A stretch of DNA of 64,000 bases from an uncultured Verrucomicrobiae bacterium. GTDB taxonomy: Bacteria; Verrucomicrobiota; Verrucomicrobiia; Limisphaerales; Palsa-1400. A program made the translations under genes and the position numbers. Location of the stretch: the NCBI GenBank assembly GCA_963707025.1, contig CAVPOM010000016.1, forward strand, positions 64,001 to 128,000. Direction: 5' to 3'. The number at the start of each line of letters is the position of its first letter. Within the stretch, counting starts at the first letter, position 1. Positions 1 through 64,000 of this stretch are shown in pieces. Below the pieces are notes generated by a model that made no database searches, was not told where the DNA came from, and was given only the letters and a program-made list of their open reading frames with translations.

Positions 1-605
1 TCGACAAGGGTTATGTGGACTTCGGCCACTTGCGGGATTTGGACGGGCGCGGGGTCTTTTGGGTGACGCGGGCCAAGGAGAACATGGGCTATGAGGTGGT
101 GCGGAAAATGCCCGCCTCCAGAGACCCGAAGATTTTGCGCGACGAAGTGATCGTCCTGAGCAACGAGAACAAACCCGCGCCGGAGTTGATGCGCCGGGTG
201 GTGGCGCTGGTCGAGATTGATGGAGAGGAACGGGAAATGACCTTCCTGACCAACAACCTGGAGTGGAGTCCGCGCAGCGTGGCCGACCTTTACCGCTGCC
301 GCTGGCAGATCGAAGTCTTCTTCAAACAAATCAAGCAGACCTTGCAGTTGGCGGATTTTCTGGGCCACAACGCCAACGCCGTGCGCTGGCAGGTGTGGAC
401 GGCGCTGTTGACCTACGTGCTGTTGCGCTACCTCAGTCACCTCTCCAACTGGGCGCACAGCTTCACCCGGCTGTTCACGATTTTGCGGGCGGCGCTCTGG
501 GAGAAATATGATCTGCTCAATTTGCTGGCGTGCTATGGGACAGCAGGCGGCAGCTTTCGCCACTTGGCGCGGCCCGAGCAGGCGTATTTCCCCGGCTTCC
601 AATAA
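1..605 (+). CDS. IS4-family DDE transposase, C-terminal part
   Basis: DKGY and YRCRWQIEVFFKQIKQ (YREK) motifs; identical to 16251-17480. Confidence 0.92.
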   Translation, partial: DKGYVDFGHLRDLDGRGVFWVTRAKENMGYEVVRKMPASRDPKILRDEVIVLSNENKPAPELMRRVVALVEIDGEEREMTFLTNNLEWSPRSVADLYRCRWQIEVFFKQIKQTLQLADFLGHNANAVRWQVWTALLTYVLLRYLSHLSNWAHSFTRLFTILRAALWEKYDLLNLLACYGTAGGSFRHLARPEQAYFPGFQ

Positions 606-758
606 AGCTATGGGACAGCACACGCGCCCAAACAGGCGCATACCAAACCCAAAAGCCAAACTCGGAAAAATCAAAATCTCATTTTACCCCGAAGACCAAT
701 TAAACCCTTGCAAATGAACAGGTCAGCACCAGACTTTTCCCCTTATGAGACGGGTGTG
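1..758 (+). mobile_element. IS4-family element, copy 1 (left part outside window)
   Basis: Sequence identical to the 3' half of the copy at 16183-17633; ends in the same terminus ...CCTTATGAGACGGGTGTG at 758. Confidence 0.92.
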
Positions 759-930
759 AAAATTTACTTTGAAGTAAATCGTTATCTAGTTGGTGGGGGA
801 ACAGAATCGTATATTGGTTGAGGGGCGTATAATCGAGGCACTGCTTCCTGTCCTTCAGGAACTTGAACAGGGTTGGAAAGCGAGCTTTGAGCAGAAATTC
901 AGTCGTGGAAACGATGAGGTATTTGTTCAT
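759..930 (-). pseudogene. Low-GC hypothetical gene whose 3' part is cut by IS4 copy 1
   Basis: ATG-started ORF (MNKYLIVSTTEF...) reads into the IS4 end at 758 and follows ORF 988-1581 on the same strand. Confidence 0.4.
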
Positions 931-987
931 AATTCATGCTGGGAATCAGACGCCAAAAAGCGGGGAGATGTCAAGCGTTGAGCGCCA

Positions 988-1581
988 TCATTCTTTTGGC
1001 GTGTTCTTGATCCGAAATGAATCGGTGACGGAGAGGACTTTTTTGATGTCGCTGTCCTTTGGGTTCTGAATTTCGAGCCATCCCACGCCTTCTTGGACAT
1101 ACAAGATCGAACGCCTGCGACTTTTCAGAAACTCCCGTAAAAGGCCGACGATCAAAGCGACGGTGGCTGATTGAAACATGGCAAGTTCGATCAAATCCGT
1201 AACATCCTTGGAGTTGGCCGCCTCAAACCCGCGCTCGCACACAATACCCATGCTGGACGCCAGTTGCATAATCTCAACAACATCGTCTTTGGAGGCGGAT
1301 ATGTGCGGCGAAAGCTCTGAGGCCAACAGAGCGGCCTCCGATGCGGCAGAGTGCCACTTCTTTACGAAGGCGACCTTGAGCACGTCCGGGTGGTCATTCA
1401 CGTATTCAAAAAACCACGCGAGCATCCCGTCCCACTTTTGCCAGTCACCTTTGGGAAAAAGATGCCAGCCGAGTTGCGCCAGCGTCCGATCTCCCTTCTC
1501 GAAATTGTGGAGCGCCGATGTTGTGAACCAATTGGACTCATCGTTCTTGCCTCCCGCCGCTTGGGCTTCGCCGTGGTCAAC
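988..1581 (-). pseudogene. 5'-truncated HNH-endonuclease-like protein with hydrophobic C-terminal module
   Basis: VDH...GG..DESNW.TTS..HN.EKGD resembles an HNH motif; ORF begins exactly at the IS3 terminus (1582); C-terminal hydrophobic helix ATVALIVGLL followed by basic RRR. Confidence 0.55.
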
Positions 1582-1819
1582 TGAGGTGGACCCCATCCTT
1601 TAGACCACGGAGCGCATGAAATAAGCGCGACTTTTGCCGATTGCTGTCATTACTAATTGTAGTTGACTACTGTTCATTCCGTGTTTCAAAACCCTTTCGA
1701 AAAGAGAGAACGAGCGATGCGGAGCACTGCCCGTCCTCCCTCTCCGTTTTCTTAGGGTTCTCAACTCTACCGCCGCAGGCGGTCTGATTTCAAGCCTTTT
1801 CCTGCCGCCTGCCTCTCTG

Positions 1820-2674
1820 TCAAGTGCTGCGATCGCTCCTGCCTCTGGCAGGTTGCATCGCTTCCCATTTGGCCGGTTGGGCTCCATGCGTGCCGGGATC
1901 AAAATACGCGTCCGCCGGCGTCGCATAGCCCAACGCCTGGTGCGGTCGTTCCCGGTTGTAGCCGTCAAACCACCGGCCCAGTCCGCGCCCTGCCGCCAAC
2001 CCGTCGCCATAGTCTTGCAAATAAATGTCCTCATACTTGGCGCTCCGCCACAGCCGCTCGATAAACCGGTTGTCCATCCAGCGACCCCGTCCGTCCATGC
2101 TCACGTCCACCCCCGCCGATTCCACCGCATCGATAAACATCGGGGAGGTGAACTGCGATCCCTGGTCGGTATTGGAAATCAACGGCGCCTGACGCCCCGC
2201 CCGCAACGCCGCCTCCCAAGCGTCCACACAAAAGTCCGCCTCCAACGTGTTGCTCAAGCGCCATCCCAGCACGTAACGACTCCACCAATCCATCACCGCC
2301 ACCAAATACATAAACCCAGTTGCCATAGGCACATACGTAATGTCCGAACACCAAACCTGATCCGGTCCCGTCACTGCCAAATTGCGTAACAGATACGGAT
2401 AAATCTGGTGCCCCATCTCCCGCAGACTCGTCTTGGGCTTGGCGTAAATCGCCTCGATCCCCATCAACCGCAGCAGCCGCACCACCCGTTTGCGATTGAT
2501 GGTCAAACCCTCCCGGCGCAACAGCACGGTCAGTTTGCGGCTGCCATAAACCGGGTGGTCCAAATGCATCTGGTCCAACCGCCGCATCAGCGCCAGGTTC
2601 TCCTCTGTCTCCGGACAGCACTGGTAATAATAACTGCCACGGCACACCGCCAGCAGCTCGCACTGGCGCCGCAC
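1820..2674 (-). CDS. IS3 OrfB DDE integrase-type transposase
   Basis: YGSRK, W.SDITY, NTDQGSQFT, DN.FIERLWRS.KYE and YN.ERPHQALGY.TP motifs. Confidence 0.93.
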   Translation of the reverse strand: MRRQCELLAVCRGSYYYQCCPETEENLALMRRLDQMHLDHPVYGSRKLTVLLRREGLTINRKRVVRLLRLMGIEAIYAKPKTSLREMGHQIYPYLLRNLAVTGPDQVWCSDITYVPMATGFMYLVAVMDWWSRYVLGWRLSNTLEADFCVDAWEAALRAGRQAPLISNTDQGSQFTSPMFIDAVESAGVDVSMDGRGRWMDNRFIERLWRSAKYEDIYLQDYGDGLAAGRGLGRWFDGYNRERPHQALGYATPADAYFDPGTHGAQPAKWEAMQPARGRSDRST

Positions 2675-2706
2675 GCTGAGCTGCGGATCGGGAGCGATTA
2701 AACATG

Positions 2707-2997
2707 TTAAAGCCCCAGTTGCCTGGACTTTTTTTTAAGCCAGTCCAAGTCCACCGTCAGTTGGCCAATCTTCTCATGCAGTTGGGCAATCAACTGTTCC
2801 TGATCCTCCGTGCGGGGTTGCCCGGGCTCAAACAATTCGGGCATGTGATCCCGAATCGTCGCCCGCCACTGCGTGACCTGCGCCGGATGCACCGCATACT
2901 CTCGCGCCAATTGCGCGACCGTCTTCAGCCCCACCAGGGCTTCGAATCCCACTTTGGCCTTGAAGGCCGCACTGTGTCTTTTCCGTTTTGCTTTCAT
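2707..2997 (-). CDS. IS3 OrfA HTH protein
   Basis: RKRHSAAFKAKV, LAREYAVHP.Q...W and DWLKKK motifs; A8G run at the end is a typical -1 frameshift signal. Confidence 0.9.
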   Translation of the reverse strand: MKAKRKRHSAAFKAKVGFEALVGLKTVAQLAREYAVHPAQVTQWRATIRDHMPELFEPGQPRTEDQEQLIAQLHEKIGQLTVDLDWLKKKSRQLGL

Positions 2998-3075
2998 AAG
3001 TCTGCTCTTTCTTATCTACAGCAAACCGGCAAAAATCGAAACTTACCTGTGGTCTAAAAATAGGGGTCCAGCTCA

Positions 3076-3146
3076 CCGATCACCGCTGGACAATTGAGGA
3101 ACTCGTTGAAAAAGCCACGTCAGCAACAATCCGTTAGTACACCACC
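3076..3146 (+). pseudogene. C-terminal remnant and probable right end of an IS1-family transposase element
   Basis: Reads DHRWTIEELVEKATSATIR* (stop 3135-3137), resembling DHVWTVAELLAG* at the end of the 12111-13139 transposase; followed by TACACCACC (reverse complement GGTGGTGTA, IS1-like end). Confidence 0.6.
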
Positions 3147-3323
3147 CAAGTTGGGCAAATCGTCTGATAAAGGTTGACTTGCCAAAGTTGAACTTGCCAA
3201 GTTTTAATATGTCGGCGGCGCCGGGGAACCGTAACCAGTCCAGCTTTTATGCCGAAAAACGGCCATTCATTGAGTTCCCTGTCTCCGGGTTCGTTTTGCT
3301 TCTGGTCATAGTATGATTAAATT

Positions 3324-3890
3324 TCAGACCCGGAGCGAGGCACGGAAGCCCCTGCCACCGAAGTAAGACTCCGCGCCATTGTGATAGATGAAGACACGGC
3401 CAAAACGGCGATCACCAAAAATGGCGCCGCCTAGTTTTCTGACATCCGCAGGTGTTTTGAGCCAGCTTGACGATTTCGTATCGAAAGCCCCGAGTTTCTG
3501 CAACTCGTGGTATTGTTCTTCGGTCAAAAGCTCGGTGCCCATGGCTGTGGCCACACCCACGGCGCTGTTTTTCGGCTTATGTTCCTTCCTGGAATCCAGC
3601 GCCTCCCGGTCGTAACAAAAATTATTGCGGCCTTGGGGAGTTTCCGGTGAACAATCAAAAAAGATGCATTCGCCGGTTTTTGCATCGTGACCAACTACAT
3701 CCGGTTCGCCACCGGTTTTTTCCATTTCATTAAGCGACCACAGTTTGTCAGGATTAGCTTCCAGCCTGGCTTGCATCTTCGCCCAGGCCACACCTTTGTG
3801 GCGGTTCATGTTTTGCTCGAAACGGGCTTGCAGGGCGCGGAGGAGTTTCTCGCGTTGTTCCGGAGACATTTCCTTTTTGTTGTTATTCAT
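3324..3890 (-). CDS. DUF4256 domain protein
   Basis: LWSLNEMEKTGGEPDVV, CYDREAL.SRKE.KP and YHNGAESY..RGFR motifs. Confidence 0.85.
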   Translation of the reverse strand: MNNNKKEMSPEQREKLLRALQARFEQNMNRHKGVAWAKMQARLEANPDKLWSLNEMEKTGGEPDVVGHDAKTGECIFFDCSPETPQGRNNFCYDREALDSRKEHKPKNSAVGVATAMGTELLTEEQYHELQKLGAFDTKSSSWLKTPADVRKLGGAIFGDRRFGRVFIYHNGAESYFGGRGFRASLRV

Positions 3891-4029
3891 GGTGTTCGCA
3901 TATGGGATTCAAGTGCCTTGGGCTATTTTGCTCAAGCATTTCCATCAATCCGTCGGCGGGACGCCGACGGCCGCGGGCGAGAGGTTCGCTCCCCGTGCAG
4001 GGAATTCTGGATGGCTTCGCCATGAAGCG

Positions 4030-4494
4030 CTATTTTAGTTTGCCAGCCACCGCCTGTAAACGGTTATGTGCCATATTGATGCCCTGCGGCATCCCTATTT
4101 TCAGCACCTGATCGCGGTGGGCGACTGATTCATAGATGACGTGCATGTTGAGTCTGCTGGTGTCGTCGGTGAGTCGCTCAAAGTGCAGGAATTCAAGCTG
4201 GACGCCAAATGGGGTGTTTTCCATTTCAAAGGTGCGGGTGATTTTCTGGTTCGGGGTGAACTGATGGATGACCCCGTTGAACGCGTATTTGTTTCCTTTC
4301 GGATCGGTTGTTTCAAATTGGTAACTGCCGTGCTTCTTGCATTCGAGTTTGAGCACTTTGGTTCCCATCCATTGCTCCACCAGGCCGGGATCCTCGTGCG
4401 CCTTGAAAAGCAATTCCAAGGGCAGATCAAACTCCCTGGTGATGAGCACTTCTTGCTTGCCGTCTTGGGCATCGATTTTTGTTTTGTGTTCCAT
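4030..4494 (-). CDS. SRPBCC (AHSA1-like) domain protein
   Basis: ITREFDLP.ELLFKA...P.LVEQWMG; lies directly downstream of the ArsR gene. Confidence 0.85.
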   Translation of the reverse strand: MEHKTKIDAQDGKQEVLITREFDLPLELLFKAHEDPGLVEQWMGTKVLKLECKKHGSYQFETTDPKGNKYAFNGVIHQFTPNQKITRTFEMENTPFGVQLEFLHFERLTDDTSRLNMHVIYESVAHRDQVLKIGMPQGINMAHNRLQAVAGKLK

Positions 4495-4500
4495 ATCGTT

Positions 4501-4824
4501 TTATTTCTTGGTTTTGACTGCTTTCATTATTGTTTCCAGTTTATTGAACCGGTCGTCCCACACTTTGCGGAACGGTTCGATAAAGTCGGCGACTTTATTC
4601 ATTTGTTTGGCATTGATGTGATAGTAAATTTCCCGGCCGTTTTGCATTGGTGTGAGCAATTCGCACTCGGCCAGGATTTGGATGTGCTTGGAAACTGTCT
4701 GGCGTGAAGATTTGAAATTGTCGGCAATGGCGCCCGGCGTCAAGGCCTGCACCGCGAGCAGGGTGAGAATGGCCCTCCGGGTCGGGTCGGAGATGCCTTG
4801 AAAAACGTCTCTTCTGGATTGCAT
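4501..4824 (-). CDS. ArsR/SmtB-family transcriptional regulator
   Basis: [29 protein letters not shown] and GREIYY motifs. Confidence 0.92.
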
Positions 4825-4870
4825 TATGCAGTTATCTGACTGCGAATATATATGCAGTTATGTGACTGCG
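4825..4870. promoter_or_regulatory. Tandem palindromic operator pair, probable ArsR autoregulatory site
   Basis: TATGCAGTTATCTGACTGCG (4825-4844) and TATGCAGTTATGTGACTGCG (4851-4870) immediately upstream of the ArsR start. Confidence 0.7.
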
Positions 4871-5135
4871 CAAGTGTTTTTTTGAACTTTTTTAGGGGAA
4901 CGGGTTTCAGATGTAAAAAACCATAATCTAAGAGGAGGCGGCGTGGTTGATTGGCGAGCTTTACACAGTCGTCGTGGCGCTGCTGATAGCGCCCGGAAAA
5001 GGCTTGCAAAATCGCGGGGAAAGTAACAAAGTCAAGAAAGGCCTGCGTCGGTCGTGGGCTGCTAACCCAAAAGGCGAATCCCGATTGAGTTTATGGCTGA
5101 TCAGGATGTTTGGGCTACGCCAGAAGGACCGTTCA

Positions 5136-5345
5136 AAGGGGTCAAAGCGGTCAGACCATAGCTTTGTCCAATAAAATGCGTAATAGCCTGCAAATCATGG
5201 AGTTATGGATTGGTCTATACAGGGCCACTTTACCCTCTCACCATGACGCCCGTGCCATGCCAGCACCCTGAGAAACCACGCCCCAACGGCCTTCCGCCGC
5301 ACTTCCTGGCATTCAGCCTTTAGCCTTTAGCCTTTAGCCTTTCCT
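5136..5345 (+). repeat. ~200-bp dispersed non-coding repeat, copy 1
   Basis: Clearly alignable to 19525-19712 (GGTCAGACCATAGCTTTGT...CCCTGAGAAACC.CGCCCCAACGGCCTTCCGCCGC...TTTAGCCTTT). Confidence 0.85.
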
Positions 5346-6172
5346 CCGCCGCCCCTCCCCTCCGTGTCCTCCGTGTGCTCCTGTTCAAAACCCTTGGTTC
5401 CTCCTGTCCGTGAAGGCGAAATGATGCGCGAGGTTCGCGGGCGCGCCAGACAAACCAGCAAATGGGACAGGGCCATTCCACTAATTGGACAACCGCAGCA
5501 GAGCAAGCTCAAAAATGAATTATGGATGCGTCAGCGATTGACGCTGGATCAAGCAGTCTCAAATTCGGCCTGTGCAGCGAGGATATCCGGCATTTTTGCC
5601 ATAGGGGTGAGCAAAAGCGAAGCCTCGCGATGCACTTGCGGAAATTCGGAATTGGCAAGCCTCTCCAGTCAAATCAATTGATTCTGTCTTCTCCGTCTCT
5701 CTGGCTCCCAAATGGCTAAAACGCCCCGCAGGGATGGCATGGCTGCTGCTCCTGAAAACCGAGCGGCGCAGAACTTCCGGGCGAAGCCCATGGCAAAGCG
5801 ATGGATTTGCGACGGAATGCTCCGGTTTATGAACACCATCTTGCATGGTTTAAGCGGACTGAAGGTCGCAACTGGGTTGCTTCCGGCAACACTGGCGGCG
5901 CTCTTTTTATTATATTGCCATCTCTTCTGGAAACGAATCTCCCCTGATTATTCCCAGTCCTCTCGATCCGCACGGACTAAAGGCGCTTTTGGCATGCCTG
6001 GCGACGCGATGGAACAGCCCATTCTTAGAGAATCGGCATGAAAGCGCCCGCATGGAAAATGGCCCTCCTGCACTCGAGCTGAAAGAACCAAGTCGAATTA
6101 GACCGTCCGCGGCGCAGCGCGGTTTGGCATGTTGCGGCCCCTGGTCTCAAAAACAGTGTTCGTCTCGCCTGC

Positions 6173-7078
6173 ATGGCGGCCCTCTGCCTTGTGAGTTCTT
6201 TTGCCGCTGCCCAGATCAATCAACCCATCACGCTTTCGGAAGACCCGAGTGACGCCGACTGGATGTCCTCCCGAGCCGGAGAGTGGAGGATGGGGATTTC
6301 ATCCGAGTACTCCTCGGTGGGGGCCGGCGCCGTCAATTTCAACGGCATCAAGGGCTATTCCGGCCTGCAAGAAGTTGACACCCGTTCCATATCCGAAGCT
6401 CCGCTGTACAAAGACTGGTTCGTTCCTTTCGGCCTTGTTTTGCGCAACCTTTCCCTCGGCCCCGTCCCTGGCGCGCCGATCCCCAGCGACATCAATACGC
6501 TCGGCGTCAAATCCGGCCTGGGCTATCACTTGAATGATGATTGGACGATTACCGGTTCCATCGGGTCGCGCTTTTACCGTCTGGATGCGGTGGATAGCAG
6601 CGGCATCGGCGTTGGGCGCTCCGTGCGGGCGACTTACCAGTGGGCACCCAATCTGACGCTCACCTTGGGCCTGGCCGTGGATCCGAACCGCGACCTGCCA
6701 ATTCTGCCGCTGGGCGGCTTGAGATGGGGCATTCGGAGCAACCTCACTTTGAATCTGACTTTTCCAAGATCAGGACTGGTTTACCGGCCCAGTGCCAATC
6801 TGAAGCTCATGGCGGGCTTTGACGGCGATTTCGCTGTCTTCCGCGCTCAGAACAATTTAGGGGACAACATTGGAATGCCGCAATACAACAACGGGTTGGG
6901 AACCTATCGCGAATTCCGCCTCGGTGCGGGCGCCGAATATCGGATTAAGGGCGGGTTTTCGGCCTCCATCAAAGGCGGCTATTCGTTCGACCGTCAACTC
7001 GACTACCAGCGAATTGGCCAGACTGTGAATTTCGGCTCCGCTCTTTTTATTCAGGCCGGGTTGAAATATCATTTTTGA
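6173..7078 (+). CDS. Outer-membrane beta-barrel protein (DUF6268-like)
   Basis: Signal-peptide-like N-terminus, alternating amphipathic strands, PILP.GGL.W motif, C-terminal aromatic AGLKYHF. Confidence 0.7.
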   Translation: MAALCLVSSFAAAQINQPITLSEDPSDADWMSSRAGEWRMGISSEYSSVGAGAVNFNGIKGYSGLQEVDTRSISEAPLYKDWFVPFGLVLRNLSLGPVPGAPIPSDINTLGVKSGLGYHLNDDWTITGSIGSRFYRLDAVDSSGIGVGRSVRATYQWAPNLTLTLGLAVDPNRDLPILPLGGLRWGIRSNLTLNLTFPRSGLVYRPSANLKLMAGFDGDFAVFRAQNNLGDNIGMPQYNNGLGTYREFRLGAGAEYRIKGGFSASIKGGYSFDRQLDYQRIGQTVNFGSALFIQAGLKYHF

Positions 7079-7424
7079 CCAGGCCAGGGAGCCTTTTCTG
7101 TCTCAGGATTACAAACGACTTATTCTGGGGCCTTGTGATTGTGAAGGCGTCAAGCCCGGAAAGCTCCACTGAAGGAGGAAGGCCCGGCGACGGTGGATGC
7201 CCTCCGCTCCTTTCACTCTTCACCATTCTAAATTCACAATTCTTCACTCCGGGGCTTGACAAAAATTAGAACCTATGGTTGAATCCTCAGCGTGAGACAC
7301 GTAGGCAGAGTCCAACGCCGCTTCCGGGAGAAGGCGGCCAGCGCAGGCGCGGCGGGCGGGGAGAAATCGCCGGCGCGTTGTCAGGCGCGCCAACCCCGAA
7401 ATGGAGGGCGGCCCGTTCGAGTTG

Positions 7425-7482
7425 TTTTCACCTGGTTTCACCTAATTTCACCTAATTTCACCTGGTTTCAGCTAGTTTCACT
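7425..7482. repeat. 10-bp tandem repeat (TTTCACCTRR)n
   Basis: TTTCACCTGG TTTCACCTAA TTTCACCTAA TTTCACCTGG TTTCAGCTAG TTTCAC. Confidence 0.85.
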
Positions 7483-7692
7483 TCCCGGACATGGGGGGGC
7501 CAGGCAGCCAACCGCTTTTCTTCCCGGGACGAACACAATTCCCACAGGATTTTTTACCATCCCGATGGAATCGGGAGATCACACGGATCAGGACGACATC
7601 ACTCCACCACTCCAGCACTCCACCCCCCCCATCGCTCCCTTCCGTGGCGTCCCCATCGTGCCCAATCGTGCCTAATCAAGGTGTTTTTTAAT

Positions 7693-8196
7693 ATGGACCC
7701 ATGCAACCCAAGCCCGGATTTCGCCAGGAAGATTCTGTCCGCCGCTGACCTGCCCGCCTGGCGCGAAGAACTGCGCCGCCGCGGAGGGAAATTGGTCGCG
7801 ACCAACGGCTGTTTTGATCTGTTGCACCTTGGCCATGTCAGTTATTTGCAACAGGCCCGCCGCCTGGGCGATGCCCTCCTGGTCGGCCTGACCAGCGACG
7901 CCCAGGTCCGCCAGCTCAAAGGCCCCGGACGCCCCGTCAACCGCCAGGCCGACCGCGCCGCCGTGGTGGCGGCGCTGGAATCGGTGGACGCCGTCTTCGT
8001 CTTTCCCGAGCGGGACGCGCGCCATTTCCTGGAAGCCGTCCGGCCCGACATTTATGCCAAAGGCGGCGATTACACGCTGGACACCATCAACCAGGACGAG
8101 CGGCGCCTGCTGGAAAAGATGGGCGTCAAAATCGTCATTCTCCCCGCCGTCCCCGGCCAATCCACCAGTGCGACGCTGCGCCAGTTGAAAGTTTGA
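7693..8196 (+). CDS. rfaE2: Stand-alone RfaE-II/HldC-type heptose-1-phosphate adenylyltransferase
   Basis: TNGCFDLLHLGH (HxGH), GPGRP.N...R and PDIYAKGGDY...STS motifs. Confidence 0.85.
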   Translation: MDPCNPSPDFARKILSAADLPAWREELRRRGGKLVATNGCFDLLHLGHVSYLQQARRLGDALLVGLTSDAQVRQLKGPGRPVNRQADRAAVVAALESVDAVFVFPERDARHFLEAVRPDIYAKGGDYTLDTINQDERRLLEKMGVKIVILPAVPGQSTSATLRQLKV

Positions 8197-8226
8197 CGTT
8201 TCTCGCCGCACGACTAAACTTACCCC

Positions 8227-8565
8227 ATGCCATCCGACATCTTCCAGGCCAGCCGTTGGACCAGCGGCAATCATTTGTTCCCCACGGTCGTCGAGGTCAC
8301 CGACAAATCGGTCATGCGCCGCAAGCGTGCCTGGTTCAATGTGGATGAAATGAGCATCACCATTTCCAAAGTCGCCTCCATCCACATCAAAACGGGAATT
8401 CTCTGGTCCAAAATTCTCATCGAATCCAGCGGGGGGAGCGATCCGATGGCCAGCCACGGCCACACCAAGGCCGACGCCCGCCGCATCAAGGATTTGATTG
8501 AAAGCTATCAACATCGCGGCCCCGCCGGGCCGGCCCCGGATTCTTCCCCTGCCTCGCAATCTTAA
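8227..8565 (+). CDS. Bacterial PH-domain-like small protein
   Basis: ASRWT.GN.LFP, E.SI.ISK.ASI.I.TGILWS.I.IES.GG pattern; TTGACG-N16-TAAACT promoter 6 nt upstream of ATG. Confidence 0.65.
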   Translation: MPSDIFQASRWTSGNHLFPTVVEVTDKSVMRRKRAWFNVDEMSITISKVASIHIKTGILWSKILIESSGGSDPMASHGHTKADARRIKDLIESYQHRGPAGPAPDSSPASQS

Positions 8566-8672
8566 TCCTAATCTTAATCATAATCCCATCTTCCACTTGG
8601 CCTTCCCCACTGGCGGAAAGAGATTAAGATGACGATTAAGATGAAGATGACGATCACGATTATGATGATGGA
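8556..8672. repeat. Inverted pair of hexamer arrays (TAATCT)n ... (AGATTA/GATGAC)n
   Basis: AATCTTAATCCTAATCTTAATCATAATC then GATTAAGATGACGATTAAGATGAAGATGACGAT; same family at 10191-10218 and 53243-53325. Confidence 0.75.
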
Positions 8673-8747
8673 GCAGGACCCGCATCCCGGCGCGATTAGA
8701 TCATCCCCCGCATTGACTTGTCGGCGCGCCGAGTTCATATTATGGCA

Positions 8748-9509
8748 ATGAGCTTTGACATTTCACCGCTCCTGGACCAGTGGGATTATCAGCCCGGCCA
8801 GCTTGTGGTCAGGAAATTCTTCGGCAAGGACGGCTTGGAGAAAATACAGTTGCGCGTGGACCTGGGCCTGTTGCAAATGAACGCCCAGGGCCGCCCCGAC
8901 GGCAAGCATCCCTACGGGCGCGAATCCCTCCTGGAATTTTACCAGGCGCAAATGGAAAAATTTCAAAAGGAGCGGCGGGGCGATGAAAAGAGCTTCCGGC
9001 TTTCCCCGGAGGATTGCGGGCGGCTGCAGCAGGAGGCCCTCCAGTATCATCACCGTTACATCTGCCTGTTCCAATTGGAGGAATTCGACGCCGTGCTGCG
9101 CGACACGGAACGGAACCTCAAGGTCTTTGATTTTGTGCAGCAGCACGCCGGCACGGAGGAGAGCGCCTGGGCTTTGCAACAGTTTCGCCCCCAGCTTTTG
9201 ATGATGCGCATTCGCGCCCGCGGCGCCATCGCCCTCAAGCTCAATCACTACGATCAAGTCCTGCAACTGGTCGAGAGCGGCCTGGAGGAATTGCGCCAGT
9301 TTTACCGCGAACACGAGCGGACGGACTTGCTGGAGCAAAGCGGCGAGATTCAATCCCTCGAAGCCTGGTTGCAGGAAATCCAGGCCAAACGGCCCCTCTC
9401 CCCGCGCGAACGGCTGGAAAGCGCCCTCAGCGAAGCCGTCAAAAACGAGGATTACGAAAAAGCCGCCCAGGTGCGGGACGCCTTGCGCAATTTGCAGACG
9501 GAAAAATGA
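8748..9509 (+). CDS. Conserved protein with C-terminal UvrB/UvrC motif
   Basis: IQLRVDLGLLQM..GRPDG.HP and EALQYHHRY motifs; C-terminal L.EAV..EDYEKAA.VRD.LR. Confidence 0.8.
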   Translation: MSFDISPLLDQWDYQPGQLVVRKFFGKDGLEKIQLRVDLGLLQMNAQGRPDGKHPYGRESLLEFYQAQMEKFQKERRGDEKSFRLSPEDCGRLQQEALQYHHRYICLFQLEEFDAVLRDTERNLKVFDFVQQHAGTEESAWALQQFRPQLLMMRIRARGAIALKLNHYDQVLQLVESGLEELRQFYREHERTDLLEQSGEIQSLEAWLQEIQAKRPLSPRERLESALSEAVKNEDYEKAAQVRDALRNLQTEK

Positions 9510-9590
9510 CGGTCAGGCCATCCGTCTGGCTGGCCAGGGCAGGCCCTCCCCCGCCCGCCAAGCAACGGAGCGGTTGCCGCCGGCACACCC

Positions 9591-9992
9591 TCAATGGCTG
9601 CGCGGGCGAAAGGTCAGGCGGAAATCCTTGGCGGTGGGCGCGGGGGCGGTTATGGCCAGGGGAAGGGTCTCGTGGCCGAACAAGGTGCAGGGCGGTGGCT
9701 CCATGACAAGGCCCAGCGAGACGCCCTCCCGGTCCAGCCAATCCACCTGGTAAATAATCGTTTTCGCGGTGGCGCCGAGGTTTTCCACGTCCACCTGGAA
9801 TCTTAAGTAGCCTTGTGTCGGGGGCATGTCTTGAATTCTTTTGACTCGTATAATGCCGTTCAGGGCGGGATCCACCGTCACGCGTTGGTCCGGGAGCGTC
9901 TCGGCGGCCCCGACCGTTTCGCCCGGATGCGGCGCGGGAGCCGAGCACCCGGCCAGAACGAGGCACATCACCAGCAAAGGAGCGGATTTCAT
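9591..9992 (-). CDS. YcfL/DUF1425-like lipoprotein
   Basis: Lipobox LAGC; Y.VDWLD.EG and AP.P.A.DFRL motifs. Confidence 0.75.
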   Translation of the reverse strand: MKSAPLLVMCLVLAGCSAPAPHPGETVGAAETLPDQRVTVDPALNGIIRVKRIQDMPPTQGYLRFQVDVENLGATAKTIIYQVDWLDREGVSLGLVMEPPPCTLFGHETLPLAITAPAPTAKDFRLTFRPRSH

Positions 9993-10323
9993 CTTCCGGG
10001 CAACCTAACCCAACCGCGCCGCAGATTCCATCAGAAACAGAAAGGAAAGAGCCGCGCTTCCCGCGCGCGGCCCGCCCGGTTCCTCCACTTCCCTATACGT
10101 CAGCCGCGCCCACATCTTGCAATGCCGTCCCCGCCTGCTTGGCGCGCGCCTCCGGCCGTGCGGCCCTTGATGCCGCCACCATCCGATTCCCTTAATCTTA
10201 ATCCTAATCTTAATCTCATTCCGTCGCCCCACGAAGCGGGGAGAGGGTTAGGGTGAACTGCGGATTTCCCAATTCGGGATTGGGTCATGGTGCATCATCG
10301 GGTTGTTTTTTTGATCAAACCAA

Positions 10324-11745
10324 TTATTTTTTGGTTTTTTGGTAAGCCATTCCACCGAAACGAGCGCCAGGCACTCCCTCAATTTCACCTCGTTCCGCCA
10401 TTTTACTCAAAATGCGTTTCATTTTATCGCTGTCTTTTATAAAGGTAATTTCACGGGCTTTCTTGTTCCGAATACTATCATTTTTTTCAAGATATTTCAT
10501 AATAGTTTGCTCCGGAGAGGCAAGAGGTTCGTGACGAATAGTTATCAGTAAATCATTATCCCGTTCTTCAATTTCTGGGTCTTTCAATCCGAGTTGGTTC
10601 ATTTTATCGAATGCAGTGTTTAACCCTTCTCCAACATCCCTATTCGGCGGGTCTGGAAATTTATTTAGCAAACGAACAATCGCGCCATTTCGAGCGAAAC
10701 GTTCACGGAGTATGTTTTCCGGAGTTACATGCGCTGGCAACCGACCAGGGCTTTGAACCTCAACACGATTATCGAAAATACGAACATGAATATCATCTGC
10801 GATGCTGTAGTCTCTGTGGATGACCGCATTTGTAATGATTTCGTGAAGCGTTTCTTGAGGATATTTAATTGGTTCCAGTCCTCCACTTCCAAGGTGTGAT
10901 ATTTTTTCAATTTCAGAGATTGTCTCCGCAACTGTTTCTTTAATCTGTTTATAAAGATGCCCCTCAACAGTAATTGGAATGAATGTTAGAACATCACGAA
11001 ACCCCTCTGCATCTTGAGTTTCATAACGATATATTTTTATGCCGCAACGTTTCGGGAGTTGCGCTTGTGGCTCTTCTGCGAACAAGAGCAATCCGGCAAC
11101 AGTTGGCATCTCATTTGTAAGTAATGATTGTTTCCGGAGCCAAGGCTCTGGCTGGGCGTTTGGAACAACGAATTTAAGGTAATCTCTTGTAACGGACGAT
11201 TCTGTGATAATTGTTTTAGGCACCGGAACGGTATGGCCTTCAAATGAAGTAACCCCCTTTGTGAACTCCAAACGACGCAATTCCTGTGCTGACTTTTGAG
11301 GTAAGTTCTGAGCGGCGCGTCGTATATACGCAATGCCGTCAGTAGCTTTAATAATTTCACGAGTTCGATTAACTTGAATGTGTAAAACGACCCCTTTCCT
11401 ACGTGGACAGCGTAAGAAATCATACTGGAAATCCCTGCCAAGCGGGAAATGCTTTTCAAATGGTTGAACATGACCGTTAGCGGCTTCAATATCGGCGAAC
11501 CCGGACCACTCACGCTTCTTGACATTCCCTCCAAGGAGTTGTTCGGAGATTCCTATATAAAGATCGCCTCCATCGGTATTTGCAAATGCGGAAATGGTAT
11601 GGCTAAGTTTTGATGGCGTAATGGGGACGGCTTTAACATCGGAGAACTGGCCTTCTTCAATTTGGGTGATTGCCTCGGCCTCGGTCTCGTTAATTTCGGT
11701 GACAGGCTTTTCGCTGGTAAAAAGACTTGTTTGTGATTCGGACAT
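10324..11745 (-). CDS. AlbA_2/Schlafen + HATPase_c_4 + C-terminal wHTH protein
   Basis: E....DVK, ISAFANTDGGDLYIGI (AlbA_2); YP...LHEIITNAVIHRDY, VEVQSPG.LP, RN..I (HATPase_c_4); start taken at MSESQ, though the ORF extends to 11796. Confidence 0.85.
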   Translation of the reverse strand: MSESQTSLFTSEKPVTEINETEAEAITQIEEGQFSDVKAVPITPSKLSHTISAFANTDGGDLYIGISEQLLGGNVKKREWSGFADIEAANGHVQPFEKHFPLGRDFQYDFLRCPRRKGVVLHIQVNRTREIIKATDGIAYIRRAAQNLPQKSAQELRRLEFTKGVTSFEGHTVPVPKTIITESSVTRDYLKFVVPNAQPEPWLRKQSLLTNEMPTVAGLLLFAEEPQAQLPKRCGIKIYRYETQDAEGFRDVLTFIPITVEGHLYKQIKETVAETISEIEKISHLGSGGLEPIKYPQETLHEIITNAVIHRDYSIADDIHVRIFDNRVEVQSPGRLPAHVTPENILRERFARNGAIVRLLNKFPDPPNRDVGEGLNTAFDKMNQLGLKDPEIEERDNDLLITIRHEPLASPEQTIMKYLEKNDSIRNKKAREITFIKDSDKMKRILSKMAERGEIEGVPGARFGGMAYQKTKK

Positions 11746-11879
11746 ATGTTTTATTACGTTCCGGAAATACGATATATCAGTTTCCGGAAATGTCAAATCG
11801 GAAGTCCGATTTTAACGGAAGTAACGTTACTGATTACAAAAGCAGTTACTTAGAAGCGGTAAATAAACGCGAATGTCCG

Positions 11880-11908
11880 TTGACTACGGCAAGCGGTTGC
11901 GGTATATT
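11880..11908 (+). promoter_or_regulatory. Sigma70-type promoter with palindrome in the spacer
   Basis: TTGACT-N17-TATATT; spacer contains GCAAGCGGTTGC; ATG at 11915 lies 6 nt after the -10. Confidence 0.65.
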
Positions 11909-11914
11909 TGAACC

Positions 11915-12076
11915 ATGAAAAATAAACACGCGCAAGCATTAGGGAGGCTCGGCGGATTGGCCGGGACGGGAAAGGCAAAGGCTCGCAAGGTGACAAGCGA
12001 GCAAGCACGGGCCGCTGTAATGGCCCGTTGGAATAAGCCGGGTGCAAGGAAATCAGATCAAAAAGTGAAAACGTAA
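11915..12076 (+). CDS. 53-aa basic peptide (ALGRLGG...A...ARW type), not in the ORF track
   Basis: Manual translation MKNKHAQALGRLGGLAGTGKAKARKVTSEQARAAVMARWNKPGARKSDQKVKT*. Confidence 0.75.
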   Translation: MKNKHAQALGRLGGLAGTGKAKARKVTSEQARAAVMARWNKPGARKSDQKVKT

Positions 12077-12110
12077 AAACAAAGGCCATGCCAGTGTATT
12101 CAGCACTGGC

Positions 12111-13139
12111 ATGACCGCAACTAAAGGCTTTCGCCTAAAGTCGGAATCTCGTTGGATTCACCGACAGCTTAGAGCAAAGGCCGGAAAAGGTCAAATGGTT
12201 TGTCATCGCTGTCAAACAGAAGCATTTAAATTCGGAATCAATGCCCAGGGCTTTCAACGGTATCGCTGCAAAACTTGCGGCAAAACGTTCGCGGATATTC
12301 AACGCCCTCTCGGTTCAATGCGGGTTGACTCGGAAAAAGCGTACGAGGTCATCCGACTGCTTTGCGAGGGAACGGGCGTCCGGGCCTGTGAACGCCTCAC
12401 AAGATTAAACCGGCGCACGGTGTTGAGCATTTTGGAAGTCGCGGGCCGGAAGTGCGAGCAACTCATGGCGGACAAAGTGCGGGGCGTCCAGGTCAAAGAA
12501 GTCCAGATTGATGAGATTTACGGGTTTGTTGGCTGCCTACAGCAGAACACGACCGGCCCGGAGGATTACAGGCGCGGGGAACAATACGCATATCTGGCGA
12601 TTGACCGCGCATCAAAATTCATCATCCATGCCTATATTGGCAAACGCGACACGGAGAACAGCCGAGACTTTTTGAAGGGATTGAAGCCAAAGATCGCCGG
12701 ACGGTTTCAACTCACTAGCGATGGGTTCAGAGGCTACAGGGCGGTTTATGGCGGTGTTGGTTCAATCTTTGGAGAACAAGTGGATTATGCCACAGAGGAA
12801 AAAACCTTTGGGCAGGCGCAGCGTGGCGTGGCCAGGCGGTTCAACCCGGTTGTGTGCCTCTCTGTTCACCGCAAAGCCCGCATTGGAACGCCGGACATGG
12901 CTCGCGCAACAACCAACCACGCAGAGAGAACGAATCTGTCTGTACGCCTTTTTAATCGCCGGTTCACCCGCAAGACGATGGGATTCAGCCGGAAGCTGGA
13001 AAATCACCGCTGGTCGGTCATCCTGCAATCCATGCACTTCAATTGGTGCCGGGTGCATTCCGCGCACAAACAAACCCCGGCAATGGCGCTTGGACTGGCG
13101 GACCATGTTTGGACAGTGGCGGAATTGCTGGCGGGATAA
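12111..13139 (+). CDS. IS1-family transposase (single ORF: Zn finger, HTH, DDE); start possibly 12195
   Basis: CHRC...QRYRCKTC, QIDE, TSDG...Y, ER.NLS.R..NRRFTRKT.GFSRK..NH and TPAMA.GL.DH.WT motifs. Confidence 0.88.
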   Translation: MTATKGFRLKSESRWIHRQLRAKAGKGQMVCHRCQTEAFKFGINAQGFQRYRCKTCGKTFADIQRPLGSMRVDSEKAYEVIRLLCEGTGVRACERLTRLNRRTVLSILEVAGRKCEQLMADKVRGVQVKEVQIDEIYGFVGCLQQNTTGPEDYRRGEQYAYLAIDRASKFIIHAYIGKRDTENSRDFLKGLKPKIAGRFQLTSDGFRGYRAVYGGVGSIFGEQVDYATEEKTFGQAQRGVARRFNPVVCLSVHRKARIGTPDMARATTNHAERTNLSVRLFNRRFTRKTMGFSRKLENHRWSVILQSMHFNWCRVHSAHKQTPAMALGLADHVWTVAELLAG

Positions 13140-13189
13140 TGGGTTCATTTGCCATTGACTCGCTCTCGTTTTGGCGGTACGGTGGAAGC

Positions 13190-15354
13190 ATGTTATTGAG
13201 CAACACGGAAATCCAAAAAGCGATTGATGAGCACGTTTTGTTCATCACCCCCTTTGAAGAAAAGAAGCTAAAGGGGGCCAGTTACGATCTGGCATTAGGC
13301 CGAGAGGCACTTGTCAGCAATCGTGATGAGAAGGTATTTCTGGGGCCAGATCGCACTCATAGTCTTAAATTGGAAGCGGGCGATTTTGCCCTGGTGCTCA
13401 CCAAAGAATCCCTGAAATTCCCAATGGACATGTGCGGGATGATTGGAATGCGCAGTTCATTGGCCCGAATGGGGCTTATACTTTTGCACGGAATGCAGAT
13501 TGATCCAGGTTTTGAAGGATATTTGCGTTTTGGACTTTACAACGCATCTCCCCGCAAAATCACCCTTGATTATGACGATGATATTTGCATGATTGAATTT
13601 CACAAGCTGGTCCAAGCCGCAACCAAACCTGCCCCGCGAAATGAGGACTTAATTCAAGGCAAAATTCCAGAGGTGGACAGACAGTTCTTACGCACGCTAG
13701 AAACCACCAGCTTGAGTGCATTGTCACAAGACATGAGAACCATGTCTGTGAGTGTTTGAGGTGGACCCCATCCTTTAGACCACGGAGCGCATGAAATAAG
13801 CGCGACTTTTGCCGATTGCTGTCATTACTAATTGTAGTTGACTACTGTTCATTCCGTGTTTCAAAACCCTTTCGAAAGAGAGAACGAGCGATGCGGAGCA
13901 CTGCCCGTCCTCCCTCTCCGTTTTCTTAGGGTTCTCAACTCTACCGCCGCAGGCGGTCTGATTTCAAGCCTTTTCCTGCCGCCTGCCTCTCTGTCAAGTG
14001 CTGCGATCGCTCCTGCCTCTGGCAGGTTGCATCGCTTCCCATTTGGCCGGTTGGGCTCCATGCGTGCCGGGATCAAAATACGCGTCCGCCGGCGTCGCAT
14101 AGCCCAACGCCTGGTGCGGTCGTTCCCGGTTGTAGCCGTCAAACCACCGGCCCAGTCCGCGCCCTGCCGCCAACCCGTCGCCATAGTCTTGCAAATAAAT
14201 GTCCTCATACTTGGCGCTCCGCCACAGCCGCTCGATAAACCGGTTGTCCATCCAGCGACCCCGTCCGTCCATGCTCACGTCCACCCCCGCCGATTCCACC
14301 GCATCAATAAACATCGGGGAGGTGAACTGCGATCCCTGGTCGGTATTGGAAATCAACGGCGCCTGACGCCCCGCCCGCAACGCCGCCTCCCAAGCGTCCA
14401 CACAAAAGTCCGCCTCCAACGTGTTGCTCAAGCGCCATCCCAGCACGTAACGACTCCGCCAATCCATCACCGCCACCAAATACATAAACCCAGTTGCCAT
14501 AGGCACATACGTAATGTCCGAACACCAAACCTGATCCGGTCCCGTCACTGCCAAATTGCGTAACAGATACGGATAAATCTGGTGCCCCATCTCCCGCAGA
14601 CTCGTCTTGGGCTTGGCGTAAATCGCCTCGATCCCCATCAACCGCAGCAGCCGCACCACCCGTTTGCGATTGATGGTCAAACCCTCCCGGCGCAACAGCA
14701 CGGTCAGTTTGCGGCTGCCATAAACCGGGTGGTCCAAATGCATCTGGTCCAACCGCCGCATCAGCGCCAGGTTCTCCTCTGTCTCCGGACAGCACTGGTA
14801 ATAATAACTGCCACGGCACACCGCCAGCAGCTCGCACTGGCGCCGCACGCTGAGCTGCGGATCGGGAGCGATTAAACATGTTAAAGCCCCAGTTGCCTGG
14901 ACTTTTTTTTAAGCCAGTCCAAGTCCACCGTCAGTTGGCCAATCTTCTCATGCAGTTGGGCAATCAACTGTTCCTGATCCTCCGTGCGGGGTTGCCCGGG
15001 CTCAAACAATTCGGGCATGTGATCCCGAATCGTCGCCCGCCACTGCGTGACCTGCGCCGGATGCACCGCATACTCTCGCGCCAATTGCGCGACCGTCTTC
15101 AGCCCCACCAGGGCTTCGAATCCCACTTTGGCCTTGAAGGCCGCACTGTGTCTTTTCCGTTTTGCTTTCATAAGTCTGCTCTTTCTTATCTACAGCAAAC
15201 CGGCAAAAATCGAAACTTACCTGTGGTCTAAAAATAGGGGTCCAGCTCAGTTTCCCAACTGGCAAACACCCAGAAATGGTTTATCATTCCAGGCATTGTT
15301 GCGATTTTGGTGGGCGTTATTACCGCCGTTCTCACTGCCATTTTCAAGAAATAA
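13190..15354 (+). pseudogene. dCTP deaminase/dUTPase-fold protein with C-terminal TM helix, split by IS3 (13190-13756 + 15253-15354)
   Basis: ASYDL.LG, RSSLAR.GL and IDPGF.G motifs; removing the IS3 and one GTT restores the frame ...MSVSV-SQLANTQKWFIIPGIVAILVGVITAVLTAIFKK*. Confidence 0.85.
13757..15249 (-). mobile_element. IS3-family element, copy 2 (OrfA 14881-15171, OrfB 13994-14848)
   Basis: Near-identical to 1582-3075 with the same IRs; 3-bp TSD GTT at 13754-13756 and 15250-15252. Confidence 0.95.
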
Positions 15355-15364
15355 CCCTTTGCGT

Positions 15365-15733
15365 ATGTCTTTCCTGCCAGCCGCACAACGAGAGATAGGC
15401 AAGCGTCAACCGGGGGATCCTGTGCGCATGACGCTGGAATACATGGTGCGCCATGCAGTCGGGAGACATAACGCTGTGCCGTTAAGGGATATTGTGGATC
15501 ATCTGAACAATCAAGGACTGACCGTCACGGAAACTGGATTTCAGCAAACAATCCTCGCAGAATCCAGAAGTGGAGATTATTATATAGGGTCGGGCCACAG
15601 GGGATATTTCCTGATAGACACAATTGACGATGCCCGCGTGATGAAATCTTTTTACGAAGCTCGGATTCGGAAAGAAAACCAAAATCTTAATAATTTGCAC
15701 CGGCAGTCCACGGTCATCGGCTGGATTCTCTGA
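15365..15733 (+). CDS. Hypothetical 122-aa protein, possible winged-HTH
   Basis: ATG 10 nt after the restored Dcd-like stop; G..NAV...I..HL.... and IGS..RGYFLI.T pattern followed by an amphipathic helix. Confidence 0.6.
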   Translation: MSFLPAAQREIGKRQPGDPVRMTLEYMVRHAVGRHNAVPLRDIVDHLNNQGLTVTETGFQQTILAESRSGDYYIGSGHRGYFLIDTIDDARVMKSFYEARIRKENQNLNNLHRQSTVIGWIL

Positions 15734-15846
15734 AGATCGTTCCGTTTAACCCCCCATCACATCTCCGCCAGCACAATCTGCGAAGTGGCAATGCGTTGTC
15801 GCTGCTTGCCTTAGGAAACAACCCGGAAGCGCACCATGACCCGGGA

Positions 15847-15876
15847 TTGACATGAGTAATAAGTGAGGACTATATT
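15847..15876 (+). promoter_or_regulatory. Sigma70-like promoter for the Ig-domain gene; -35 overlaps the transposon TSD
   Basis: TTGACA-N18-TATATT. Confidence 0.5.
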
Positions 15877-16182
15877 GTTGGCTGGAGCTTAACAACAGAA
15901 ACCCAAAGGTTTTTGCATGCAATCTTTAACACTCTTCCGGCGGCACGTCTGCATCGCCGCTTTATCCGCGTCTCTTTTCGCCCTGCCCGCGGCGGGGCAG
16001 TCGCAGTCCAACAACGCGTTTTCCATCGTTATCAGCGAACCGACCAATGGCTCGGCCTTTGTCAGCCCGGTCACCGTCCATATCACCGCTTCGGTGTACG
16101 ATGCGACGGATGCGGTTGCCTCCGTCGTGTTTTCGGCAAACCCTCCGCCACCCCTGGAAGGGCCCAGTTTGTTGTTGGGAAA

Positions 16183-17633
16183 CACAGCCATCCCACAGGA
16201 AATTGGAAAAGAGTGTTGGCTTGACCATTTGAACCTGCCACAAGGCAGGCATGAAAAACAAAAAAATCAAACCAACACGGTCCCGGTTTAACGTTTTGCG
16301 CCAGATTTGCAATCTCATTCCTGCGCATGAAGTCTCCAAAATAGCGCGGGAGACCGGGGCTCTGGATAAGTCGCGCACCTTCAGTCCGTGGAGTCACACG
16401 GTCAGTTTGCTGGACGCGCAACTCACCCATTGCATCGGACTCAACGATCTGTGCGACTCGCTGCAATTGCATTCCGGGCCGCTGTCCACTTTGCGCGGCG
16501 CCAGCGCCCCCAGCCGCAACGGCCTCTCCCACGCCAACCGGGAGCGTCCGGCCCAGATGGCCGAACAACTCTTCTGGCGGGTCCTGGAGCATTTGAAAGC
16601 ACAGACGCCCGGCTTTGCCGCGGGCCAGCGCCGTGGCCCCGCCTTCCGTTTCAAGATGCCCATCCATGTGATTGATAGCACGACCATGGAACTGGTGGCC
16701 AACTGCCTGGACTGGGCCAAGCACCGCCGGCGCAAGGCCGCCGCCAAAACCCATATGCGGTTGAATCTGCAGAATCTTTTGCCCGGTTTTGTCATTGTGG
16801 ACACTGCCGCCGAGCACGACAACCGACGGGCGCGGGAACTGTGCGCCGACTTGAAGAGCGGCGAAATCGCCTTGTTCGACAAGGGTTATGTGGACTTCGG
16901 CCACTTGCGGGATTTGGACGGGCGCGGGGTCTTTTGGGTGACGCGGGCCAAGGAGAACATGGGCTATGAGGTGGTGCGGAAAATGCCCGCCTCCAGAGAC
17001 CCGAAGATTTTGCGCGACGAAGTGATCGTCCTGAGCAACGAGAACAAACCCGCGCCGGAGTTGATGCGCCGGGTGGTGGCGCTGGTCGAGATTGATGGAG
17101 AGGAACGGGAAATGACCTTCCTGACCAACAACCTGGAGTGGAGTCCGCGCAGCGTGGCCGACCTTTACCGCTGCCGCTGGCAGATCGAAGTCTTCTTCAA
17201 ACAAATCAAGCAGACCTTGCAGTTGGCGGATTTTCTGGGCCACAACGCCAACGCCGTGCGCTGGCAGGTGTGGACGGCGCTGTTGACCTACGTGCTGTTG
17301 CGCTACCTCAGTCACCTCTCCAACTGGGCGCACAGCTTCACCCGGCTGTTCACGATTTTGCGGGCGGCGCTCTGGGAGAAATATGATCTGCTCAATTTGC
17401 TGGCGTGCTATGGGACAGCAGGCGGCAGCTTTCGCCACTTGGCGCGGCCCGAGCAGGCGTATTTCCCCGGCTTCCAATAAAGCTATGGGACAGCACACGC
17501 GCCCAAACAGGCGCATACCAAACCCAAAAGCCAAACTCGGAAAAATCAAAATCTCATTTTACCCCGAAGACCAATTAAACCCTTGCAAATGAACAGGTCA
17601 GCACCAGACTTTTCCCCTTATGAGACGGGTGTG
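16183..17633 (+). mobile_element. IS4-family element, copy 2 (complete)
   Basis: Imperfect IRs CACAGCCATCCCACAGG / CACACCCGTCTCATAAG; 9-bp TSD GTTGGGAAA at 16174-16182 and 17634-17642. Confidence 0.93.
16251..17480 (+). CDS. IS4-family transposase
   Basis: IDST, FDKGY and YRCRWQIE.FFK.IKQ motifs. Confidence 0.93.
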   Translation: MKNKKIKPTRSRFNVLRQICNLIPAHEVSKIARETGALDKSRTFSPWSHTVSLLDAQLTHCIGLNDLCDSLQLHSGPLSTLRGASAPSRNGLSHANRERPAQMAEQLFWRVLEHLKAQTPGFAAGQRRGPAFRFKMPIHVIDSTTMELVANCLDWAKHRRRKAAAKTHMRLNLQNLLPGFVIVDTAAEHDNRRARELCADLKSGEIALFDKGYVDFGHLRDLDGRGVFWVTRAKENMGYEVVRKMPASRDPKILRDEVIVLSNENKPAPELMRRVVALVEIDGEEREMTFLTNNLEWSPRSVADLYRCRWQIEVFFKQIKQTLQLADFLGHNANAVRWQVWTALLTYVLLRYLSHLSNWAHSFTRLFTILRAALWEKYDLLNLLACYGTAGGSFRHLARPEQAYFPGFQ

Positions 17634-19524
17634 GTTGGGAAACGTTTCCAATTATGTCTCTAACCCGCCGTACCGGACATACAGCGTGGACTGGAGCAAC
17701 GCACTCGCCGGGTCCTGGTCGCTCGGCGCTGGAGCTGTCCGCACCAATGGCACCCCCGTCTCCGTCTCCGCCACGCCCGTGCTCATTACCGTGCGCAATG
17801 GCTATTCGCTTTCGGTGGACATCACCCATCCGACTAATGGCGCCAGCTATCCGGCGCCGACCAACATTAGCTTGGTTGCCGACGTGCAAGCCAGCAACGC
17901 CAATCCGGCCTTCGTGGAGTTCTTCGACAATTCCTCTCTGCTGGCCATCGTGTCCAATTCCATCTCCGCCGGCCCGATGCCGGGCGGCGTCTATCTCTTT
18001 GAGTGGACCAATCCACCACCCGGCCCGCACACGTTAACGGCCAGCGTGACGGATACAAACCGCGTTGTCGCCTGGTCGTCTCCGGTGATGATTACCATCG
18101 GCACCGATTCGTTCTCCATTTTTATCACCAGTCCGACCGATGGCGCTGCCTTTACACAGCCGGTCAATGTGCCCATTGACGCTTCGGTGCTGGATGCGGG
18201 CAAGGACGTTGCGTTCGTGAATTTCACGGCAACGCGGGTCTGGCCCCCAGGGATTATGGCGCCGACGTATCTCATCGAATTAGGCGCTGTTTCTAATTGG
18301 GTTTCGATTGCCCCGCCGCGCCACGATTACCTTGTCGTCTGGTCCAATGCGCCGGTCGGCAGTTGGCGAGTCGCCGCCGAGGCAGTGCGCAGCAACGGCT
18401 TGCCCGAAGGCGGGGCCAGCGTTCAATTCACCGTGTTGGGCAACACGACCAATACCAACAACCTGCCGCCTGTTTTGCGCATCACCAGCCCGCCTAACCA
18501 GAGCGACTTCCGCGCGCCGATGAACATCGTCCTGCTGGCCTACGCGTTCGATCCCGATGGTTGGGTGTCGAGCGTCGAGTTCTTTGCCGGCAGCAACAGC
18601 CTCGGCCTTGGCCATCCCATTCCCAGCCCGATTTCACCCGGCCCAATCTTCCCGGCAAATCCTTACCCCATGCCCCCCATCTACCTGTCCAACCTGTTCG
18701 AGTTGATTTGGACCAATCCCGCGCCCGGTGCTTATGCCGTTACCGCGGTGGCCACCGACAACGGCGGCCTCACGGCCACGTCCGCTCCTGTCAATATTAC
18801 CGTCGAACCCGCGCCGCCTCCCCCGACCAATCGGCCCGCCGTGGTCGGCATTGTCGCCAGCGATCCCATTGCCATTGAAGGCACCAATTGCTGGCCCTGG
18901 CTGGGCGGCCCGCCGACCTGGAGCAACTGGATGTCGCCGACGGCTGTTTGGCGCTGGTTCACCAACTGCGGTCCCAAGGACGCCAGCTTTACCTTGTTCC
19001 GCCGGGGCGATACCAACCATGACCTTACTGTCAACTATGCGATTGGCGGCACGGCCTCCAATGGAGTGGATTATGTGACGCTTCCGGGCAATGTCACCAT
19101 TCCGGCCGGCCAAACCGCGGCGACGATTGCCGTCATCCCGATAGACGATGGCACACCGGACATCAGCAGCACGGTCGTGCTGGCCTTGCAGGCGGACACC
19201 AATACGCCGGCGGATTACGCGCTGGGGTTTCCGTGCCGCGCGGAAGTCATTATTATTGACTCGTTTGGGCCGCGGCGGCTGCCGCCGGGATCGGTTTTGC
19301 CGGACGGTTCTTTTCATCTGAGCCTGACGGGCCCGGATGGCGCGTGGTTCCACATTGATGGCTCGACGGACCTGCTGAATTGGACGCCGCTTTGCACCAA
19401 CCAGGTTGTCAATGGCGCCATTGATTTCCTGGACCCCGACGCCGGCCTCTTTAGCTCCCGGATGTACCGCGCGGTTCCGATGGCCAGTTCCCCCGGCAAT
19501 TAAGAGTGGTGAGGTGAGGCGGCA

Positions 19525-19712
19525 AAGGGGTCAGACCATAGCTTTGTTCAATGAAATGCGTAACAGCCTATAAATCATTGAGTTATAGATTGTTCTATTC
19601 AGGCCCAATATACCCTCTCACCATAACGCCCGTGCGATGCCAGCGCCCTGAGAAACCGCGCCCCAACGGCCTTCCGCCGCCCTTCTTGCCATTTAGCCTT
19701 TAGCCTTTCCTC
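19525..19712 (+). repeat. ~190-bp dispersed non-coding repeat, copy 2
   Basis: Aligns to 5149-5345; starts AAGGGGTCAGACCAT. Confidence 0.85.
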
Positions 19713-19859
19713 CTCCCCACCGCCCGCCCGCCCATCACAGCTTTCACTATTCACCATTCAAAATTCACAATTCTCTCCCGTTCAAACTCCTTCTTCGTTC
19801 TGCATTTTGCATTCTGCATTTCCCGCAACATTGCAGCCCCTCTACTCTGTGTCCTGCTG

Positions 19860-22082
19860 TTATCGCGCCCCGCCGCCGTCCGCCAGGGCCGCTTTGCGGA
19901 TGACGTTATTGAAAGTGTCGGCCACGTAGAGGTTCCCCAGCCCATCCACCGCCAGCGCATCCGGATGCCCCGCCTCCCCGGCCATGGCCAGAGTGCTCAG
20001 CGCCCCCGTGCTGCTCAGAACCCGGATGGCCAGGTTGTCCGTGTCCGCCACGTAGATGCGGCCGGAAGGATCCACCGCCAGATTCTGCGGGTGGCGCAAT
20101 TGCGACAGGCCGGGTCCGCCATCGGCCAATCCCGGACTGCCCGCCCGGCCCGCCAGGGTGCTGACCAGGCCCGCCGCCGTTATTTTCCGAATAGTGCTGT
20201 TGCCGGTGTCGGCCACATAAATGTTGCCCGCGCTGTCCGCCGCCACTCCATGCGGATTCCAAAAGCGCGCCTGGGCGCCCAGGCCGTCGCTCGCGCCGGG
20301 ATGGCCCGCCAGGCCGGCCAAAGTGCTCACCACCCCGCCGGGCGTGATCTTCCGCAGGGTCGAACTGCTTGTGTCCGCGACATAGACCGTGCCGTTCCGG
20401 TCTGCCGCCACCCCCCACGGATTGCGAAATTGGGCGTTGTCTCCCGCGCCGTCGTTGCTGCCGGGATGGCCCGCCAGGCCGGCGAGGGTGCTCGCCTGGC
20501 CGGCCGGTGAAATCTTCCGAATCGCGCTGTTGGCCACCTCCGCCACATAGGCATTGCCCAATCTGTCAACTGCAATTCCAAAAGGCCCCCAGAACCGGGC
20601 CATGCTTCCCGGCTGGTGGTCCAGATTGTCGAAGCTCCCGTGGCTGCCCGGCAGTCCGGCCAGGGTTGTCACCACGCCCAGCGGGCTGATTTTTCGGATG
20701 GTGTTGTTGCCCGTGTCCGCCACATAGAGGTTGCCCGCGCTGTCCACGGCCACCCCGCCGGGCGCTTGAAAACGGGCCTCCGCTCCCGTGCCGTCCTGGC
20801 TCCCGCCAACTCCGTCCTGGCCGGCAAAAATGGTCACGGCCCAGCGCGGTTCTGGCGGCGGCTTCACCACTTTGGGAGCCGGATTCGTCGCCACCGGCGG
20901 CGTGGTCACTGCAACCGCCGGAGGGTTCGTCGCCGGCGGCGGCACTTTCACCACGGCGGGCGCCGGATTCGTCGCCACTGCCATTGGAACAATCTTCCTG
21001 TCTTTGGCCGGGAGCACGAAATGGAAAAAATACCAGCCCGCCACTGCCACCGCTGCCACGCCTGCCGCGAAGCCCAGCCAAGGCGGAACCCTCCGCACCT
21101 GCCGCAGTCCGCCCCGCACCAAGCCGCGCGGTCCCACCGGCGCTTTGCCCTGCTTGATCCGTTGCAAGTCCGCCAGCACGTCGCTCATGTCCGCGTAACG
21201 GTCGCGCAATTCCCGCGCCATCGCCCCTTCCGCCACTGTCCTCAGTCCGGCGTCCGCTTCCGGGTTCCGTTCCTGGATTGGTTTGGGCGGGCCGGCCAGG
21301 ATTTGCCGCCGGATTTCCCCGAGGGTCGGCCCGGCGTAAGGCGGCTCGCCCGTGAGCAGCTCGTAAAGCAGCGCCCCGAAGGCGTAAATATCGCAGCGCG
21401 TGTCCTCCGCGTCCCCCGCCGCCACCCCCGGCGACATGTAGGGCGCGGTCCCTTCGCATTGCTGCCGCTCCACGTCCACTATCGTGTCGTTGAACAGCGT
21501 GCGGGCCAGGCCGAAATCCGCCAGGCAGGCCCCGGCTTCCCCCGCGCGCAGAATATTGGCCGGCTTGAGGTCCCGGTGGATGATGCCGCGCCGGTGGGCA
21601 AATTGCAGGCCCTCCGCCACGTTCAGCGCAGTGTCGAGTATAAAAACAGCGTCCAGCGGACGCCCCGGCCGGATGGCCCCCGCCAGGCTGCCCCCCTCGT
21701 AATACGGCATCACAAAATACGGGCCGGCCGCCCGGTCCGACACTTCCAGCACCGGCACGATATTGGGATGCTTGAGCTTCTGCAAATGGCCCGCCTCCTT
21801 GACGAACCGATGCACAATCCGCCCGTCCGCCACCCATTCCGGCCGGATCAGCTTGATGGCCACGCTGCGTCCGCTGCCGGCCTCCCGCGCCAGCAGCACC
21901 ACTCCCATGCCGCCGCTGCCCAGCAGGCGCTGGACTTCATATTGCTGCAAGGTGCCGAGCAGGCCGGGGCGCGCCGGCGGCGCCAGCATTTGTTGCGCGA
22001 TCAATTCCGCGATCGGGCCGCCCAGGGTTGAAACAGGCGGCTGGAAGGCCGGCGGCGTGGGAGGCGGGGCGTCGTGGCTCAT
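19860..22082 (-). CDS. Membrane Ser/Thr (Hanks) kinase with extracellular NHL repeats
   Basis: GSGGMGVV, AIK, HRDLKPAN and DFG motifs; TM helix; Pro-rich linker; repeated F..P.GVAVD..GN.YVADT.N.TIRKI; ATG overlaps the upstream TGA. Confidence 0.9.
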   Translation of the reverse strand: MSHDAPPPTPPAFQPPVSTLGGPIAELIAQQMLAPPARPGLLGTLQQYEVQRLLGSGGMGVVLLAREAGSGRSVAIKLIRPEWVADGRIVHRFVKEAGHLQKLKHPNIVPVLEVSDRAAGPYFVMPYYEGGSLAGAIRPGRPLDAVFILDTALNVAEGLQFAHRRGIIHRDLKPANILRAGEAGACLADFGLARTLFNDTIVDVERQQCEGTAPYMSPGVAAGDAEDTRCDIYAFGALLYELLTGEPPYAGPTLGEIRRQILAGPPKPIQERNPEADAGLRTVAEGAMARELRDRYADMSDVLADLQRIKQGKAPVGPRGLVRGGLRQVRRVPPWLGFAAGVAAVAVAGWYFFHFVLPAKDRKIVPMAVATNPAPAVVKVPPPATNPPAVAVTTPPVATNPAPKVVKPPPEPRWAVTIFAGQDGVGGSQDGTGAEARFQAPGGVAVDSAGNLYVADTGNNTIRKISPLGVVTTLAGLPGSHGSFDNLDHQPGSMARFWGPFGIAVDRLGNAYVAEVANSAIRKISPAGQASTLAGLAGHPGSNDGAGDNAQFRNPWGVAADRNGTVYVADTSSSTLRKITPGGVVSTLAGLAGHPGASDGLGAQARFWNPHGVAADSAGNIYVADTGNSTIRKITAAGLVSTLAGRAGSPGLADGGPGLSQLRHPQNLAVDPSGRIYVADTDNLAIRVLSSTGALSTLAMAGEAGHPDALAVDGLGNLYVADTFNNVIRKAALADGGGAR

Positions 22083-22624
22083 GGCGCGGGAACTCCCTGG
22101 GCGCCGGGCGGCGCCATCTTTTCGGCGGCCTGCCGCAGCAATTGTTTGGTTTCCTGGTCCAGCCACCCCTGCTCGCCGGTCCAGAGCAGGCCGCGGCGCA
22201 ACTCCGCCTCCGGCAGCCGGGTGATGCGCGCCCCCAGCCGCACCAGCGCGGCGGCGATGCTGGTGTAATACAGCGCCGCCGCCACCTCGCCCGGCAGGCT
22301 GCTCAGCGCGCGATCCATGTTCGCCTTGGCAAAATCCTTCGTCAATTCCAGCAGCTCCACCGGCGGGGCCGGATGATGAAAAAGATCGGAAAAACTTTTC
22401 AGCAACAAACTTTGCGCCTCACTCAATCGCTTCAGCCGCGCCGCCGTGCCGGGATCGTAGCCCCCCAGGTCCACCAGGACCGGCGCGGACATCTGATGGC
22501 GAAAAATAGCCCCCAACTCCTCCGGCCGCCAGAGGCGGACGCCCTCCCCGCTGGCCTCCAACAGGGCGGCCAGGCTCTTGGGCTGCCGTTGAAAGACAGA
22601 TCCTGCGGAGTCAAACTCGGACAT
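22079..22624 (-). CDS. Hypothetical protein between the ECF sigma factor and the kinase
   Basis: 181-aa ORF with ATGA coupling to the kinase. Confidence 0.7.
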   Translation of the reverse strand: MSEFDSAGSVFQRQPKSLAALLEASGEGVRLWRPEELGAIFRHQMSAPVLVDLGGYDPGTAARLKRLSEAQSLLLKSFSDLFHHPAPPVELLELTKDFAKANMDRALSSLPGEVAAALYYTSIAAALVRLGARITRLPEAELRRGLLWTGEQGWLDQETKQLLRQAAEKMAPPGAQGVPAP

Positions 22625-22679
22625 AATGTTTCCTGTTATCCATACGGTTTCATTCAGCCCATCTTGCGCCTTTTTTCAT

Positions 22680-23416
22680 TCAACCCCGTTTGGCCAGCCG
22701 CGCCAGAAAGGCTTCCAGCTCCTGGATTTCCGCCGCCGTGGCCGCGTCCTGCTCGGCGTACTCCCGGATCACCCGGCCCAGGTGCATTTTGAAAATGCGC
22801 TTGCCGCTCAACAGCAGATTGGAGGCGTCGGTCGGCGAGCGCAGCCCGAAGCGCCCCACCAACTCCTCGTAAGGCGCCGCGCCACCCCCTCCAGGACCGG
22901 CTCCAGCAATCGGATGCGAAACATTTCCCAGATATAACTCCGCCGCGGCTGGTCCGCCGACGGGTCCTTGCAATCCGCCTCCATCCGCTGCAAGGTTTGC
23001 GCCAGCACCGTCCGCGCCCACGTCAAGTCGAACTCGTCCGAGGGCGCCTCCGCCGCGGCCGGTTCCTGGGCCAGCTCCTCCAGCGACACCGGCGGGTGTT
23101 TGGACTCCGCCCGGTTCAACCGGTCCAGCACAAAGTTCCGCAGGCTCGTCTTGAGAAAATCCCGGAACTTACCCCGGCTGCGGTCCGCCCGCTGCAGCCA
23201 GCCTTTCTTCAGGATTTTATCCTCGGCGAAATCCTGCAGCAGCAGATCGGCCTGCTCCTTGAGCGAGGGAAAAGTGGCCACCAGGAAAATGCGCAACGGC
23301 CCCCAGTAAGTGCGGATGAGCCGGTCCAGCCGCGCCTCGTCCGCTTCCCCCGCCCGGCCCAGTTCCGCCCAGTCGGTCCGCGGAAAAATGGAACTGGCTG
23401 ATGATTCGGCAGACAT
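22680..23416 (-). CDS. ECF-type RNA polymerase sigma factor (frameshift near 22880)
   Basis: FPRTDW, L...YW.PL, RGKFR.FL...L.N and FD..WA..VL motifs; region 4 (PYEELV..FG...ASN.L...KR.F) lies in a second frame. Confidence 0.75.
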
Positions 23417-23892
23417 TCTTTTGCCGCCTACCATACACGAAACCGGATTGGCGCGCACTACTCTTTTCCGCAAGAAATCGGGGAGGGGCGCATCTTGACA
23501 CTGCTGCCGGCGGAGTGCGGCCGTCCCCGGCCGCAGCAAGCCAGGGATTGTTTGGGTGCTCAGGAAAATCACCGCCGCGCCGTGTTTCCCACGCGGCTGC
23601 GCCCGAGGACGGGCGCACTCCTGGGGCATTCTTGCGCCTGACGCCAGTAACAGTGTCAAGATACGCCCACCAGGGAAGCGATGCCGGGACGGAGCAGGGA
23701 GCATGGCGCCGGCCCGCCGCAGACCGGCGCGAACCTTCCGCGGTCTTTCCCCGCCGCCGAAAACGGAGGCATGGCCTGATCCCCAATCTTTCCGTTGACA
23801 ACTTCCAACTTAACCACTACTATACGCTCAGTGATGACGGAGCGCGCACATGGCGGGCAAAGCGGTCCGGCGGCAGGCCGCGTGGACGCCAG

Positions 23893-23940
23893 TTCTCCAT
23901 CACTCCATCACTCCATCACTCCAATGCTCCGCCACTCCAC
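23893..23940. repeat. 8-bp tandem repeat (CTCCATCA)n
   Basis: CTCCATCACTCCATCACTCCATCACTCCAATGCTCCGCCACTCC; related run at 7600-7625. Confidence 0.75.
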
Positions 23941-24002
23941 CGGGGTTTTAGTATTTCGCGGACCAAAACTGCCCCCAAATTTCACTCGGGCTCACTAATC
24001 CA

Positions 24003-24680
24003 ATGACCCATGACCGCCAGCAGGACGCGCCGCTCCGCGTCTTCCAGTCCAAAGATCAGACCCGGGCGTTTTACAATAAAATCAGCCGCGTCTATGACTT
24101 GCTTTCCGAACGGAGCGAGGCGCCTGTGCGCAATTGCGCTTTGGGCTTGTTGAAGGCCGGTCCGGGCGAAATTGTTTTGGAAATTGGCTGCGGGACCGGA
24201 CACAGTTTGGTCACCCTGGCCAGGGCGGTCGGGCCGCGCGGGAAGGTTTTCGGCCTGGATTTGTCCGAGCAAATGCTCAAGCAGGCCAAAGCGCACGCCG
24301 CCAAAGCCGGCCTGCTCGACCGGGTCGCCTTCCTCCGCGGCGACGCCGCGCATCTTCCTTGCGCGGACGGCAGCACGGACGCGCTGTTCATGAGCTTCAC
24401 CCTCGAATTGTTTGACACGCCGGAAATTCCCATCGTGCTACGGGAGTGCCGGCGCGTGCTGCGCCGCTCCGGCCGCATCGCCGTGGCCGGCCTGTCCAAA
24501 GGGGGATCGGGTCAGCGCGCCGCCAAAATGTACGAGTGGGGGCACCGGCACTTTCCCAATTTCCTGGATTGCCGCCCGATTTACGTCCGCGCCGCGCTGG
24601 AGGAGGCGGGTTTCCAAATCCAGGCCGCCTTGCGCAAACGCATGTGGATTCCGGTGGAAATTGTTCTGGGCACAAAGTAA
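24003..24680 (+). CDS. Class I SAM-dependent methyltransferase
   Basis: VLEIGCGTG, GLDLSEQML, GDA..LP and RVLR.SGR motifs. Confidence 0.9.
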   Translation: MTHDRQQDAPLRVFQSKDQTRAFYNKISRVYDLLSERSEAPVRNCALGLLKAGPGEIVLEIGCGTGHSLVTLARAVGPRGKVFGLDLSEQMLKQAKAHAAKAGLLDRVAFLRGDAAHLPCADGSTDALFMSFTLELFDTPEIPIVLRECRRVLRRSGRIAVAGLSKGGSGQRAAKMYEWGHRHFPNFLDCRPIYVRAALEEAGFQIQAALRKRMWIPVEIVLGTK

Positions 24681-24700
24681 CATCCGCCCAAAAATGTCCT

Positions 24701-26020
24701 ATGAGCGATTTCCTGTTCGCGCGTTCGCAGATGGCCGGGTCGCTGATTTTCCACATTGTCTTTGCCGCGCTGGGCATCGGCATGCCGCTGCTCATGGTCG
24801 TGGCGGAGGGGGCGTATTTGCGCACCGGCAAAGCGGTCTATCTGGACCTGTGCCATCGCTGGTCGCGCGGCGCCGCCATTCTATTCGCCGTCGGCGCCGT
24901 CTCCGGCACGGTGTTGTCCTTTGAGCTGGGGCTGTTGTGGCCCGCTTTCATGGAAAAGGCCGGGGGGATCATTGGCATGCCCTTTTCCCTGGAAGGCTTT
25001 GCCTTTTTTACCGAGGCAATTTTTTTGGGCGTCTATCTCTATGGATGGAATCGCATCCCGCCGCGCCTGCACTGGATTGCCGGCTGGATCGTCGCGGCCA
25101 GCGGCATCGCCTCCGGCGTTTTTGTGGTGACAGCCAATGCCTGGATGAATGCCCCGGCCGGTTTTATTGCCGTCAACGGCCAGATCACCAATGTGGACCC
25201 GGTGGCGGCCATGCTCAACCCTGCCAGCCTGCACGAAGTGGTCCACATGACGCTGGCGGCATTCCTGGCCACCGGATTTGCGGCGGCGGGTGTCCATGCC
25301 TTTTTTCTGCTGAAAAACCGCGGGAACCCTTTTCATCGCGGCGGGCTGGGCATTGCGCTGGCGGTGGCCTGCGTGAGCGCGCCCCTCCAATGGCTCAGCG
25401 GCGACTTGAGCGCCCGCTCCGTGGCCCGGCTGCAACCGGCCAAGCTGGCCGCCATGGAAGCCCATTACCGCACGGAAGCGGACGCGCCGCTCCTCCTGGG
25501 CGGCTTTCCCGACGATGATGCCCAAACCGTCCCCTATGCGTTGCGCCTGCCAGGCGGGTTGAGTTTCCTCACGGCCCATGACCGCAACGCCAGGGTCGCC
25601 GGCCTGGAAGAATTCCCGCGCCGCGACTGGCCCAACGTGCGCGTCGTGCATTGGGCGTTTGATCTCATGACGGGCTGCGCCCTGGCCATGCTCGGCCTGG
25701 CGGCGGCGGCGGGCTGGCAATGGTGGAGAAAGCGCGCTCTGCCCGAGGGCCGGTGGCTCTGGCGCGGCCTGGTCGCGGCGGGTCCGCTCGGCTTCGTCGC
25801 CATTGAAGCCGGCTGGGTGGTGACGGAAGCGGGACGGCAGCCCTGGATCATTTACGGGGTGATGCGAACGCAGGAGGCCCTGACGCCGATGCCCCATCTG
25901 GGAGTGCCCTTCGTGGCTTTCACCGTGCTTTACCTTTTTCTGAGTGTCGTGGTTTTCATTCTGCTGCGCCGCCAATTCCTGGAAACGGGCGCGGCGGGGC
26001 CAAGCTCGCAACCCGGCTGA
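24701..26020 (+). CDS. cydA: Cytochrome bd quinol oxidase subunit I
   Basis: ARSQ...FHIVF, FA.GAVSG...FE.G, QP.KLAAME and E.GW..TE.GRQPW motifs; short Q-loop. Confidence 0.93.
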   Translation: MSDFLFARSQMAGSLIFHIVFAALGIGMPLLMVVAEGAYLRTGKAVYLDLCHRWSRGAAILFAVGAVSGTVLSFELGLLWPAFMEKAGGIIGMPFSLEGFAFFTEAIFLGVYLYGWNRIPPRLHWIAGWIVAASGIASGVFVVTANAWMNAPAGFIAVNGQITNVDPVAAMLNPASLHEVVHMTLAAFLATGFAAAGVHAFFLLKNRGNPFHRGGLGIALAVACVSAPLQWLSGDLSARSVARLQPAKLAAMEAHYRTEADAPLLLGGFPDDDAQTVPYALRLPGGLSFLTAHDRNARVAGLEEFPRRDWPNVRVVHWAFDLMTGCALAMLGLAAAAGWQWWRKRALPEGRWLWRGLVAAGPLGFVAIEAGWVVTEAGRQPWIIYGVMRTQEALTPMPHLGVPFVAFTVLYLFLSVVVFILLRRQFLETGAAGPSSQPG

Positions 26021-26024
26021 CCTT

Positions 26025-27023
26025 ATGCTCCAATTCATCATCGCCTTGTTTTTAGTCGTGTCGCTCATCCTTTACGCGCTGCTGGGCGGGGCGGATTTTG
26101 GCGGGGGCATTTGGGATTTGCTGGCGGCGGGGCCGCGGGCGGAGCGGCTGCGCAAAGCCATCGCCGAGGCCATCGGCCCCATTTGGGAGGCCAATCATGT
26201 CTGGCTCATCCTAGTCATCGTCCTGCTCTTCACCGCGTTCCCGGCCGCCTTCGCCGCCATGATGACGGCGCTGAATATCCCGGTCACGGTCATGCTCGCC
26301 GGCATCGTCTTGCGCGGCGCCGCCTTTATCTTCCGCAAGTACGACTCCAGCAAGGAACAGGTGCAGCGGCGGTGGAGCACCCTGTTCGGGGCGGCCAGTT
26401 TTTTCACCCCGTTTTTTCAAGGGCTGATTCTGGGGGCGCTGGCCACGGGGCGGATTCGCTTTGCCCAAGGGCAGGTGCAGTCCGGTTTCTTTGCGGGCTG
26501 GCTGACCCCATTCGCCCTGATGTGCGGCGTGTTCGCCCTGGGGCTGTTTGCTTTTCTGGCCGCCACTTATCTGACCGTGGCCGCCAGGGACCAGCCGGAT
26601 TTGCAAAACGATTTCCGGCGCCGCGCCCTTTATTCCGGGCTGGCCCTGTGGCCGGTCGCGCTGGCCGTTTTTTTCACGGCCAAACAAGGCGCGCCGCAGA
26701 TGTATCATGGGCTGACCAGTTGGTGGGCGCCGGTCCTGCTGGTTTGGACCAGCCTGTTCGCCCTGGGCGCGCTGGTGTGTTTGTGGCGGCGTTGGTTCGC
26801 CCTGGCCCGCCTGGCCGCCATCGGCGAAGTCGCCTTGATCCTGGCCGGATGGAGCGTGGCCCAATATCCCAATCTCGTCACGCCGGACATCACCGTCCTC
26901 AACGCCGCCGCGCCCGCCGCCACCCTCCGCCTGCTTTTTTTGGCCCTGGGCGCCGGCGCCATCGTGCTGTGCCCCTCCCTCCTTTTTCTGTTCCACCTCT
27001 TTGGCGCCCGGCAGAGCCGCTGA
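26025..27023 (+). CDS. cydB: Cytochrome bd quinol oxidase subunit II
   Basis: Y.LLGGADFG.G, IGPIWEANHVWLI and LRG.AF.FR motifs. Confidence 0.92.
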   Translation: MLQFIIALFLVVSLILYALLGGADFGGGIWDLLAAGPRAERLRKAIAEAIGPIWEANHVWLILVIVLLFTAFPAAFAAMMTALNIPVTVMLAGIVLRGAAFIFRKYDSSKEQVQRRWSTLFGAASFFTPFFQGLILGALATGRIRFAQGQVQSGFFAGWLTPFALMCGVFALGLFAFLAATYLTVAARDQPDLQNDFRRRALYSGLALWPVALAVFFTAKQGAPQMYHGLTSWWAPVLLVWTSLFALGALVCLWRRWFALARLAAIGEVALILAGWSVAQYPNLVTPDITVLNAAAPAATLRLLFLALGAGAIVLCPSLLFLFHLFGARQSR

Positions 27024-27145
27024 GAGCCGGCGCCGGCCCTCTATGTCAATACTAAATACTACGCCCAAGTCCGCCCTTGTTTTCCGCCCCCGTCCGGGCG
27101 ATGCTGGCGGGCGGGCCTTGGTGCTGCCAGGGCTTTCGGTTGGTT

Positions 27146-27694
27146 ATGCCAGGTGAACCTCCATCTTCCGGTTTTTGGTATTGGCTGCGCGTCGCCGCCG
27201 TCGGACGGCGGCCAAAGCGGACGCTGCTGCGCCTGGCCGTGCTGGTGGTGGGGGCCGTGGTCGTTTTCAAGTTTGCCCTCCTCCCCATTCGCGTCGTCGG
27301 CTTCAGCATGGAACCCGCTTTCCACAACCATGCCATCAATTTCATCAATCGTCTGGCCTATGTCCGCGGCCAGCCCCAGCGCGGCGATGTGGTCGGCATC
27401 CGCCTCTCCACCAACCTCCAGGCCACCGTTCACGTCATGCTCCTGAAACGGCTGGTGGGGTTGCCGGGCGAGACGATCTCCTTTGCCGGCGGTCATCTCT
27501 GCATCAACGGCGATCCCCAGGACGAGCCTTACCTCAAATTGCCCAGCGACTGGAATGAGCCGGGAAAGGCGCTCGGGAGCAACGAGTATTATTTCGTGGG
27601 CGACAACCGCTCCATGCCCTCCGCCCAGCATGAACACGGCGTCGCCTATCGTTCCCAGATTGTGGGCCGGGTGTTATTCAAGGGAAACCAGTAG
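27146..27694 (+). CDS. lepB: Signal peptidase I
   Basis: TM followed by G.SMEP (catalytic Ser), RGDVV, LKRLVGLPGE (catalytic Lys) and GDNR. Confidence 0.88.
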   Translation: MPGEPPSSGFWYWLRVAAVGRRPKRTLLRLAVLVVGAVVVFKFALLPIRVVGFSMEPAFHNHAINFINRLAYVRGQPQRGDVVGIRLSTNLQATVHVMLLKRLVGLPGETISFAGGHLCINGDPQDEPYLKLPSDWNEPGKALGSNEYYFVGDNRSMPSAQHEHGVAYRSQIVGRVLFKGNQ

Positions 27695-27736
27695 GCCGCC
27701 TGCGCCCGGACATTGACGCCAAAATGGATTTGTGAC

Positions 27737-28234
27737 ATGAAGCTGATCGTTCGTCTGATGCTGCTGGCCGGCCTGATTGCCCTCGTCCTCTGGTCCTGGG
27801 ACTTCTTTTTTCCCACTCCCCAAAAGGTCATCGAAAAACATCTGGTCAAGCTGGCCCGGCTGGCCTCGTTTTCCTCCACCGACGGCAACTTCAAACGGCT
27901 GGCCGACACCGAAAGAATCGGTTCCCTCCTGGCCCGGAATATCCATGTGGTTTTGGACGTGCCCGGCGGCCGGGGCCAGACCTTCGACAACCGCGAAGAA
28001 TTGCTCCAGGCCGTCATGGCCGCCCGCTCCTCCGTCAAAAACCTGCAGGCCCAATTCACCGACATCGGCATCATCCTCAACCCGGACCGACGGTCCGCCG
28101 TGGCTCTTCTGACAGTCAAAGCGAAAGTTGGCGGAGAGCCTGACTTGCTGGTGGAACTGCTCAAGTTCACCTTTCAGAACACCAATGATGACTGGCTCAT
28201 CACCGGCCTTGAAACGGTCCGGCCGCTGCGGTGA
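27737..28234 (+). CDS. Membrane-anchored hypothetical protein (possible NTF2-like fold)
   Basis: N-terminal hydrophobic helix; C-terminal beta strands ending in WLI. Confidence 0.6.
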   Translation: MKLIVRLMLLAGLIALVLWSWDFFFPTPQKVIEKHLVKLARLASFSSTDGNFKRLADTERIGSLLARNIHVVLDVPGGRGQTFDNREELLQAVMAARSSVKNLQAQFTDIGIILNPDRRSAVALLTVKAKVGGEPDLLVELLKFTFQNTNDDWLITGLETVRPLR

Positions 28235-28479
28235 ACGGCCGCGAAGCGGAGAAAGGAAAATGGAAGGAAGATGGAAGACAGCGGAAAAAGCGGGGGCGGG
28301 CGCGGATAGGGCAGAATTCTGCAAAGGCAGGGGCGTCGCGCTGCGACGCCCGGGATCCCGATTCCGAATCGGGACACCGTCCCTACCCAAGGAAATGAAG
28401 ATTCCTGTCCGGCACCAGGGCGGACCGGGCCGAGTCATTTTTCATTTTTTCTGGCGGCGGATTCGGGTACAAGTCAAGC

Positions 28480-29568
28480 GTGATTGATTCTGATGGTTCT
28501 TTGGCGGGCTTTTTGCCCGTCTTGCAGGCGGCCCACCTCGTGGCGCTGGACACGGAGGCCGACAGCCTCCATGCCTACCCGGAAAAGCTGTGCCTGATTC
28601 AAATCAGTGTCGGGGAGGAGGACCGGTTGATTGATCCCCTGGCGCCGCTCGATCTGGCGCCGCTGTGGACGGAACTCAAACGACATCCCCTGATCTTGCA
28701 CGGGGCCGATTATGATCTGCGGCTGTTGCGCAAAAACCACGGGTTCGTGCCGGAACGGATTTTTGACACCATGCTGGCCAGCCGCTTGCTCGGCGACCGG
28801 GAGTTCGGGCTGGTTAATTTGCTGCAAAAGTATCTGGGGGTCAGTTTGGAGAAGGGCTCGCAGAAGGCCGATTGGGCCAAACGGCCGCTGACGCCGCGGA
28901 TGGAGGCCTATGCGCGCAACGACACGCATTTTTTGGCCAAATTGGCCGGTCTTTTGCAAGGGTTGCTGGCGGAGAAGGGCAGATTGGCCTGGGCGGAGGA
29001 ATCTTGTGCCCGGCTGATCGTGGAGTGCGCCATTCCGACCGAGCCGCAGCCGGACCTGGTCTGGCGGGTGAAGGGAAGCCACAAATTGTCCCGCGCGTCG
29101 CTGGCCGTCCTGCGGGAATTGTGGCAGTGGCGGGAGGAGGAGGCCACCGCGGCCAACAAGCCGCCTTTCTTTGTGCTCAGTCACGCGGCGCTGGTGGAAA
29201 TCGCGGCGGCGGCGGTGGAGCAACGGCCTTTCGCGCAGTTTCTGCCGCGCCATTTTTCCGAGCGCCGCCAGGAGGGGTTGGGCCGCGCCATCAAAGCCGG
29301 GCTGGCGCGCGCGCCCGGGGAGCATCCTGATTTTTTGCAGACCAAATCCCAACGGCATACCGAGGCGGAACGGCGCCGGTTCGCCGAATTGGAGGAGCGC
29401 CGCAATGTCCGGGCCGCCCAGTTGGAGGTGGACCCGACCTTGATCGCCAGCCGGGCCACCTTGCTGGCGCTGGCCCACAATTGGGAACGGGCCAGCGCCG
29501 GGTTGATGGCCTGGCAAAAGGAGATTCTGGCTGCTTTGGGCTTGCCTTTGCGGGCCGGGGGCAGATAG
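28480..29568 (+). CDS. rnd: Ribonuclease D with HRDC domains
   Basis: ALDTEAD...Y...LCLIQI, HGADYD, DW..RPL...M..YA..D and WRE..A...NKPPF motifs. Confidence 0.9.
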   Translation: MIDSDGSLAGFLPVLQAAHLVALDTEADSLHAYPEKLCLIQISVGEEDRLIDPLAPLDLAPLWTELKRHPLILHGADYDLRLLRKNHGFVPERIFDTMLASRLLGDREFGLVNLLQKYLGVSLEKGSQKADWAKRPLTPRMEAYARNDTHFLAKLAGLLQGLLAEKGRLAWAEESCARLIVECAIPTEPQPDLVWRVKGSHKLSRASLAVLRELWQWREEEATAANKPPFFVLSHAALVEIAAAAVEQRPFAQFLPRHFSERRQEGLGRAIKAGLARAPGEHPDFLQTKSQRHTEAERRRFAELEERRNVRAAQLEVDPTLIASRATLLALAHNWERASAGLMAWQKEILAALGLPLRAGGR

Positions 29569-29577
29569 AGTCGCACC

Positions 29578-31092
29578 ATGAACATTGATCTCAAGCGGAT
29601 GGAAATCTGGTTTTTGACCGGCAGCCAGCACCTTTACGGGCCGGCGGCTCTGAAGAAAGTGGCCGAAAATTCGCAGGAAGTGGTGGCGGCGCTGGATGGC
29701 TCGCCAGCCATTCCGGTGCGGATTGTCTTCAAGCCCGTGGTGAAAAGTCCGCCGGAGGCGACGGCCCTTTGCCAGGAGGCGGGGAACAACCCCAATTGCA
29801 TCGGGGTGATCAGTTGGTGCCATACCTTTTCCCCGTCCAAGATGTGGATCAACGGGCTCAAATTGCTGCGCAAACCCCTGCTTCACCTGCATACCCAGCA
29901 CAATCGCGACATTCCCTGGTCCACCATTGACATGGATTTCATGAATCTGAACCAGGCGGCGCACGGGGACCGCGAGCATGGATTCATCATGACGCGGATG
30001 AGAATCAACCGGAAGGTGCTGGTGGGCTCATGGCAGGACCCCAAAATCCAGGGGCAGATCGGCTCCTGGAGCCGGGTGGCGGCGGCCTGGCATGACTGGC
30101 AGGGGGCCAAGTTTTGCCGCTTCGGCGACAACATGCGCGAGGTGGCCGTCACGGAAGGCGACAAGGTTTCCGCGCACATCCAGTTCGGTTATTCGGTCAA
30201 TGGTTATGGGATGGGCGATCTGGTCAAATGCGTCAACGCCGCCAGCGACTCGGAGATCGAGCATCTGGTGCGCGATTACGAAGCCCGATACACCGTGGCC
30301 CCGTTGTTGCGCAAGAATGGCAAGATGCGGGCCTCCCTGCGGGAAGCGGCCAAGATTGAAGTAGGCCTGCGCGCCTTCCTCCAGGCGGGCGACTTCAAGG
30401 GGTTCACGGACACTTTTGAGGATTTGCACGGGCTGGTCCAATTGCCGGGCGTGGCCGTGCAGCGGCTCATGGCTGAGGGCTACGGCTTCGGGGCGGAAGG
30501 CGATTGGAAAACGGCGGCGCTGGTGCGGGCCATGAAGGTGATGGCGGCCGGACTCAAAGGGGGCACCTCGTTCATGGAGGATTACACCTATCACTTGCAG
30601 CCCAACAACATGAAGGTGCTGGGGGCGCACATGCTGGAGATTTGCCCCAGCATCGCCAAAGGCAAACCGTCCATTGAAGTCCATCCCCTGGGCATCGGCG
30701 GCAAGGCCGATCCGGTAAGGCTGGTTTTTGACACCCCGCCCGGGCCGGGGTTGAATGCGTCTCTGATAGATTTGGGCAACCGCTTTCGCCTGCTGGTCAA
30801 TGAAGTCGAGGTGGTCAATCCCGATCATCCCCTGCCCAAGCTGCCGGTGGCCCGCGCCGTCTGGCTGTGCAAGCCCGATTTGGCGACGGCGGCGGCGGCC
30901 TGGATTTACGCCGGCGGGGCGCATCACACCGGCTTCAGCCAGGGGCTGACCACGGAGATGCTGGAAGACTTCGCCGGCATGGCCGGTCTGGAAATAGTTA
31001 TAATTGACAGCAAGACCACCCTGCGGGAATTCCGCAAGGAACTGCGTTACAACGAGGTTTACTACGCGCTCAACCGGGGTTTTGCGGGGTAG
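29578..31092 (+). CDS. araA: L-arabinose isomerase
   Basis: [43 protein letters not shown] and GGAHHT motifs. Confidence 0.96.
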
Positions 31093-31247
31093 GGGGAAAC
31101 GGATAAAGTATAAAGGATAGAGGATAAATGAAGGGAGCGGCGGGCGCGCGGAAGATGGGTCCGCGAATTTCGCTAATTGGCGCGAATTGGTTTTGGCTTG
31201 TCACCTCTGCTCCCCGGTTTAATTCACCGGAACCTCTGCTAAACGCC

Positions 31248-31320
31248 TGTAGCGGCGGTCTATGACCGCCGCCATGCCGTTGCTTCCCCTGATTTGCGGC
31301 GGTCATAGACCGCCGCTGCA
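31248..31320. repeat. GTAG-type REP doublet (REPIN-like)
   Basis: TGTAGCGGCGGTCTATGACCGCCGC ... GCGGCGGTCATAGACCGCCGCTGCA in inverted orientation. Confidence 0.8.
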
Positions 31321-31545
31321 ATCGTGGAAGCCGTTTGCGGAGGTCTCTCACTCTTCTTGCGCACTGTAGCGACGGCGGACGCGCCCATTCGATTATGTCG
31401 CGGTTGCGTTCATTTGTCATTTGTCATTTTGCCGCTGCCATCGCGTAACCCCGGCCCGCCTGTTTTCGTCCAACAGCATCATGGACGCAATCCCCCACAA
31501 AAGACAGACAGGCGCGCTTTTGCGGGCTAGACTGGGCTTGACTCA

Positions 31546-34500
31546 ATGATGACCGAGGCCGCTGAAGATTGCGCCGCCGCCGGCGATTTGGACTTGCTCC
31601 AGCCCGGACTGCTGCACGAGTTGTTCGAGCGCCAGGCCGACGCCCGCCCGGAGGCGACCGCGCTGCTCTGCGCCGGCGCGCGGATGAGTTACGGCGAATT
31701 GGAAGGCCGCTCCAATCAACTCGCCCGCCTGCTCCGGCAACGGGGCGTGCGGCGGGGCGATTGCGTCGGATTATGGCTGCCGCGCGGCATGGATGTCCTG
31801 GTGGCGCTGCTGGGCATTATGAAAGCCGGCGCGGCCTATGTGCCGTTGGACCCGGAGTATCCGGCGGAACGGCTCGCGTTTGTGCTGGCGGATTGCCGGG
31901 CGCGCGCCGTGGTCACCAGCAGCGGGTTGGCGGCGCGGGCGGGCGGATGGAACGCCGGCGTCATCGTGCTCGCCTTGGAGGAATGCGCCGCGGAGCTGGC
32001 GGTGCAACCGGCGGGGCGTTTGCGCCAGGCGGACGTTGGGTTGTCGCCCCGGGACCTTTGCTATGTCATCTACACGTCGGGCACCACCGGCCGGCCCAAG
32101 GGCGTGGAAATCGAGCATCGCAGCGCCTGCCATTTCGTGCGCGCCGAAGGGCGGATTTTCCAGGTGCGCCCGGAGGACCGCGTTTACCACGGATTCTCCA
32201 TCGCCTTTGACGCGTCGGTGGAGGAGGTCTGGCTGGCGTTTTTCGCGGGAGCGGCGCTGGTGGTGGCCACGGCGGAAATGGCGCGGGCCGGCCGGGGCTG
32301 GCGCCGCTGCTCACCGCCGCCGACGTGACAGTGCTCTCCTGCGTGCCCACCTTGCTGGCGATGATGGAGGAGGACGTGCCTTCCTTGCGGCTTTTGATTT
32401 TCGGCGGCGAAGTTTGTCCGCCCGACCTGGTCAAACGCTGGTGGAAGCCGCCGCGCCGCGTGGTCAACACTTACGGCCCGACCGAAGCCACCGTCGTGGC
32501 CACCCTGGCCGAATGCCGTCCCGGCCAGCCGGTCACCATTGGCCGTCCCCTGCCCCATGTTTTTGCCTGCATCCTCGACGATCAACTGCAACCGGCGGCG
32601 CCGGGCGCGGCGGGCGAGTTGTGCCTGGGCGGCATCGGCCTGGCGCGCGGCTACCTGGGGCGGCCGGAATTGACGGCGGAAAAATTTATTGACTGGGCGC
32701 CCGACGGGGAATCTCCCCGCCGCCTTTATCGCACGGGCGACCTGGCGCGCCGGACCCCCGGAGGCGACCTTGAATTTATCGGGCGCGCGGACGCGCAGGT
32801 GAAGATCCGCGGCTACCGCGTCGAGCTTTCCGAAATCGAGTGCGTGCTGCTGGAATGTCCCGGCGTGCAAGCGGCGGCGGCGGCCCTGCGCGAGGACGCG
32901 CCAGGCCTGGCGCAATTGACCGGCTACATCGTGCCGCGGGCCGGGACGGCGCCCGACCTGGAAAGCGTCCGCGCCGCGCTGCGCTCGCGCCTTCCGGCCT
33001 ACATGGTTCCCGCGCTGCTGGAGATTCTGGATGAGCTGCCCGTCCTGCCCAGCGGCAAGGTGGACCGCCGGAAACTGCCCGCGCCGCGGGCGCGCCCGGC
33101 CGAAGGCAGGCGCGGCCCGGTCCCGCCGCGCACGGCGCTGGAGCGGCAAATCGCGGCGGTGTGGGAAAAATTATTCGCGCCCGCGCCCGTGTCGGTGCGG
33201 GACGATTTTTTTCTCGAGCTGGGCGGCCATTCGCTGCTGGCGGCGCGGCTGGTTTCCGAACTGCGCCGCCAGGCGCCGCTGCAACAGCTTTCCATGCTGG
33301 ACGTTTACCAGCATCCCACCATTGAGAAACTGGCGGACGCCGTTCGGGCAACGGCGGCGCGCGGCCGAACCGGCCGGGGCGGCGGAAGAATTTCAGCCCG
33401 TCCCGTTCTGGCGGCACTTTCTTTGCGGGGCGGCGCAGTTGGGCAGCCTGGTGTTCGTCCTCGGTTTTTTTGCCCTGCAATGGCTCACGCCCTATCTGAC
33501 CTACACGCTGATGATGGACGCGGGCACGGAGGAGCAGCCGCTGTTCAGCACCACCGAGGCGATCCTCGGGGCCTTCGCCAGCTTGATGGTGTTTTATCCG
33601 GTGATGCTGCTGGTGCCGATTGCGCTCAAGTGGATTTTAATCGGCCGCTATCAGCCGGGCGCTTACCCGCTCTGGGGCTGGTTCTATTTCCGCTGGTGGC
33701 TGGCCACGACGGTGGAGGCGGCCGTGCCCTTGGCCTACCTGACCGGGACGCCGCTCTTCAACATCTATCTGCGGTTGATGGGCGCCAAGATCGGGAGGAA
33801 CGCGCATCTGGATGGCGACGCCTTCGCCATCTATGACCTGCTGGCCATCGGCGAGGATTCGAGCATCAACGCCGATGCCAGTCTGCCGGGCTACACGGTG
33901 GAAAACGGCTGGTTGAAAATCGGGCGCATCACCATTGGCCGGCGCTGTTTCGTCGGCGCCCGGGCGGCGCTGCGCCCCGACACCGTGATGGAGGATGATT
34001 CCGCCTTGGAGGATCTGTCGCTGCTGCCGCGCGGCGGCGCCATCCCGCGCGGCCAGACCTGGCTCGGTTCGCCCGCCCGGCCAACCCAGGCCGGCGCCCC
34101 CGCCGCCGCCTCCCGCCCGGGCGCGGGCCGCCGCCTGGCTTTCGGATTTTTGCATGGCCTGGGCGCGCTCCTGTTTCCGGCGCTGGTGGTGGCGGCGCTT
34201 TTTCCCGGCATTGTCGCGATGAACGAATTAAACTATCTGGACGAGTATTACTGGTATTTGTCCGTGGCCCCCCTGGCCGGCTTGTCCTTCCTCGTCCTGC
34301 TCTCCCTGGAAATCGTGGCGGTGAAATGGCTGCTCCTGGGCAGGGTCAAGGAGGGCGTTCACCGCGTCCACACCCTGGCCTACTTGCGCCGCTGGTTTTT
34401 CAACCAAACCATGGACCTGAGCCTGGACATTCTCGGCCCGCTCTATGCCTCGATCTTTCTCGCGCCCTGGTATAAAATGCTCGGCGTCAAAGTGGGCGAC

Positions 34501-35598
34501 GGCGCCGAGGTCTCCACCGCCTCCTTCATCTCCCCGGATCTGCTCTCCATTGGCGAGGGCAGCTTCATCGCCGACAGTGTTTCGCTGGGGGCGCCGCGCG
34601 TGCGCAACGGCCTGGTCGCCACCGGCAAAAATCACGTCGGCAAACGCTCCTTCATCGGCAACAGCGCCCTGTTGCCGCCGGGCGCGGTCATCGGCGACAA
34701 TGTGCTCATCGGCTGTCTTTCCGTGCCGCCGGCCCATCCGGCGGAGGCCGTGCGCGAGGACAGCGCCTGGCTCGGTTCGCCCGCCCTGTTTCTTCCGCAA
34801 CGGCAAAAGAGCGCCGGTTTCTCCGACGAAACCACCTTTCATCCCGGTTGGAAACTGCGCGCGCAACGGGCGGGCATTGAATTCTTCCGCGTGCTCACCC
34901 CATCCACCAGCTTCATTGTCCTCATCAGCCTGCTGTTCTCCGCGCTGCTGCTGCTCAAGGATTATTTCGGCGAGGCCGGGGACCAGCCTCTGCTCCGTTC
35001 CTGCTTCAGCGACGCGCAACTGATCTGGTTCAGCGGGCATGTCACGCTCATGTCGCTCTGCTGCTTCCCCTTTCTCTACCTCGCCTGCGGTCTGGCGGCA
35101 ACCCTCGTCACCCTGGCGGCCAAGTGGATTCTGGTCGGGCGCTATCGGCCGGGCGAGAAACCGCTGTGGAGCACGGCCGTCTGGCGCAACGAACTGATCA
35201 ACGCCCTGCACGAACACCTGGCCGAGCCGTTCCTCGTCGGCGCCCTCACCGGCACGCCCTTTCTCTGCTGGTACTTCCGCCTGCTCGGCGCCAAAATCGG
35301 CCGCCGCGTTTATATGGAAACGACCGACTTGAGCGAATTCGACCTCGCCACCATCGGCGATGAGGCGGCGCTCAACGCCGACTGCACCATTCAGACCCAC
35401 CTCTTTGAAGACCGGGTCATGAAGATGTCCAATATAATTATCGGCACCCGCGCCAGCGTCGGCGCCGGCTCCCTCGTCCTCTACGACACCGCCCTGGGCC
35501 AAGGCGCCGCCCTGGGCGACCTGTCCCTCCTGATGAAGGGAGAAACCCTGCCGGCCTGCAGCCGGTGGGAAGGAATACCGGCCCAGCCGGCCGAGTGA
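31546..35598 (+). CDS. Pls/PosA-family membrane NRPS-like poly-amino-acid synthetase (A-T-TM/left-handed beta-helix repeats); frameshifts near 32295 and 33340
   Basis: YTSGTTG.PKG, FDASVEE.W, YRTGD, SGKVDR and LGGHSL (T domain); three K(W)IL.GRY.PG/LGAKIG repeats and QTHLFEDRVMK; spread over three consecutive ORFs. Confidence 0.85.
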
Positions 35599-35619
35599 TC
35601 GCAGACGCATCCAAATGGA

Positions 35620-35988
35620 CGGTGGAATTTGATGCGCGGCACGCCTGCCGCTGCCAGCCGAATCCGTATATGGAATAAGGGGGAGTAGAGTTGCAGCGGC
35701 AACTAGAACAATTATCATTACAAAAACAAGGGCAAGAAATCCGAAAAAAAGCGCGATTAGATCGGTGTTGAGCGGTTTCCTAAGCGCGTAGACCGAGAGC
35801 AAGACGATTGGAACCGGAATAACCAAAAATACACTCCAACTGTCGAGGACGAGCTTAGTTTAAGCGGGAAGTGCATGGCCGTGGAAATGATCAGTGAGGA
35901 TGCATGAAGTGAGGGCTAAAAGCAGCCATATTCCGATATAGCCTATCGCAAAAGTAGCCGTAAAAAGAATAAGCGATGCCTTTTGCAT
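35620..35988 (-). pseudogene. Low-GC small multi-TM protein with an in-frame stop
   Basis: MQKASLILF...HALPA*TKLVLDSWSVFLVIPVPIVLL...; TAA at 35860-35862 interrupts one continuous hydrophobic frame; 3' end uncertain. Confidence 0.5.
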
Positions 35989-36023
35989 ATCATTTGGGCT
36001 TCGCAAGTTCAGTTGCTGGCATC

Positions 36024-36275
36024 TCAACTTGTTGATTGCCTGCCTTCGTCCAGATAAGGCGGCAACTCCAAACCCTTCAACCGTTTAAAATGTTCTACCA
36101 GGGACAAACGCCGTCGCGGGCTTTTACCCAGACGGGCACGCAAGGCCGGCAGACCGAGCTTGAGGGACTGGCGGATCACGTCGGCTTGACTGAGTTCGGT
36201 CTCCGCAGCCGTGACGGCAAGGTCCCGGGACAGGGCCGGAGAACCAGGCACGGGAATGGTGTTAAAGCGTTTCAC
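36024..36275 (-). CDS. Small CopG/RHH-like putative antitoxin
   Basis: GTG start; L...A.ETELSQADVIRQSL.LGL pattern. Confidence 0.5.
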   Translation of the reverse strand: MKRFNTIPVPGSPALSRDLAVTAAETELSQADVIRQSLKLGLPALRARLGKSPRRRLSLVEHFKRLKGLELPPYLDEGRQSTS

Positions 36276-36346
36276 AGAGAAATCATAACCGACTCCGCCG
36301 ACATGGCAAGCCGGCCTTCTCGTGTCAACGGCACTGCTCCGTTTAA

Positions 36347-37322
36347 CTAATACCCCGTCGTCTCCTTCCAACTGGCGTCGGGGTCGTAGGTGGTCATGGC
36401 CTGGGCGAGGCGCGCGGTTTTTGGCCCCAGATTTTTCTCATAGACCTTTCCCTGCTGGTTGACGATAAAGGTCATCACGCCGGAGTTGCCCCATTCCGCC
36501 GGCCAGGCCACCAGGGCGAAACCGGCCAGCAGGTGGCCGTTAATGAGGTAGTTGTATTTGCCGGCGGGCGCATGAGAGCCCTGCCGGGTCAAAACCTTGA
36601 AACAATAACCGCGGTAAGGGAGCCAGATTATCCCCCATGATTTTGGTCGCGTGGCGATAGCCTTCGTCGTGCGATTGCGCGATCAACGGGCCGAAAGGAC
36701 TGGCTTCCTCCCCCGGTTCGGTGTGCCAGTAAAGACCGTCATGGGTGTTGGTGGTGCTGCGCAAATGGCGGGCGTACTCGAGCACCTCGCCGCCGTTGCG
36801 CGGTTGGCTGGCGTATTCGCGCTGCGCCTCCACATAGGCGCGGCAAACGCGGATGGCGCCCAGCTCGTTCATGCCAATCCGGCGGTTGAGAATTTCCTCC
36901 CGCCCGGCCGCCGTGTCGAAAAACCACTGTCCCTTGTCCTGCACCAATGGGATGGGAAACGGCCAGGCATCCAACCCAATGCGCAGCTCTATTTTCGTGT
37001 CGGACTGGCGCGCCAATTCCACCTTTTCGCCCAGCCGGCGCGCGAAATTGGAATAGGCGTTGCTGGCCTGCACCACATCCGGCGAAACCAGTTGGCGCGA
37101 TTCCGGCCCAAAAATCGCATGCAGGGCATTGGTGTCTCTGGACTGCGCCGCCGCCGCCAGCGCCGCCTCGGCCGCCTCGGGCGAGGCAAACCGTTCTTCG
37201 CCGTCACGGGCCAGGACGGACCGGGGCGCCAAGGACAACCCAGCCAACCCCAACGCGATCAGCCCAAAACGGCCGGCGGATTTTAATTTCTCGATCATGG
37301 TCTGCTTCTCTTCTTTCTCCAT
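36347..37322 (-). CDS. DUF2950-family protein (frameshift near 36615)
   Basis: F.SPE.A, WPFPIPLV, G.EEIL.RRIG.NEL, GLYW and GFALVAWPAEWG.SGVMTFIVNQQG.VYEK motifs. Confidence 0.85.
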
Positions 37323-37343
37323 GCGATTGGCGGCGATTTCCGT

Positions 37344-38563
37344 TCACCGCCCGCGGGACGGGGCAGACGGCGCCGGCGACGGGCGCGACGGCGCGGGGGC
37401 GGGGGCTGACGGGGCTGACCGCACCGGCGCTGAAGGCGCGGGGGCCGGCGCGGACATCGTGCTGCGGCTTTCCACGCCGCGCACGCTGGATTGGCGCGCC
37501 GCAGCGGCACTTTCCGAACCGCCGAAGGCCCCGCCGCCATACGTGCTGCCGCCGGATGGGGCGCGCACCTCGGGCGCTGGACGTGAGACGGTCGGAGGAG
37601 GACTCATGGTGATGGCAGGTCTCTGCGCCGTGGGCGGTGTCGCGCCGCCACGGACCTCACTCGAAAATCCCGGCACCGTCCCAGGACGGCTTTCCCTCGC
37701 CGCAGTCGCGTTGCGGTTGGCACCCATCGGCGCGGGCGCCGGGGACGCCACCCGGGCCGGGCGAAATGTATCCGCAGACCATCCCCGATCCACGCTGCGC
37801 CCGGCGACCGCGGTGGGTCGGGCGGGCCCGTGCCAGATGCCAACGCCGCGCGGCGCCACCCGACTACGCGGTGGCTGACTCCACCAATTGACCGGCCGCA
37901 CATGTCCCGGCCCCCAGGTGATGACATGGTGATTGCGCCAGTCCCAATCGTGCCTCAACCATATCCCGATGGGAAACCCCACTCCGAAAGAGCAATAGAC
38001 CCCGGGATCATAATAGATGGTGTCCCACGGATAAGTGGGCACGTAGATCTCATTAGGATTGGCCGGCTCAATCTCCACCATGCCATCGTCGGCCACCACA
38101 TTTTCCTGCGGCGTGCTTTGCAAATTGCCCTCGCCCTGCGCCAGCAAGCGGAGCCGCTGGATGCTGGCCATGACGTCCTGCTGCTGATTGAGAAAGGCCT
38201 GGCCGACCTCGGTGGTCCAGGCCAGATTATCGTCCAGCCACTTCAGCACGGTCGGGTAATGGGCCAGCGCCTGGACGCTGGGATCCCACGGCTGCACCGC
38301 GATCTGGCTCAGATCACCCCCGCCGTTGACGTAGCGGTCCGCCACGACAATTTGCGCCGGCACGGCGGCGGCCGTGAAGATCTCGGCCAGCAACGGGTCG
38401 GGATAGAGCGCAATGGGCCGCAGCAATTGGTCCAGCGCGTCGCCTGAGAACGGCGCCGCCGCCGCCACGTCCACCGGCGCGGCCGCATCCTGGGCGCCGG
38501 CCGCGATGCCGCGCAGAAAAAAATGACTGCCGCCGCCTGACAAATTGAGCTTAGCTTCGTCAT
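37344..38563 (-). CDS. DUF3300-domain protein with low-complexity tail (signal peptide offset by a frameshift near 38500)
   Basis: LDQLL.PIALYPDPLLA, WDPSV.AL..YP.VL and IEPANP..IYVP.Y motifs. Confidence 0.85.
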
Positions 38564-38796
38564 AAAATCCACCATTTCACATTGTTGACTAATAGACGAT
38601 GGATCGGTCGGAACTATTCAGCATCATTGGGCCGCCAAAGGCAAGGCGAAAAGCAGGGTGTTGTTGACTCTCCCGAAAATTGGAGGCCTTCTTGCAGCGG
38701 CATCCCCGGTTTTTCACCTGGCTGACGATTGGCCTGGCTGTCCTCGTCGTCGGCGTGCTGGTCGTGGTCAACCTGACCGGCGGGGGTCCTTGAGAA

Positions 38797-38872
38797 TGGT
38801 GGGCTGGCAGGGACTCGAACCCTGGACCAATGCCTTAAAAGGGCACTGCTCTACCAACTGAGCTACCAGCCC
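38797..38872 (-). tRNA. tRNA-Lys (anticodon TTT), CCA encoded
   Basis: GGGCTGGTAGCTCAGTTGGTAGAGCAGTGCCCTTTTAAGGCATTGGTCCAGGGTTCGAGTCCCTGCCAGCCCACCA, 76 nt. Confidence 0.97.
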
Positions 38873-38993
38873 ACCCGGACAGCGGCGGCGCACAATAGCG
38901 AGCATTCGCCCCGCGCGCAAGTGCTTCTTTGCCGCCCCAATGTTGTGCTCCAGCACTTTTGTCCTTCGGATGGGCCGTTGGCCGCGATCCTTT

Positions 38994-41900
38994 CTATTGC
39001 AGTCGCAGAATGTAAAAGCGTTGCGCAAGCCTTGGGTCAACGGCGTTGGTGGCGGTCATGGTGAAGTTGCCTCCGGCGTTCAGGCATTGGACGGCCATGG
39101 GCGTCCACTGGCTCAACGGCTGCGCCAGGTTGGTGCTCATCAGCACGCAATAAGTTCCGCCCAATTGCCCGCCGGTGGCGTTGAGCGCCAGGTCCATTCC
39201 CGAAACCGTCGGGCAAAACGCCATGTCCGTTATGCAGGGCGGCGGGCGGTTCGCCAACACGACGCTGACGTTGTCCAAGCCGAAATACAGCGATGCTTCA
39301 AACGCAATTTGCAGCGCCGCGCTGGTTCCGCCGGCGGTGACGGCCACTTGCACATTTGTCCAGCCCGGGGCGGCGAAGTTCGTCACTCCCCAGACCGTAT
39401 GGCCGTCCCATGAAACCAGCAATTGGTTGACACTGTTTCCCACCGGATTGTTCAGCCAGAAGGACAGCAGGTAATCGGCGCCCGGCGTCGTGGCCAGGGT
39501 CTGGGAAAGAGTGGTGAGAAACCCAAACGTCCCGGCCAGCATCGCGCCGTAATTCCCCGAGTGAACAAATTGGGGGGCGCTGTACACGCCGGCGTAACTC
39601 ATCATGCCGCCGCTGGTCCACGCCGTGAAATCCCCCGTTTCAAAGTCGCCGTTCCACACCAAACCCGAACAGGTCCCCGCCACGCAAATGGCCGCCGGGC
39701 CGGCGCACTCCACCATCACGCCAAGATTGTTGCTGGCGACGAGACCCGGCAAAAAATTTCCGGCGTTCGTATAAAAATGCAGAGGGTTTCGCCCGGTCCC
39801 AACGGAACCGTCGCCGAAATCCCAACTCCAGGAAACCATCCTGTTCCCGCTGCTGTCCAGGTCAGGGCAAACAAATTGGACCGTCAAGGGCGCGCCGCCG
39901 GTGGCCGGATTGGCCGTGAATTCCGCCGTGGGCAACGCCACCGCAATCTGCGGTCCGAAACCAACCACCATGCCGCCCTGGTTGTTGCTCGCCACCAGGC
40001 TCGGCGCGAAGACCCCGCCCGTGACATACGTGTAAACCGGATTTCGCTGCGCGCTGGAGGAGCCGTCGCCGAAACTCCAGTTCCAATTGGTCAGCGGCGC
40101 GCCAAGGCCGTCGGTTCCAGGTCCGGCAAATGCCACCGTCACCGGCGCCATGCCGTTGGTCGGACTCGCCGTGAACAGGACCGGAGGAGCCGCCGTCAAC
40201 AGGCTGAACGTGAACAAGGCCCCGTCCCCGTTGCTTCCGCCATCATAGGCGGCCCCATAAACTGTGTCCCCGGACAACACCATCCCGGCCTGCGGATTGG
40301 CCCCGTCCAGGTTCGTGCCCGAAACCAGCGCCGTAAAGGCGCAAAGATTGGCGAAGCCCGTCCCGTTGGTGCCAATGCTGAAGATCGTGCCGCCTCCCCC
40401 GGAACCGCCCTTCGAGGCCGTCCCATACAGTGTCGCCCCGCATAAAGTCAGCCCGGCGGCTGGCGCCGCCCCGTCACTGTTGAGGTAATTCCCGCTGGCA
40501 GGATCATAGGAGGCGACGGCAAATTGATGCAGCGTGCTGAAGCCGCTGCCGTCAGTATTGACCTTGAACACCGTGCCCCCGCCCGCGGCGCTGCCCGTGA
40601 ACGTCGTCCCATAGAGGACGCCCCCGGCGAACAGCAACTCCCCACTTGGGCTGGAGCCGTCAATGTTGTTGGTGAAACCGTGCAAGACGGTGAAGCCCGA
40701 GCCGTTGGTATTGAGCTTGAAAACGGTGCCGCCGCCCATGGCGCCGCCTTGCGAGGCCGTTCCATAAAGAGTGTCCCCGGCCAGGATCATCGCCGCCACC
40801 GGATAAGCCCCCTCGCCGTTGGTCATGTTCCCGCTGACAGGGTCCCAGACGCTGGCGGCAAAGTTGTGAATCTGAATGAAACCCGAACCGTCGCTGTTCA
40901 TCTGGAAGATCGTTCCAGTGCCAGCGGAGCCTCCCTCCTCGGTCGTCCCGTAGAGCGTATTGCCGGCCAACACCACTCCGTTGGGCATGCCGCCATCAGC
41001 TCCATTGGTGAACCGGTGCAGCGCGGTGAAACCCGACCCGTTGGTGTTGAGCTTGAACACCGTTCCCGACCCGAAGCCGGCGCCGCCTTGGGTGGCCGTT
41101 CCGTAAAGCGTGTCGCCCGACAACACCAGTCGCGACCGGGGGTCCGCCCCATCGCTGTTGGTGTAATACATTTGCACAATGGCGCTGAACTCATAAAGGT
41201 TGCTGAATCCGGAGCCATCCGTATTCACGGCAAAAATCGTTCCAGACCCGCCGTTGCCACCCCCCGTCATGGCTCCGTAAAGCCGGTTGCCCCCGATCAC
41301 CAGGCCGGCCGCCGGATGCGTCCCGTCCAGGTTGGTGAAACCGCCGCTGGAAGGATCATAGCCCCCGCCTCCGCCGCCGAAAACATGAACCGCGGAGTGG
41401 CCCGCCGAAATCTGCGGCCCATAGGCGATGATGCCCGCTCCTTTCTTATTGGTCACAACCAGCGCCGGGGCAAACACCCCGGCGCTGGCATAGATGTGCG
41501 TCGGATTCTGCGCCGTGCTCGTGGCCCCGTCGCCAAAACTCCAGTTCCAGTTGGTGATGCCGTTCGTCTGGCTGTCCATCCCCGGCCCGCCAAACTGCAC
41601 CGGCAACGGCGCCGGACCATTGCTCGGCACGGCGGTGAAGAAGATCGGCGGCGGCAACACGCCGACCTTCGGCCCATTGGAGCTGATCATCGTGCCCCAG
41701 ACATTGGTCACGGTGAGCTTGGGCGAAAAGGTCTGGATCTTGGTGTAAATATGATTCATTGACACCGGCTGATCCGGACTCCGATCAACAAAGCTCGTGC
41801 CGTCGCCAAAATCCCACTTCCAACTCACGATGGCGTTGTCCGCGCTGTCCACCGCCGGGAAGGTGAAATGAACGGACAGCGGCACGAAGCCATTGGTCGG

Positions 41901-42953
41901 CGTCACGGTGAACTGCACCGTGGGCAGCGACACCGTAATGTTGGAGTCGCCCACGCCCTGCACCGCGGTGCCACTGAGGTTGGTGGCGGTGAGCGTGACC
42001 GAAAACGTTCCGGTGTTGGAAGACGATCCGCCGTTGGTGGACTTTGGGGTGTTGGTGTAGGTGTGCGATATCATTTGTCCTGTGCCGTTCGTGCCATCGC
42101 CGAAGTTCCATGTCCAATTGGTGATCGTGTTGCTCCCGCTGTCCACGCCGGCCGAACTGAAGTGAACCGTCAGCGGCACCAACCCGTTGGTCGTGTCGGC
42201 GGTGAACGCCACCGTCAGATGGTCGGGGACGTATGCCAGAGTGACCGAATTGTTGGCGTTGGCCTCGCCCGTCCCCGACCCCGGGGCCGCCCCGTAGTTC
42301 CATGCGTTCTGCACCGTGACGTTGGTCGTAATCGTCTGGTTCCAGGCTTTGGTGCTGTCCTGCATGGCAAATTGGAAGCACTGCACTTCGTCCATGGCCT
42401 GCACCGTGGACGGCCCGCCCAGCGTTTCGTCCCCATAGTAGCCGTTGGTGGTCAGCGCGAAAAACGCCCCGCCGGACCACTGTCCGAGAACCACCGCCTC
42501 GCAGGTTCCTTTGAATTGGCCCGCGTCTGGCGCATTGCCCATCGTCACACAAGCGTTGGTGGCGTTGAACTGCGGATCGCTCTCGTAAGTCGAGCTCCTG
42601 GGTGTCTCAGTACCGTCCACCCACTCGTCACCCGCCCAGCTTCCGGAGGCTGACTCCGCCGCACTGGAGCTGATCAGGCTGCCCATCATCAGATTGGTCT
42701 CCGTCTGTAACACCACATATTTTGCCTGCCCGGTGATGGCAGCCTGCAGCACCTCATCCGTGTCCCAGCCGCCGATGCTGGCGATCCCCCAACTGTCCGA
42801 CCCGGAGCCGCTGGCCGTCATGGTATAGTTGACGGTGAGCACGCCCACCCGATTCGTCCAGGCGAAGGCGGCGGACGGTGCAAGGCAGAGCGTGGCGAGC
42901 GCCAGCACAGCCAGCCGTCCGGCGATGATGTGGTTTGCTTTCTTTGGTTTCAC
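38994..42953 (-). CDS. Large secreted protein with multiple PKD domains and GloVer-like tandem repeats
   Basis: Signal peptide; five W.W.FGDG PKD motifs; repeated DG..P...L...G.TLYGT...GG..G.GT(V/I)F..NT.G.GF..LH.F; C-terminal RFY.L. Confidence 0.85.
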   Translation of the reverse strand: MKPKKANHIIAGRLAVLALATLCLAPSAAFAWTNRVGVLTVNYTMTASGSGSDSWGIASIGGWDTDEVLQAAITGQAKYVVLQTETNLMMGSLISSSAAESASGSWAGDEWVDGTETPRSSTYESDPQFNATNACVTMGNAPDAGQFKGTCEAVVLGQWSGGAFFALTTNGYYGDETLGGPSTVQAMDEVQCFQFAMQDSTKAWNQTITTNVTVQNAWNYGAAPGSGTGEANANNSVTLAYVPDHLTVAFTADTTNGLVPLTVHFSSAGVDSGSNTITNWTWNFGDGTNGTGQMISHTYTNTPKSTNGGSSSNTGTFSVTLTATNLSGTAVQGVGDSNITVSLPTVQFTVTPTNGFVPLSVHFTFPAVDSADNAIVSWKWDFGDGTSFVDRSPDQPVSMNHIYTKIQTFSPKLTVTNVWGTMISSNGPKVGVLPPPIFFTAVPSNGPAPLPVQFGGPGMDSQTNGITNWNWSFGDGATSTAQNPTHIYASAGVFAPALVVTNKKGAGIIAYGPQISAGHSAVHVFGGGGGGYDPSSGGFTNLDGTHPAAGLVIGGNRLYGAMTGGGNGGSGTIFAVNTDGSGFSNLYEFSAIVQMYYTNSDGADPRSRLVLSGDTLYGTATQGGAGFGSGTVFKLNTNGSGFTALHRFTNGADGGMPNGVVLAGNTLYGTTEEGGSAGTGTIFQMNSDGSGFIQIHNFAASVWDPVSGNMTNGEGAYPVAAMILAGDTLYGTASQGGAMGGGTVFKLNTNGSGFTVLHGFTNNIDGSSPSGELLFAGGVLYGTTFTGSAAGGGTVFKVNTDGSGFSTLHQFAVASYDPASGNYLNSDGAAPAAGLTLCGATLYGTASKGGSGGGGTIFSIGTNGTGFANLCAFTALVSGTNLDGANPQAGMVLSGDTVYGAAYDGGSNGDGALFTFSLLTAAPPVLFTASPTNGMAPVTVAFAGPGTDGLGAPLTNWNWSFGDGSSSAQRNPVYTYVTGGVFAPSLVASNNQGGMVVGFGPQIAVALPTAEFTANPATGGAPLTVQFVCPDLDSSGNRMVSWSWDFGDGSVGTGRNPLHFYTNAGNFLPGLVASNNLGVMVECAGPAAICVAGTCSGLVWNGDFETGDFTAWTSGGMMSYAGVYSAPQFVHSGNYGAMLAGTFGFLTTLSQTLATTPGADYLLSFWLNNPVGNSVNQLLVSWDGHTVWGVTNFAAPGWTNVQVAVTAGGTSAALQIAFEASLYFGLDNVSVVLANRPPPCITDMAFCPTVSGMDLALNATGGQLGGTYCVLMSTNLAQPLSQWTPMAVQCLNAGGNFTMTATNAVDPRLAQRFYILRLQ

Positions 42954-43278
42954 ATCGGTCCTCGGTTTGTCGTTGACAGCGGTGCGGAAGCTCCGGCAGT
43001 AATTCGCTCGTCCGGTGGAACAGGTTGACTGGGCTTGGTGAGCAAACAAGGAACGCCAATGAGGATTCGCATTCTACATTTATCCGGGATTTCGAGAAGG
43101 AATTCTCAACTTCTTTTGCTGAAGATTCCCCATCCTTTGCTCCAGCTATACGGGCGGAACAGCCCGCGCCATGACCCCCGGCTTTGGCGGCGCGGCAGCC
43201 CCGCGGATTCGGGGTTTTGTTTCAGCCGGCTCCCCAACAAAAAACTTGCCCCCGGCTTGCGACCCCCTTCTCGCCCCT

Positions 43279-44046
43279 TCATTTCAGCCACGCGTCGTAA
43301 GAAAGTTTCAGGGCCAGGGCGATGACCATGGTGATGAAGACGGGACGGATGAATTTGGTCCCCCGGCTCACCACCATCCCCGAACCGATTCTCGCCCCGA
43401 TCAACTCGCCCGCCCCCATGATCAATCCCGCCCGCCATTCCACCTGACCCGCGCACAGAAACAAACCGAGCGAGGTCGCGTTGCTGGCGAAGTTCATGAC
43501 CTTGGTGTAGCCGGTCGCCTTGGTCAGGTTGAACCCCAGGCCCAGCATGAACGCCATGGTCCAAAACGTCCCCACCCCAGGCCCGAAAAAACCGTCGTAG
43601 AATCCGAGCAGCAATCCGGCCAGCGCGTAAAACCAGGGCCAGCCCATGCGCGGGTGAATGTCCTTCTCCCCCAGTTCGGGCTTGAACAGCATCCCAAGCG
43701 CAATGACCAAGAGCAGCGCCGGCAGCGCCCGCCGCAACAACTCCCGGTCCAGATGCTGCACCAGCAGCGTGCCGGCCGCCGCGCCCAACACGGTGCAAAG
43801 GATGCCCGTCTTGCATTGGCGCGGCGAGACCGTTCCCAGCCGGGCATAATTCCACGAGGCGCTGGCCGAGCCGAAGACCGCCTGCAGCTTGTTGGTGGCC
43901 AGGGACGCTTCCACCGGCACGCCCACTCCCAGCAGCACCGGCCACGTAATCAGCCCGCCGCCCCCCGCCACCGAGTCCACAAAACCGGCCAGCAAACCGG
44001 TCGCAAACAAAACGGGAGTCGTCCACCATAAAACGGGCGCAGTCAT
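43279..44046 (-). CDS. TSUP (TauE/SafE) family membrane transporter
   Basis: AGFVDS.AGGGGLI, ATNKLQ and GFYDGFFGPG.GTF motifs. Confidence 0.9.
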   Translation of the reverse strand: MTAPVLWWTTPVLFATGLLAGFVDSVAGGGGLITWPVLLGVGVPVEASLATNKLQAVFGSASASWNYARLGTVSPRQCKTGILCTVLGAAAGTLLVQHLDRELLRRALPALLLVIALGMLFKPELGEKDIHPRMGWPWFYALAGLLLGFYDGFFGPGVGTFWTMAFMLGLGFNLTKATGYTKVMNFASNATSLGLFLCAGQVEWRAGLIMGAGELIGARIGSGMVVSRGTKFIRPVFITMVIALALKLSYDAWLK

Positions 44047-44055
44047 CAGCGATGG

Positions 44056-45032
44056 TCAAGGTTTCCAGTGGTCCGCTCCGCCGAGAACATTTTCCACCGT
44101 ATAAGCCGCGGCCTGTTCGGGGGTCAGTTGCCGGCTCCAGGCCGCGCGCTGATTCGTCCCGGCCCCCGGCCCGGTGTTTTGAAATTCCGCGTAGCGCGCC
44201 GTTTTTTCGTTGGCGGCGTTTCTCCAATTGTCCCAGCCCTCCGGCCGGATGACCTCCGCCATTTCCGTATGCAAAAAAGTCACGCTGGCGAAGGGCCGCC
44301 ACGGCCGGCCCAGAAACGTCGGCCCCGCGCCGCTCGCCCCGGTGATGGTGCAGCGGGAAAAGACGAAACCGAATGGCTGCTCGGCGGGGGTGGAAGCCGC
44401 CGTGATATAGCTTTTGGCCAGGCAATGAAGGTGGCAATCCTCGAAAAACGAAGTGGCCGCGCCGAAGATGAAATCGGTGGCCCCGGCGATGTAGCAGTGC
44501 GCGTAATAATGGCGGCCGCGATTGTCCAGAATCGTGTCCTGCCAGCCCAGAAAACGGCAGTTGCGAAAACTCACCCGGTCGCCGTCCACCCGGATGGCCA
44601 GGGCCTGGCCTTTCGGGCCGGCCGGTTTTCGAACGTGAGATTTTCGGCGGAAAAATCATCTGCGTCAATATAAGTGGAAGCCGTGCGGAAGGTGCCGATG
44701 GGCTGGCCGTCCGGCCCGGCCATGCTGGCGAACAGATCGCAAGTCAGAATCGTTTTTTCGGCGTCCTCGCCGAGGAGATGGACGTACCGCTTTTCCCGCT
44801 GCACATAGACCGCCTGCTTGTAAGTGCCGGGCTTGATGTGGATGAAGACCTGGTTGGAGGTGCTGGTGTTCTGGGGTGTGGCGTTGATCGCTGCCTGCAC
44901 CGATTGAAACGGCGCGCTGCCATCCGCGGCGACCAGAAGGTTGGTGTCCGCCCGGGCCGGTGCGACAAGAAGAAAAACGCCGAGGCACGGGCCCAAAAAT
45001 CTCCCGGCGCAGGCCTTTTGCTTCGGCCTCAT
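44056..45032 (-). CDS. Pectinesterase (CE8), frameshift near 44620
   Basis: VAADGS..F.SVQAAINA, IKPGTY, GTFRTAS, GWQDT, G.TDFIFG and LGRPWR motifs. Confidence 0.88.
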
Positions 45033-45073
45033 AGAACGGCAGGGCTGGCTGCTGAAGAAAAGCCCCGACGCCT

Positions 45074-45195
45074 TCTCCCTCTCCTCCGAGGAGAGGGCCG
45101 GGGTGAGGTCGAGCTTCTTATCTCCGCGCAGCGCCAATTTGACCAATTCCCACACCCCTCCACACACCTGTGGAGGAGAGGGCCGGGGAGAGGAG
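45074..45195. repeat. CCCTCTCC...GGAGAGGG-type palindromic repeat pair
   Basis: CCCTCTCCTCCGAGGAGAGGGCCGGGGTGAGG and GGAGGAGAGGGCCGGGGAGAGG; related unit at ~10225-10256. Confidence 0.7.
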
Positions 45196-45383
45196 GCTCC
45201 CACCCTCTCATCCGGCCGTGCTTGAGCAAGCCGTGATACAGCGTTCTTTTCTTTAAATTTCATCTGAGTGGCGATGCCCGGATTGTAGATGGCTGGCCTG
45301 AAGAATGCCAAGCCATTCTGGCCGCCGCCAGGGAACCGTGCGCATTTCCCATCATTGGGCATCCGCTCCCGATCTCAAAGTCA

Positions 45384-45527
45384 AAGGGGTCAAACCATAT
45401 ATTTGCACTATTTGCACTGTTTCGCGCTTGCCACCCTCTGTTCTTAGCGGCACCGTGGACCGATGCCACGGCAATTGCGCAGTGAGTATCCCGGGGCGAT
45501 CTATCATGTCCTGAGCCGAGGAAATCG
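45384..45527 (+). pseudogene. Truncated 5' end (TIR + first ~22 codons) of the HUH transposase element
   Basis: Near-copy of 47453-47596; encodes MPRQLRSEYPGAIYHVLSRGNR then diverges. Confidence 0.85.
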
Positions 45528-45824
45528 TTGAAGGAGTCAAGCCCGGAAAGCTCAGTATGTGATTATGAATATAATTCAGAATTCCTCGCTTGACCCCTTT
45601 AGCCTTTAAGGCCCCATTACACTTTACCAACGCACGGATACCGTGGCCGAAATTCCAAAAGCAAAACAAGGGGGGAGCGGTGGCTCCGTTTTATGCGGGG
45701 ACTTGGTTCGGGCGCTCACCGATGAAGCGGCTCCTGCGATTGCTTATCATTGGGGAGTAAGTTGCCTTAATACGGGGTGAACGCCCCATAGCGCCGGCAA
45801 GTGCTTGGTGCTTAAGTTCGTGCC

Positions 45825-46316
45825 ATGAACGACGACGAAATCCGGCCAACGGGAGCGCGACGGCGAAGCCAAACGCGTCCGTGCCATCGCATTCTCGTGG
45901 CGGATGATGAGACCGAAATACGCCAACTTATGACCGTGGTGCTGGCTCACTCCGGCTACCACGTTGATGCCGCTGAAGATGGCGCCATCGCTTGGGCGGC
46001 GCTTCAGGCCAAACCCTACGACCTGCTCATCACCGACCACAACATGCCAAAAGTCACGGGCGTTGAACTGGTCAGATACTTGCGTTCCGCCAACATGGCT
46101 CTGCCGGTCGTCATGGTCACGGGAACAGTGCCCGCACACGAACTGGCTCAAAACCCTTCGCTTCAACTTGCGGCCACGCTGGAGAAGCCCTTTGCCATTG
46201 CTGAGTTGCTGGACACGGTGGAAAACGCCTTGCGGGCGACCAAGAGCTTGCGCGAGCAGATCCATCCACTGCCGCGCTGGAGAAGCCAACCTTCGGGCGA
46301 CGTTTTACAGCTATGA
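45825..46316 (+). CDS. Single-domain response regulator receiver
   Basis: ILVADDE, DLLITD..MP..TG and LEKPF motifs. Confidence 0.88.
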   Translation: MNDDEIRPTGARRRSQTRPCHRILVADDETEIRQLMTVVLAHSGYHVDAAEDGAIAWAALQAKPYDLLITDHNMPKVTGVELVRYLRSANMALPVVMVTGTVPAHELAQNPSLQLAATLEKPFAIAELLDTVENALRATKSLREQIHPLPRWRSQPSGDVLQL

Positions 46317-46437
46317 AGATTCCGCTCCACTGTTCAACCGGGCATAGAATTTACCCCGCCAAGCTCGAAGCTGAAAACAATGCATAAATTTCACCGCATG
46401 CCGCTTATCCTGAAGCCAACGGCAGAGTACGTAACCG

Positions 46438-47184
46438 ATGCCCCACCTGAGGCGAAGGAAGATCCAGCCTGCGGTGAACCGGGTGGAACAGGAAGATCAT
46501 TCTCAAACGGAGACTGAAACGGCCTCTGCCTCCATCCCGGTGTGGAAACGGATTGTGGATGTGACGGTAGTCGTCTTGGCCATTCCTTTCCTGATACCGC
46601 TGGGGATTCTCATTTTCACATTCATCAAGATCGTTTCCCCTGGGCCTGGCCTTTTTCGGCAACAAAGGGTGGGCCATCTGCGCCGCCGGTTTATGTGTCT
46701 GAAGTTCAGAACCATGAAAGTCAATGCCGATACCGCGGTGCATCAGACGCACTTGAAGCGGTTGATGACGGCAAACGGACAGACGCGAAAACTGGATTGC
46801 GCCGGTGATCAGCGCCTCATTCCAGGAGGATTATGGTTAAGGGCCGCAGGTGTGGACGAATTGCCGCAATTGTTTAATGTCTTGCGTGGCGAAATGAGCC
46901 TGGTTGGTCCGCGGCCATGCACGCCGTTCGAATATGGGTTGTTTTCGGAGCATCACCAGCAGCGTTGCGCTGTGCAGCCAGGCTTGACGGGCTTGTGGCA
47001 AGTCAGTGGCAAGAATGACACTACGTTCGAGGAGATGATGGCATTGGACCTGAAGTACGTGCGAGCGAGGTCCCTGTGGCTGGACTTGAAGATAATAGCA
47101 TGGACCGTTCCCGCGATTATGAAGCTGATCTGGCAAGTGAAGATCCGGCCCAAGATCGGAATCCATGCGGCAGAGAAGCGGTAG
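46438..47184 (+). CDS. Bacterial sugar transferase (priming glycosyl-1-P transferase)
   Basis: KRI.D, F.Q.RVG, KFRTM, DELPQLFNVL.GEMSLVGPRP and PG.TGLWQVSG motifs. Confidence 0.92.
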   Translation: MPHLRRRKIQPAVNRVEQEDHSQTETETASASIPVWKRIVDVTVVVLAIPFLIPLGILIFTFIKIVSPGPGLFRQQRVGHLRRRFMCLKFRTMKVNADTAVHQTHLKRLMTANGQTRKLDCAGDQRLIPGGLWLRAAGVDELPQLFNVLRGEMSLVGPRPCTPFEYGLFSEHHQQRCAVQPGLTGLWQVSGKNDTTFEEMMALDLKYVRARSLWLDLKIIAWTVPAIMKLIWQVKIRPKIGIHAAEKR

Positions 47185-47452
47185 TCCCTCGTCCGGCACT
47201 GGCGATGTGGCCAAAAAGCGCGGCAAAAACCCCCTGCGGGGATTTGTTCAACGGTCCATCCGGCGCGTTCTTGTTTTCGTTAAGCTCCTTCTTGTCGCTA
47301 TTTTCAACAAACTTTGTCCTCCCGGGTTTGAAGATGATGGGGGGTTTCATTATGGACCCCCACCCGGTGCCGGCTCGGATGGGGATTCCGACCGCGGCCA
47401 ATCCTGAGCAGTCCAAGGGGTCCAAGGGGTTACCCATTAGTCCAAGGGGTCC

Positions 47453-48503
47453 AAGGGGTCAAACCATATATTTGCACTGTTCGCACTGTTTTGCGCTTGC
47501 CACCCTCTGTTTTTTGCGGCACGATGGGCCGATGCCACGGCAATTGCGCATCGAGTATCCCGGGGCGATCTATCATGTCCTGAGCCGGGGAAATCGCCGG
47601 GAAGCCATCTTCGTTGATGATGGCGACTGCCATGATTTTATCAAAACCCTGGGCGAGGCTTGCCGGAAAACCGGCTTCCAAATTCACGCCTTTTGCCTGA
47701 TGAAAAACCATTTTCATTTGGTGGTCGAAACGCCGCAAGGCAATCTGGTGGCCGGAATGCGCTGGCTCTTGAGCACCTATTCCAACCGGTTCAATCACCG
47801 GCATGATCGGTGCGGCCATGTTTTCAGCGGGCGCTACAAAGCACTGGTGGTGGATGGCAGCGGCCGCGGGTATTTGCGCACCGTTTGCGATTACACTCAC
47901 CTCAACCCGGTCCGGGCCGGATTGTTGCCCGCGGCCAACCGGCTGCTGGAGTATCCCTGGAGCAGTTTTGGGTTCTATTTGACGGAGGCGAAACACCGGC
48001 CCCGGTGGCTGCGGGTGGACCGGTTGCTCGGCGAGCATGGCATTGCCAGGGACACGGCTTCCGGGCGGCGGGAATTTGAGGGCCGGATGGAAAGCCGCCG
48101 CGCCGGGGAGGGAGAGGCCGGCCAGTGGAAGGGGATGCGGCGCGGATGGTGCCTTGGAACCTCCGATTTCAAGAAAGGACTGCTGGAAAGGCTGCAGGGA
48201 CACTTGGGCGCAAACCACTCCGGCAGGCTGCGCCAGGAGGCGGGCCAGGCAGGCGCGGAGGCGCTGATCGCCAAGGCGCTGAGGCGGCTGGGATGGAAAG
48301 AGGAGGAATTGGGCAAGCGGGCCAAAAGCGATCCGGGCAAAGTGAGGTTGGCGGCGCAATTGCGCCAGGAGACGACCCTGACCATCGGGCAGATCGCGCA
48401 GAGGTTGCGCATGGGAACCCGCAACACTTTGGCGACAAACCTGCAAGGAAGAAAAGGCACGAACGGAGGAACGGGATAGTGCAAATATGCGGTTTGACCG
48501 CTT
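47453..48503 (+). mobile_element. TIR-flanked HUH/Y1 tyrosine transposase element (TIRYT/RAYT-like)
   Basis: AAGGGGTCAAACCATATATTTGCACT (47453-47478) vs AGTGCAAATATGCGGTTTGACCGCTT (48478-48503), imperfect inverted repeat; upstream GTCCAAGGG tandem copies. Confidence 0.8.
47532..48479 (+). CDS. REP-associated-type tyrosine transposase with C-terminal HTH
   Basis: YHV..RGN, M.NHFHL (HUH), GHVF.GRYK, Y.HLNPVRAG and YPWSS motifs. Confidence 0.9.
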   Translation: MPRQLRIEYPGAIYHVLSRGNRREAIFVDDGDCHDFIKTLGEACRKTGFQIHAFCLMKNHFHLVVETPQGNLVAGMRWLLSTYSNRFNHRHDRCGHVFSGRYKALVVDGSGRGYLRTVCDYTHLNPVRAGLLPAANRLLEYPWSSFGFYLTEAKHRPRWLRVDRLLGEHGIARDTASGRREFEGRMESRRAGEGEAGQWKGMRRGWCLGTSDFKKGLLERLQGHLGANHSGRLRQEAGQAGAEALIAKALRRLGWKEEELGKRAKSDPGKVRLAAQLRQETTLTIGQIAQRLRMGTRNTLATNLQGRKGTNGGTG

Positions 48504-48593
48504 CCACCCCTTCCACTTCCAGAAAATCGCGCAAATCCTGCGTCTCCTTTTTTGCTCGCCAAACGGCCATTCCTGGTGGACAGTATCCCTGAC

Positions 48594-50519
48594 ATGAGCC
48601 AACTGGATTCCATTCAAGGCGCCCTGGCCCGCGCCGCGGCGCGGCGGCGCTGGTTGCGCAGTTGGAATGGCCTGTGGCGCGGACTGTTGGCCGGGGCCAT
48701 CGTCTGGTTGACCGCCTTGGCCGCCTTCAAGCTCGCCCCCATTCCGGGCGTCATCCTGCCGGGCGCGGCGGCGCTGGCCGGTTTGCTGACTTTGGGCGGC
48801 TTCCTGCACGGCTGGTTCCACCAACCGACCCTGCAACAAACCGCCCGCTGGGTGGACGACAAGCAACGTCTGCAAGAACGCCTCAGCACTGCCCTGGAGC
48901 TGGGCCAATCGGGCGCCAGCGAGAATTGGCGCGGCCTCATTATGGCCGATGCCGCCCGTTTCGCCTCCAAGCTGGATCCGCGCAAGCTGATTCCGTTCCA
49001 TCTGCCGCGCGCCACCCGTTGGGCCTTGGCCGCGCTGGCCGTGAGCGCCGGGCTGGGTTTCCTGCCGGAATACCGCACCCAGGCCTTCCTGCAAAAGCGA
49101 CAGGACGCCCTGGCCGTGCAGGCCGCCGGAAAAATTCTTATTGACCTCACCCGCCACAGCCTGGAACGCCACGACCCGCTCCTCGCGCCGACCGAGCGCT
49201 CCCTCCAGGCCGTGCAGGAACTGGGATTTAAAATGGACAAAGTTTCCCTCAGCCGCAGCGACTCCCTCAAGGACCTGGCCAACCTGAGCGAGAAAATCAA
49301 GGCCCAGCAAAAAGAACTGGGCCAACAAGTCCCCCCCCTCAAATCACTGGAAAAAGCGGCGCGCGACGCCAGCCGCAGCCCGTCCGCCGCGGCCGCGCAG
49401 AAGGAAATGGAGGCGCTGCAAAAATCCCTGGGCAAATCCGCCGACAGTCCCGAGGCCCTAGAGAAACTGGCCGCCGATCTGCAAAATGCCCAGAAGGCCC
49501 TGGCCAGCATGCCCAAGGGCGATTCCCCCGGCGCCGGCGCCGCCCGCCAGCAAATGTCCCAATCCCTGTCCGACCTGGCCCAGCAAGCCCGCGACCTGGG
49601 CCAGCCGCTGCCCGATCTGGAAGCCGCCATCGCCGCGCTCCAAGCCAGCAAGATGGACACTCTGCGCGGCGACCTGGACGCCGCCACCACCGACCTGAAC
49701 AAACTCAAGGAAATGGCCCAGGTTTTGCAGAAACTCCAGCAGCAGGCCGACCGCCAGGGCAAAGACCTCCCCGAACAACTCGAGTTCGGCCAGTCCGACG
49801 CCGCCCAGGGCACTTTGCAAAAAATGATTGACCAACTGAAATCCGGCCAGATCACCCCCGAGCAGATGGCCAAAACCCTGGATGAAGTCGCCCGCTCCAT
49901 AGACCCGGCCGCCCCCTACGGCAAAGCGGCCGAGTTTCTCAAGCAAGCGGCCGGCCAATTGCGCGCCGATCAAAAGCCCGGCGCCGCCCAATCCCTGGCC
50001 GCGGCTTCCAAGGAATTGGAAAAAATCGCGGGGCAAATGCAGGACGCCAAGGCCCTCAGCGCCTCGCTCGCCGCCTTGCAAAAAGCGGAGGACTGCCTGG
50101 GCCAGTGCCGGGGCGGCCGTCCCGGCGCCAGCAACAAGCTCAGAGCCGGCGCCGGCAAAAACGGCGGCGTGGGCGGCTGGACCCCGGACGACTCCCAGCT
50201 TTATCCGGAAATGAGTTCCTCCTGGGACAACACGGGGGTCAACCGGCCGGACACCGATCCGCGCGGCTTGACCGACCGCGGCAACCCCCAGCTCGCCGAT
50301 AATTTGAACCCCACCAAATTCAAGGGCCAGCTCCAGCCCGGCGGCCCCATGCCGAGCATCACTTTGAAAGGGGTCAGCATCAAAGGCCAGAGTTCGGTGG
50401 CCTTCCAGCAAGCCGCCACCGCCGCGCAAAGCGATGCGCAAAGCGCCCTCAACCAGGACCAGGTTCCCCGTGCCTATCAAGGTGCCGTGAAAAGCTACTT
50501 CGACGACATCAAGAAATGA
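48594..50519 (+). CDS. Membrane-anchored coiled-coil protein (DUF4175-like)
   Basis: N-terminal TMs, LQERLSTALE, long Gln/Ala-rich coils, C-terminal VP.AY...VK.YF. Confidence 0.7.
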   Translation: MSQLDSIQGALARAAARRRWLRSWNGLWRGLLAGAIVWLTALAAFKLAPIPGVILPGAAALAGLLTLGGFLHGWFHQPTLQQTARWVDDKQRLQERLSTALELGQSGASENWRGLIMADAARFASKLDPRKLIPFHLPRATRWALAALAVSAGLGFLPEYRTQAFLQKRQDALAVQAAGKILIDLTRHSLERHDPLLAPTERSLQAVQELGFKMDKVSLSRSDSLKDLANLSEKIKAQQKELGQQVPPLKSLEKAARDASRSPSAAAAQKEMEALQKSLGKSADSPEALEKLAADLQNAQKALASMPKGDSPGAGAARQQMSQSLSDLAQQARDLGQPLPDLEAAIAALQASKMDTLRGDLDAATTDLNKLKEMAQVLQKLQQQADRQGKDLPEQLEFGQSDAAQGTLQKMIDQLKSGQITPEQMAKTLDEVARSIDPAAPYGKAAEFLKQAAGQLRADQKPGAAQSLAAASKELEKIAGQMQDAKALSASLAALQKAEDCLGQCRGGRPGASNKLRAGAGKNGGVGGWTPDDSQLYPEMSSSWDNTGVNRPDTDPRGLTDRGNPQLADNLNPTKFKGQLQPGGPMPSITLKGVSIKGQSSVAFQQAATAAQSDAQSALNQDQVPRAYQGAVKSYFDDIKK

Positions 50520-50676
50520 TGGGAATTGCGGATTGCGAATTCGGGTCTTGGCGAAAGGTTAGGGGCGTCCCTCTTGGAGAGCGGTGCTTCATCAGAACCA
50601 CGGAGCACCATGATTTATATTGATCCCCATGCGGCTCAAAATCCGCAATCCGCAATCCGCAATCGGTTCAGCCTCC

Positions 50677-50955
50677 TCAGCGAAACGCAATCATCCCCGC
50701 GGCGAACAAAACCGCCAGCACCAGCGCCACCACCCACCAAAACCAACTGATCCCGCGAGGCAGCACTTTTTTCCTTCCAAATTCCCGGTCCACAAACTCT
50801 TCATAATCAAAGGACTCGTCCGGCAGGTTCAGCCCGCCGACGCAGGCCTCCTCCGACCACCCCGTTTTCTCGTCCGCGCCGCAGGCCGGGCAGGCTTTGG
50901 CGTTGGGCGGAACCTCCGCGCCGCAATTGGGGCAGGTTTCAGGCGGTGCATTCAT
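50677..50955 (-). CDS. Zinc-ribbon protein with C-terminal TM
   Basis: CPNCG...ACP.CG.DE.TGWS and FDYEEF..REF motifs plus a hydrophobic tail. Confidence 0.8.
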   Translation of the reverse strand: MNAPPETCPNCGAEVPPNAKACPACGADEKTGWSEEACVGGLNLPDESFDYEEFVDREFGRKKVLPRGISWFWWVVALVLAVLFAAGMIAFR

Positions 50956-51095
50956 AGGAGCAAGAAACCCGCGAGCAGTCGTCTGCAATCAAAGAAATGA
51001 GCCGCGGATCACGGAATGGGAATTCTGCATTTTGCATTTTGCATTCCGCATTTTTAATCCGCGTCATCCGTGCCATCCGCGGTAAAACTTTTCCA

Positions 51096-51866
51096 TCAGT
51101 AGAGCCGGGCTTGGGAAACTTTCCCCACGATCCCCTGGGTCCGCCAACTCGACGGCGGAATCGCCGCCGGATCCAGACTCCATCGTCCCGCCAACTGGCT
51201 GAGTTTCTCCGCGTCGCCCGCCAGCGCTTCGCGGGAGGCGAACACATTGACCTCGCAGCCGTAGTCAAAGCAAACCATGCCCAACTCCCGTTCCGCCGCC
51301 GTGAGGAAGCCTTCATTCCACAAAATCTCCCCCGCCCAGGCGTAAGCCCGGTAAACCCGCCCATCCTCCAGCAGCGCCCAGGCATGGTGGCTCAACACGC
51401 GGTTGACGCTGAAAAACTGCACATTGCCCAACTGGCGGCTCAAACCGCGCAAAAACCGGTAGCACAAATCCACATCATCGGCCGGTTCGGGCAATCCCGG
51501 CCCCACCACCAGGACCCACCCCGAAATGGGGCCCGAGACAAATAATTTGCCCTCGCTCGTTTCCACCAGGCCTTCCTCCCACGAGCAAGGCACGGCCTGC
51601 TGCAAATGCAGCGCCGCCTGCACCAGCCCCGCATTATTGCATTTGACCGCCAGCCAGCGCGCCGGCCGCTCGAACAACGAGGACCGCGCCCCAAACTGCC
51701 CGTTGCCCGGCGCACCGGCTCCATCACCCGCGTCACCCTGGGACAGACGGGCGGCCCGCCGCCGCCGCCAGGCGCAATAAACGAAGAAGCCTCCAATTCC
51801 CAAAACGACACCCAAAGGTATCAACATCAGGAGCCAGCCTAACTGCTTCAAATATGCCGGACTCAC
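51096..51866 (-). CDS. Membrane-anchored hypothetical protein
   Basis: N-terminal TM; WLAVK, GWVLV.G, RAYAW.GE.LWN.G and W(S)LDP motifs. Confidence 0.65.
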   Translation of the reverse strand: MSPAYLKQLGWLLMLIPLGVVLGIGGFFVYCAWRRRRAARLSQGDAGDGAGAPGNGQFGARSSLFERPARWLAVKCNNAGLVQAALHLQQAVPCSWEEGLVETSEGKLFVSGPISGWVLVVGPGLPEPADDVDLCYRFLRGLSRQLGNVQFFSVNRVLSHHAWALLEDGRVYRAYAWAGEILWNEGFLTAAERELGMVCFDYGCEVNVFASREALAGDAEKLSQLAGRWSLDPAAIPPSSWRTQGIVGKVSQARLY

Positions 51867-52159
51867 GCTCAAAAGAATAAACGCAATCTACTATTGGATT
51901 GCAGGATTTCAACTCCCACCCGCACATTCTTTGCAGATTCTCATTCCGTTCCCAACCCGCCGCCAGCCGCCGCCTCTTCTGCCGCGCCCCGCCCGCGCTG
52001 CCTCCGGGCCGGCGATCCGGACCGCGCGCAGATTACAGCGGTCCCTGCCGGCGTTGCACCCCAAAACCGGCTTTTTTTAGACGGGCCGCGCCGGGGGCGG
52101 CGCCGCCACGATAAAAGTCGCGCTCCGCGGCCAAACGTGCTAACCGTATCACCCACAAT

Positions 52160-53192
52160 ATGCCGGTTGAATTTAAAGACTATTACCAGACTCTCGGGGT
52201 CCCGCGCACCGCCAGTTCCGACGAGATTCGCAAGGCCTTCCGCACCCTGGCCCGTCAATACCACCCCGATGTCGCCAAGGAAAAGAACAAGAAGGCGGCC
52301 GAGGAGAAATTCAAGAACATCAACGAGGCCTACGAAGTCCTGGGCGACCCGGAGAAACGCCAGAAGTACCGATGAACTGGGCGCCGATTGGAAGGCCGGC
52401 GGCCGGTTCCGGCCCCCGCCTGGCGGTCCCTCCTGGCGCACCTACGGCGGCCGGCCCGGCCCGGCGGAGGCGCGCGAAAGTTTTGAATTCGGCGGCACCG
52501 GCTTCAGCGATTTTTTCGAGCAGCTTTTCGGCGGTGGGCGCGGCGCGGCCCGGGGCGGCGGCTTTGACCCAGGCGAGGCCGGACGCGGCCATGACATCGA
52601 GGCGGTTCTGATGGTGACGTTGGAGGAGGCCATGAACGGCTCGGTTCGTTCCATCAGCCTGCGGCGCAATGCCCTCTGCCCCGAATGCCACGGCACCGGG
52701 GCCAAAGGCCGGAACGTCTGTCCGGCCTGCGAGGGCGAGGGCCAGGTTTCCATCACGCAAAATCACAAGGTGAAAATCCCCGCCGGCGTGCGCGACGGCC
52801 AGCGCCTGCGCGTCGCCGCCCAGGGCGAACCCGGGGAAGGCGGCGGTCCGGCGGGCGATCTTTATTTGCGCGTGCGCCTGGCCGGCCATCCGGATTTTCG
52901 GGTGGAGGGCGGCGATTTGTATTACGACCTGGATCTGGCCCCGTGGGAAGCCGCCCTGGGCACCAGCGTGGCCGTGCCCGCACTCAGCGGCGCCCTCAGC
53001 ATCAAAATCCCTCCCGGCACGCAAAACGGCCAGCGGCTCCGCGTCAAAGGCCGCGGCCTGCCGGGGCGCGCCGCCGAGCGGGGCGATCTTTTCGTCGTCG
53101 CCCGCATCCAGATGCCGAAGGAGATCACCGAGCGCGAAAGAACGTTGTGGCAGCAACTGGCCGCCCAATCGGCTTTCAACCCCAGAAGTTGA
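52160..53192 (+). CDS. DnaJ/CbpA-class co-chaperone (frameshift near 52369)
   Basis: DYYQ.LGV and HPD J-domain; GFSDFFE; two CxxCxGxG repeats; KIPAGV..GQR.R; extra C in TAC-C-GAT. Confidence 0.88.
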
Positions 53193-53415
53193 GCGGGCCA
53201 TCCGTTGCTCCCTTGGTGCATTTCACATTTTTGGTTTTTCATTCTTAATCGTAATCTTAATCTTGCTCTTAATCCGAATGCGGGAGGGCGATGCGATTAA
53301 GATCAAGATTAGGAGCAAGATTAAGAGGGGAACCCAAAAACTGGAATGCGCCCGGTTCCCGGCCGGCGGCGTTTTGCTTCTTGACGCCGGGGGGGCGGCA
53401 GCCTAAGCACTGGCC

Positions 53416-54117
53416 ATGAAAATCTGCCTGTTTGGCATAACCGGCATCCCGGCCGGCAACCACAACATCAAGGACGCCCGCCTGGACCAAGCCGATCAAT
53501 TGGTGGAAGCGCAGAAGAAGTGTTATGCGCAGGTGGTCCTGGCCGAGGAGAAGGAACTGGCGGTCTGCGACGCCATCCTCACCAGCCGCGCGGCCTTGAG
53601 TGACTTGCTGATGAAGGACCTGGATTTTGTCGAGACACGGCTGGGACGGGAGGCGGGGGAAGCGGAGAAGAAGGTGCTGCAAAAAATGGCCGAAGGGCTG
53701 GTCAGCGAGACGCCCGTCTCGAAGCTGGGATTGACGACGGAGGAATTGGCGGCGATTTCGGCGCACAGCTTTGTCACCAACCGGCCGGTGGTGGTGGCCG
53801 GGGAGGCGGAATTGGCCGCGCCGGAGGCCCTGCTGGTGCGGGCCTTGGCGGAGAGCGGCTACATCTGTTTCCTGACCGTCGGCGGCAAGGAGAACCGCGC
53901 CTGGCCCATCCGCGCCGGCACGTCGGCCTGGGAGGCGGCGGGCACGGTCCACACCGACATGCAGAAGGGGTTCATCCGCGCCGAGATTATCAGCTTCGCC
54001 GATTTGCTGGCGGCCGGCGGGGAGACGCAGGCCAAACGCGCCGGCAAAGTCCGGCTGGAATTGAAGAGTTACGTGATGCAGGACTACGACGTGGCGAATT
54101 TCCGGTTTACCAAATAA
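53416..54117 (+). CDS. Short YchF-like protein (DUF933/TGS domain) lacking the P-loop
   Basis: C-terminal FLTVG..E.RAW.I..GT.A.EAAG..HTD..KGFIRAE; no GxxxxGKS or DxxG. Confidence 0.8.
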   Translation: MKICLFGITGIPAGNHNIKDARLDQADQLVEAQKKCYAQVVLAEEKELAVCDAILTSRAALSDLLMKDLDFVETRLGREAGEAEKKVLQKMAEGLVSETPVSKLGLTTEELAAISAHSFVTNRPVVVAGEAELAAPEALLVRALAESGYICFLTVGGKENRAWPIRAGTSAWEAAGTVHTDMQKGFIRAEIISFADLLAAGGETQAKRAGKVRLELKSYVMQDYDVANFRFTK

Positions 54118-54161
54118 ATCCAACCATCGGGCTCACTTGCTTTTAGCAAGCAGGACGGAAA

Positions 54162-54440
54162 TCACAGCTTGCCGGTGAAGGCTTTCAGCTTGCCGGCTTT
54201 GCGCGCGGCCCCGATTTCAGCCAGGGCGGAGTCTTTCGCGGCCCTCGCTTGCGCGAGGGTCACCCCGTATTCGCCCAACGCCGGAAAATCGCCGGGATGG
54301 AAAGGCAGGCCGCGCAATCCGACCATTTGCGCGAAGAACATGGACACCGCCGCCGCCGGGGTGATGCCCAATTCCCGGCATACCACCCGCGCCTCCTGGG
54401 CCAATTGGCTGTCTATCCGAAGTCTGATTTGCTCAGTCAT
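54162..54440 (-). CDS. RelB/DinJ-family antitoxin (orphan)
   Basis: I.LRID..L..EA..V..ELG.T...AV.MF..Q.V...GLPF. Confidence 0.8.
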   Translation of the reverse strand: MTEQIRLRIDSQLAQEARVVCRELGITPAAAVSMFFAQMVGLRGLPFHPGDFPALGEYGVTLAQARAAKDSALAEIGAARKAGKLKAFTGKL

Positions 54441-54798
54441 GTATAAAACATGCCACGATAAAGGAGGCTGTCAAACTTGACGACGCGGCCCAAATCTCCG
54501 CCAAACGCGCCGTCACCGCCGAGCAACGATCCATGCAATTTCCAGGGAAGAAAAAAGAAGCAGCCGGCGAGGGCGCCGACCGCCACACGCGGGGCGCGTG
54601 TGCTCCCCGAAACGGTTCCCGTCCGGCTTGGAGCGGTTTCACAAATACTGCAGCCTCATTGCGCGGCCGGGCCGGTCCCGAATTATCGGGACCCGCCGCG
54701 GCGCGCGCGCAGTGCGCGCCCTGCCATCCTCATTGAGGGCTGCACAATTTCTTAAACCGCCCCAGGCGAGGATTTGGGCGGGGAAGGCGGTCACGGTT

Positions 54799-57675
54799 TC
54801 AGCCGCCCAAGGACGCCAACAACTGGAGGAGGTGTTCGAGCTTGGCTTGCCAGCCGGCCAGACGCTTTTGGTGCTCCTCCAAAACAACGGGCGGGACTTT
54901 TTGCACAAAAGCGGGGTTTGCCAATTTCTGCTTGACTTTCTCGATCTCCGCCCGGGCCTTGGCTATTTCCTTTTTCAGGCGCTCCTTCTCCGCGCCCACG
55001 TCCATCATGCCTTCCAGCGGCAGATAAAGTTCGCCCAGTTCGGAGCGCGCCGCCGGGGTGCCTCTCGCCGGGGTGTAATCGGCGCGCACCTCCAGCGGTT
55101 CGGCGTTGAGCAGCAGCTTCATGGCCGCCAGGTCATGCGGCTCCGGCGCGCCGGCCGGCTTGAAAATATATTTGACTTTTTTGTTGCCCGGGATGTTTCC
55201 GGAACGGCGCAGGTTGCGGCCCTGCGTGACCAGCTCATTGCGCAAATCCACCTGTTGGAGGAGGCTCTCCGCCAATCCGTAATGCGTTTTGAAATCTTCG
55301 TCCAAAGGCTTGGGCCAGTGTGAGAACATGATGGTGTCGCCCCCCTGGTCGGCCGGCAGGTCGAGGTGAAAGCCCAGGCCGTGCCAAAGCTCCTCGGTAA
55401 TGAAGGGCAGGAAGGGATGGAAGAGCCGCAAAGTATTTGACAGCACAAAATCCATCACGGCCAGGGTGTTGGCCTGGAGCGCGGCGGTGCCGGCGTCAGC
55501 CGGTTGGTTCCCGGGCGCCAGCGCGGCCTTGGCCGCTTCCAAATACCAGTCGCAATACTCGCTCCAGAAAAAGCGGTAGAGGGTTTGGGCGGCCTCGTTA
55601 AATTTGTATTGGGCCAGCGCGCCGCTCAATTCGGAGACGGCCTGGTCGAGCTTGAGCAAAATCCATTGGTCGTCGCTGGTCAGAAGCTCCGGGCGGATTT
55701 CGCCCTCGGATGCGCCGGGCTGCATCTGGCGGAAACGGCAGGCGTTCCACAGTTTGTTGCAGAAATTGCGGCCCAATTCCACCTGCTGCTCGTCGTAAAG
55801 GACGTCCTGCCCCAGCGGGGCGGAGCGGATGACGCCGAAGCGGAGGGCGTCGGCCCCGTATTGGGCGATCAGGTCCAGGGGATCGGGCGAGTTGCCCAGG
55901 GTCTTGGACATCTTCCGGCCCTGCTTGTCGCGGATGATCCCGGTGAAGTAAACATTGTGGAACGGCATGGTCCCGGTGAACTCGTATCCGGCCATGATCA
56001 TGCGCGCCACCCAGAAAAAAATAATGTCCGGCCCGGTCACCAGGTCCGTGGTGGGATAGAATTTTCTCAGTGTTTCCGTCTGCTCCGGCCAGCCCATGGT
56101 GGCAAAGGGCCAGAGCCAGGAACTGAACCAGGTGTCCAGCACGTCGGGGTCCTGGGTGAAGCCGAGCTTCTCCAATTCGCGCGCCACATCTTCTGCCGTA
56201 GCGTCGAGACAGACGCAACCGTTCATGGCCTTGTTGCCGCTGGAAAAAACATCCAAGTGCCGGTCGCCAACGACAAGATCTGACCGGCCGCTTTTTTCCA
56301 ATTTGCGCAGGTATGAATCTATCTCATCGGCCTTTTCACTGGCAGCGGGCAAAAACACTTTGGATAAAGACCACACCGGAATGCGATGTCCCCACCAAAG
56401 CTGGCGGCTGATGCACCAGTCTTTGATGCCTTCCATCCAGTGGTCATAAACTTTCGCCCAGCGGTCAGGCTGAAACTTCATCCCGCCTGCGGCCACCACC
56501 GCTCGTGATTTTTCCACGCTCGGATACTGCAAAAACCATTGCTCACTCAGGCGGGGCTCAATCTGCACGTCGGCGCGTTCGCTGAAACCGACCTTGTTCG
56601 TATAAGGCTCTTCCTTTTCCAAAACCGAAACCTCTGCCCCGTCCAAAGCTTTTAGCTTTAATTCCTTTAGTTTTTCCACGGCAACCCTGCGTGCCTTGGA
56701 ACGGTGCAGACCGTTCAAATCCTGGCCGGCATCTTTATTCATGGTGCCATCCGCATCAATGACTTCAAGGATGCCTAAGTTGTGGCGCAGGCCGATTTCA
56801 AAGTCTGTTTTGTCATGCGCCGGCGTCACCTTGAGCACCCCGGTGCCGAAGGCGATGTCAATGAGGTCGTCTCCGACAATCGGAATGACGCGTTGTTCCC
56901 GGGGCAATTCCGGCGGCAGCGGACGAACGGCATGCTGGCCGATCAAATGGGCGTAACGCGGATCCTTCGGATTGACGGCCACGGCCGTGTCGGCGGGAAT
57001 GGTTTCCGGCCGCGTCGTCGCAATCGTCAAAAAAGTTCCGGGCGCCTCGGCGATCTCGACCTTGAAATAATAGAGGAAACCTTTTTGCTCCTTCATCACC
57101 ACTTCTTCATCGGAGAGCGCGGTGAGCGAGGAGGGACACCAGTTGACCATGCGTTTGCCGCGGTAGATGAGGCCCTTTTTGTAAAGCTCGACGAAGACCT
57201 TTTGCACGCAGCGCGAATACTCCGGGTCCATGGTGAATCGTTCGCGCGTCCAGTCGCAGGAGGCGCCGAGCTTCTTGAGCTGCTGGATGATGATGCCGCC
57301 TTTTTCGTTTTTCCATTTCCAAACTTCCTCCAGAAATTTCTCGCGGCCCAGATCGTCGCGATGCTTCATTTGACCGGCCTTCTTCAAGGCGCGCTCCACG
57401 ACCGATTGGGTGGCGATGCCGGCGTGGTCGGTGCCGGGGAGCCAGAGGACTTCCTTGCCGTCCATGCGGGCCTTGCGGGCCAGAATGTCCTGGAGGGTGT
57501 TGTTGAGGACATGGCCGAGGGTGAGCACGCCGGTGACGTTGGGCGGAGGGATGGCGATGGAGAAAGCCGGTTTGGACGAACGCGGATTGGCGGTGAAACA
57601 ATGGCGCTCCAGCCAGAATTGGTACCATTTCTCCTCGACGGACTGCGGTTCGTAGGCTTTGGGAATTTCAGGCAT
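54799..57675 (-). CDS. valS: Valine-tRNA ligase
   Basis: PPPNVTG.LTLGH, PGTDHAGIATQ, WCISRQLWWGHRIP, DVLDTWFSS and KMSKT motifs. Confidence 0.97.
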   Translation of the reverse strand: MPEIPKAYEPQSVEEKWYQFWLERHCFTANPRSSKPAFSIAIPPPNVTGVLTLGHVLNNTLQDILARKARMDGKEVLWLPGTDHAGIATQSVVERALKKAGQMKHRDDLGREKFLEEVWKWKNEKGGIIIQQLKKLGASCDWTRERFTMDPEYSRCVQKVFVELYKKGLIYRGKRMVNWCPSSLTALSDEEVVMKEQKGFLYYFKVEIAEAPGTFLTIATTRPETIPADTAVAVNPKDPRYAHLIGQHAVRPLPPELPREQRVIPIVGDDLIDIAFGTGVLKVTPAHDKTDFEIGLRHNLGILEVIDADGTMNKDAGQDLNGLHRSKARRVAVEKLKELKLKALDGAEVSVLEKEEPYTNKVGFSERADVQIEPRLSEQWFLQYPSVEKSRAVVAAGGMKFQPDRWAKVYDHWMEGIKDWCISRQLWWGHRIPVWSLSKVFLPAASEKADEIDSYLRKLEKSGRSDLVVGDRHLDVFSSGNKAMNGCVCLDATAEDVARELEKLGFTQDPDVLDTWFSSWLWPFATMGWPEQTETLRKFYPTTDLVTGPDIIFFWVARMIMAGYEFTGTMPFHNVYFTGIIRDKQGRKMSKTLGNSPDPLDLIAQYGADALRFGVIRSAPLGQDVLYDEQQVELGRNFCNKLWNACRFRQMQPGASEGEIRPELLTSDDQWILLKLDQAVSELSGALAQYKFNEAAQTLYRFFWSEYCDWYLEAAKAALAPGNQPADAGTAALQANTLAVMDFVLSNTLRLFHPFLPFITEELWHGLGFHLDLPADQGGDTIMFSHWPKPLDEDFKTHYGLAESLLQQVDLRNELVTQGRNLRRSGNIPGNKKVKYIFKPAGAPEPHDLAAMKLLLNAEPLEVRADYTPARGTPAARSELGELYLPLEGMMDVGAEKERLKKEIAKARAEIEKVKQKLANPAFVQKVPPVVLEEHQKRLAGWQAKLEHLLQLLASLGG

Positions 57676-57708
57676 GGAAATCTTTTCAAGGAATGATCTC
57701 AAATTCAA

Positions 57709-59265
57709 TTATTTCATGAGCCGGTATTCCATGCTGTCAATCAGGGCCTGCAGGCTGGCTTCGATGATGTTCTCGCTCACGCCCACCGTGCCCCATTCCT
57801 CCTTGCCGTCGCTGGACTGGATGAGGACGCGCGTCCTGGCGGCCGTGCCGGTGGTCGAATCGAGAATGCGCACCTTGTAATCGGTCAATAATATTTTTTT
57901 GACTTGCGGATAGAAATTGGCCAGGGCCGCCCGCAGGGCCGAGTCCAGCGCGTTGACCGGCCCGTCCCCGTCCGCCACGGTGTGGGCCTCGCGGTCCTCC
58001 ACCCGGACCTTGATGGTGGCTTCGCAGACCGAGCCTCCCTCCTCGCGCCGCATGGAAACATGGTAGCCATGCACGACAAAGGGCGCCGCCTGGGGATGGA
58101 GGGCTTTGCGGAGCAACACCGCCAGTGAACCGCCCGCCGCCTCAAATTCGTACCCTTCGTGCTCCAGTTTTTTCAGGCGGGCCAGCAATTCCTTCAGCTC
58201 CGGGGCGTCCTGGCCCAGCTTGATCCCCAGTTCCTGGGCCTTCATGACGATGTTGCTGCGCCCCGCCAGGTCGCTGACCAGGACGCGGCGCACATTGCCC
58301 ACGCAAGCCGGGTCAATGTGTTCGTAACTTCTGGCCACTTTTTGCACCGCGTTGACGTGGATGCCGCCTTTGTGGGAAAAGGCCGCCGAGCCGACCCAGG
58401 GCTGGCGCGGGCTGTGCCGGAAATTGGCCATGGCGTCCACATACTGCGACAGATCGCGCAATTGCCGCAGCGACGAGGCCGGCACACAACTCTTGCCCAG
58501 CTTGAAGGCCAGGGTGGGAATGACACTGGTTAAATTGCAATTGCCCGTCCGCTCCCCATAGCCATTGATGGTGCCTTGCACGTGGGTGGCCCCCGCCTCC
58601 AGCGCCGCCAGCGCATTGGCCACGCCCAAGCCGATGTCATCGTGGGTGTGGATGCCGATGGCGCCGGTGAGTTTGGCCCGCGCCGCCGCCGTGATGCGCC
58701 CGATCTCCCCCGGCAACGATCCCCCGTTGGTGTCGCACAGCGCCACCAGGTCCGCCCCGCCCGCCTCGGCCGCCTGCCAGGTGGCCAGCGCGTAGGCCGG
58801 ATTATCCTTGAAACCGTCAAAAGCATGTTCCGCGTCGTACACCACAAATTTGCCGTGCTCTTTGAGAAAGCGCATCGTGTCGGCGATCATGGCCAGATTC
58901 TCCTCCGGGGTGGTGCGCAAAACCTCCTTGACATGCAGGAGCCAGGTTTTCCCAACGATCGTCACCACCGGGGTCTCCGCCTCCAGCAGCAGCCGCACCT
59001 GCTCATCCGCCGCCGCCACCACCCCTTTGCGCCGGGTCGCGCCGAAGGCGGCCAGCCTGGCCCGCTTGAACTTCCGCCGTTTGGCCAGCTCAAAAAACTC
59101 AATGTCCTTGGGATTGGACCCCGGCCAGCCGCCCTCGATAAAATGCATGCCAAAAGCGTCCAGTCTTTCCGCGATGCGCAGCTTGTCCATCACGGAAAAA
59201 TTGACTCCTTCGCCCTGGCTGCCATCGCGCAGGGTCGTGTCGTATATTTCCACATCAGGTTTCAT
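57709..59265 (-). CDS. cimA: Citramalate synthase
   Basis: DTTLRDG.QGEG, IEGGWPGSNPKD, YDAEH.FDG, AFSHKGG.H and GDGPVNALD motifs. Confidence 0.92.
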   Translation of the reverse strand: MKPDVEIYDTTLRDGSQGEGVNFSVMDKLRIAERLDAFGMHFIEGGWPGSNPKDIEFFELAKRRKFKRARLAAFGATRRKGVVAAADEQVRLLLEAETPVVTIVGKTWLLHVKEVLRTTPEENLAMIADTMRFLKEHGKFVVYDAEHAFDGFKDNPAYALATWQAAEAGGADLVALCDTNGGSLPGEIGRITAAARAKLTGAIGIHTHDDIGLGVANALAALEAGATHVQGTINGYGERTGNCNLTSVIPTLAFKLGKSCVPASSLRQLRDLSQYVDAMANFRHSPRQPWVGSAAFSHKGGIHVNAVQKVARSYEHIDPACVGNVRRVLVSDLAGRSNIVMKAQELGIKLGQDAPELKELLARLKKLEHEGYEFEAAGGSLAVLLRKALHPQAAPFVVHGYHVSMRREEGGSVCEATIKVRVEDREAHTVADGDGPVNALDSALRAALANFYPQVKKILLTDYKVRILDSTTGTAARTRVLIQSSDGKEEWGTVGVSENIIEASLQALIDSMEYRLMK

Positions 59266-59440
59266 AAAACCGGCCGGCTTGCCGTCACGGGCGCGGAAAG
59301 ATCGAGCCGGACGCTGCTTTTTACGTCAGCGCGGCCGCTTTTGCAAAGCCCAAGTGGCGGGCCGCGACAGCCGAGGCAGTTAAACCCGGCCGAAAAAGCC
59401 ATCCCCCGGCCTCCCGGGCAGGCCGGACCGGTCGGCCGGT

Positions 59441-61045
59441 TCAGTTGCCGCCAGGCTGGCCTTTTACGTCAATAATAGATTTTGGGCGGAGGAGATAGGT
59501 CAGGGCTTTGACGGCCAGTTCCATCATCAGGAACGGCTTGGCAATGAGGTCGTTGGCCCCGGCCAGGGAGGACTGGGCGCGCACTTCAAAGTTGGTCAGG
59601 CTGGTGACGAAGATGACAGGGGTGGCCTTGTTGGTGGCCGTTTTGCGCAGCTCGGCGCAGAGTTCAAAGCCGTTCATCTCCGGCATTTCGGCATCGAGAA
59701 AGACCAGGTCAAATTGGTTTTCGGCCAAAATGGTCATGGCCATTCTGGGTGCTTCAATGCAGATGCAGCGCAGGTTGGCCTTGGCCAGCGCCACCGAAAT
59801 AGTGCGGCGCGAAATCGGTTCGTCGTCCACCGCCAGAATGAGGAGCGATTGGGGGATTTCCTGCCCGCCCTGGTTGATGTCGCGAAACAGGACGTTCAGG
59901 CAATCGGAGGCGTGGGCAATGGTGCGCAGGACCGAGCTGGTCATTTGCCGGGGCTTCTTTTGCAGGTCTTTGATCAGCGCTTCCATCGCCCCGGCCAGGT
60001 GGGCGATCCGGCTGAAACCGGTGACGCCGGCCAGGCCAACCAGGGATGAAATGGAGGTGCTGAATCCCTGCAACAGGGTCAGTTGTTCGGTGGTGCTTTT
60101 GCTCCGCACCAAAGCGCCCACCCGCTCGCGCAGGTCCATCTGGATTTGCGGGACGCGCTTGAGAAACTCCTGCCGGATTTCCAGGCGAAAAGAGGAGGTG
60201 GCGTCGGAGCCAAAAATCGGCGCCGCCGGCTCCCGGCTTTCCTCCTCCGGCGCGGCCGGTTCCGGCGCCTGCGGCGGAGCTGGCGCGGCCGCGGCGGGCG
60301 CCGTTGAAAGCTTTGGCGCCCCCGGCAAACGCACCCCGGAAAACACCGGCGTCGGTGTCGGGGCCGGCACACTGGGACTGGTGGCCGCGGGCGCCGGCGG
60401 GGGCATCTTGATGAGCGGGGCGGTGAAAGGCATCTTTTCCCGCGCGGCCGGCGCGGGGGCGGAGCCGGCGAATTTTGGCGGGGAAGGCGGAATGACCAGC
60501 CTGGGCAACGAAGCCACAGCGGGAGGCGAGGAAAGAGGAGAGGGGGCCGAGGGCGCCGGCGGAGGAGGAGGAGCCGGGACCGGGGCGGGCGTGGGAATGG
60601 CCGCCGCCGGCCTGGGCGGCGGCATGCTGACGGGCGTGGCCGAGTTGCCCAAAGGCTGGGGATAGAGGCCGATGATTTCCCCGCTAAATATCTGCTCGAC
60701 AATTTCCAGGGCCAGATTGGGCGTGCAATCCATTTTGGAAACGCACTTGTTGGCGCCGGCGTCGAAGGCTTCCTTGATCAGATCAGGACGATAAAAGCTG
60801 GAAAGAACGACGATGGGGACAATCCTGAATTCGGGCATGGCCCGAATCTGGCGGATCAGATCCGTGCCGCTCATGCTGGGCAGGGTGAGATCCATCTGGA
60901 TCAAATTGGGCCGGAAAGCGGGCAAGGTGTCCAACGCGGCCGGCCCGTCATCCACCGCCTCCACCACGAAGCCCGACAAGTCAAACTTGCGCCGATAAAT
61001 GCCCCGCAAAATGGGATCGTTCTCGACAATCAAAATTTTCTTCAT
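59441..61045 (-). CDS. Response regulator: REC - Pro-rich linker - Hpt-like helical bundle - REC
   Basis: Two receiver domains (ILIVEND / ILAVDDE...FLD.EMP.MNG...KPF) flanking the helical segment SSLVGLAG..GF..IA.LA..ME. Confidence 0.82.
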   Translation of the reverse strand: MKKILIVENDPILRGIYRRKFDLSGFVVEAVDDGPAALDTLPAFRPNLIQMDLTLPSMSGTDLIRQIRAMPEFRIVPIVVLSSFYRPDLIKEAFDAGANKCVSKMDCTPNLALEIVEQIFSGEIIGLYPQPLGNSATPVSMPPPRPAAAIPTPAPVPAPPPPPAPSAPSPLSSPPAVASLPRLVIPPSPPKFAGSAPAPAAREKMPFTAPLIKMPPPAPAATSPSVPAPTPTPVFSGVRLPGAPKLSTAPAAAAPAPPQAPEPAAPEEESREPAAPIFGSDATSSFRLEIRQEFLKRVPQIQMDLRERVGALVRSKSTTEQLTLLQGFSTSISSLVGLAGVTGFSRIAHLAGAMEALIKDLQKKPRQMTSSVLRTIAHASDCLNVLFRDINQGGQEIPQSLLILAVDDEPISRRTISVALAKANLRCICIEAPRMAMTILAENQFDLVFLDAEMPEMNGFELCAELRKTATNKATPVIFVTSLTNFEVRAQSSLAGANDLIAKPFLMMELAVKALTYLLRPKSIIDVKGQPGGN

Positions 61046-61248
61046 GCAAAGCCTTCAGGCCTCGTCCCCGCGGGCGGCATTAAAACACGTCATCGTCATC
61101 GGACGGTTGCATCCTACATGGTCCCCGCCGGGAAACCAGCAAAAAGTAATGCCGAGGCCGGCCCGGTCCGATGGGAACGCGCGCAGGGGACGCGCGAGGG
61201 GAATGCGTCCTTGCCAGAAGGGCGCGAAAGGGGTATCCATTAGCTGAC

Positions 61249-61737
61249 ATGGCAACGGTTGGCGAACAATTAAAGGCGGCGCGCGAAGCGCAACGGCTCA
61301 CGGTCACACAGGTCGCGGACATGACCAAGATCCGCAGCGACCATATCCGCGCCATAGATCAGGGCAATTATGATGTTTTTTCCGCGCCGGTTTACATCCG
61401 GGGATTTGTGCGCACTTACGCCACGACCCTGAAACTGGACCCGGCCGCGATCCTGGCCCAACTCAACGCGGAACTGGCGGAAAGCGGGGCCCAGACGCTG
61501 CCGACTTTTCAACCGCCGGCCTCCGGCCTGGTGGACTCCGCCATGTTTCACCTCTCCACCGCGGGCCGGCGGCTGCTGCTGCCCCTGCTCCTGATCGGAT
61601 TGGTGGTGGGCGGGTTGACGGCCGGCATCGTGCTGATGAACCGCCGGGCGGCGCAGCACCCGCTCAACGGGCTGGGTCCGGGCCTTTATCAGGCGGCCGA
61701 TAATGCGGGGGAAACCTTGCCCCTGCCCAAGCACTGA
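61249..61737 (+). CDS. rodZ: RodZ-like XRE-HTH membrane protein
   Basis: G..LK.AREA..LT..QVA..TKIR...I.AI..G and Y.RGFVR.YA..L.LD motifs plus a TM; adjacent to rimO-pgsA. Confidence 0.75.
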   Translation: MATVGEQLKAAREAQRLTVTQVADMTKIRSDHIRAIDQGNYDVFSAPVYIRGFVRTYATTLKLDPAAILAQLNAELAESGAQTLPTFQPPASGLVDSAMFHLSTAGRRLLLPLLLIGLVVGGLTAGIVLMNRRAAQHPLNGLGPGLYQAADNAGETLPLPKH

Positions 61738-61751
61738 CCGGGCGGGCATGC

Positions 61752-63377
61752 ATGACAAAACCCAGCCATCGCCCGGTTCGCGTGGGCTTGATTTCCCTCG
61801 GCTGCGCCAAAAATCTGGCGGACGCCGAGATCATGCTCGGTTCGCTGCTGCAAAGCGGGATGGAAATCACCAATGAAGCCGGGCAGGCCGATGTCGTCAT
61901 CGTCAACACTTGTTCGTTCATTGACGCGGCCCAGAAGGAAAGCGTGGAAGCCATTCTGGAATCCGCCCAGGCGCGCGCCCGAACCCATCCGGCCCAGGGA
62001 TTGATCGTGGCCGGCTGCCTGCCGCAGCGTTTCCGCGACGATCTGCCCAAACTGCTCCCGGAAGTGGACGCTTTCATGGGGGTTGACCAGGTGGCCCAAG
62101 TTTCCGAAATCGTCCGTCAGGCACTGGCCGGACGCCGCGAGAAATTGCGCCGCGCCGGGCCGGGCGCGGCCGGCGCCAATTCTGTCAAGACGATGGCCAA
62201 GCGCCTGGCCGGCCGGGAGGCAAAATCGCCCGCCCCCGCGCCCGGGCCGGTCCTGCAGGTTCATCGGCGCCCCAGCTACATCCCCGACTTCGCCACGCCG
62301 CGTTTTCGCCTGACCCCGCGGCATTTCGCCTACGTCAAAATCGCGGAAGGCTGCAATCACCCGTGCAGCTTTTGCGTCATCCCGCAGATGCGCGGCGCCC
62401 ACCGCAGCCGCCCCCAGGCGGACGTGGTGCGGGAGGCGGCGCAACTTCTGGCCGGCGGCGTCCGGGAGTTGAACCTGATCTCCCAGGACTCCACCTATTA
62501 CGGCCTGGACCTGCGCCCCCATCACAGCCGCGCGATTTCCTCCCCGGCAAAATTCAGCGCCGCCGCGCGCGCCCTGCCGGCCGAAGCGACCAGCCTGTGT
62601 ACTCTGCTGCGGGCTCTCAACGCCCTGCCCGGCGATTTCTGGGTCCGCCTGCTCTACACCCATCCGGCCCATTGGACGGGCGAATTGATCGAGACCATCG
62701 CCCAATGCCCCAAAGTGGCGCGCTACGTGGACCTGCCGCTCCAGCACATCCACGAAAACATGCTGGAGCGGATGCGGCGCGAAACCTCGCGGGAGCATAT
62801 TGTTGACTTGATCGCGAGAATTCGCGCGGGCATCCCCGGCATCGCCCTCCGCACGACCTTTATCGTGGGCTTTCCCGGCGAGACGGAGGCCTGCTTCCAA
62901 GCGCTGCTGGAGTTTATTCGGACGGCGAAGTTCGAGCGTCTCGGCGTCTTCACCTTCTCGCCCCAGGAGGGCACGCGCGCCGGCAAAATGGAGGGGCAAA
63001 TTCCGGCGCGGGTCAGAAAGCAGCGGCAGAAGCTGGCCATGGCCGAACAGCTCAAGGTGGCGCGGGCCATTGCCGCGTCCTGCGTCGGGCGCGAGATGAC
63101 GGTGCTGATCGAAGGCGAGGCCCGGCCGGGCGATGGGCCGGCCGCCAACCTCAGTTCCTGGGAGCACGGGCTGATCCGGTCCTCCTCCGGGCCCGCGGAA
63201 ATGGAAAAACCCGGCCCTGGCGGGCCCAACCGTTTTTTGATCGCGCGCAGCCAGGCGGACGCGCCGGACATTGACGGACGGGTTTATGTGCGGGGCAAAC
63301 TGCCGCTGGGCCAATTCGCCCGCGTCAGGATCATCGGCCACACCGATTACGATTTGATCGCCGAACCGGCCGGGTGA
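61752..63377 (+). CDS. rimO: Ribosomal protein S12 methylthiotransferase
   Basis: SLGCAKN..DAE, VNTCSFI, KIAEGC...CSFC.IP, LRTTFIVGFPGET and DAPDIDG motifs. Confidence 0.95.
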   Translation: MTKPSHRPVRVGLISLGCAKNLADAEIMLGSLLQSGMEITNEAGQADVVIVNTCSFIDAAQKESVEAILESAQARARTHPAQGLIVAGCLPQRFRDDLPKLLPEVDAFMGVDQVAQVSEIVRQALAGRREKLRRAGPGAAGANSVKTMAKRLAGREAKSPAPAPGPVLQVHRRPSYIPDFATPRFRLTPRHFAYVKIAEGCNHPCSFCVIPQMRGAHRSRPQADVVREAAQLLAGGVRELNLISQDSTYYGLDLRPHHSRAISSPAKFSAAARALPAEATSLCTLLRALNALPGDFWVRLLYTHPAHWTGELIETIAQCPKVARYVDLPLQHIHENMLERMRRETSREHIVDLIARIRAGIPGIALRTTFIVGFPGETEACFQALLEFIRTAKFERLGVFTFSPQEGTRAGKMEGQIPARVRKQRQKLAMAEQLKVARAIAASCVGREMTVLIEGEARPGDGPAANLSSWEHGLIRSSSGPAEMEKPGPGGPNRFLIARSQADAPDIDGRVYVRGKLPLGQFARVRIIGHTDYDLIAEPAG

Positions 63378-63447
63378 TGGGATGGCCGAGGGCGCCGCGA
63401 ACAAAGATTTACTTGGCGCGGGGAACCTGTCTTTATAAGGGCGGCCC

Positions 63448-64000
63448 ATGAACGTGCCGAACCAATTAACCGTCTCCCGTTTTGTCCTGACGGCCGCCTT
63501 TTTGGTGGCGGTCTTCGTGGAATTTCCCTTGCATAAGACGGTCTCCCTCCTGCTCTTCGGCGCGGCGAGCCTGACGGATTACTTTGACGGCCGCATCGCC
63601 CGCCGCGACCAACTCATCACCAATTTCGGAATTCTGATGGACCCGCTGGCAGACAAAATCCTGGTTTGCTCGGCGTTCATCGCGTTCGTGGGGTTGGGCT
63701 GGATGCCGGCGTGGATGGCGGTGATTGTGGTGGGGCGGGAACTGGCCATCACGGGCTTGCGCCTGCTGGCGGCCTCCAAAAACCTGGTGCTGGCGGCGGA
63801 ACGATTCGGCAAACACAAAACCATTTCGCAAATAGTCGCCATCCTTGCCATCCTGGCGCGGCACTGCTACGAGGAGGCGGGGCCGGCGGGCACATTCATT
63901 TTTGGCTTCCATCTTTTCGGCCAACCGTGGGTGGAATGGTTCGCGCCCCTGGCCCTGTGGCTGGCGGTGGCGCTGACCCTGGCCTCCGGCGTGATTTATC
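63448..64000 (+). CDS. pgsA: CDP-diacylglycerol--glycerol-3-phosphate 3-phosphatidyltransferase (runs off the window)
   Basis: Manual translation MNVPNQLTVSR...TDYFDG.IARR....T.FG..MDP.ADK. Confidence 0.93.
   Translation, partial: MNVPNQLTVSRFVLTAAFLVAVFVEFPLHKTVSLLLFGAASLTDYFDGRIARRDQLITNFGILMDPLADKILVCSAFIAFVGLGWMPAWMAVIVVGRELAITGLRLLAASKNLVLAAERFGKHKTISQIVAILAILARHCYEEAGPAGTFIFGFHLFGQPWVEWFAPLALWLAVALTLASGVIY

Follow-up and report, generated by a model that had tools for sequence, protein, structure and literature searches.

Introduction

The ends of IS1-family insertion sequences follow the consensus GGnnnTG, and the IS1 subgroups of ISfinder include 'single ORF' and 'ISMhu11', the latter with elements of up to ~4.6 kb; a literature search under the name 'ISMhu11' found nothing. 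Transporter insertion sequences (tIS) of ISfinder and TnCentral are outlined in the TnCentral preprint and in PMC9330008 as elements that have one transposase and terminal inverted repeats (IRs), produce a target duplication and enclose passenger genes between their IRs. Tn7-like transposons, as far as the account in PMC8649781 goes, are a lineage with delineated ends and highly diverse cargo, including defence systems. According to the section on prokaryotic Schlafen nucleases (pSlfn) in PMC13056530 (Nat Microbiol 2026), the commonest architectures are HisKinase (34.0%) and HisKinase-HTH (19.2%), and 69.6% of these nucleases have a known defence gene no more than 10 kb away. In that study DUF262-Slfn and Ig-like-Slfn fusions were protective, and the Slfn-HisKinase fusions of the panel gave no protection.

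Boundaries and Gene Content of the Element

Positions 10283-15841 of the window, the 64-kb stretch of DNA that was analysed, form a 5.6-kb element edged by 26-nt IRs and an exact 8-bp duplication (CGGGATTG), which is very probably a non-composite tIS inserted as a unit. The element contains four passengers, a single intact transposase of the zinc-ribbon/DDE type and, nested within it, a resident IS3 (Table 1). The IRs pair at 21 of 26 positions, with exact complementarity over the first 11 (GGTCATGGTGC) and then a 5-nt mismatch block. The duplication directly abuts both ends from outside. The G+C content was 0.40-0.46 in the cargo and 0.51-0.56 in the transposase versus 0.57-0.65 in the flanks. 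Subtracting the IS3 and one GTT copy leaves 4063 bp. Imperfect 26-bp IRs, an exact 8-bp target-site duplication, lower GC, a size of ~4.1 kb without the IS3, and one internal transposase with passengers on both sides had been reported in an earlier note on this DNA, and these observations were borne out, the last by gene content and profile searches.

Table 1. Coordinates of the element and its components in the window.
Feature	Position	Strand	Basis
Target-site duplication, left copy (CGGGATTG)	10275..10282	.	Sequence reading; exact match to 15842-15849
IR-L, left terminal inverted repeat (GGTCATGGTGC...GGGTTGTTT)	10283..10308	+	Repeat finder, 21/26; agrees with family end consensus GGT(A/C)(G/A)TG...GTTG
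Passenger 1, fusion of a prokaryotic Schlafen (AlbA_2) nuclease domain and a GHKL-type ATPase (HATPase_c_4)	10324..11745	-	Pfam
53-aa basic peptide gene, just upstream of transposase	11915..12076	+	No family match
Single-ORF transposase, N-terminal CxxC...CxxC zinc ribbon and DDE-type core	12111..13139	+	NCBIfam/Pfam profiles
Passenger 2, N-terminal 189 codons, Dcd/dUTPase-fold domain	13190..13756	+	Pfam DCD 86.1 bits; TIGR02274 100.4 bits (cut-off 92.8)
IS3-family element, nested	13757..15249	-	Own IRs (repeat finder); NCBIfam IS3 242.8 bits
IS3 orfB	13994-14848		
IS3 orfA	14881-15171		
Passenger 2, last 33 codons, coding for the hydrophobic tail (membrane anchor)	15253..15354	+	In frame with 13190-13756 after removal of IS3 and one GTT
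Passenger 3, 122-aa ORF (ORF122)	15365..15733	+	No family match
IR-R, right terminal inverted repeat	15816..15841	-	Repeat finder, paired with IR-L
Target-site duplication, right copy (CGGGATTG)	15842..15849	.	Sequence reading

It could be argued that the IRs and the 8-bp repeat coincide by chance and that the genes are merely neighbours in a low-GC island, since the IRs are imperfect (21/26) and the window copy has no empty site. This explanation is close to refuted. When the whole 64-kb window was scanned for exact 8-bp direct repeats around inverted repeats of at least 19/26 at a spacing of 0.7-8 kb, the ends of the element were the sole match; one of 50 first-order Markov windows gave any match, the maximum being a weaker 20/26. 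Moreover, 25-26 nt of IR-R are nearly identical to the ends of locus L032 and of the remnant L112/L113, and the end motif and duplication length recur in the family survey described below, which likewise speaks against chance. The end repeats and the duplication are confirmed as those of a real element.

Transposase and Related Elements

The transposase, whose true start is likely M29 (12195), scored 78 bits with the NCBIfam IS1 model (cut-off 100) and 23.0 bits with Pfam DDE_Tnp_IS1 (cut-off 24.1), and its zinc domain exceeded the cut-off of IS1_IS1595_Zn (29.2 against 28 bits). All 36 invariant columns of alignment A2 were kept, including D134, D204, and E272. IS1 was the top-scoring model in 30/30 clade members; the earlier assignment to the IS1 family therefore holds as a distant relationship, the window protein itself falling below the curated cut-offs. 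The element is a tIS of a distant IS1-related clade. The 53-aa basic peptide had no match in Pfam, NCBIfam or PADLOC. Its position upstream of the transposase is conserved at three loci with related transposases, L033 (82% over 50 aa), L035 (61% over 38 aa), and L052 (15 aa); it is probably part of a transposition or regulatory module and not cargo.

For the family survey, 80 related loci were searched for bounded elements, defined as a transposase enclosed by GG-initiated IRs of at least 15/24 and by an exact duplication of 8 bp (in one case 9 bp). GGTnnTG ends with an exact 8/9-bp duplication were found around variable cargo at 55 of the 80, against 1/80 in a control with reversed-not-complemented ends; as regards the ends, the check on homologous transposases that had been proposed for this locus gave a positive answer. 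The remaining 25 loci had no bounded element under these criteria, some being cut by contig ends and others lying on long contigs, which counts against the tIS reading. The bounded related elements measured 1656-6683 bp (median 3097), and all of the 64 bounded elements were longer than a bare IS, none being bare. Family cargo (230 ORFs) fell into 180 clusters with 162 singletons, being highly variable and consisting mostly of ORFans. The element belongs to a large group of cargo-carrying IS1-related elements in soil bacteria.

Genomic Context and Mode of Insertion

In the same genome, six of 10 further paralogue places were bounded elements of 2.7-5.3 kb. The cargo of sibling elements includes genes of the superinfection-immunity, HTH-M78, antitoxin-like, HNH, and PDC-S42 types. 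For two of the six bounded siblings, same-genus genomes show the precise empty site with one copy of the target 8-mer: G003 and G005 for sibling C14, and G003 for C15. For the window copy, the empty-site check failed: no simple empty site was found in same-genus genomes G003, G004, and G002, which counts against the reading. In these three genomes the left flank (to ~10157) is joined directly to ~19845, and a simple site is missing because the whole 9.7-kb neighbourhood is absent from the relatives. A further point against is that its own genome has no second copy of the element, only a 3' transposase fragment of 88% identity. Near-identical copies were found nowhere, the best of 561 transposase homologues being 61-73% identical, so recent activity is unproven. 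The claim of a single-transposase transporter IS with defined ends nevertheless stood, given the 55 bounded loci and the empty sites of the siblings.

Anatomy and family comparison show mobilisation as a unit, and catalysis is predicted. The one zinc-ribbon/DDE transposase would recognise the terminal inverted repeats beginning GGTCATG. It would have mobilised the full length from IR to IR together with the passengers, and the CGGGATTG duplication would be the trace of an 8-bp staggered cut in the target. The insertion point lies within the strain-specific 9.7-kb island, 68 bp upstream of a gene for a secreted repeat protein. The Dcd-like passenger was subsequently interrupted by a resident high-copy IS3. 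The IS3 is flanked by a GTT duplication (13754-13756 and 15250-15252), and 35 other full-length copies of at least 99.4% identity occur in the genome. The passengers are probably hitch-hikers of mixed origin, as suggested by their lower, uneven GC.

Passenger Genes

Counted from its ATG (11745), Passenger 1 comprises 473 aa; the ORF as listed extends to a TTG at 11796. It had been described as a Schlafen/AlbA_2-HATPase-wHTH protein: SLFN_AlbA_2 (39.4 bits) and HATPase_c_4 (57.2 bits) exceeded their Pfam cut-offs, and the C-terminal wHTH had no Pfam match. The Ex4DxK motif, read in translation, is intact (E48-x4-D53-x-K55), and homologues of 465-480 aa are 70-84% identical. PADLOC gave only partial matches to Schlafen-bearing pAgo/Aga models. 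As described in the pSlfn section of PMC13056530, pSlfn proteins share with Passenger 1 the Slfn/AlbA_2 domain with an Ex4(E/D)xK motif and the histidine-kinase-like (GHKL) ATPase. Motif and domains place Passenger 1 in the commonest architecture classes of that study, the C-terminal HTH of the HisKinase-HTH class being unconfirmed in it. That section makes no mention of carriage on a tIS, whereas Passenger 1 rides one. By analogy with a family that includes proven defence members, Passenger 1 is a legitimate defence candidate whose own architecture is unproven. It is predicted to be a regulated RNase-type effector and would be the best defence candidate of the element.

The description of Passenger 2 as a Dcd-fold/TM gene was upheld by its Pfam DCD domain and hydrophobic C-terminal tail, which the IS3 cuts off from each other. 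It belongs to the fold family of dCTP deaminases and bifunctional Dcd-dUTPases (4xjc, 1xs1 and relatives; 9ln0, 8y1w) and keeps their RSSLAR and IDPGF motifs. In alignments to the solved structures, the catalytic Glu of the deaminases, which in 4xjc is the Glu of 'TLEL', is replaced by Gly in Passenger 2. The closest solved relatives of Passenger 2, 9ln0 and 8y1w, on which no literature was found, have Met there, and E. coli entries 1xs4 and 2v9x, which we take to be engineered E138 mutants, have Ala and Asp. The Glu was replaced in 110/110 parsable homologues (Gly in 108, Ala in 2). The hydrophobic C-terminal tail was present in all 110 full-length homologues; intact homologues comprise 216-232 aa, and the tail of Passenger 2 matches those of L112/L113, L118, L122, and L127.

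Databases name such genes dCTP deaminase, and an ordinary nucleotide-metabolism gene, merely picked up by the element, would fit the TIGR02274 score above the cut-off and the many Dcd-like-TM homologues among housekeeping genes, several of them between genes for NAD synthase, ParB, GyrB, and thioredoxin. We consider this very unlikely: the catalytic Glu is replaced throughout, the solved enzymes are soluble whereas Passenger 2 and its homologues add a membrane anchor, and only 4/301 genomes of the phylum gave matches, the other three being 31-34% identical. The gene is also repeatedly linked to transposases, recurring beside IS1-like ones in L051, L112/113, L114, L122, L131, L141, L142, and L145-147. 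Passenger 2, which is now truncated, probably binds nucleotides and does not act as a deaminase.

ORF122 had no match in Pfam, NCBIfam or PADLOC. Its nearest Atlas clusters were unnamed, mostly viral proteins of ~118 aa (score 0.94), and it may be a small phage-like ORF. The AF2 model had a pLDDT of 69.5, and the fold search gave no match at E≤0.001 and MarR/PadR-like rows at E 0.1-0.5. The label 'wHTH-like' was not sustained by this weak fold resemblance; ORF122 is possibly a small winged-helix-like protein. The related remnant L112/L113 lacks ORF122, its Dcd-like gene being directly followed by IR-R.

Role of the Cargo

The earlier note had proposed that the IS mobilises a two-part anti-phage cassette of a Schlafen module and a nucleotide-pool enzyme module. 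The experimentally shown defence proteins among pSlfn and the closeness of pSlfn to known defence genes (PMC13056530) favour this proposal, as do the intact Ex4DxK motif, the genes listed above in sibling elements, and an independent parallel in L143/L144, where an IS1595-type transposase is followed by a Dcd-like gene and then a HATPase_c_4 protein. We nevertheless regard the proposal as improbable. PADLOC detected no system at the element, and its matches were not enriched in family cargo (9/145 ORFs) over flanks (15/145). No conserved two-part cassette was found in the family, and, apart from the looser L143/L144 parallel, Schlafen, Dcd-like gene, and ORF122 did not occur together in 80 genome or 58 metagenome loci. 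In the window the genes are placed on opposite sides of the transposase and also on opposite strands. Known defensive deaminases are kinase-fused and zinc-dependent, unlike the Dcd-fold protein, which had no PADLOC match, has Gly for the catalytic Glu as do 108/110 homologues, and is currently broken. Also against an anti-phage role are the many homologues among housekeeping genes and the failure of the tested Slfn-HisKinase fusions to protect (PMC13056530).

That the passengers mainly serve the element and not host defence, whether as stabilisation or addiction modules, as transposition regulators or by keeping competing mobile elements out, is doubtful. Related elements do carry antitoxin-type and regulator genes (SocA_Panacea x2, HicB, MqsA, HTH_3 x4, M78/IrrE, DUF4258). 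The 53-aa peptide is conserved beside the transposase, as are two families of upstream ORFs, each with 12 members, in the acidobacterial subgroup, and no bounded element is a bare IS. Proteins of the dUTPase fold are common in phages and retroviruses, which would also suit such a role. The 162 singletons among 180 clusters speak against passengers being essential for transposition, the window copy yielded no toxin partner, and the disruption of the Dcd-like gene by IS3 was tolerated. A conflict-related role, anti-phage or inter-element, is tentatively taken as the most likely for the cargo.

Comparison with Known Systems

The element shares with E. coli IS1 an N-terminal zinc ribbon, a DDE core and IS1 as the best model. 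The family end consensus, GGT(A/C)(G/A)TG, fits that of IS1, and the duplication is 8-bp, once 9-bp. IS1 has InsA/InsAB' with a frameshift, whereas the transposase here is a single long ORF whose scores do not reach the curated NCBIfam and Pfam cut-offs for IS1, and the family is 3-6x longer than IS1 due to its cargo. Tn7-like transposons, which have a multi-protein transposition machinery and large cargo, resemble the family in their delineated ends and diverse cargo; here, a single small DDE transposase accompanies 0.5-5 kb of cargo, and the defence cargo described for Tn7-like elements (PMC8649781) contrasts with the absence of PADLOC enrichment in this family. The tIS layout outlined in the TnCentral preprint and PMC9330008 is that of the element, and cargo, rather than being an occasional variant, is the rule in its family (64/64).

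Structure of the Transposable Element

On both sides, the transporter IS (tIS) ends in terminal inverted repeats (IRs), which pair at 21 of their 26 positions and match exactly over the first 11 (GGTCATGGTGC); an exact 8-bp direct repeat, CGGGATTG, abuts both of them on the outside. A scan of the whole 64-kb window for exact 8-bp direct repeats flanking IRs of at least 19/26, at a spacing of 0.7-8 kb, returned this pair and no other; among 50 first-order Markov random windows, one gave any match, of at most 20/26. The G+C content is 0.57-0.65 in the flanks, 0.40-0.46 in the cargo, and 0.51-0.56 in the transposase, and since the drop is uneven, the element is compositionally mosaic. The features of the element and its surroundings are listed in the table.

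Features of the tIS and its surroundings (window coordinates)
Feature	Position	Strand	Description
IS3 copy outside the tIS	~1582-3075		
Strain-specific stretch	10158-19845		9.7 kb; holds the tIS and the secreted-protein gene
TAATC-type hexamer repeats	~10185-10222		just left of the tIS insertion
Short recurrent element	10214-10256		~43 nt, after the TAATC-type repeats
tIS	10283-15841		
IR-L	10283-10308		
Schlafen-GHKL gene	ATG at 11745	minus	473 aa; Pfam SLFN_AlbA_2 and HATPase_c_4
53-aa basic peptide gene			between the Schlafen-GHKL gene and the transposase; without family match
Transposase gene			342 aa, single uninterrupted ORF; one IS1-like copy inside the IRs
Dcd-fold gene, first 189 codons	13190-13756		split by the IS3-family element
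Nested IS3-family element	13757-15249		own IRs and GTT duplication
Dcd-fold gene, last 33 codons	15253-15354		hydrophobic tail
ORF122			122-aa ORF, rightmost gene of the element; without family match
IR-R	15816-15841		
Secreted Ig-like-repeat protein gene	15917 onward, continuing 17620-19503		interrupted by the second IS
Second IS	16185-17637		409-aa DDE transposase (ORF 16251-17480)

Two transposases lie within the IRs, one IS1-like and the other belonging to the nested IS3, which has its own ends and duplication; they do not form a flanking-IS pair. Subtracting the IS3 and one copy of GTT leaves an element of 4063 bp. Three passengers unrelated to transposition are enclosed: the Schlafen-GHKL protein, the Dcd-fold protein with its hydrophobic tail (Dcd-fold-TM), and ORF122. 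The element combines the features of a tIS (terminal IRs, a flanking duplication, a single transposase, and passengers within the IRs), and the anatomy described in the earlier note, lower G+C content included, was recovered. The interpretation as a cargo transposon is well supported and highly probable.

The nested IS3 has 35 other full-length copies with at least 99.4% identity in the window's genome, which indicates that its insertion into the element was a later, local event. The IS3-family element is in a recent burst in this genome; its copies include one inside a further tIS from this clade (C2:90390-91882) and one elsewhere in the window, and it was found at many different insertion sites in public soil, sediment, and peat runs.

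Relationship of the Transposase to the IS1 Family

The best family model for the window transposase, NCBIfam IS1 (NF033558), scored 78 bits (E 9e-22), the curated cut-off being 100. The Pfam model DDE_Tnp_IS1 (PF03400) gave 23.0 bits, just under its cut-off of 24.1, the IS1/IS1595 zinc domain (NF050000) 29.2 bits, above its cut-off of 28, and the IS1595 model 19 bits. A total of 561 homologues were found at E ≤ 1e-3, the best full-length ones being 54-63% identical, and many of them carry the JGI name 'IS1 family transposase'. In an alignment of 30 members, the window transposase retains all 36 invariant columns, including D134, D204, and E272; the Cys pairs of the N-terminal zinc domain are conserved, and M29 corresponds to the start of most homologues. 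The IS1 model matched 30/30 clade members at E ≤ 1e-5 and the IS1595 model 2/30, while the Pfam DDE_Tnp_IS1 cut-off was passed by some of them (L145, 38.1; L177, 30.3; L176, 26.9). The ends of IS1 in the ISfinder consensus are GGnnnTG with an 8-9-bp duplication, which the window sequence GGTCATG fits. Since IS1 is the best model for all 30 members but the window protein stays below the curated cut-offs, the transposase belongs to a distant IS1-related clade and is not an IS1 equivalog. The label 'IS1 family' proposed earlier can thus be retained in the sense of a distant relative, given the best model, the zinc domain, the ends, and the duplication, but not in the sense of the curated IS1 models.

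Mobility in the Window's Genome and Its Relatives

The genome contains 13 places similar to the transposase. Six of the 10 examined besides the window copy are bounded elements, 2708-5295 bp long and all flanked by an exact 8-bp duplication of their own; one (C2) also contains a nested IS3. Among the cargo of these siblings are an HTH-M78 protein, a proteasome-like protein, and a protein with a superinfection-immunity domain. In two of the six cases, base-level checking revealed precise empty sites in genomes of the same genus, with the flanks contiguous across a single target 8-mer: the C14 element (3017 bp) is missing from G003 and G005, and the C15 element (5132 bp) from G003. No such site was found for the other four, of which C17 corresponds to a larger indel in the relatives, C9 has a match to the right flank only, and C4 and C2 are matched over only part of the left flank.

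An empty site was thus found for these two siblings, but not for the window copy, for which the earlier note had proposed to seek one and positions 8300-17800 were searched in 40 relatives and in alignments. In three genomes of the genus (G003, G004, and G002), position ~10157 joins ~19845 directly and the entire stretch between them is absent; the element therefore lies in a 9.7-kb strain-specific island, so that no simple empty site can be read. This stretch also holds the gene for a secreted protein with Ig-like repeats, interrupted by a second IS with further copies in the genome at C18:719864-721316 and C6:186320-187772. The ~43-nt element to the left of the tIS recurs at several places in related genomes with 88-95% identity.

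Public reads from 14 runs contained at most 0.31 of the sampled words. Four runs (X1, X2, X3, and X5) gave good cover of the IS3 only, at many other insertion sites, and X1 yielded a few 150-270-nt contigs of the element at a depth of 2-8. The reads bridged neither the element ends nor an IS3-free Dcd gene and are uninformative either way.

Related Elements and Their Cargo

Scanning one genome per species provided 80 related loci, mostly from MAGs titled Verrucomicrobiota or Acidobacteriota. An element was taken as bounded when a GG-initiated IR of at least 15/24 lay on either side of the transposase and was directly flanked by an exact direct repeat of 8 or 9 bp. Bounded elements were present in 55 of the 80 loci, compared with 1/80 in a control with the right arm reversed and not complemented; the expectation that homologous transposases would be enclosed by IRs of the same type and 8-bp duplications around variable cargo is thus borne out. 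Of the 25 loci in which the script identified no bounded element, some are truncated at contig ends and others are situated on long contigs. The 55 elements range from 1656 to 6683 bp (median 3097); their duplications are of 8 bp in 54 cases and of 9 bp in one and show a weak CA....TG bias. The consensus of the 110 ends is GGT(A/C)(G/A)TG...GTTG, with positions 1-3 and 6-7 nearly invariant. Nested ISs were found in two elements (IS21 in L055 and IS3 in L092).

The length of a bare IS was observed in none of 64 bounded elements. No pair among the 64 shared more than 50% of its length at the DNA level, and the elements of L085 and L103 had no second copies elsewhere in their respective genomes; hence, co-mobilisation of identical cargo to two sites is not demonstrable from this set. 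The elements at L048 (8418-10996) and L049 (7468-10996) share their duplication, GGAATTTG, and are 82% identical in the transposase and right flank, with unrelated cargo and lengths of 2579 vs 3529 bp, which suggests either an exchange of cargo in place or a hot spot common to both. In an acidobacterial subgroup (L058, L063, L074, L077, L078, L082, L083, L085, L088, L093, L103, and L104), two conserved ORF families, of about 87-117 and 183-254 aa and with 12 members apiece, lie upstream of the transposase and on its strand; their counterpart in L102 bears an HTH_17 domain. These families may be accessory components and not cargo.

The cargo varies strongly across the clade: when naive ORFs of at least 60 aa were clustered by similarity, the 230 ORFs formed 180 clusters, of which 162 were singletons. 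Pfam matches were obtained for 29 of the 145 cargo ORFs of at least 100 aa and comprised P63C (four), SocA_Panacea, HNH, DUF2513, and DUF3467 (two each), HicB, MqsA, M78/IrrE, XRE-type HTH proteins, DUF1643, DUF4258, one DCD, and proteins of nested ISs. PADLOC matched 9/145 cargo ORFs, two of them nested-IS proteins and the strongest being PDC-S42 in L038 (270 bits), vs 15/145 randomly sampled flank ORFs from the same loci, which are longer (median 262 aa) and many of whose matches are generic ATPase domains. The predicted enrichment of defence genes in the cargo was thus not observed. Next to some related elements, outside the IRs, lie strong PADLOC matches, namely PDC-M02B (515 bits) and a DRT-type reverse transcriptase (L035 7592-8731, L049 12061-13707); insertion of such elements may be biased towards variable or defence regions.

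The Dcd-Fold Passenger

The Dcd-fold protein matched PF22769 with 86.1 bits and TIGR02274 with 100.4 bits, above the cut-off of 92.8. Alignment to solved enzymes placed a Gly where 4xjc has the Glu of 'TLEL', the catalytic residue (E138 in E. coli Dcd). Ala and Asp occupy this position in the E. coli entries 1xs4 and 2v9x, which are engineered E138 mutants. Among the 120 listed Dcd-like homologues, 108 have Gly and two Ala, with 10 unparsable, and all 110 homologues of at least 205 aa have a hydrophobic C-terminal segment. The best homologue is 94% identical and 222 aa long, the length of the window gene without the IS3. Papers on PDB entries 9LN0, 8Y1W, and 9LN3 were sought, and none relevant was found. 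Public sources name this Dcd-like-TM family (P0122-P0240) 'dCTP deaminase', but the catalytic Glu is absent in 110/110 parsed members, and the tail of all 110 full-length members resembles a membrane anchor. The name is likely a systematic misannotation; this conserved family is almost certainly not a dCTP deaminase. The protein may instead bind or hydrolyse nucleotides at the membrane.

An IS1-like transposase or its remnant lies next to the Dcd-like gene in 10 of 58 metagenomic loci (L112, L113, L114, L122, L131, L141, L142, L145, L146, and L147). In L122 and L131, the element is bounded and its 8-bp duplications are exact; the remnant in L112/L113 consists of a C-terminal transposase fragment, an intact Dcd-like gene, and an IR-R nearly identical to that of the window, without ORF122. 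L051 encodes a homologue of 222 aa, with the same tail and Gly, inside the IRs and directly downstream of a 49%-identical transposase. Overall, at least nine different IS1-like elements are accompanied by the Dcd-fold-TM passenger, as is one element of the IS1595 type. Seven other loci have the Dcd-like gene among housekeeping genes, which argues against an exclusively mobile role. In the phylum, Dcd-like matches at E ≤ 1e-10 were found in 4 of 301 sampled genomes, with 31-34% identity in the other three.

The IS1595-family transposase in L143/L144 (L143 686-4514) precedes a Dcd-like protein of 308 aa, with Ser at the Glu position and a non-membrane C-terminal extension, after which comes a HATPase_c_4 protein of 385 aa. 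This set of passengers recalls that in the window and is the only hint that Dcd-like and Schlafen-type genes might belong together.

The Schlafen-GHKL Passenger and the Question of Defence

The Slfn/AlbA_2 domain (PF04326) of the Schlafen-GHKL protein scored 39.4 bits against a cut-off of 25.3, and at the start of this match lies the motif E48-GQFS-D53-V-K55, an instance of Ex4(E/D)xK. More than 5000 homologues were found at E ≤ 1e-10; the top 120 are 70-84% identical and come from MAGs named from several phyla, and the homologue length of 465-480 aa agrees with that of the window protein. On the evidence of these sequences, the family is huge and strikingly conserved. PMC13056530 describes Ex4(E/D)xK as the catalytic signature of prokaryotic Schlafen nucleases, a histidine-kinase-like fusion (34.0%) and the same with an HTH (19.2%) as the commonest pSlfn architectures, and 69.6% of pSlfn genes as lying within 10 kb of a known defence gene; it reports phage protection by a DUF262 fusion and an Ig-like fusion, and none by the tested HisKinase fusions in that panel. 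With PADLOC, the window protein gave partial domain-level matches to pAgo/Aga models, which fit the Schlafen-GHKL-Argonaute fusions described in a 2026 preprint. The wHTH assigned earlier to its C-terminus drew no Pfam match, even at E ≤ 5.

For ORF122, the nearest Atlas clusters (score 0.94) contained proteins without a name, mostly viral and ~118 aa long. Its AF2 single-sequence model was mediocre (pLDDT 69.5) and resembled winged-helix regulators only weakly (E 0.1-0.5), with no Foldseek match against PDB at E ≤ 0.001; the wHTH-like label is thus not confirmed. Conserved counterparts of the 53-aa peptide precede related transposases in L033, L035, and L052, and the peptide more likely belongs to the transposition or regulatory module than to the cargo.

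No catalogued defence system was detected in the element with PADLOC-DB v2, and the four products other than the Schlafen protein had no match. The two-part defence cassette of the earlier note is unsupported and very unlikely: no PADLOC system was found, the Dcd-fold protein has no catalytic Glu, and the pairing is hinted at solely by L143/L144. A defence payload is plausible for the Schlafen gene only, where it is a tentative possibility.

Significance and Comparison with Known Elements

A joint reading would combine an obligately cargo-bearing IS1-related lineage, suggested by the lack of bare ISs among the 64 bounded elements, a shuttle of conflict genes, an undescribed function of the Dcd-fold-TM protein, and a Schlafen/Dcd pair; taken together, this is unlikely. 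If it were true, the clade would shuttle small payloads of conflict genes in soil-dwelling Acidobacteriota and Verrucomicrobiota, and the Schlafen-GHKL and Dcd-like genes of the window could even form a recurring pair (cf. L143/L144). The Dcd-fold-TM protein could have an undescribed, transposon-associated function, for example, as a nucleotide-sensing exclusion or abortive-infection protein. The clade implies that single-transposase, IS-sized elements in little-studied soil phyla routinely transfer 0.5-5 kb of mostly unknown genes, a gene flow that gene callers and IS annotators, which expect elements of ~1 kb, will overlook. The end rule GGTnnTG...GTTG with an 8-bp repeat is a simple delimiter for hundreds of such elements, and their ORFan cargo is a candidate source of new conflict or defence functions.

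Cargo-carrying ISs are an accepted category, the tIS, according to PMC7986276 and PMC9330008. Among CC-licensed PMC papers and bioRxiv, no paper was found on the transposase clade or its cargo habit, nothing relevant on 'IS1 family' with a passenger in Acidobacteria and Verrucomicrobia, and none under the name ISMhu11. The cargo habit of the whole clade and the recurrent Dcd-like-TM passenger may therefore be the new parts. The IS1 family includes a 'single ORF' subgroup, and members of its ISfinder subgroup ISMhu11 reach lengths of up to about 4.6 kb. Classical IS1 has a two-ORF InsA/InsAB' arrangement with a programmed -1 frameshift, whereas this arrangement is absent in the window element, in which the transposase is encoded by a single ORF of 342 aa.
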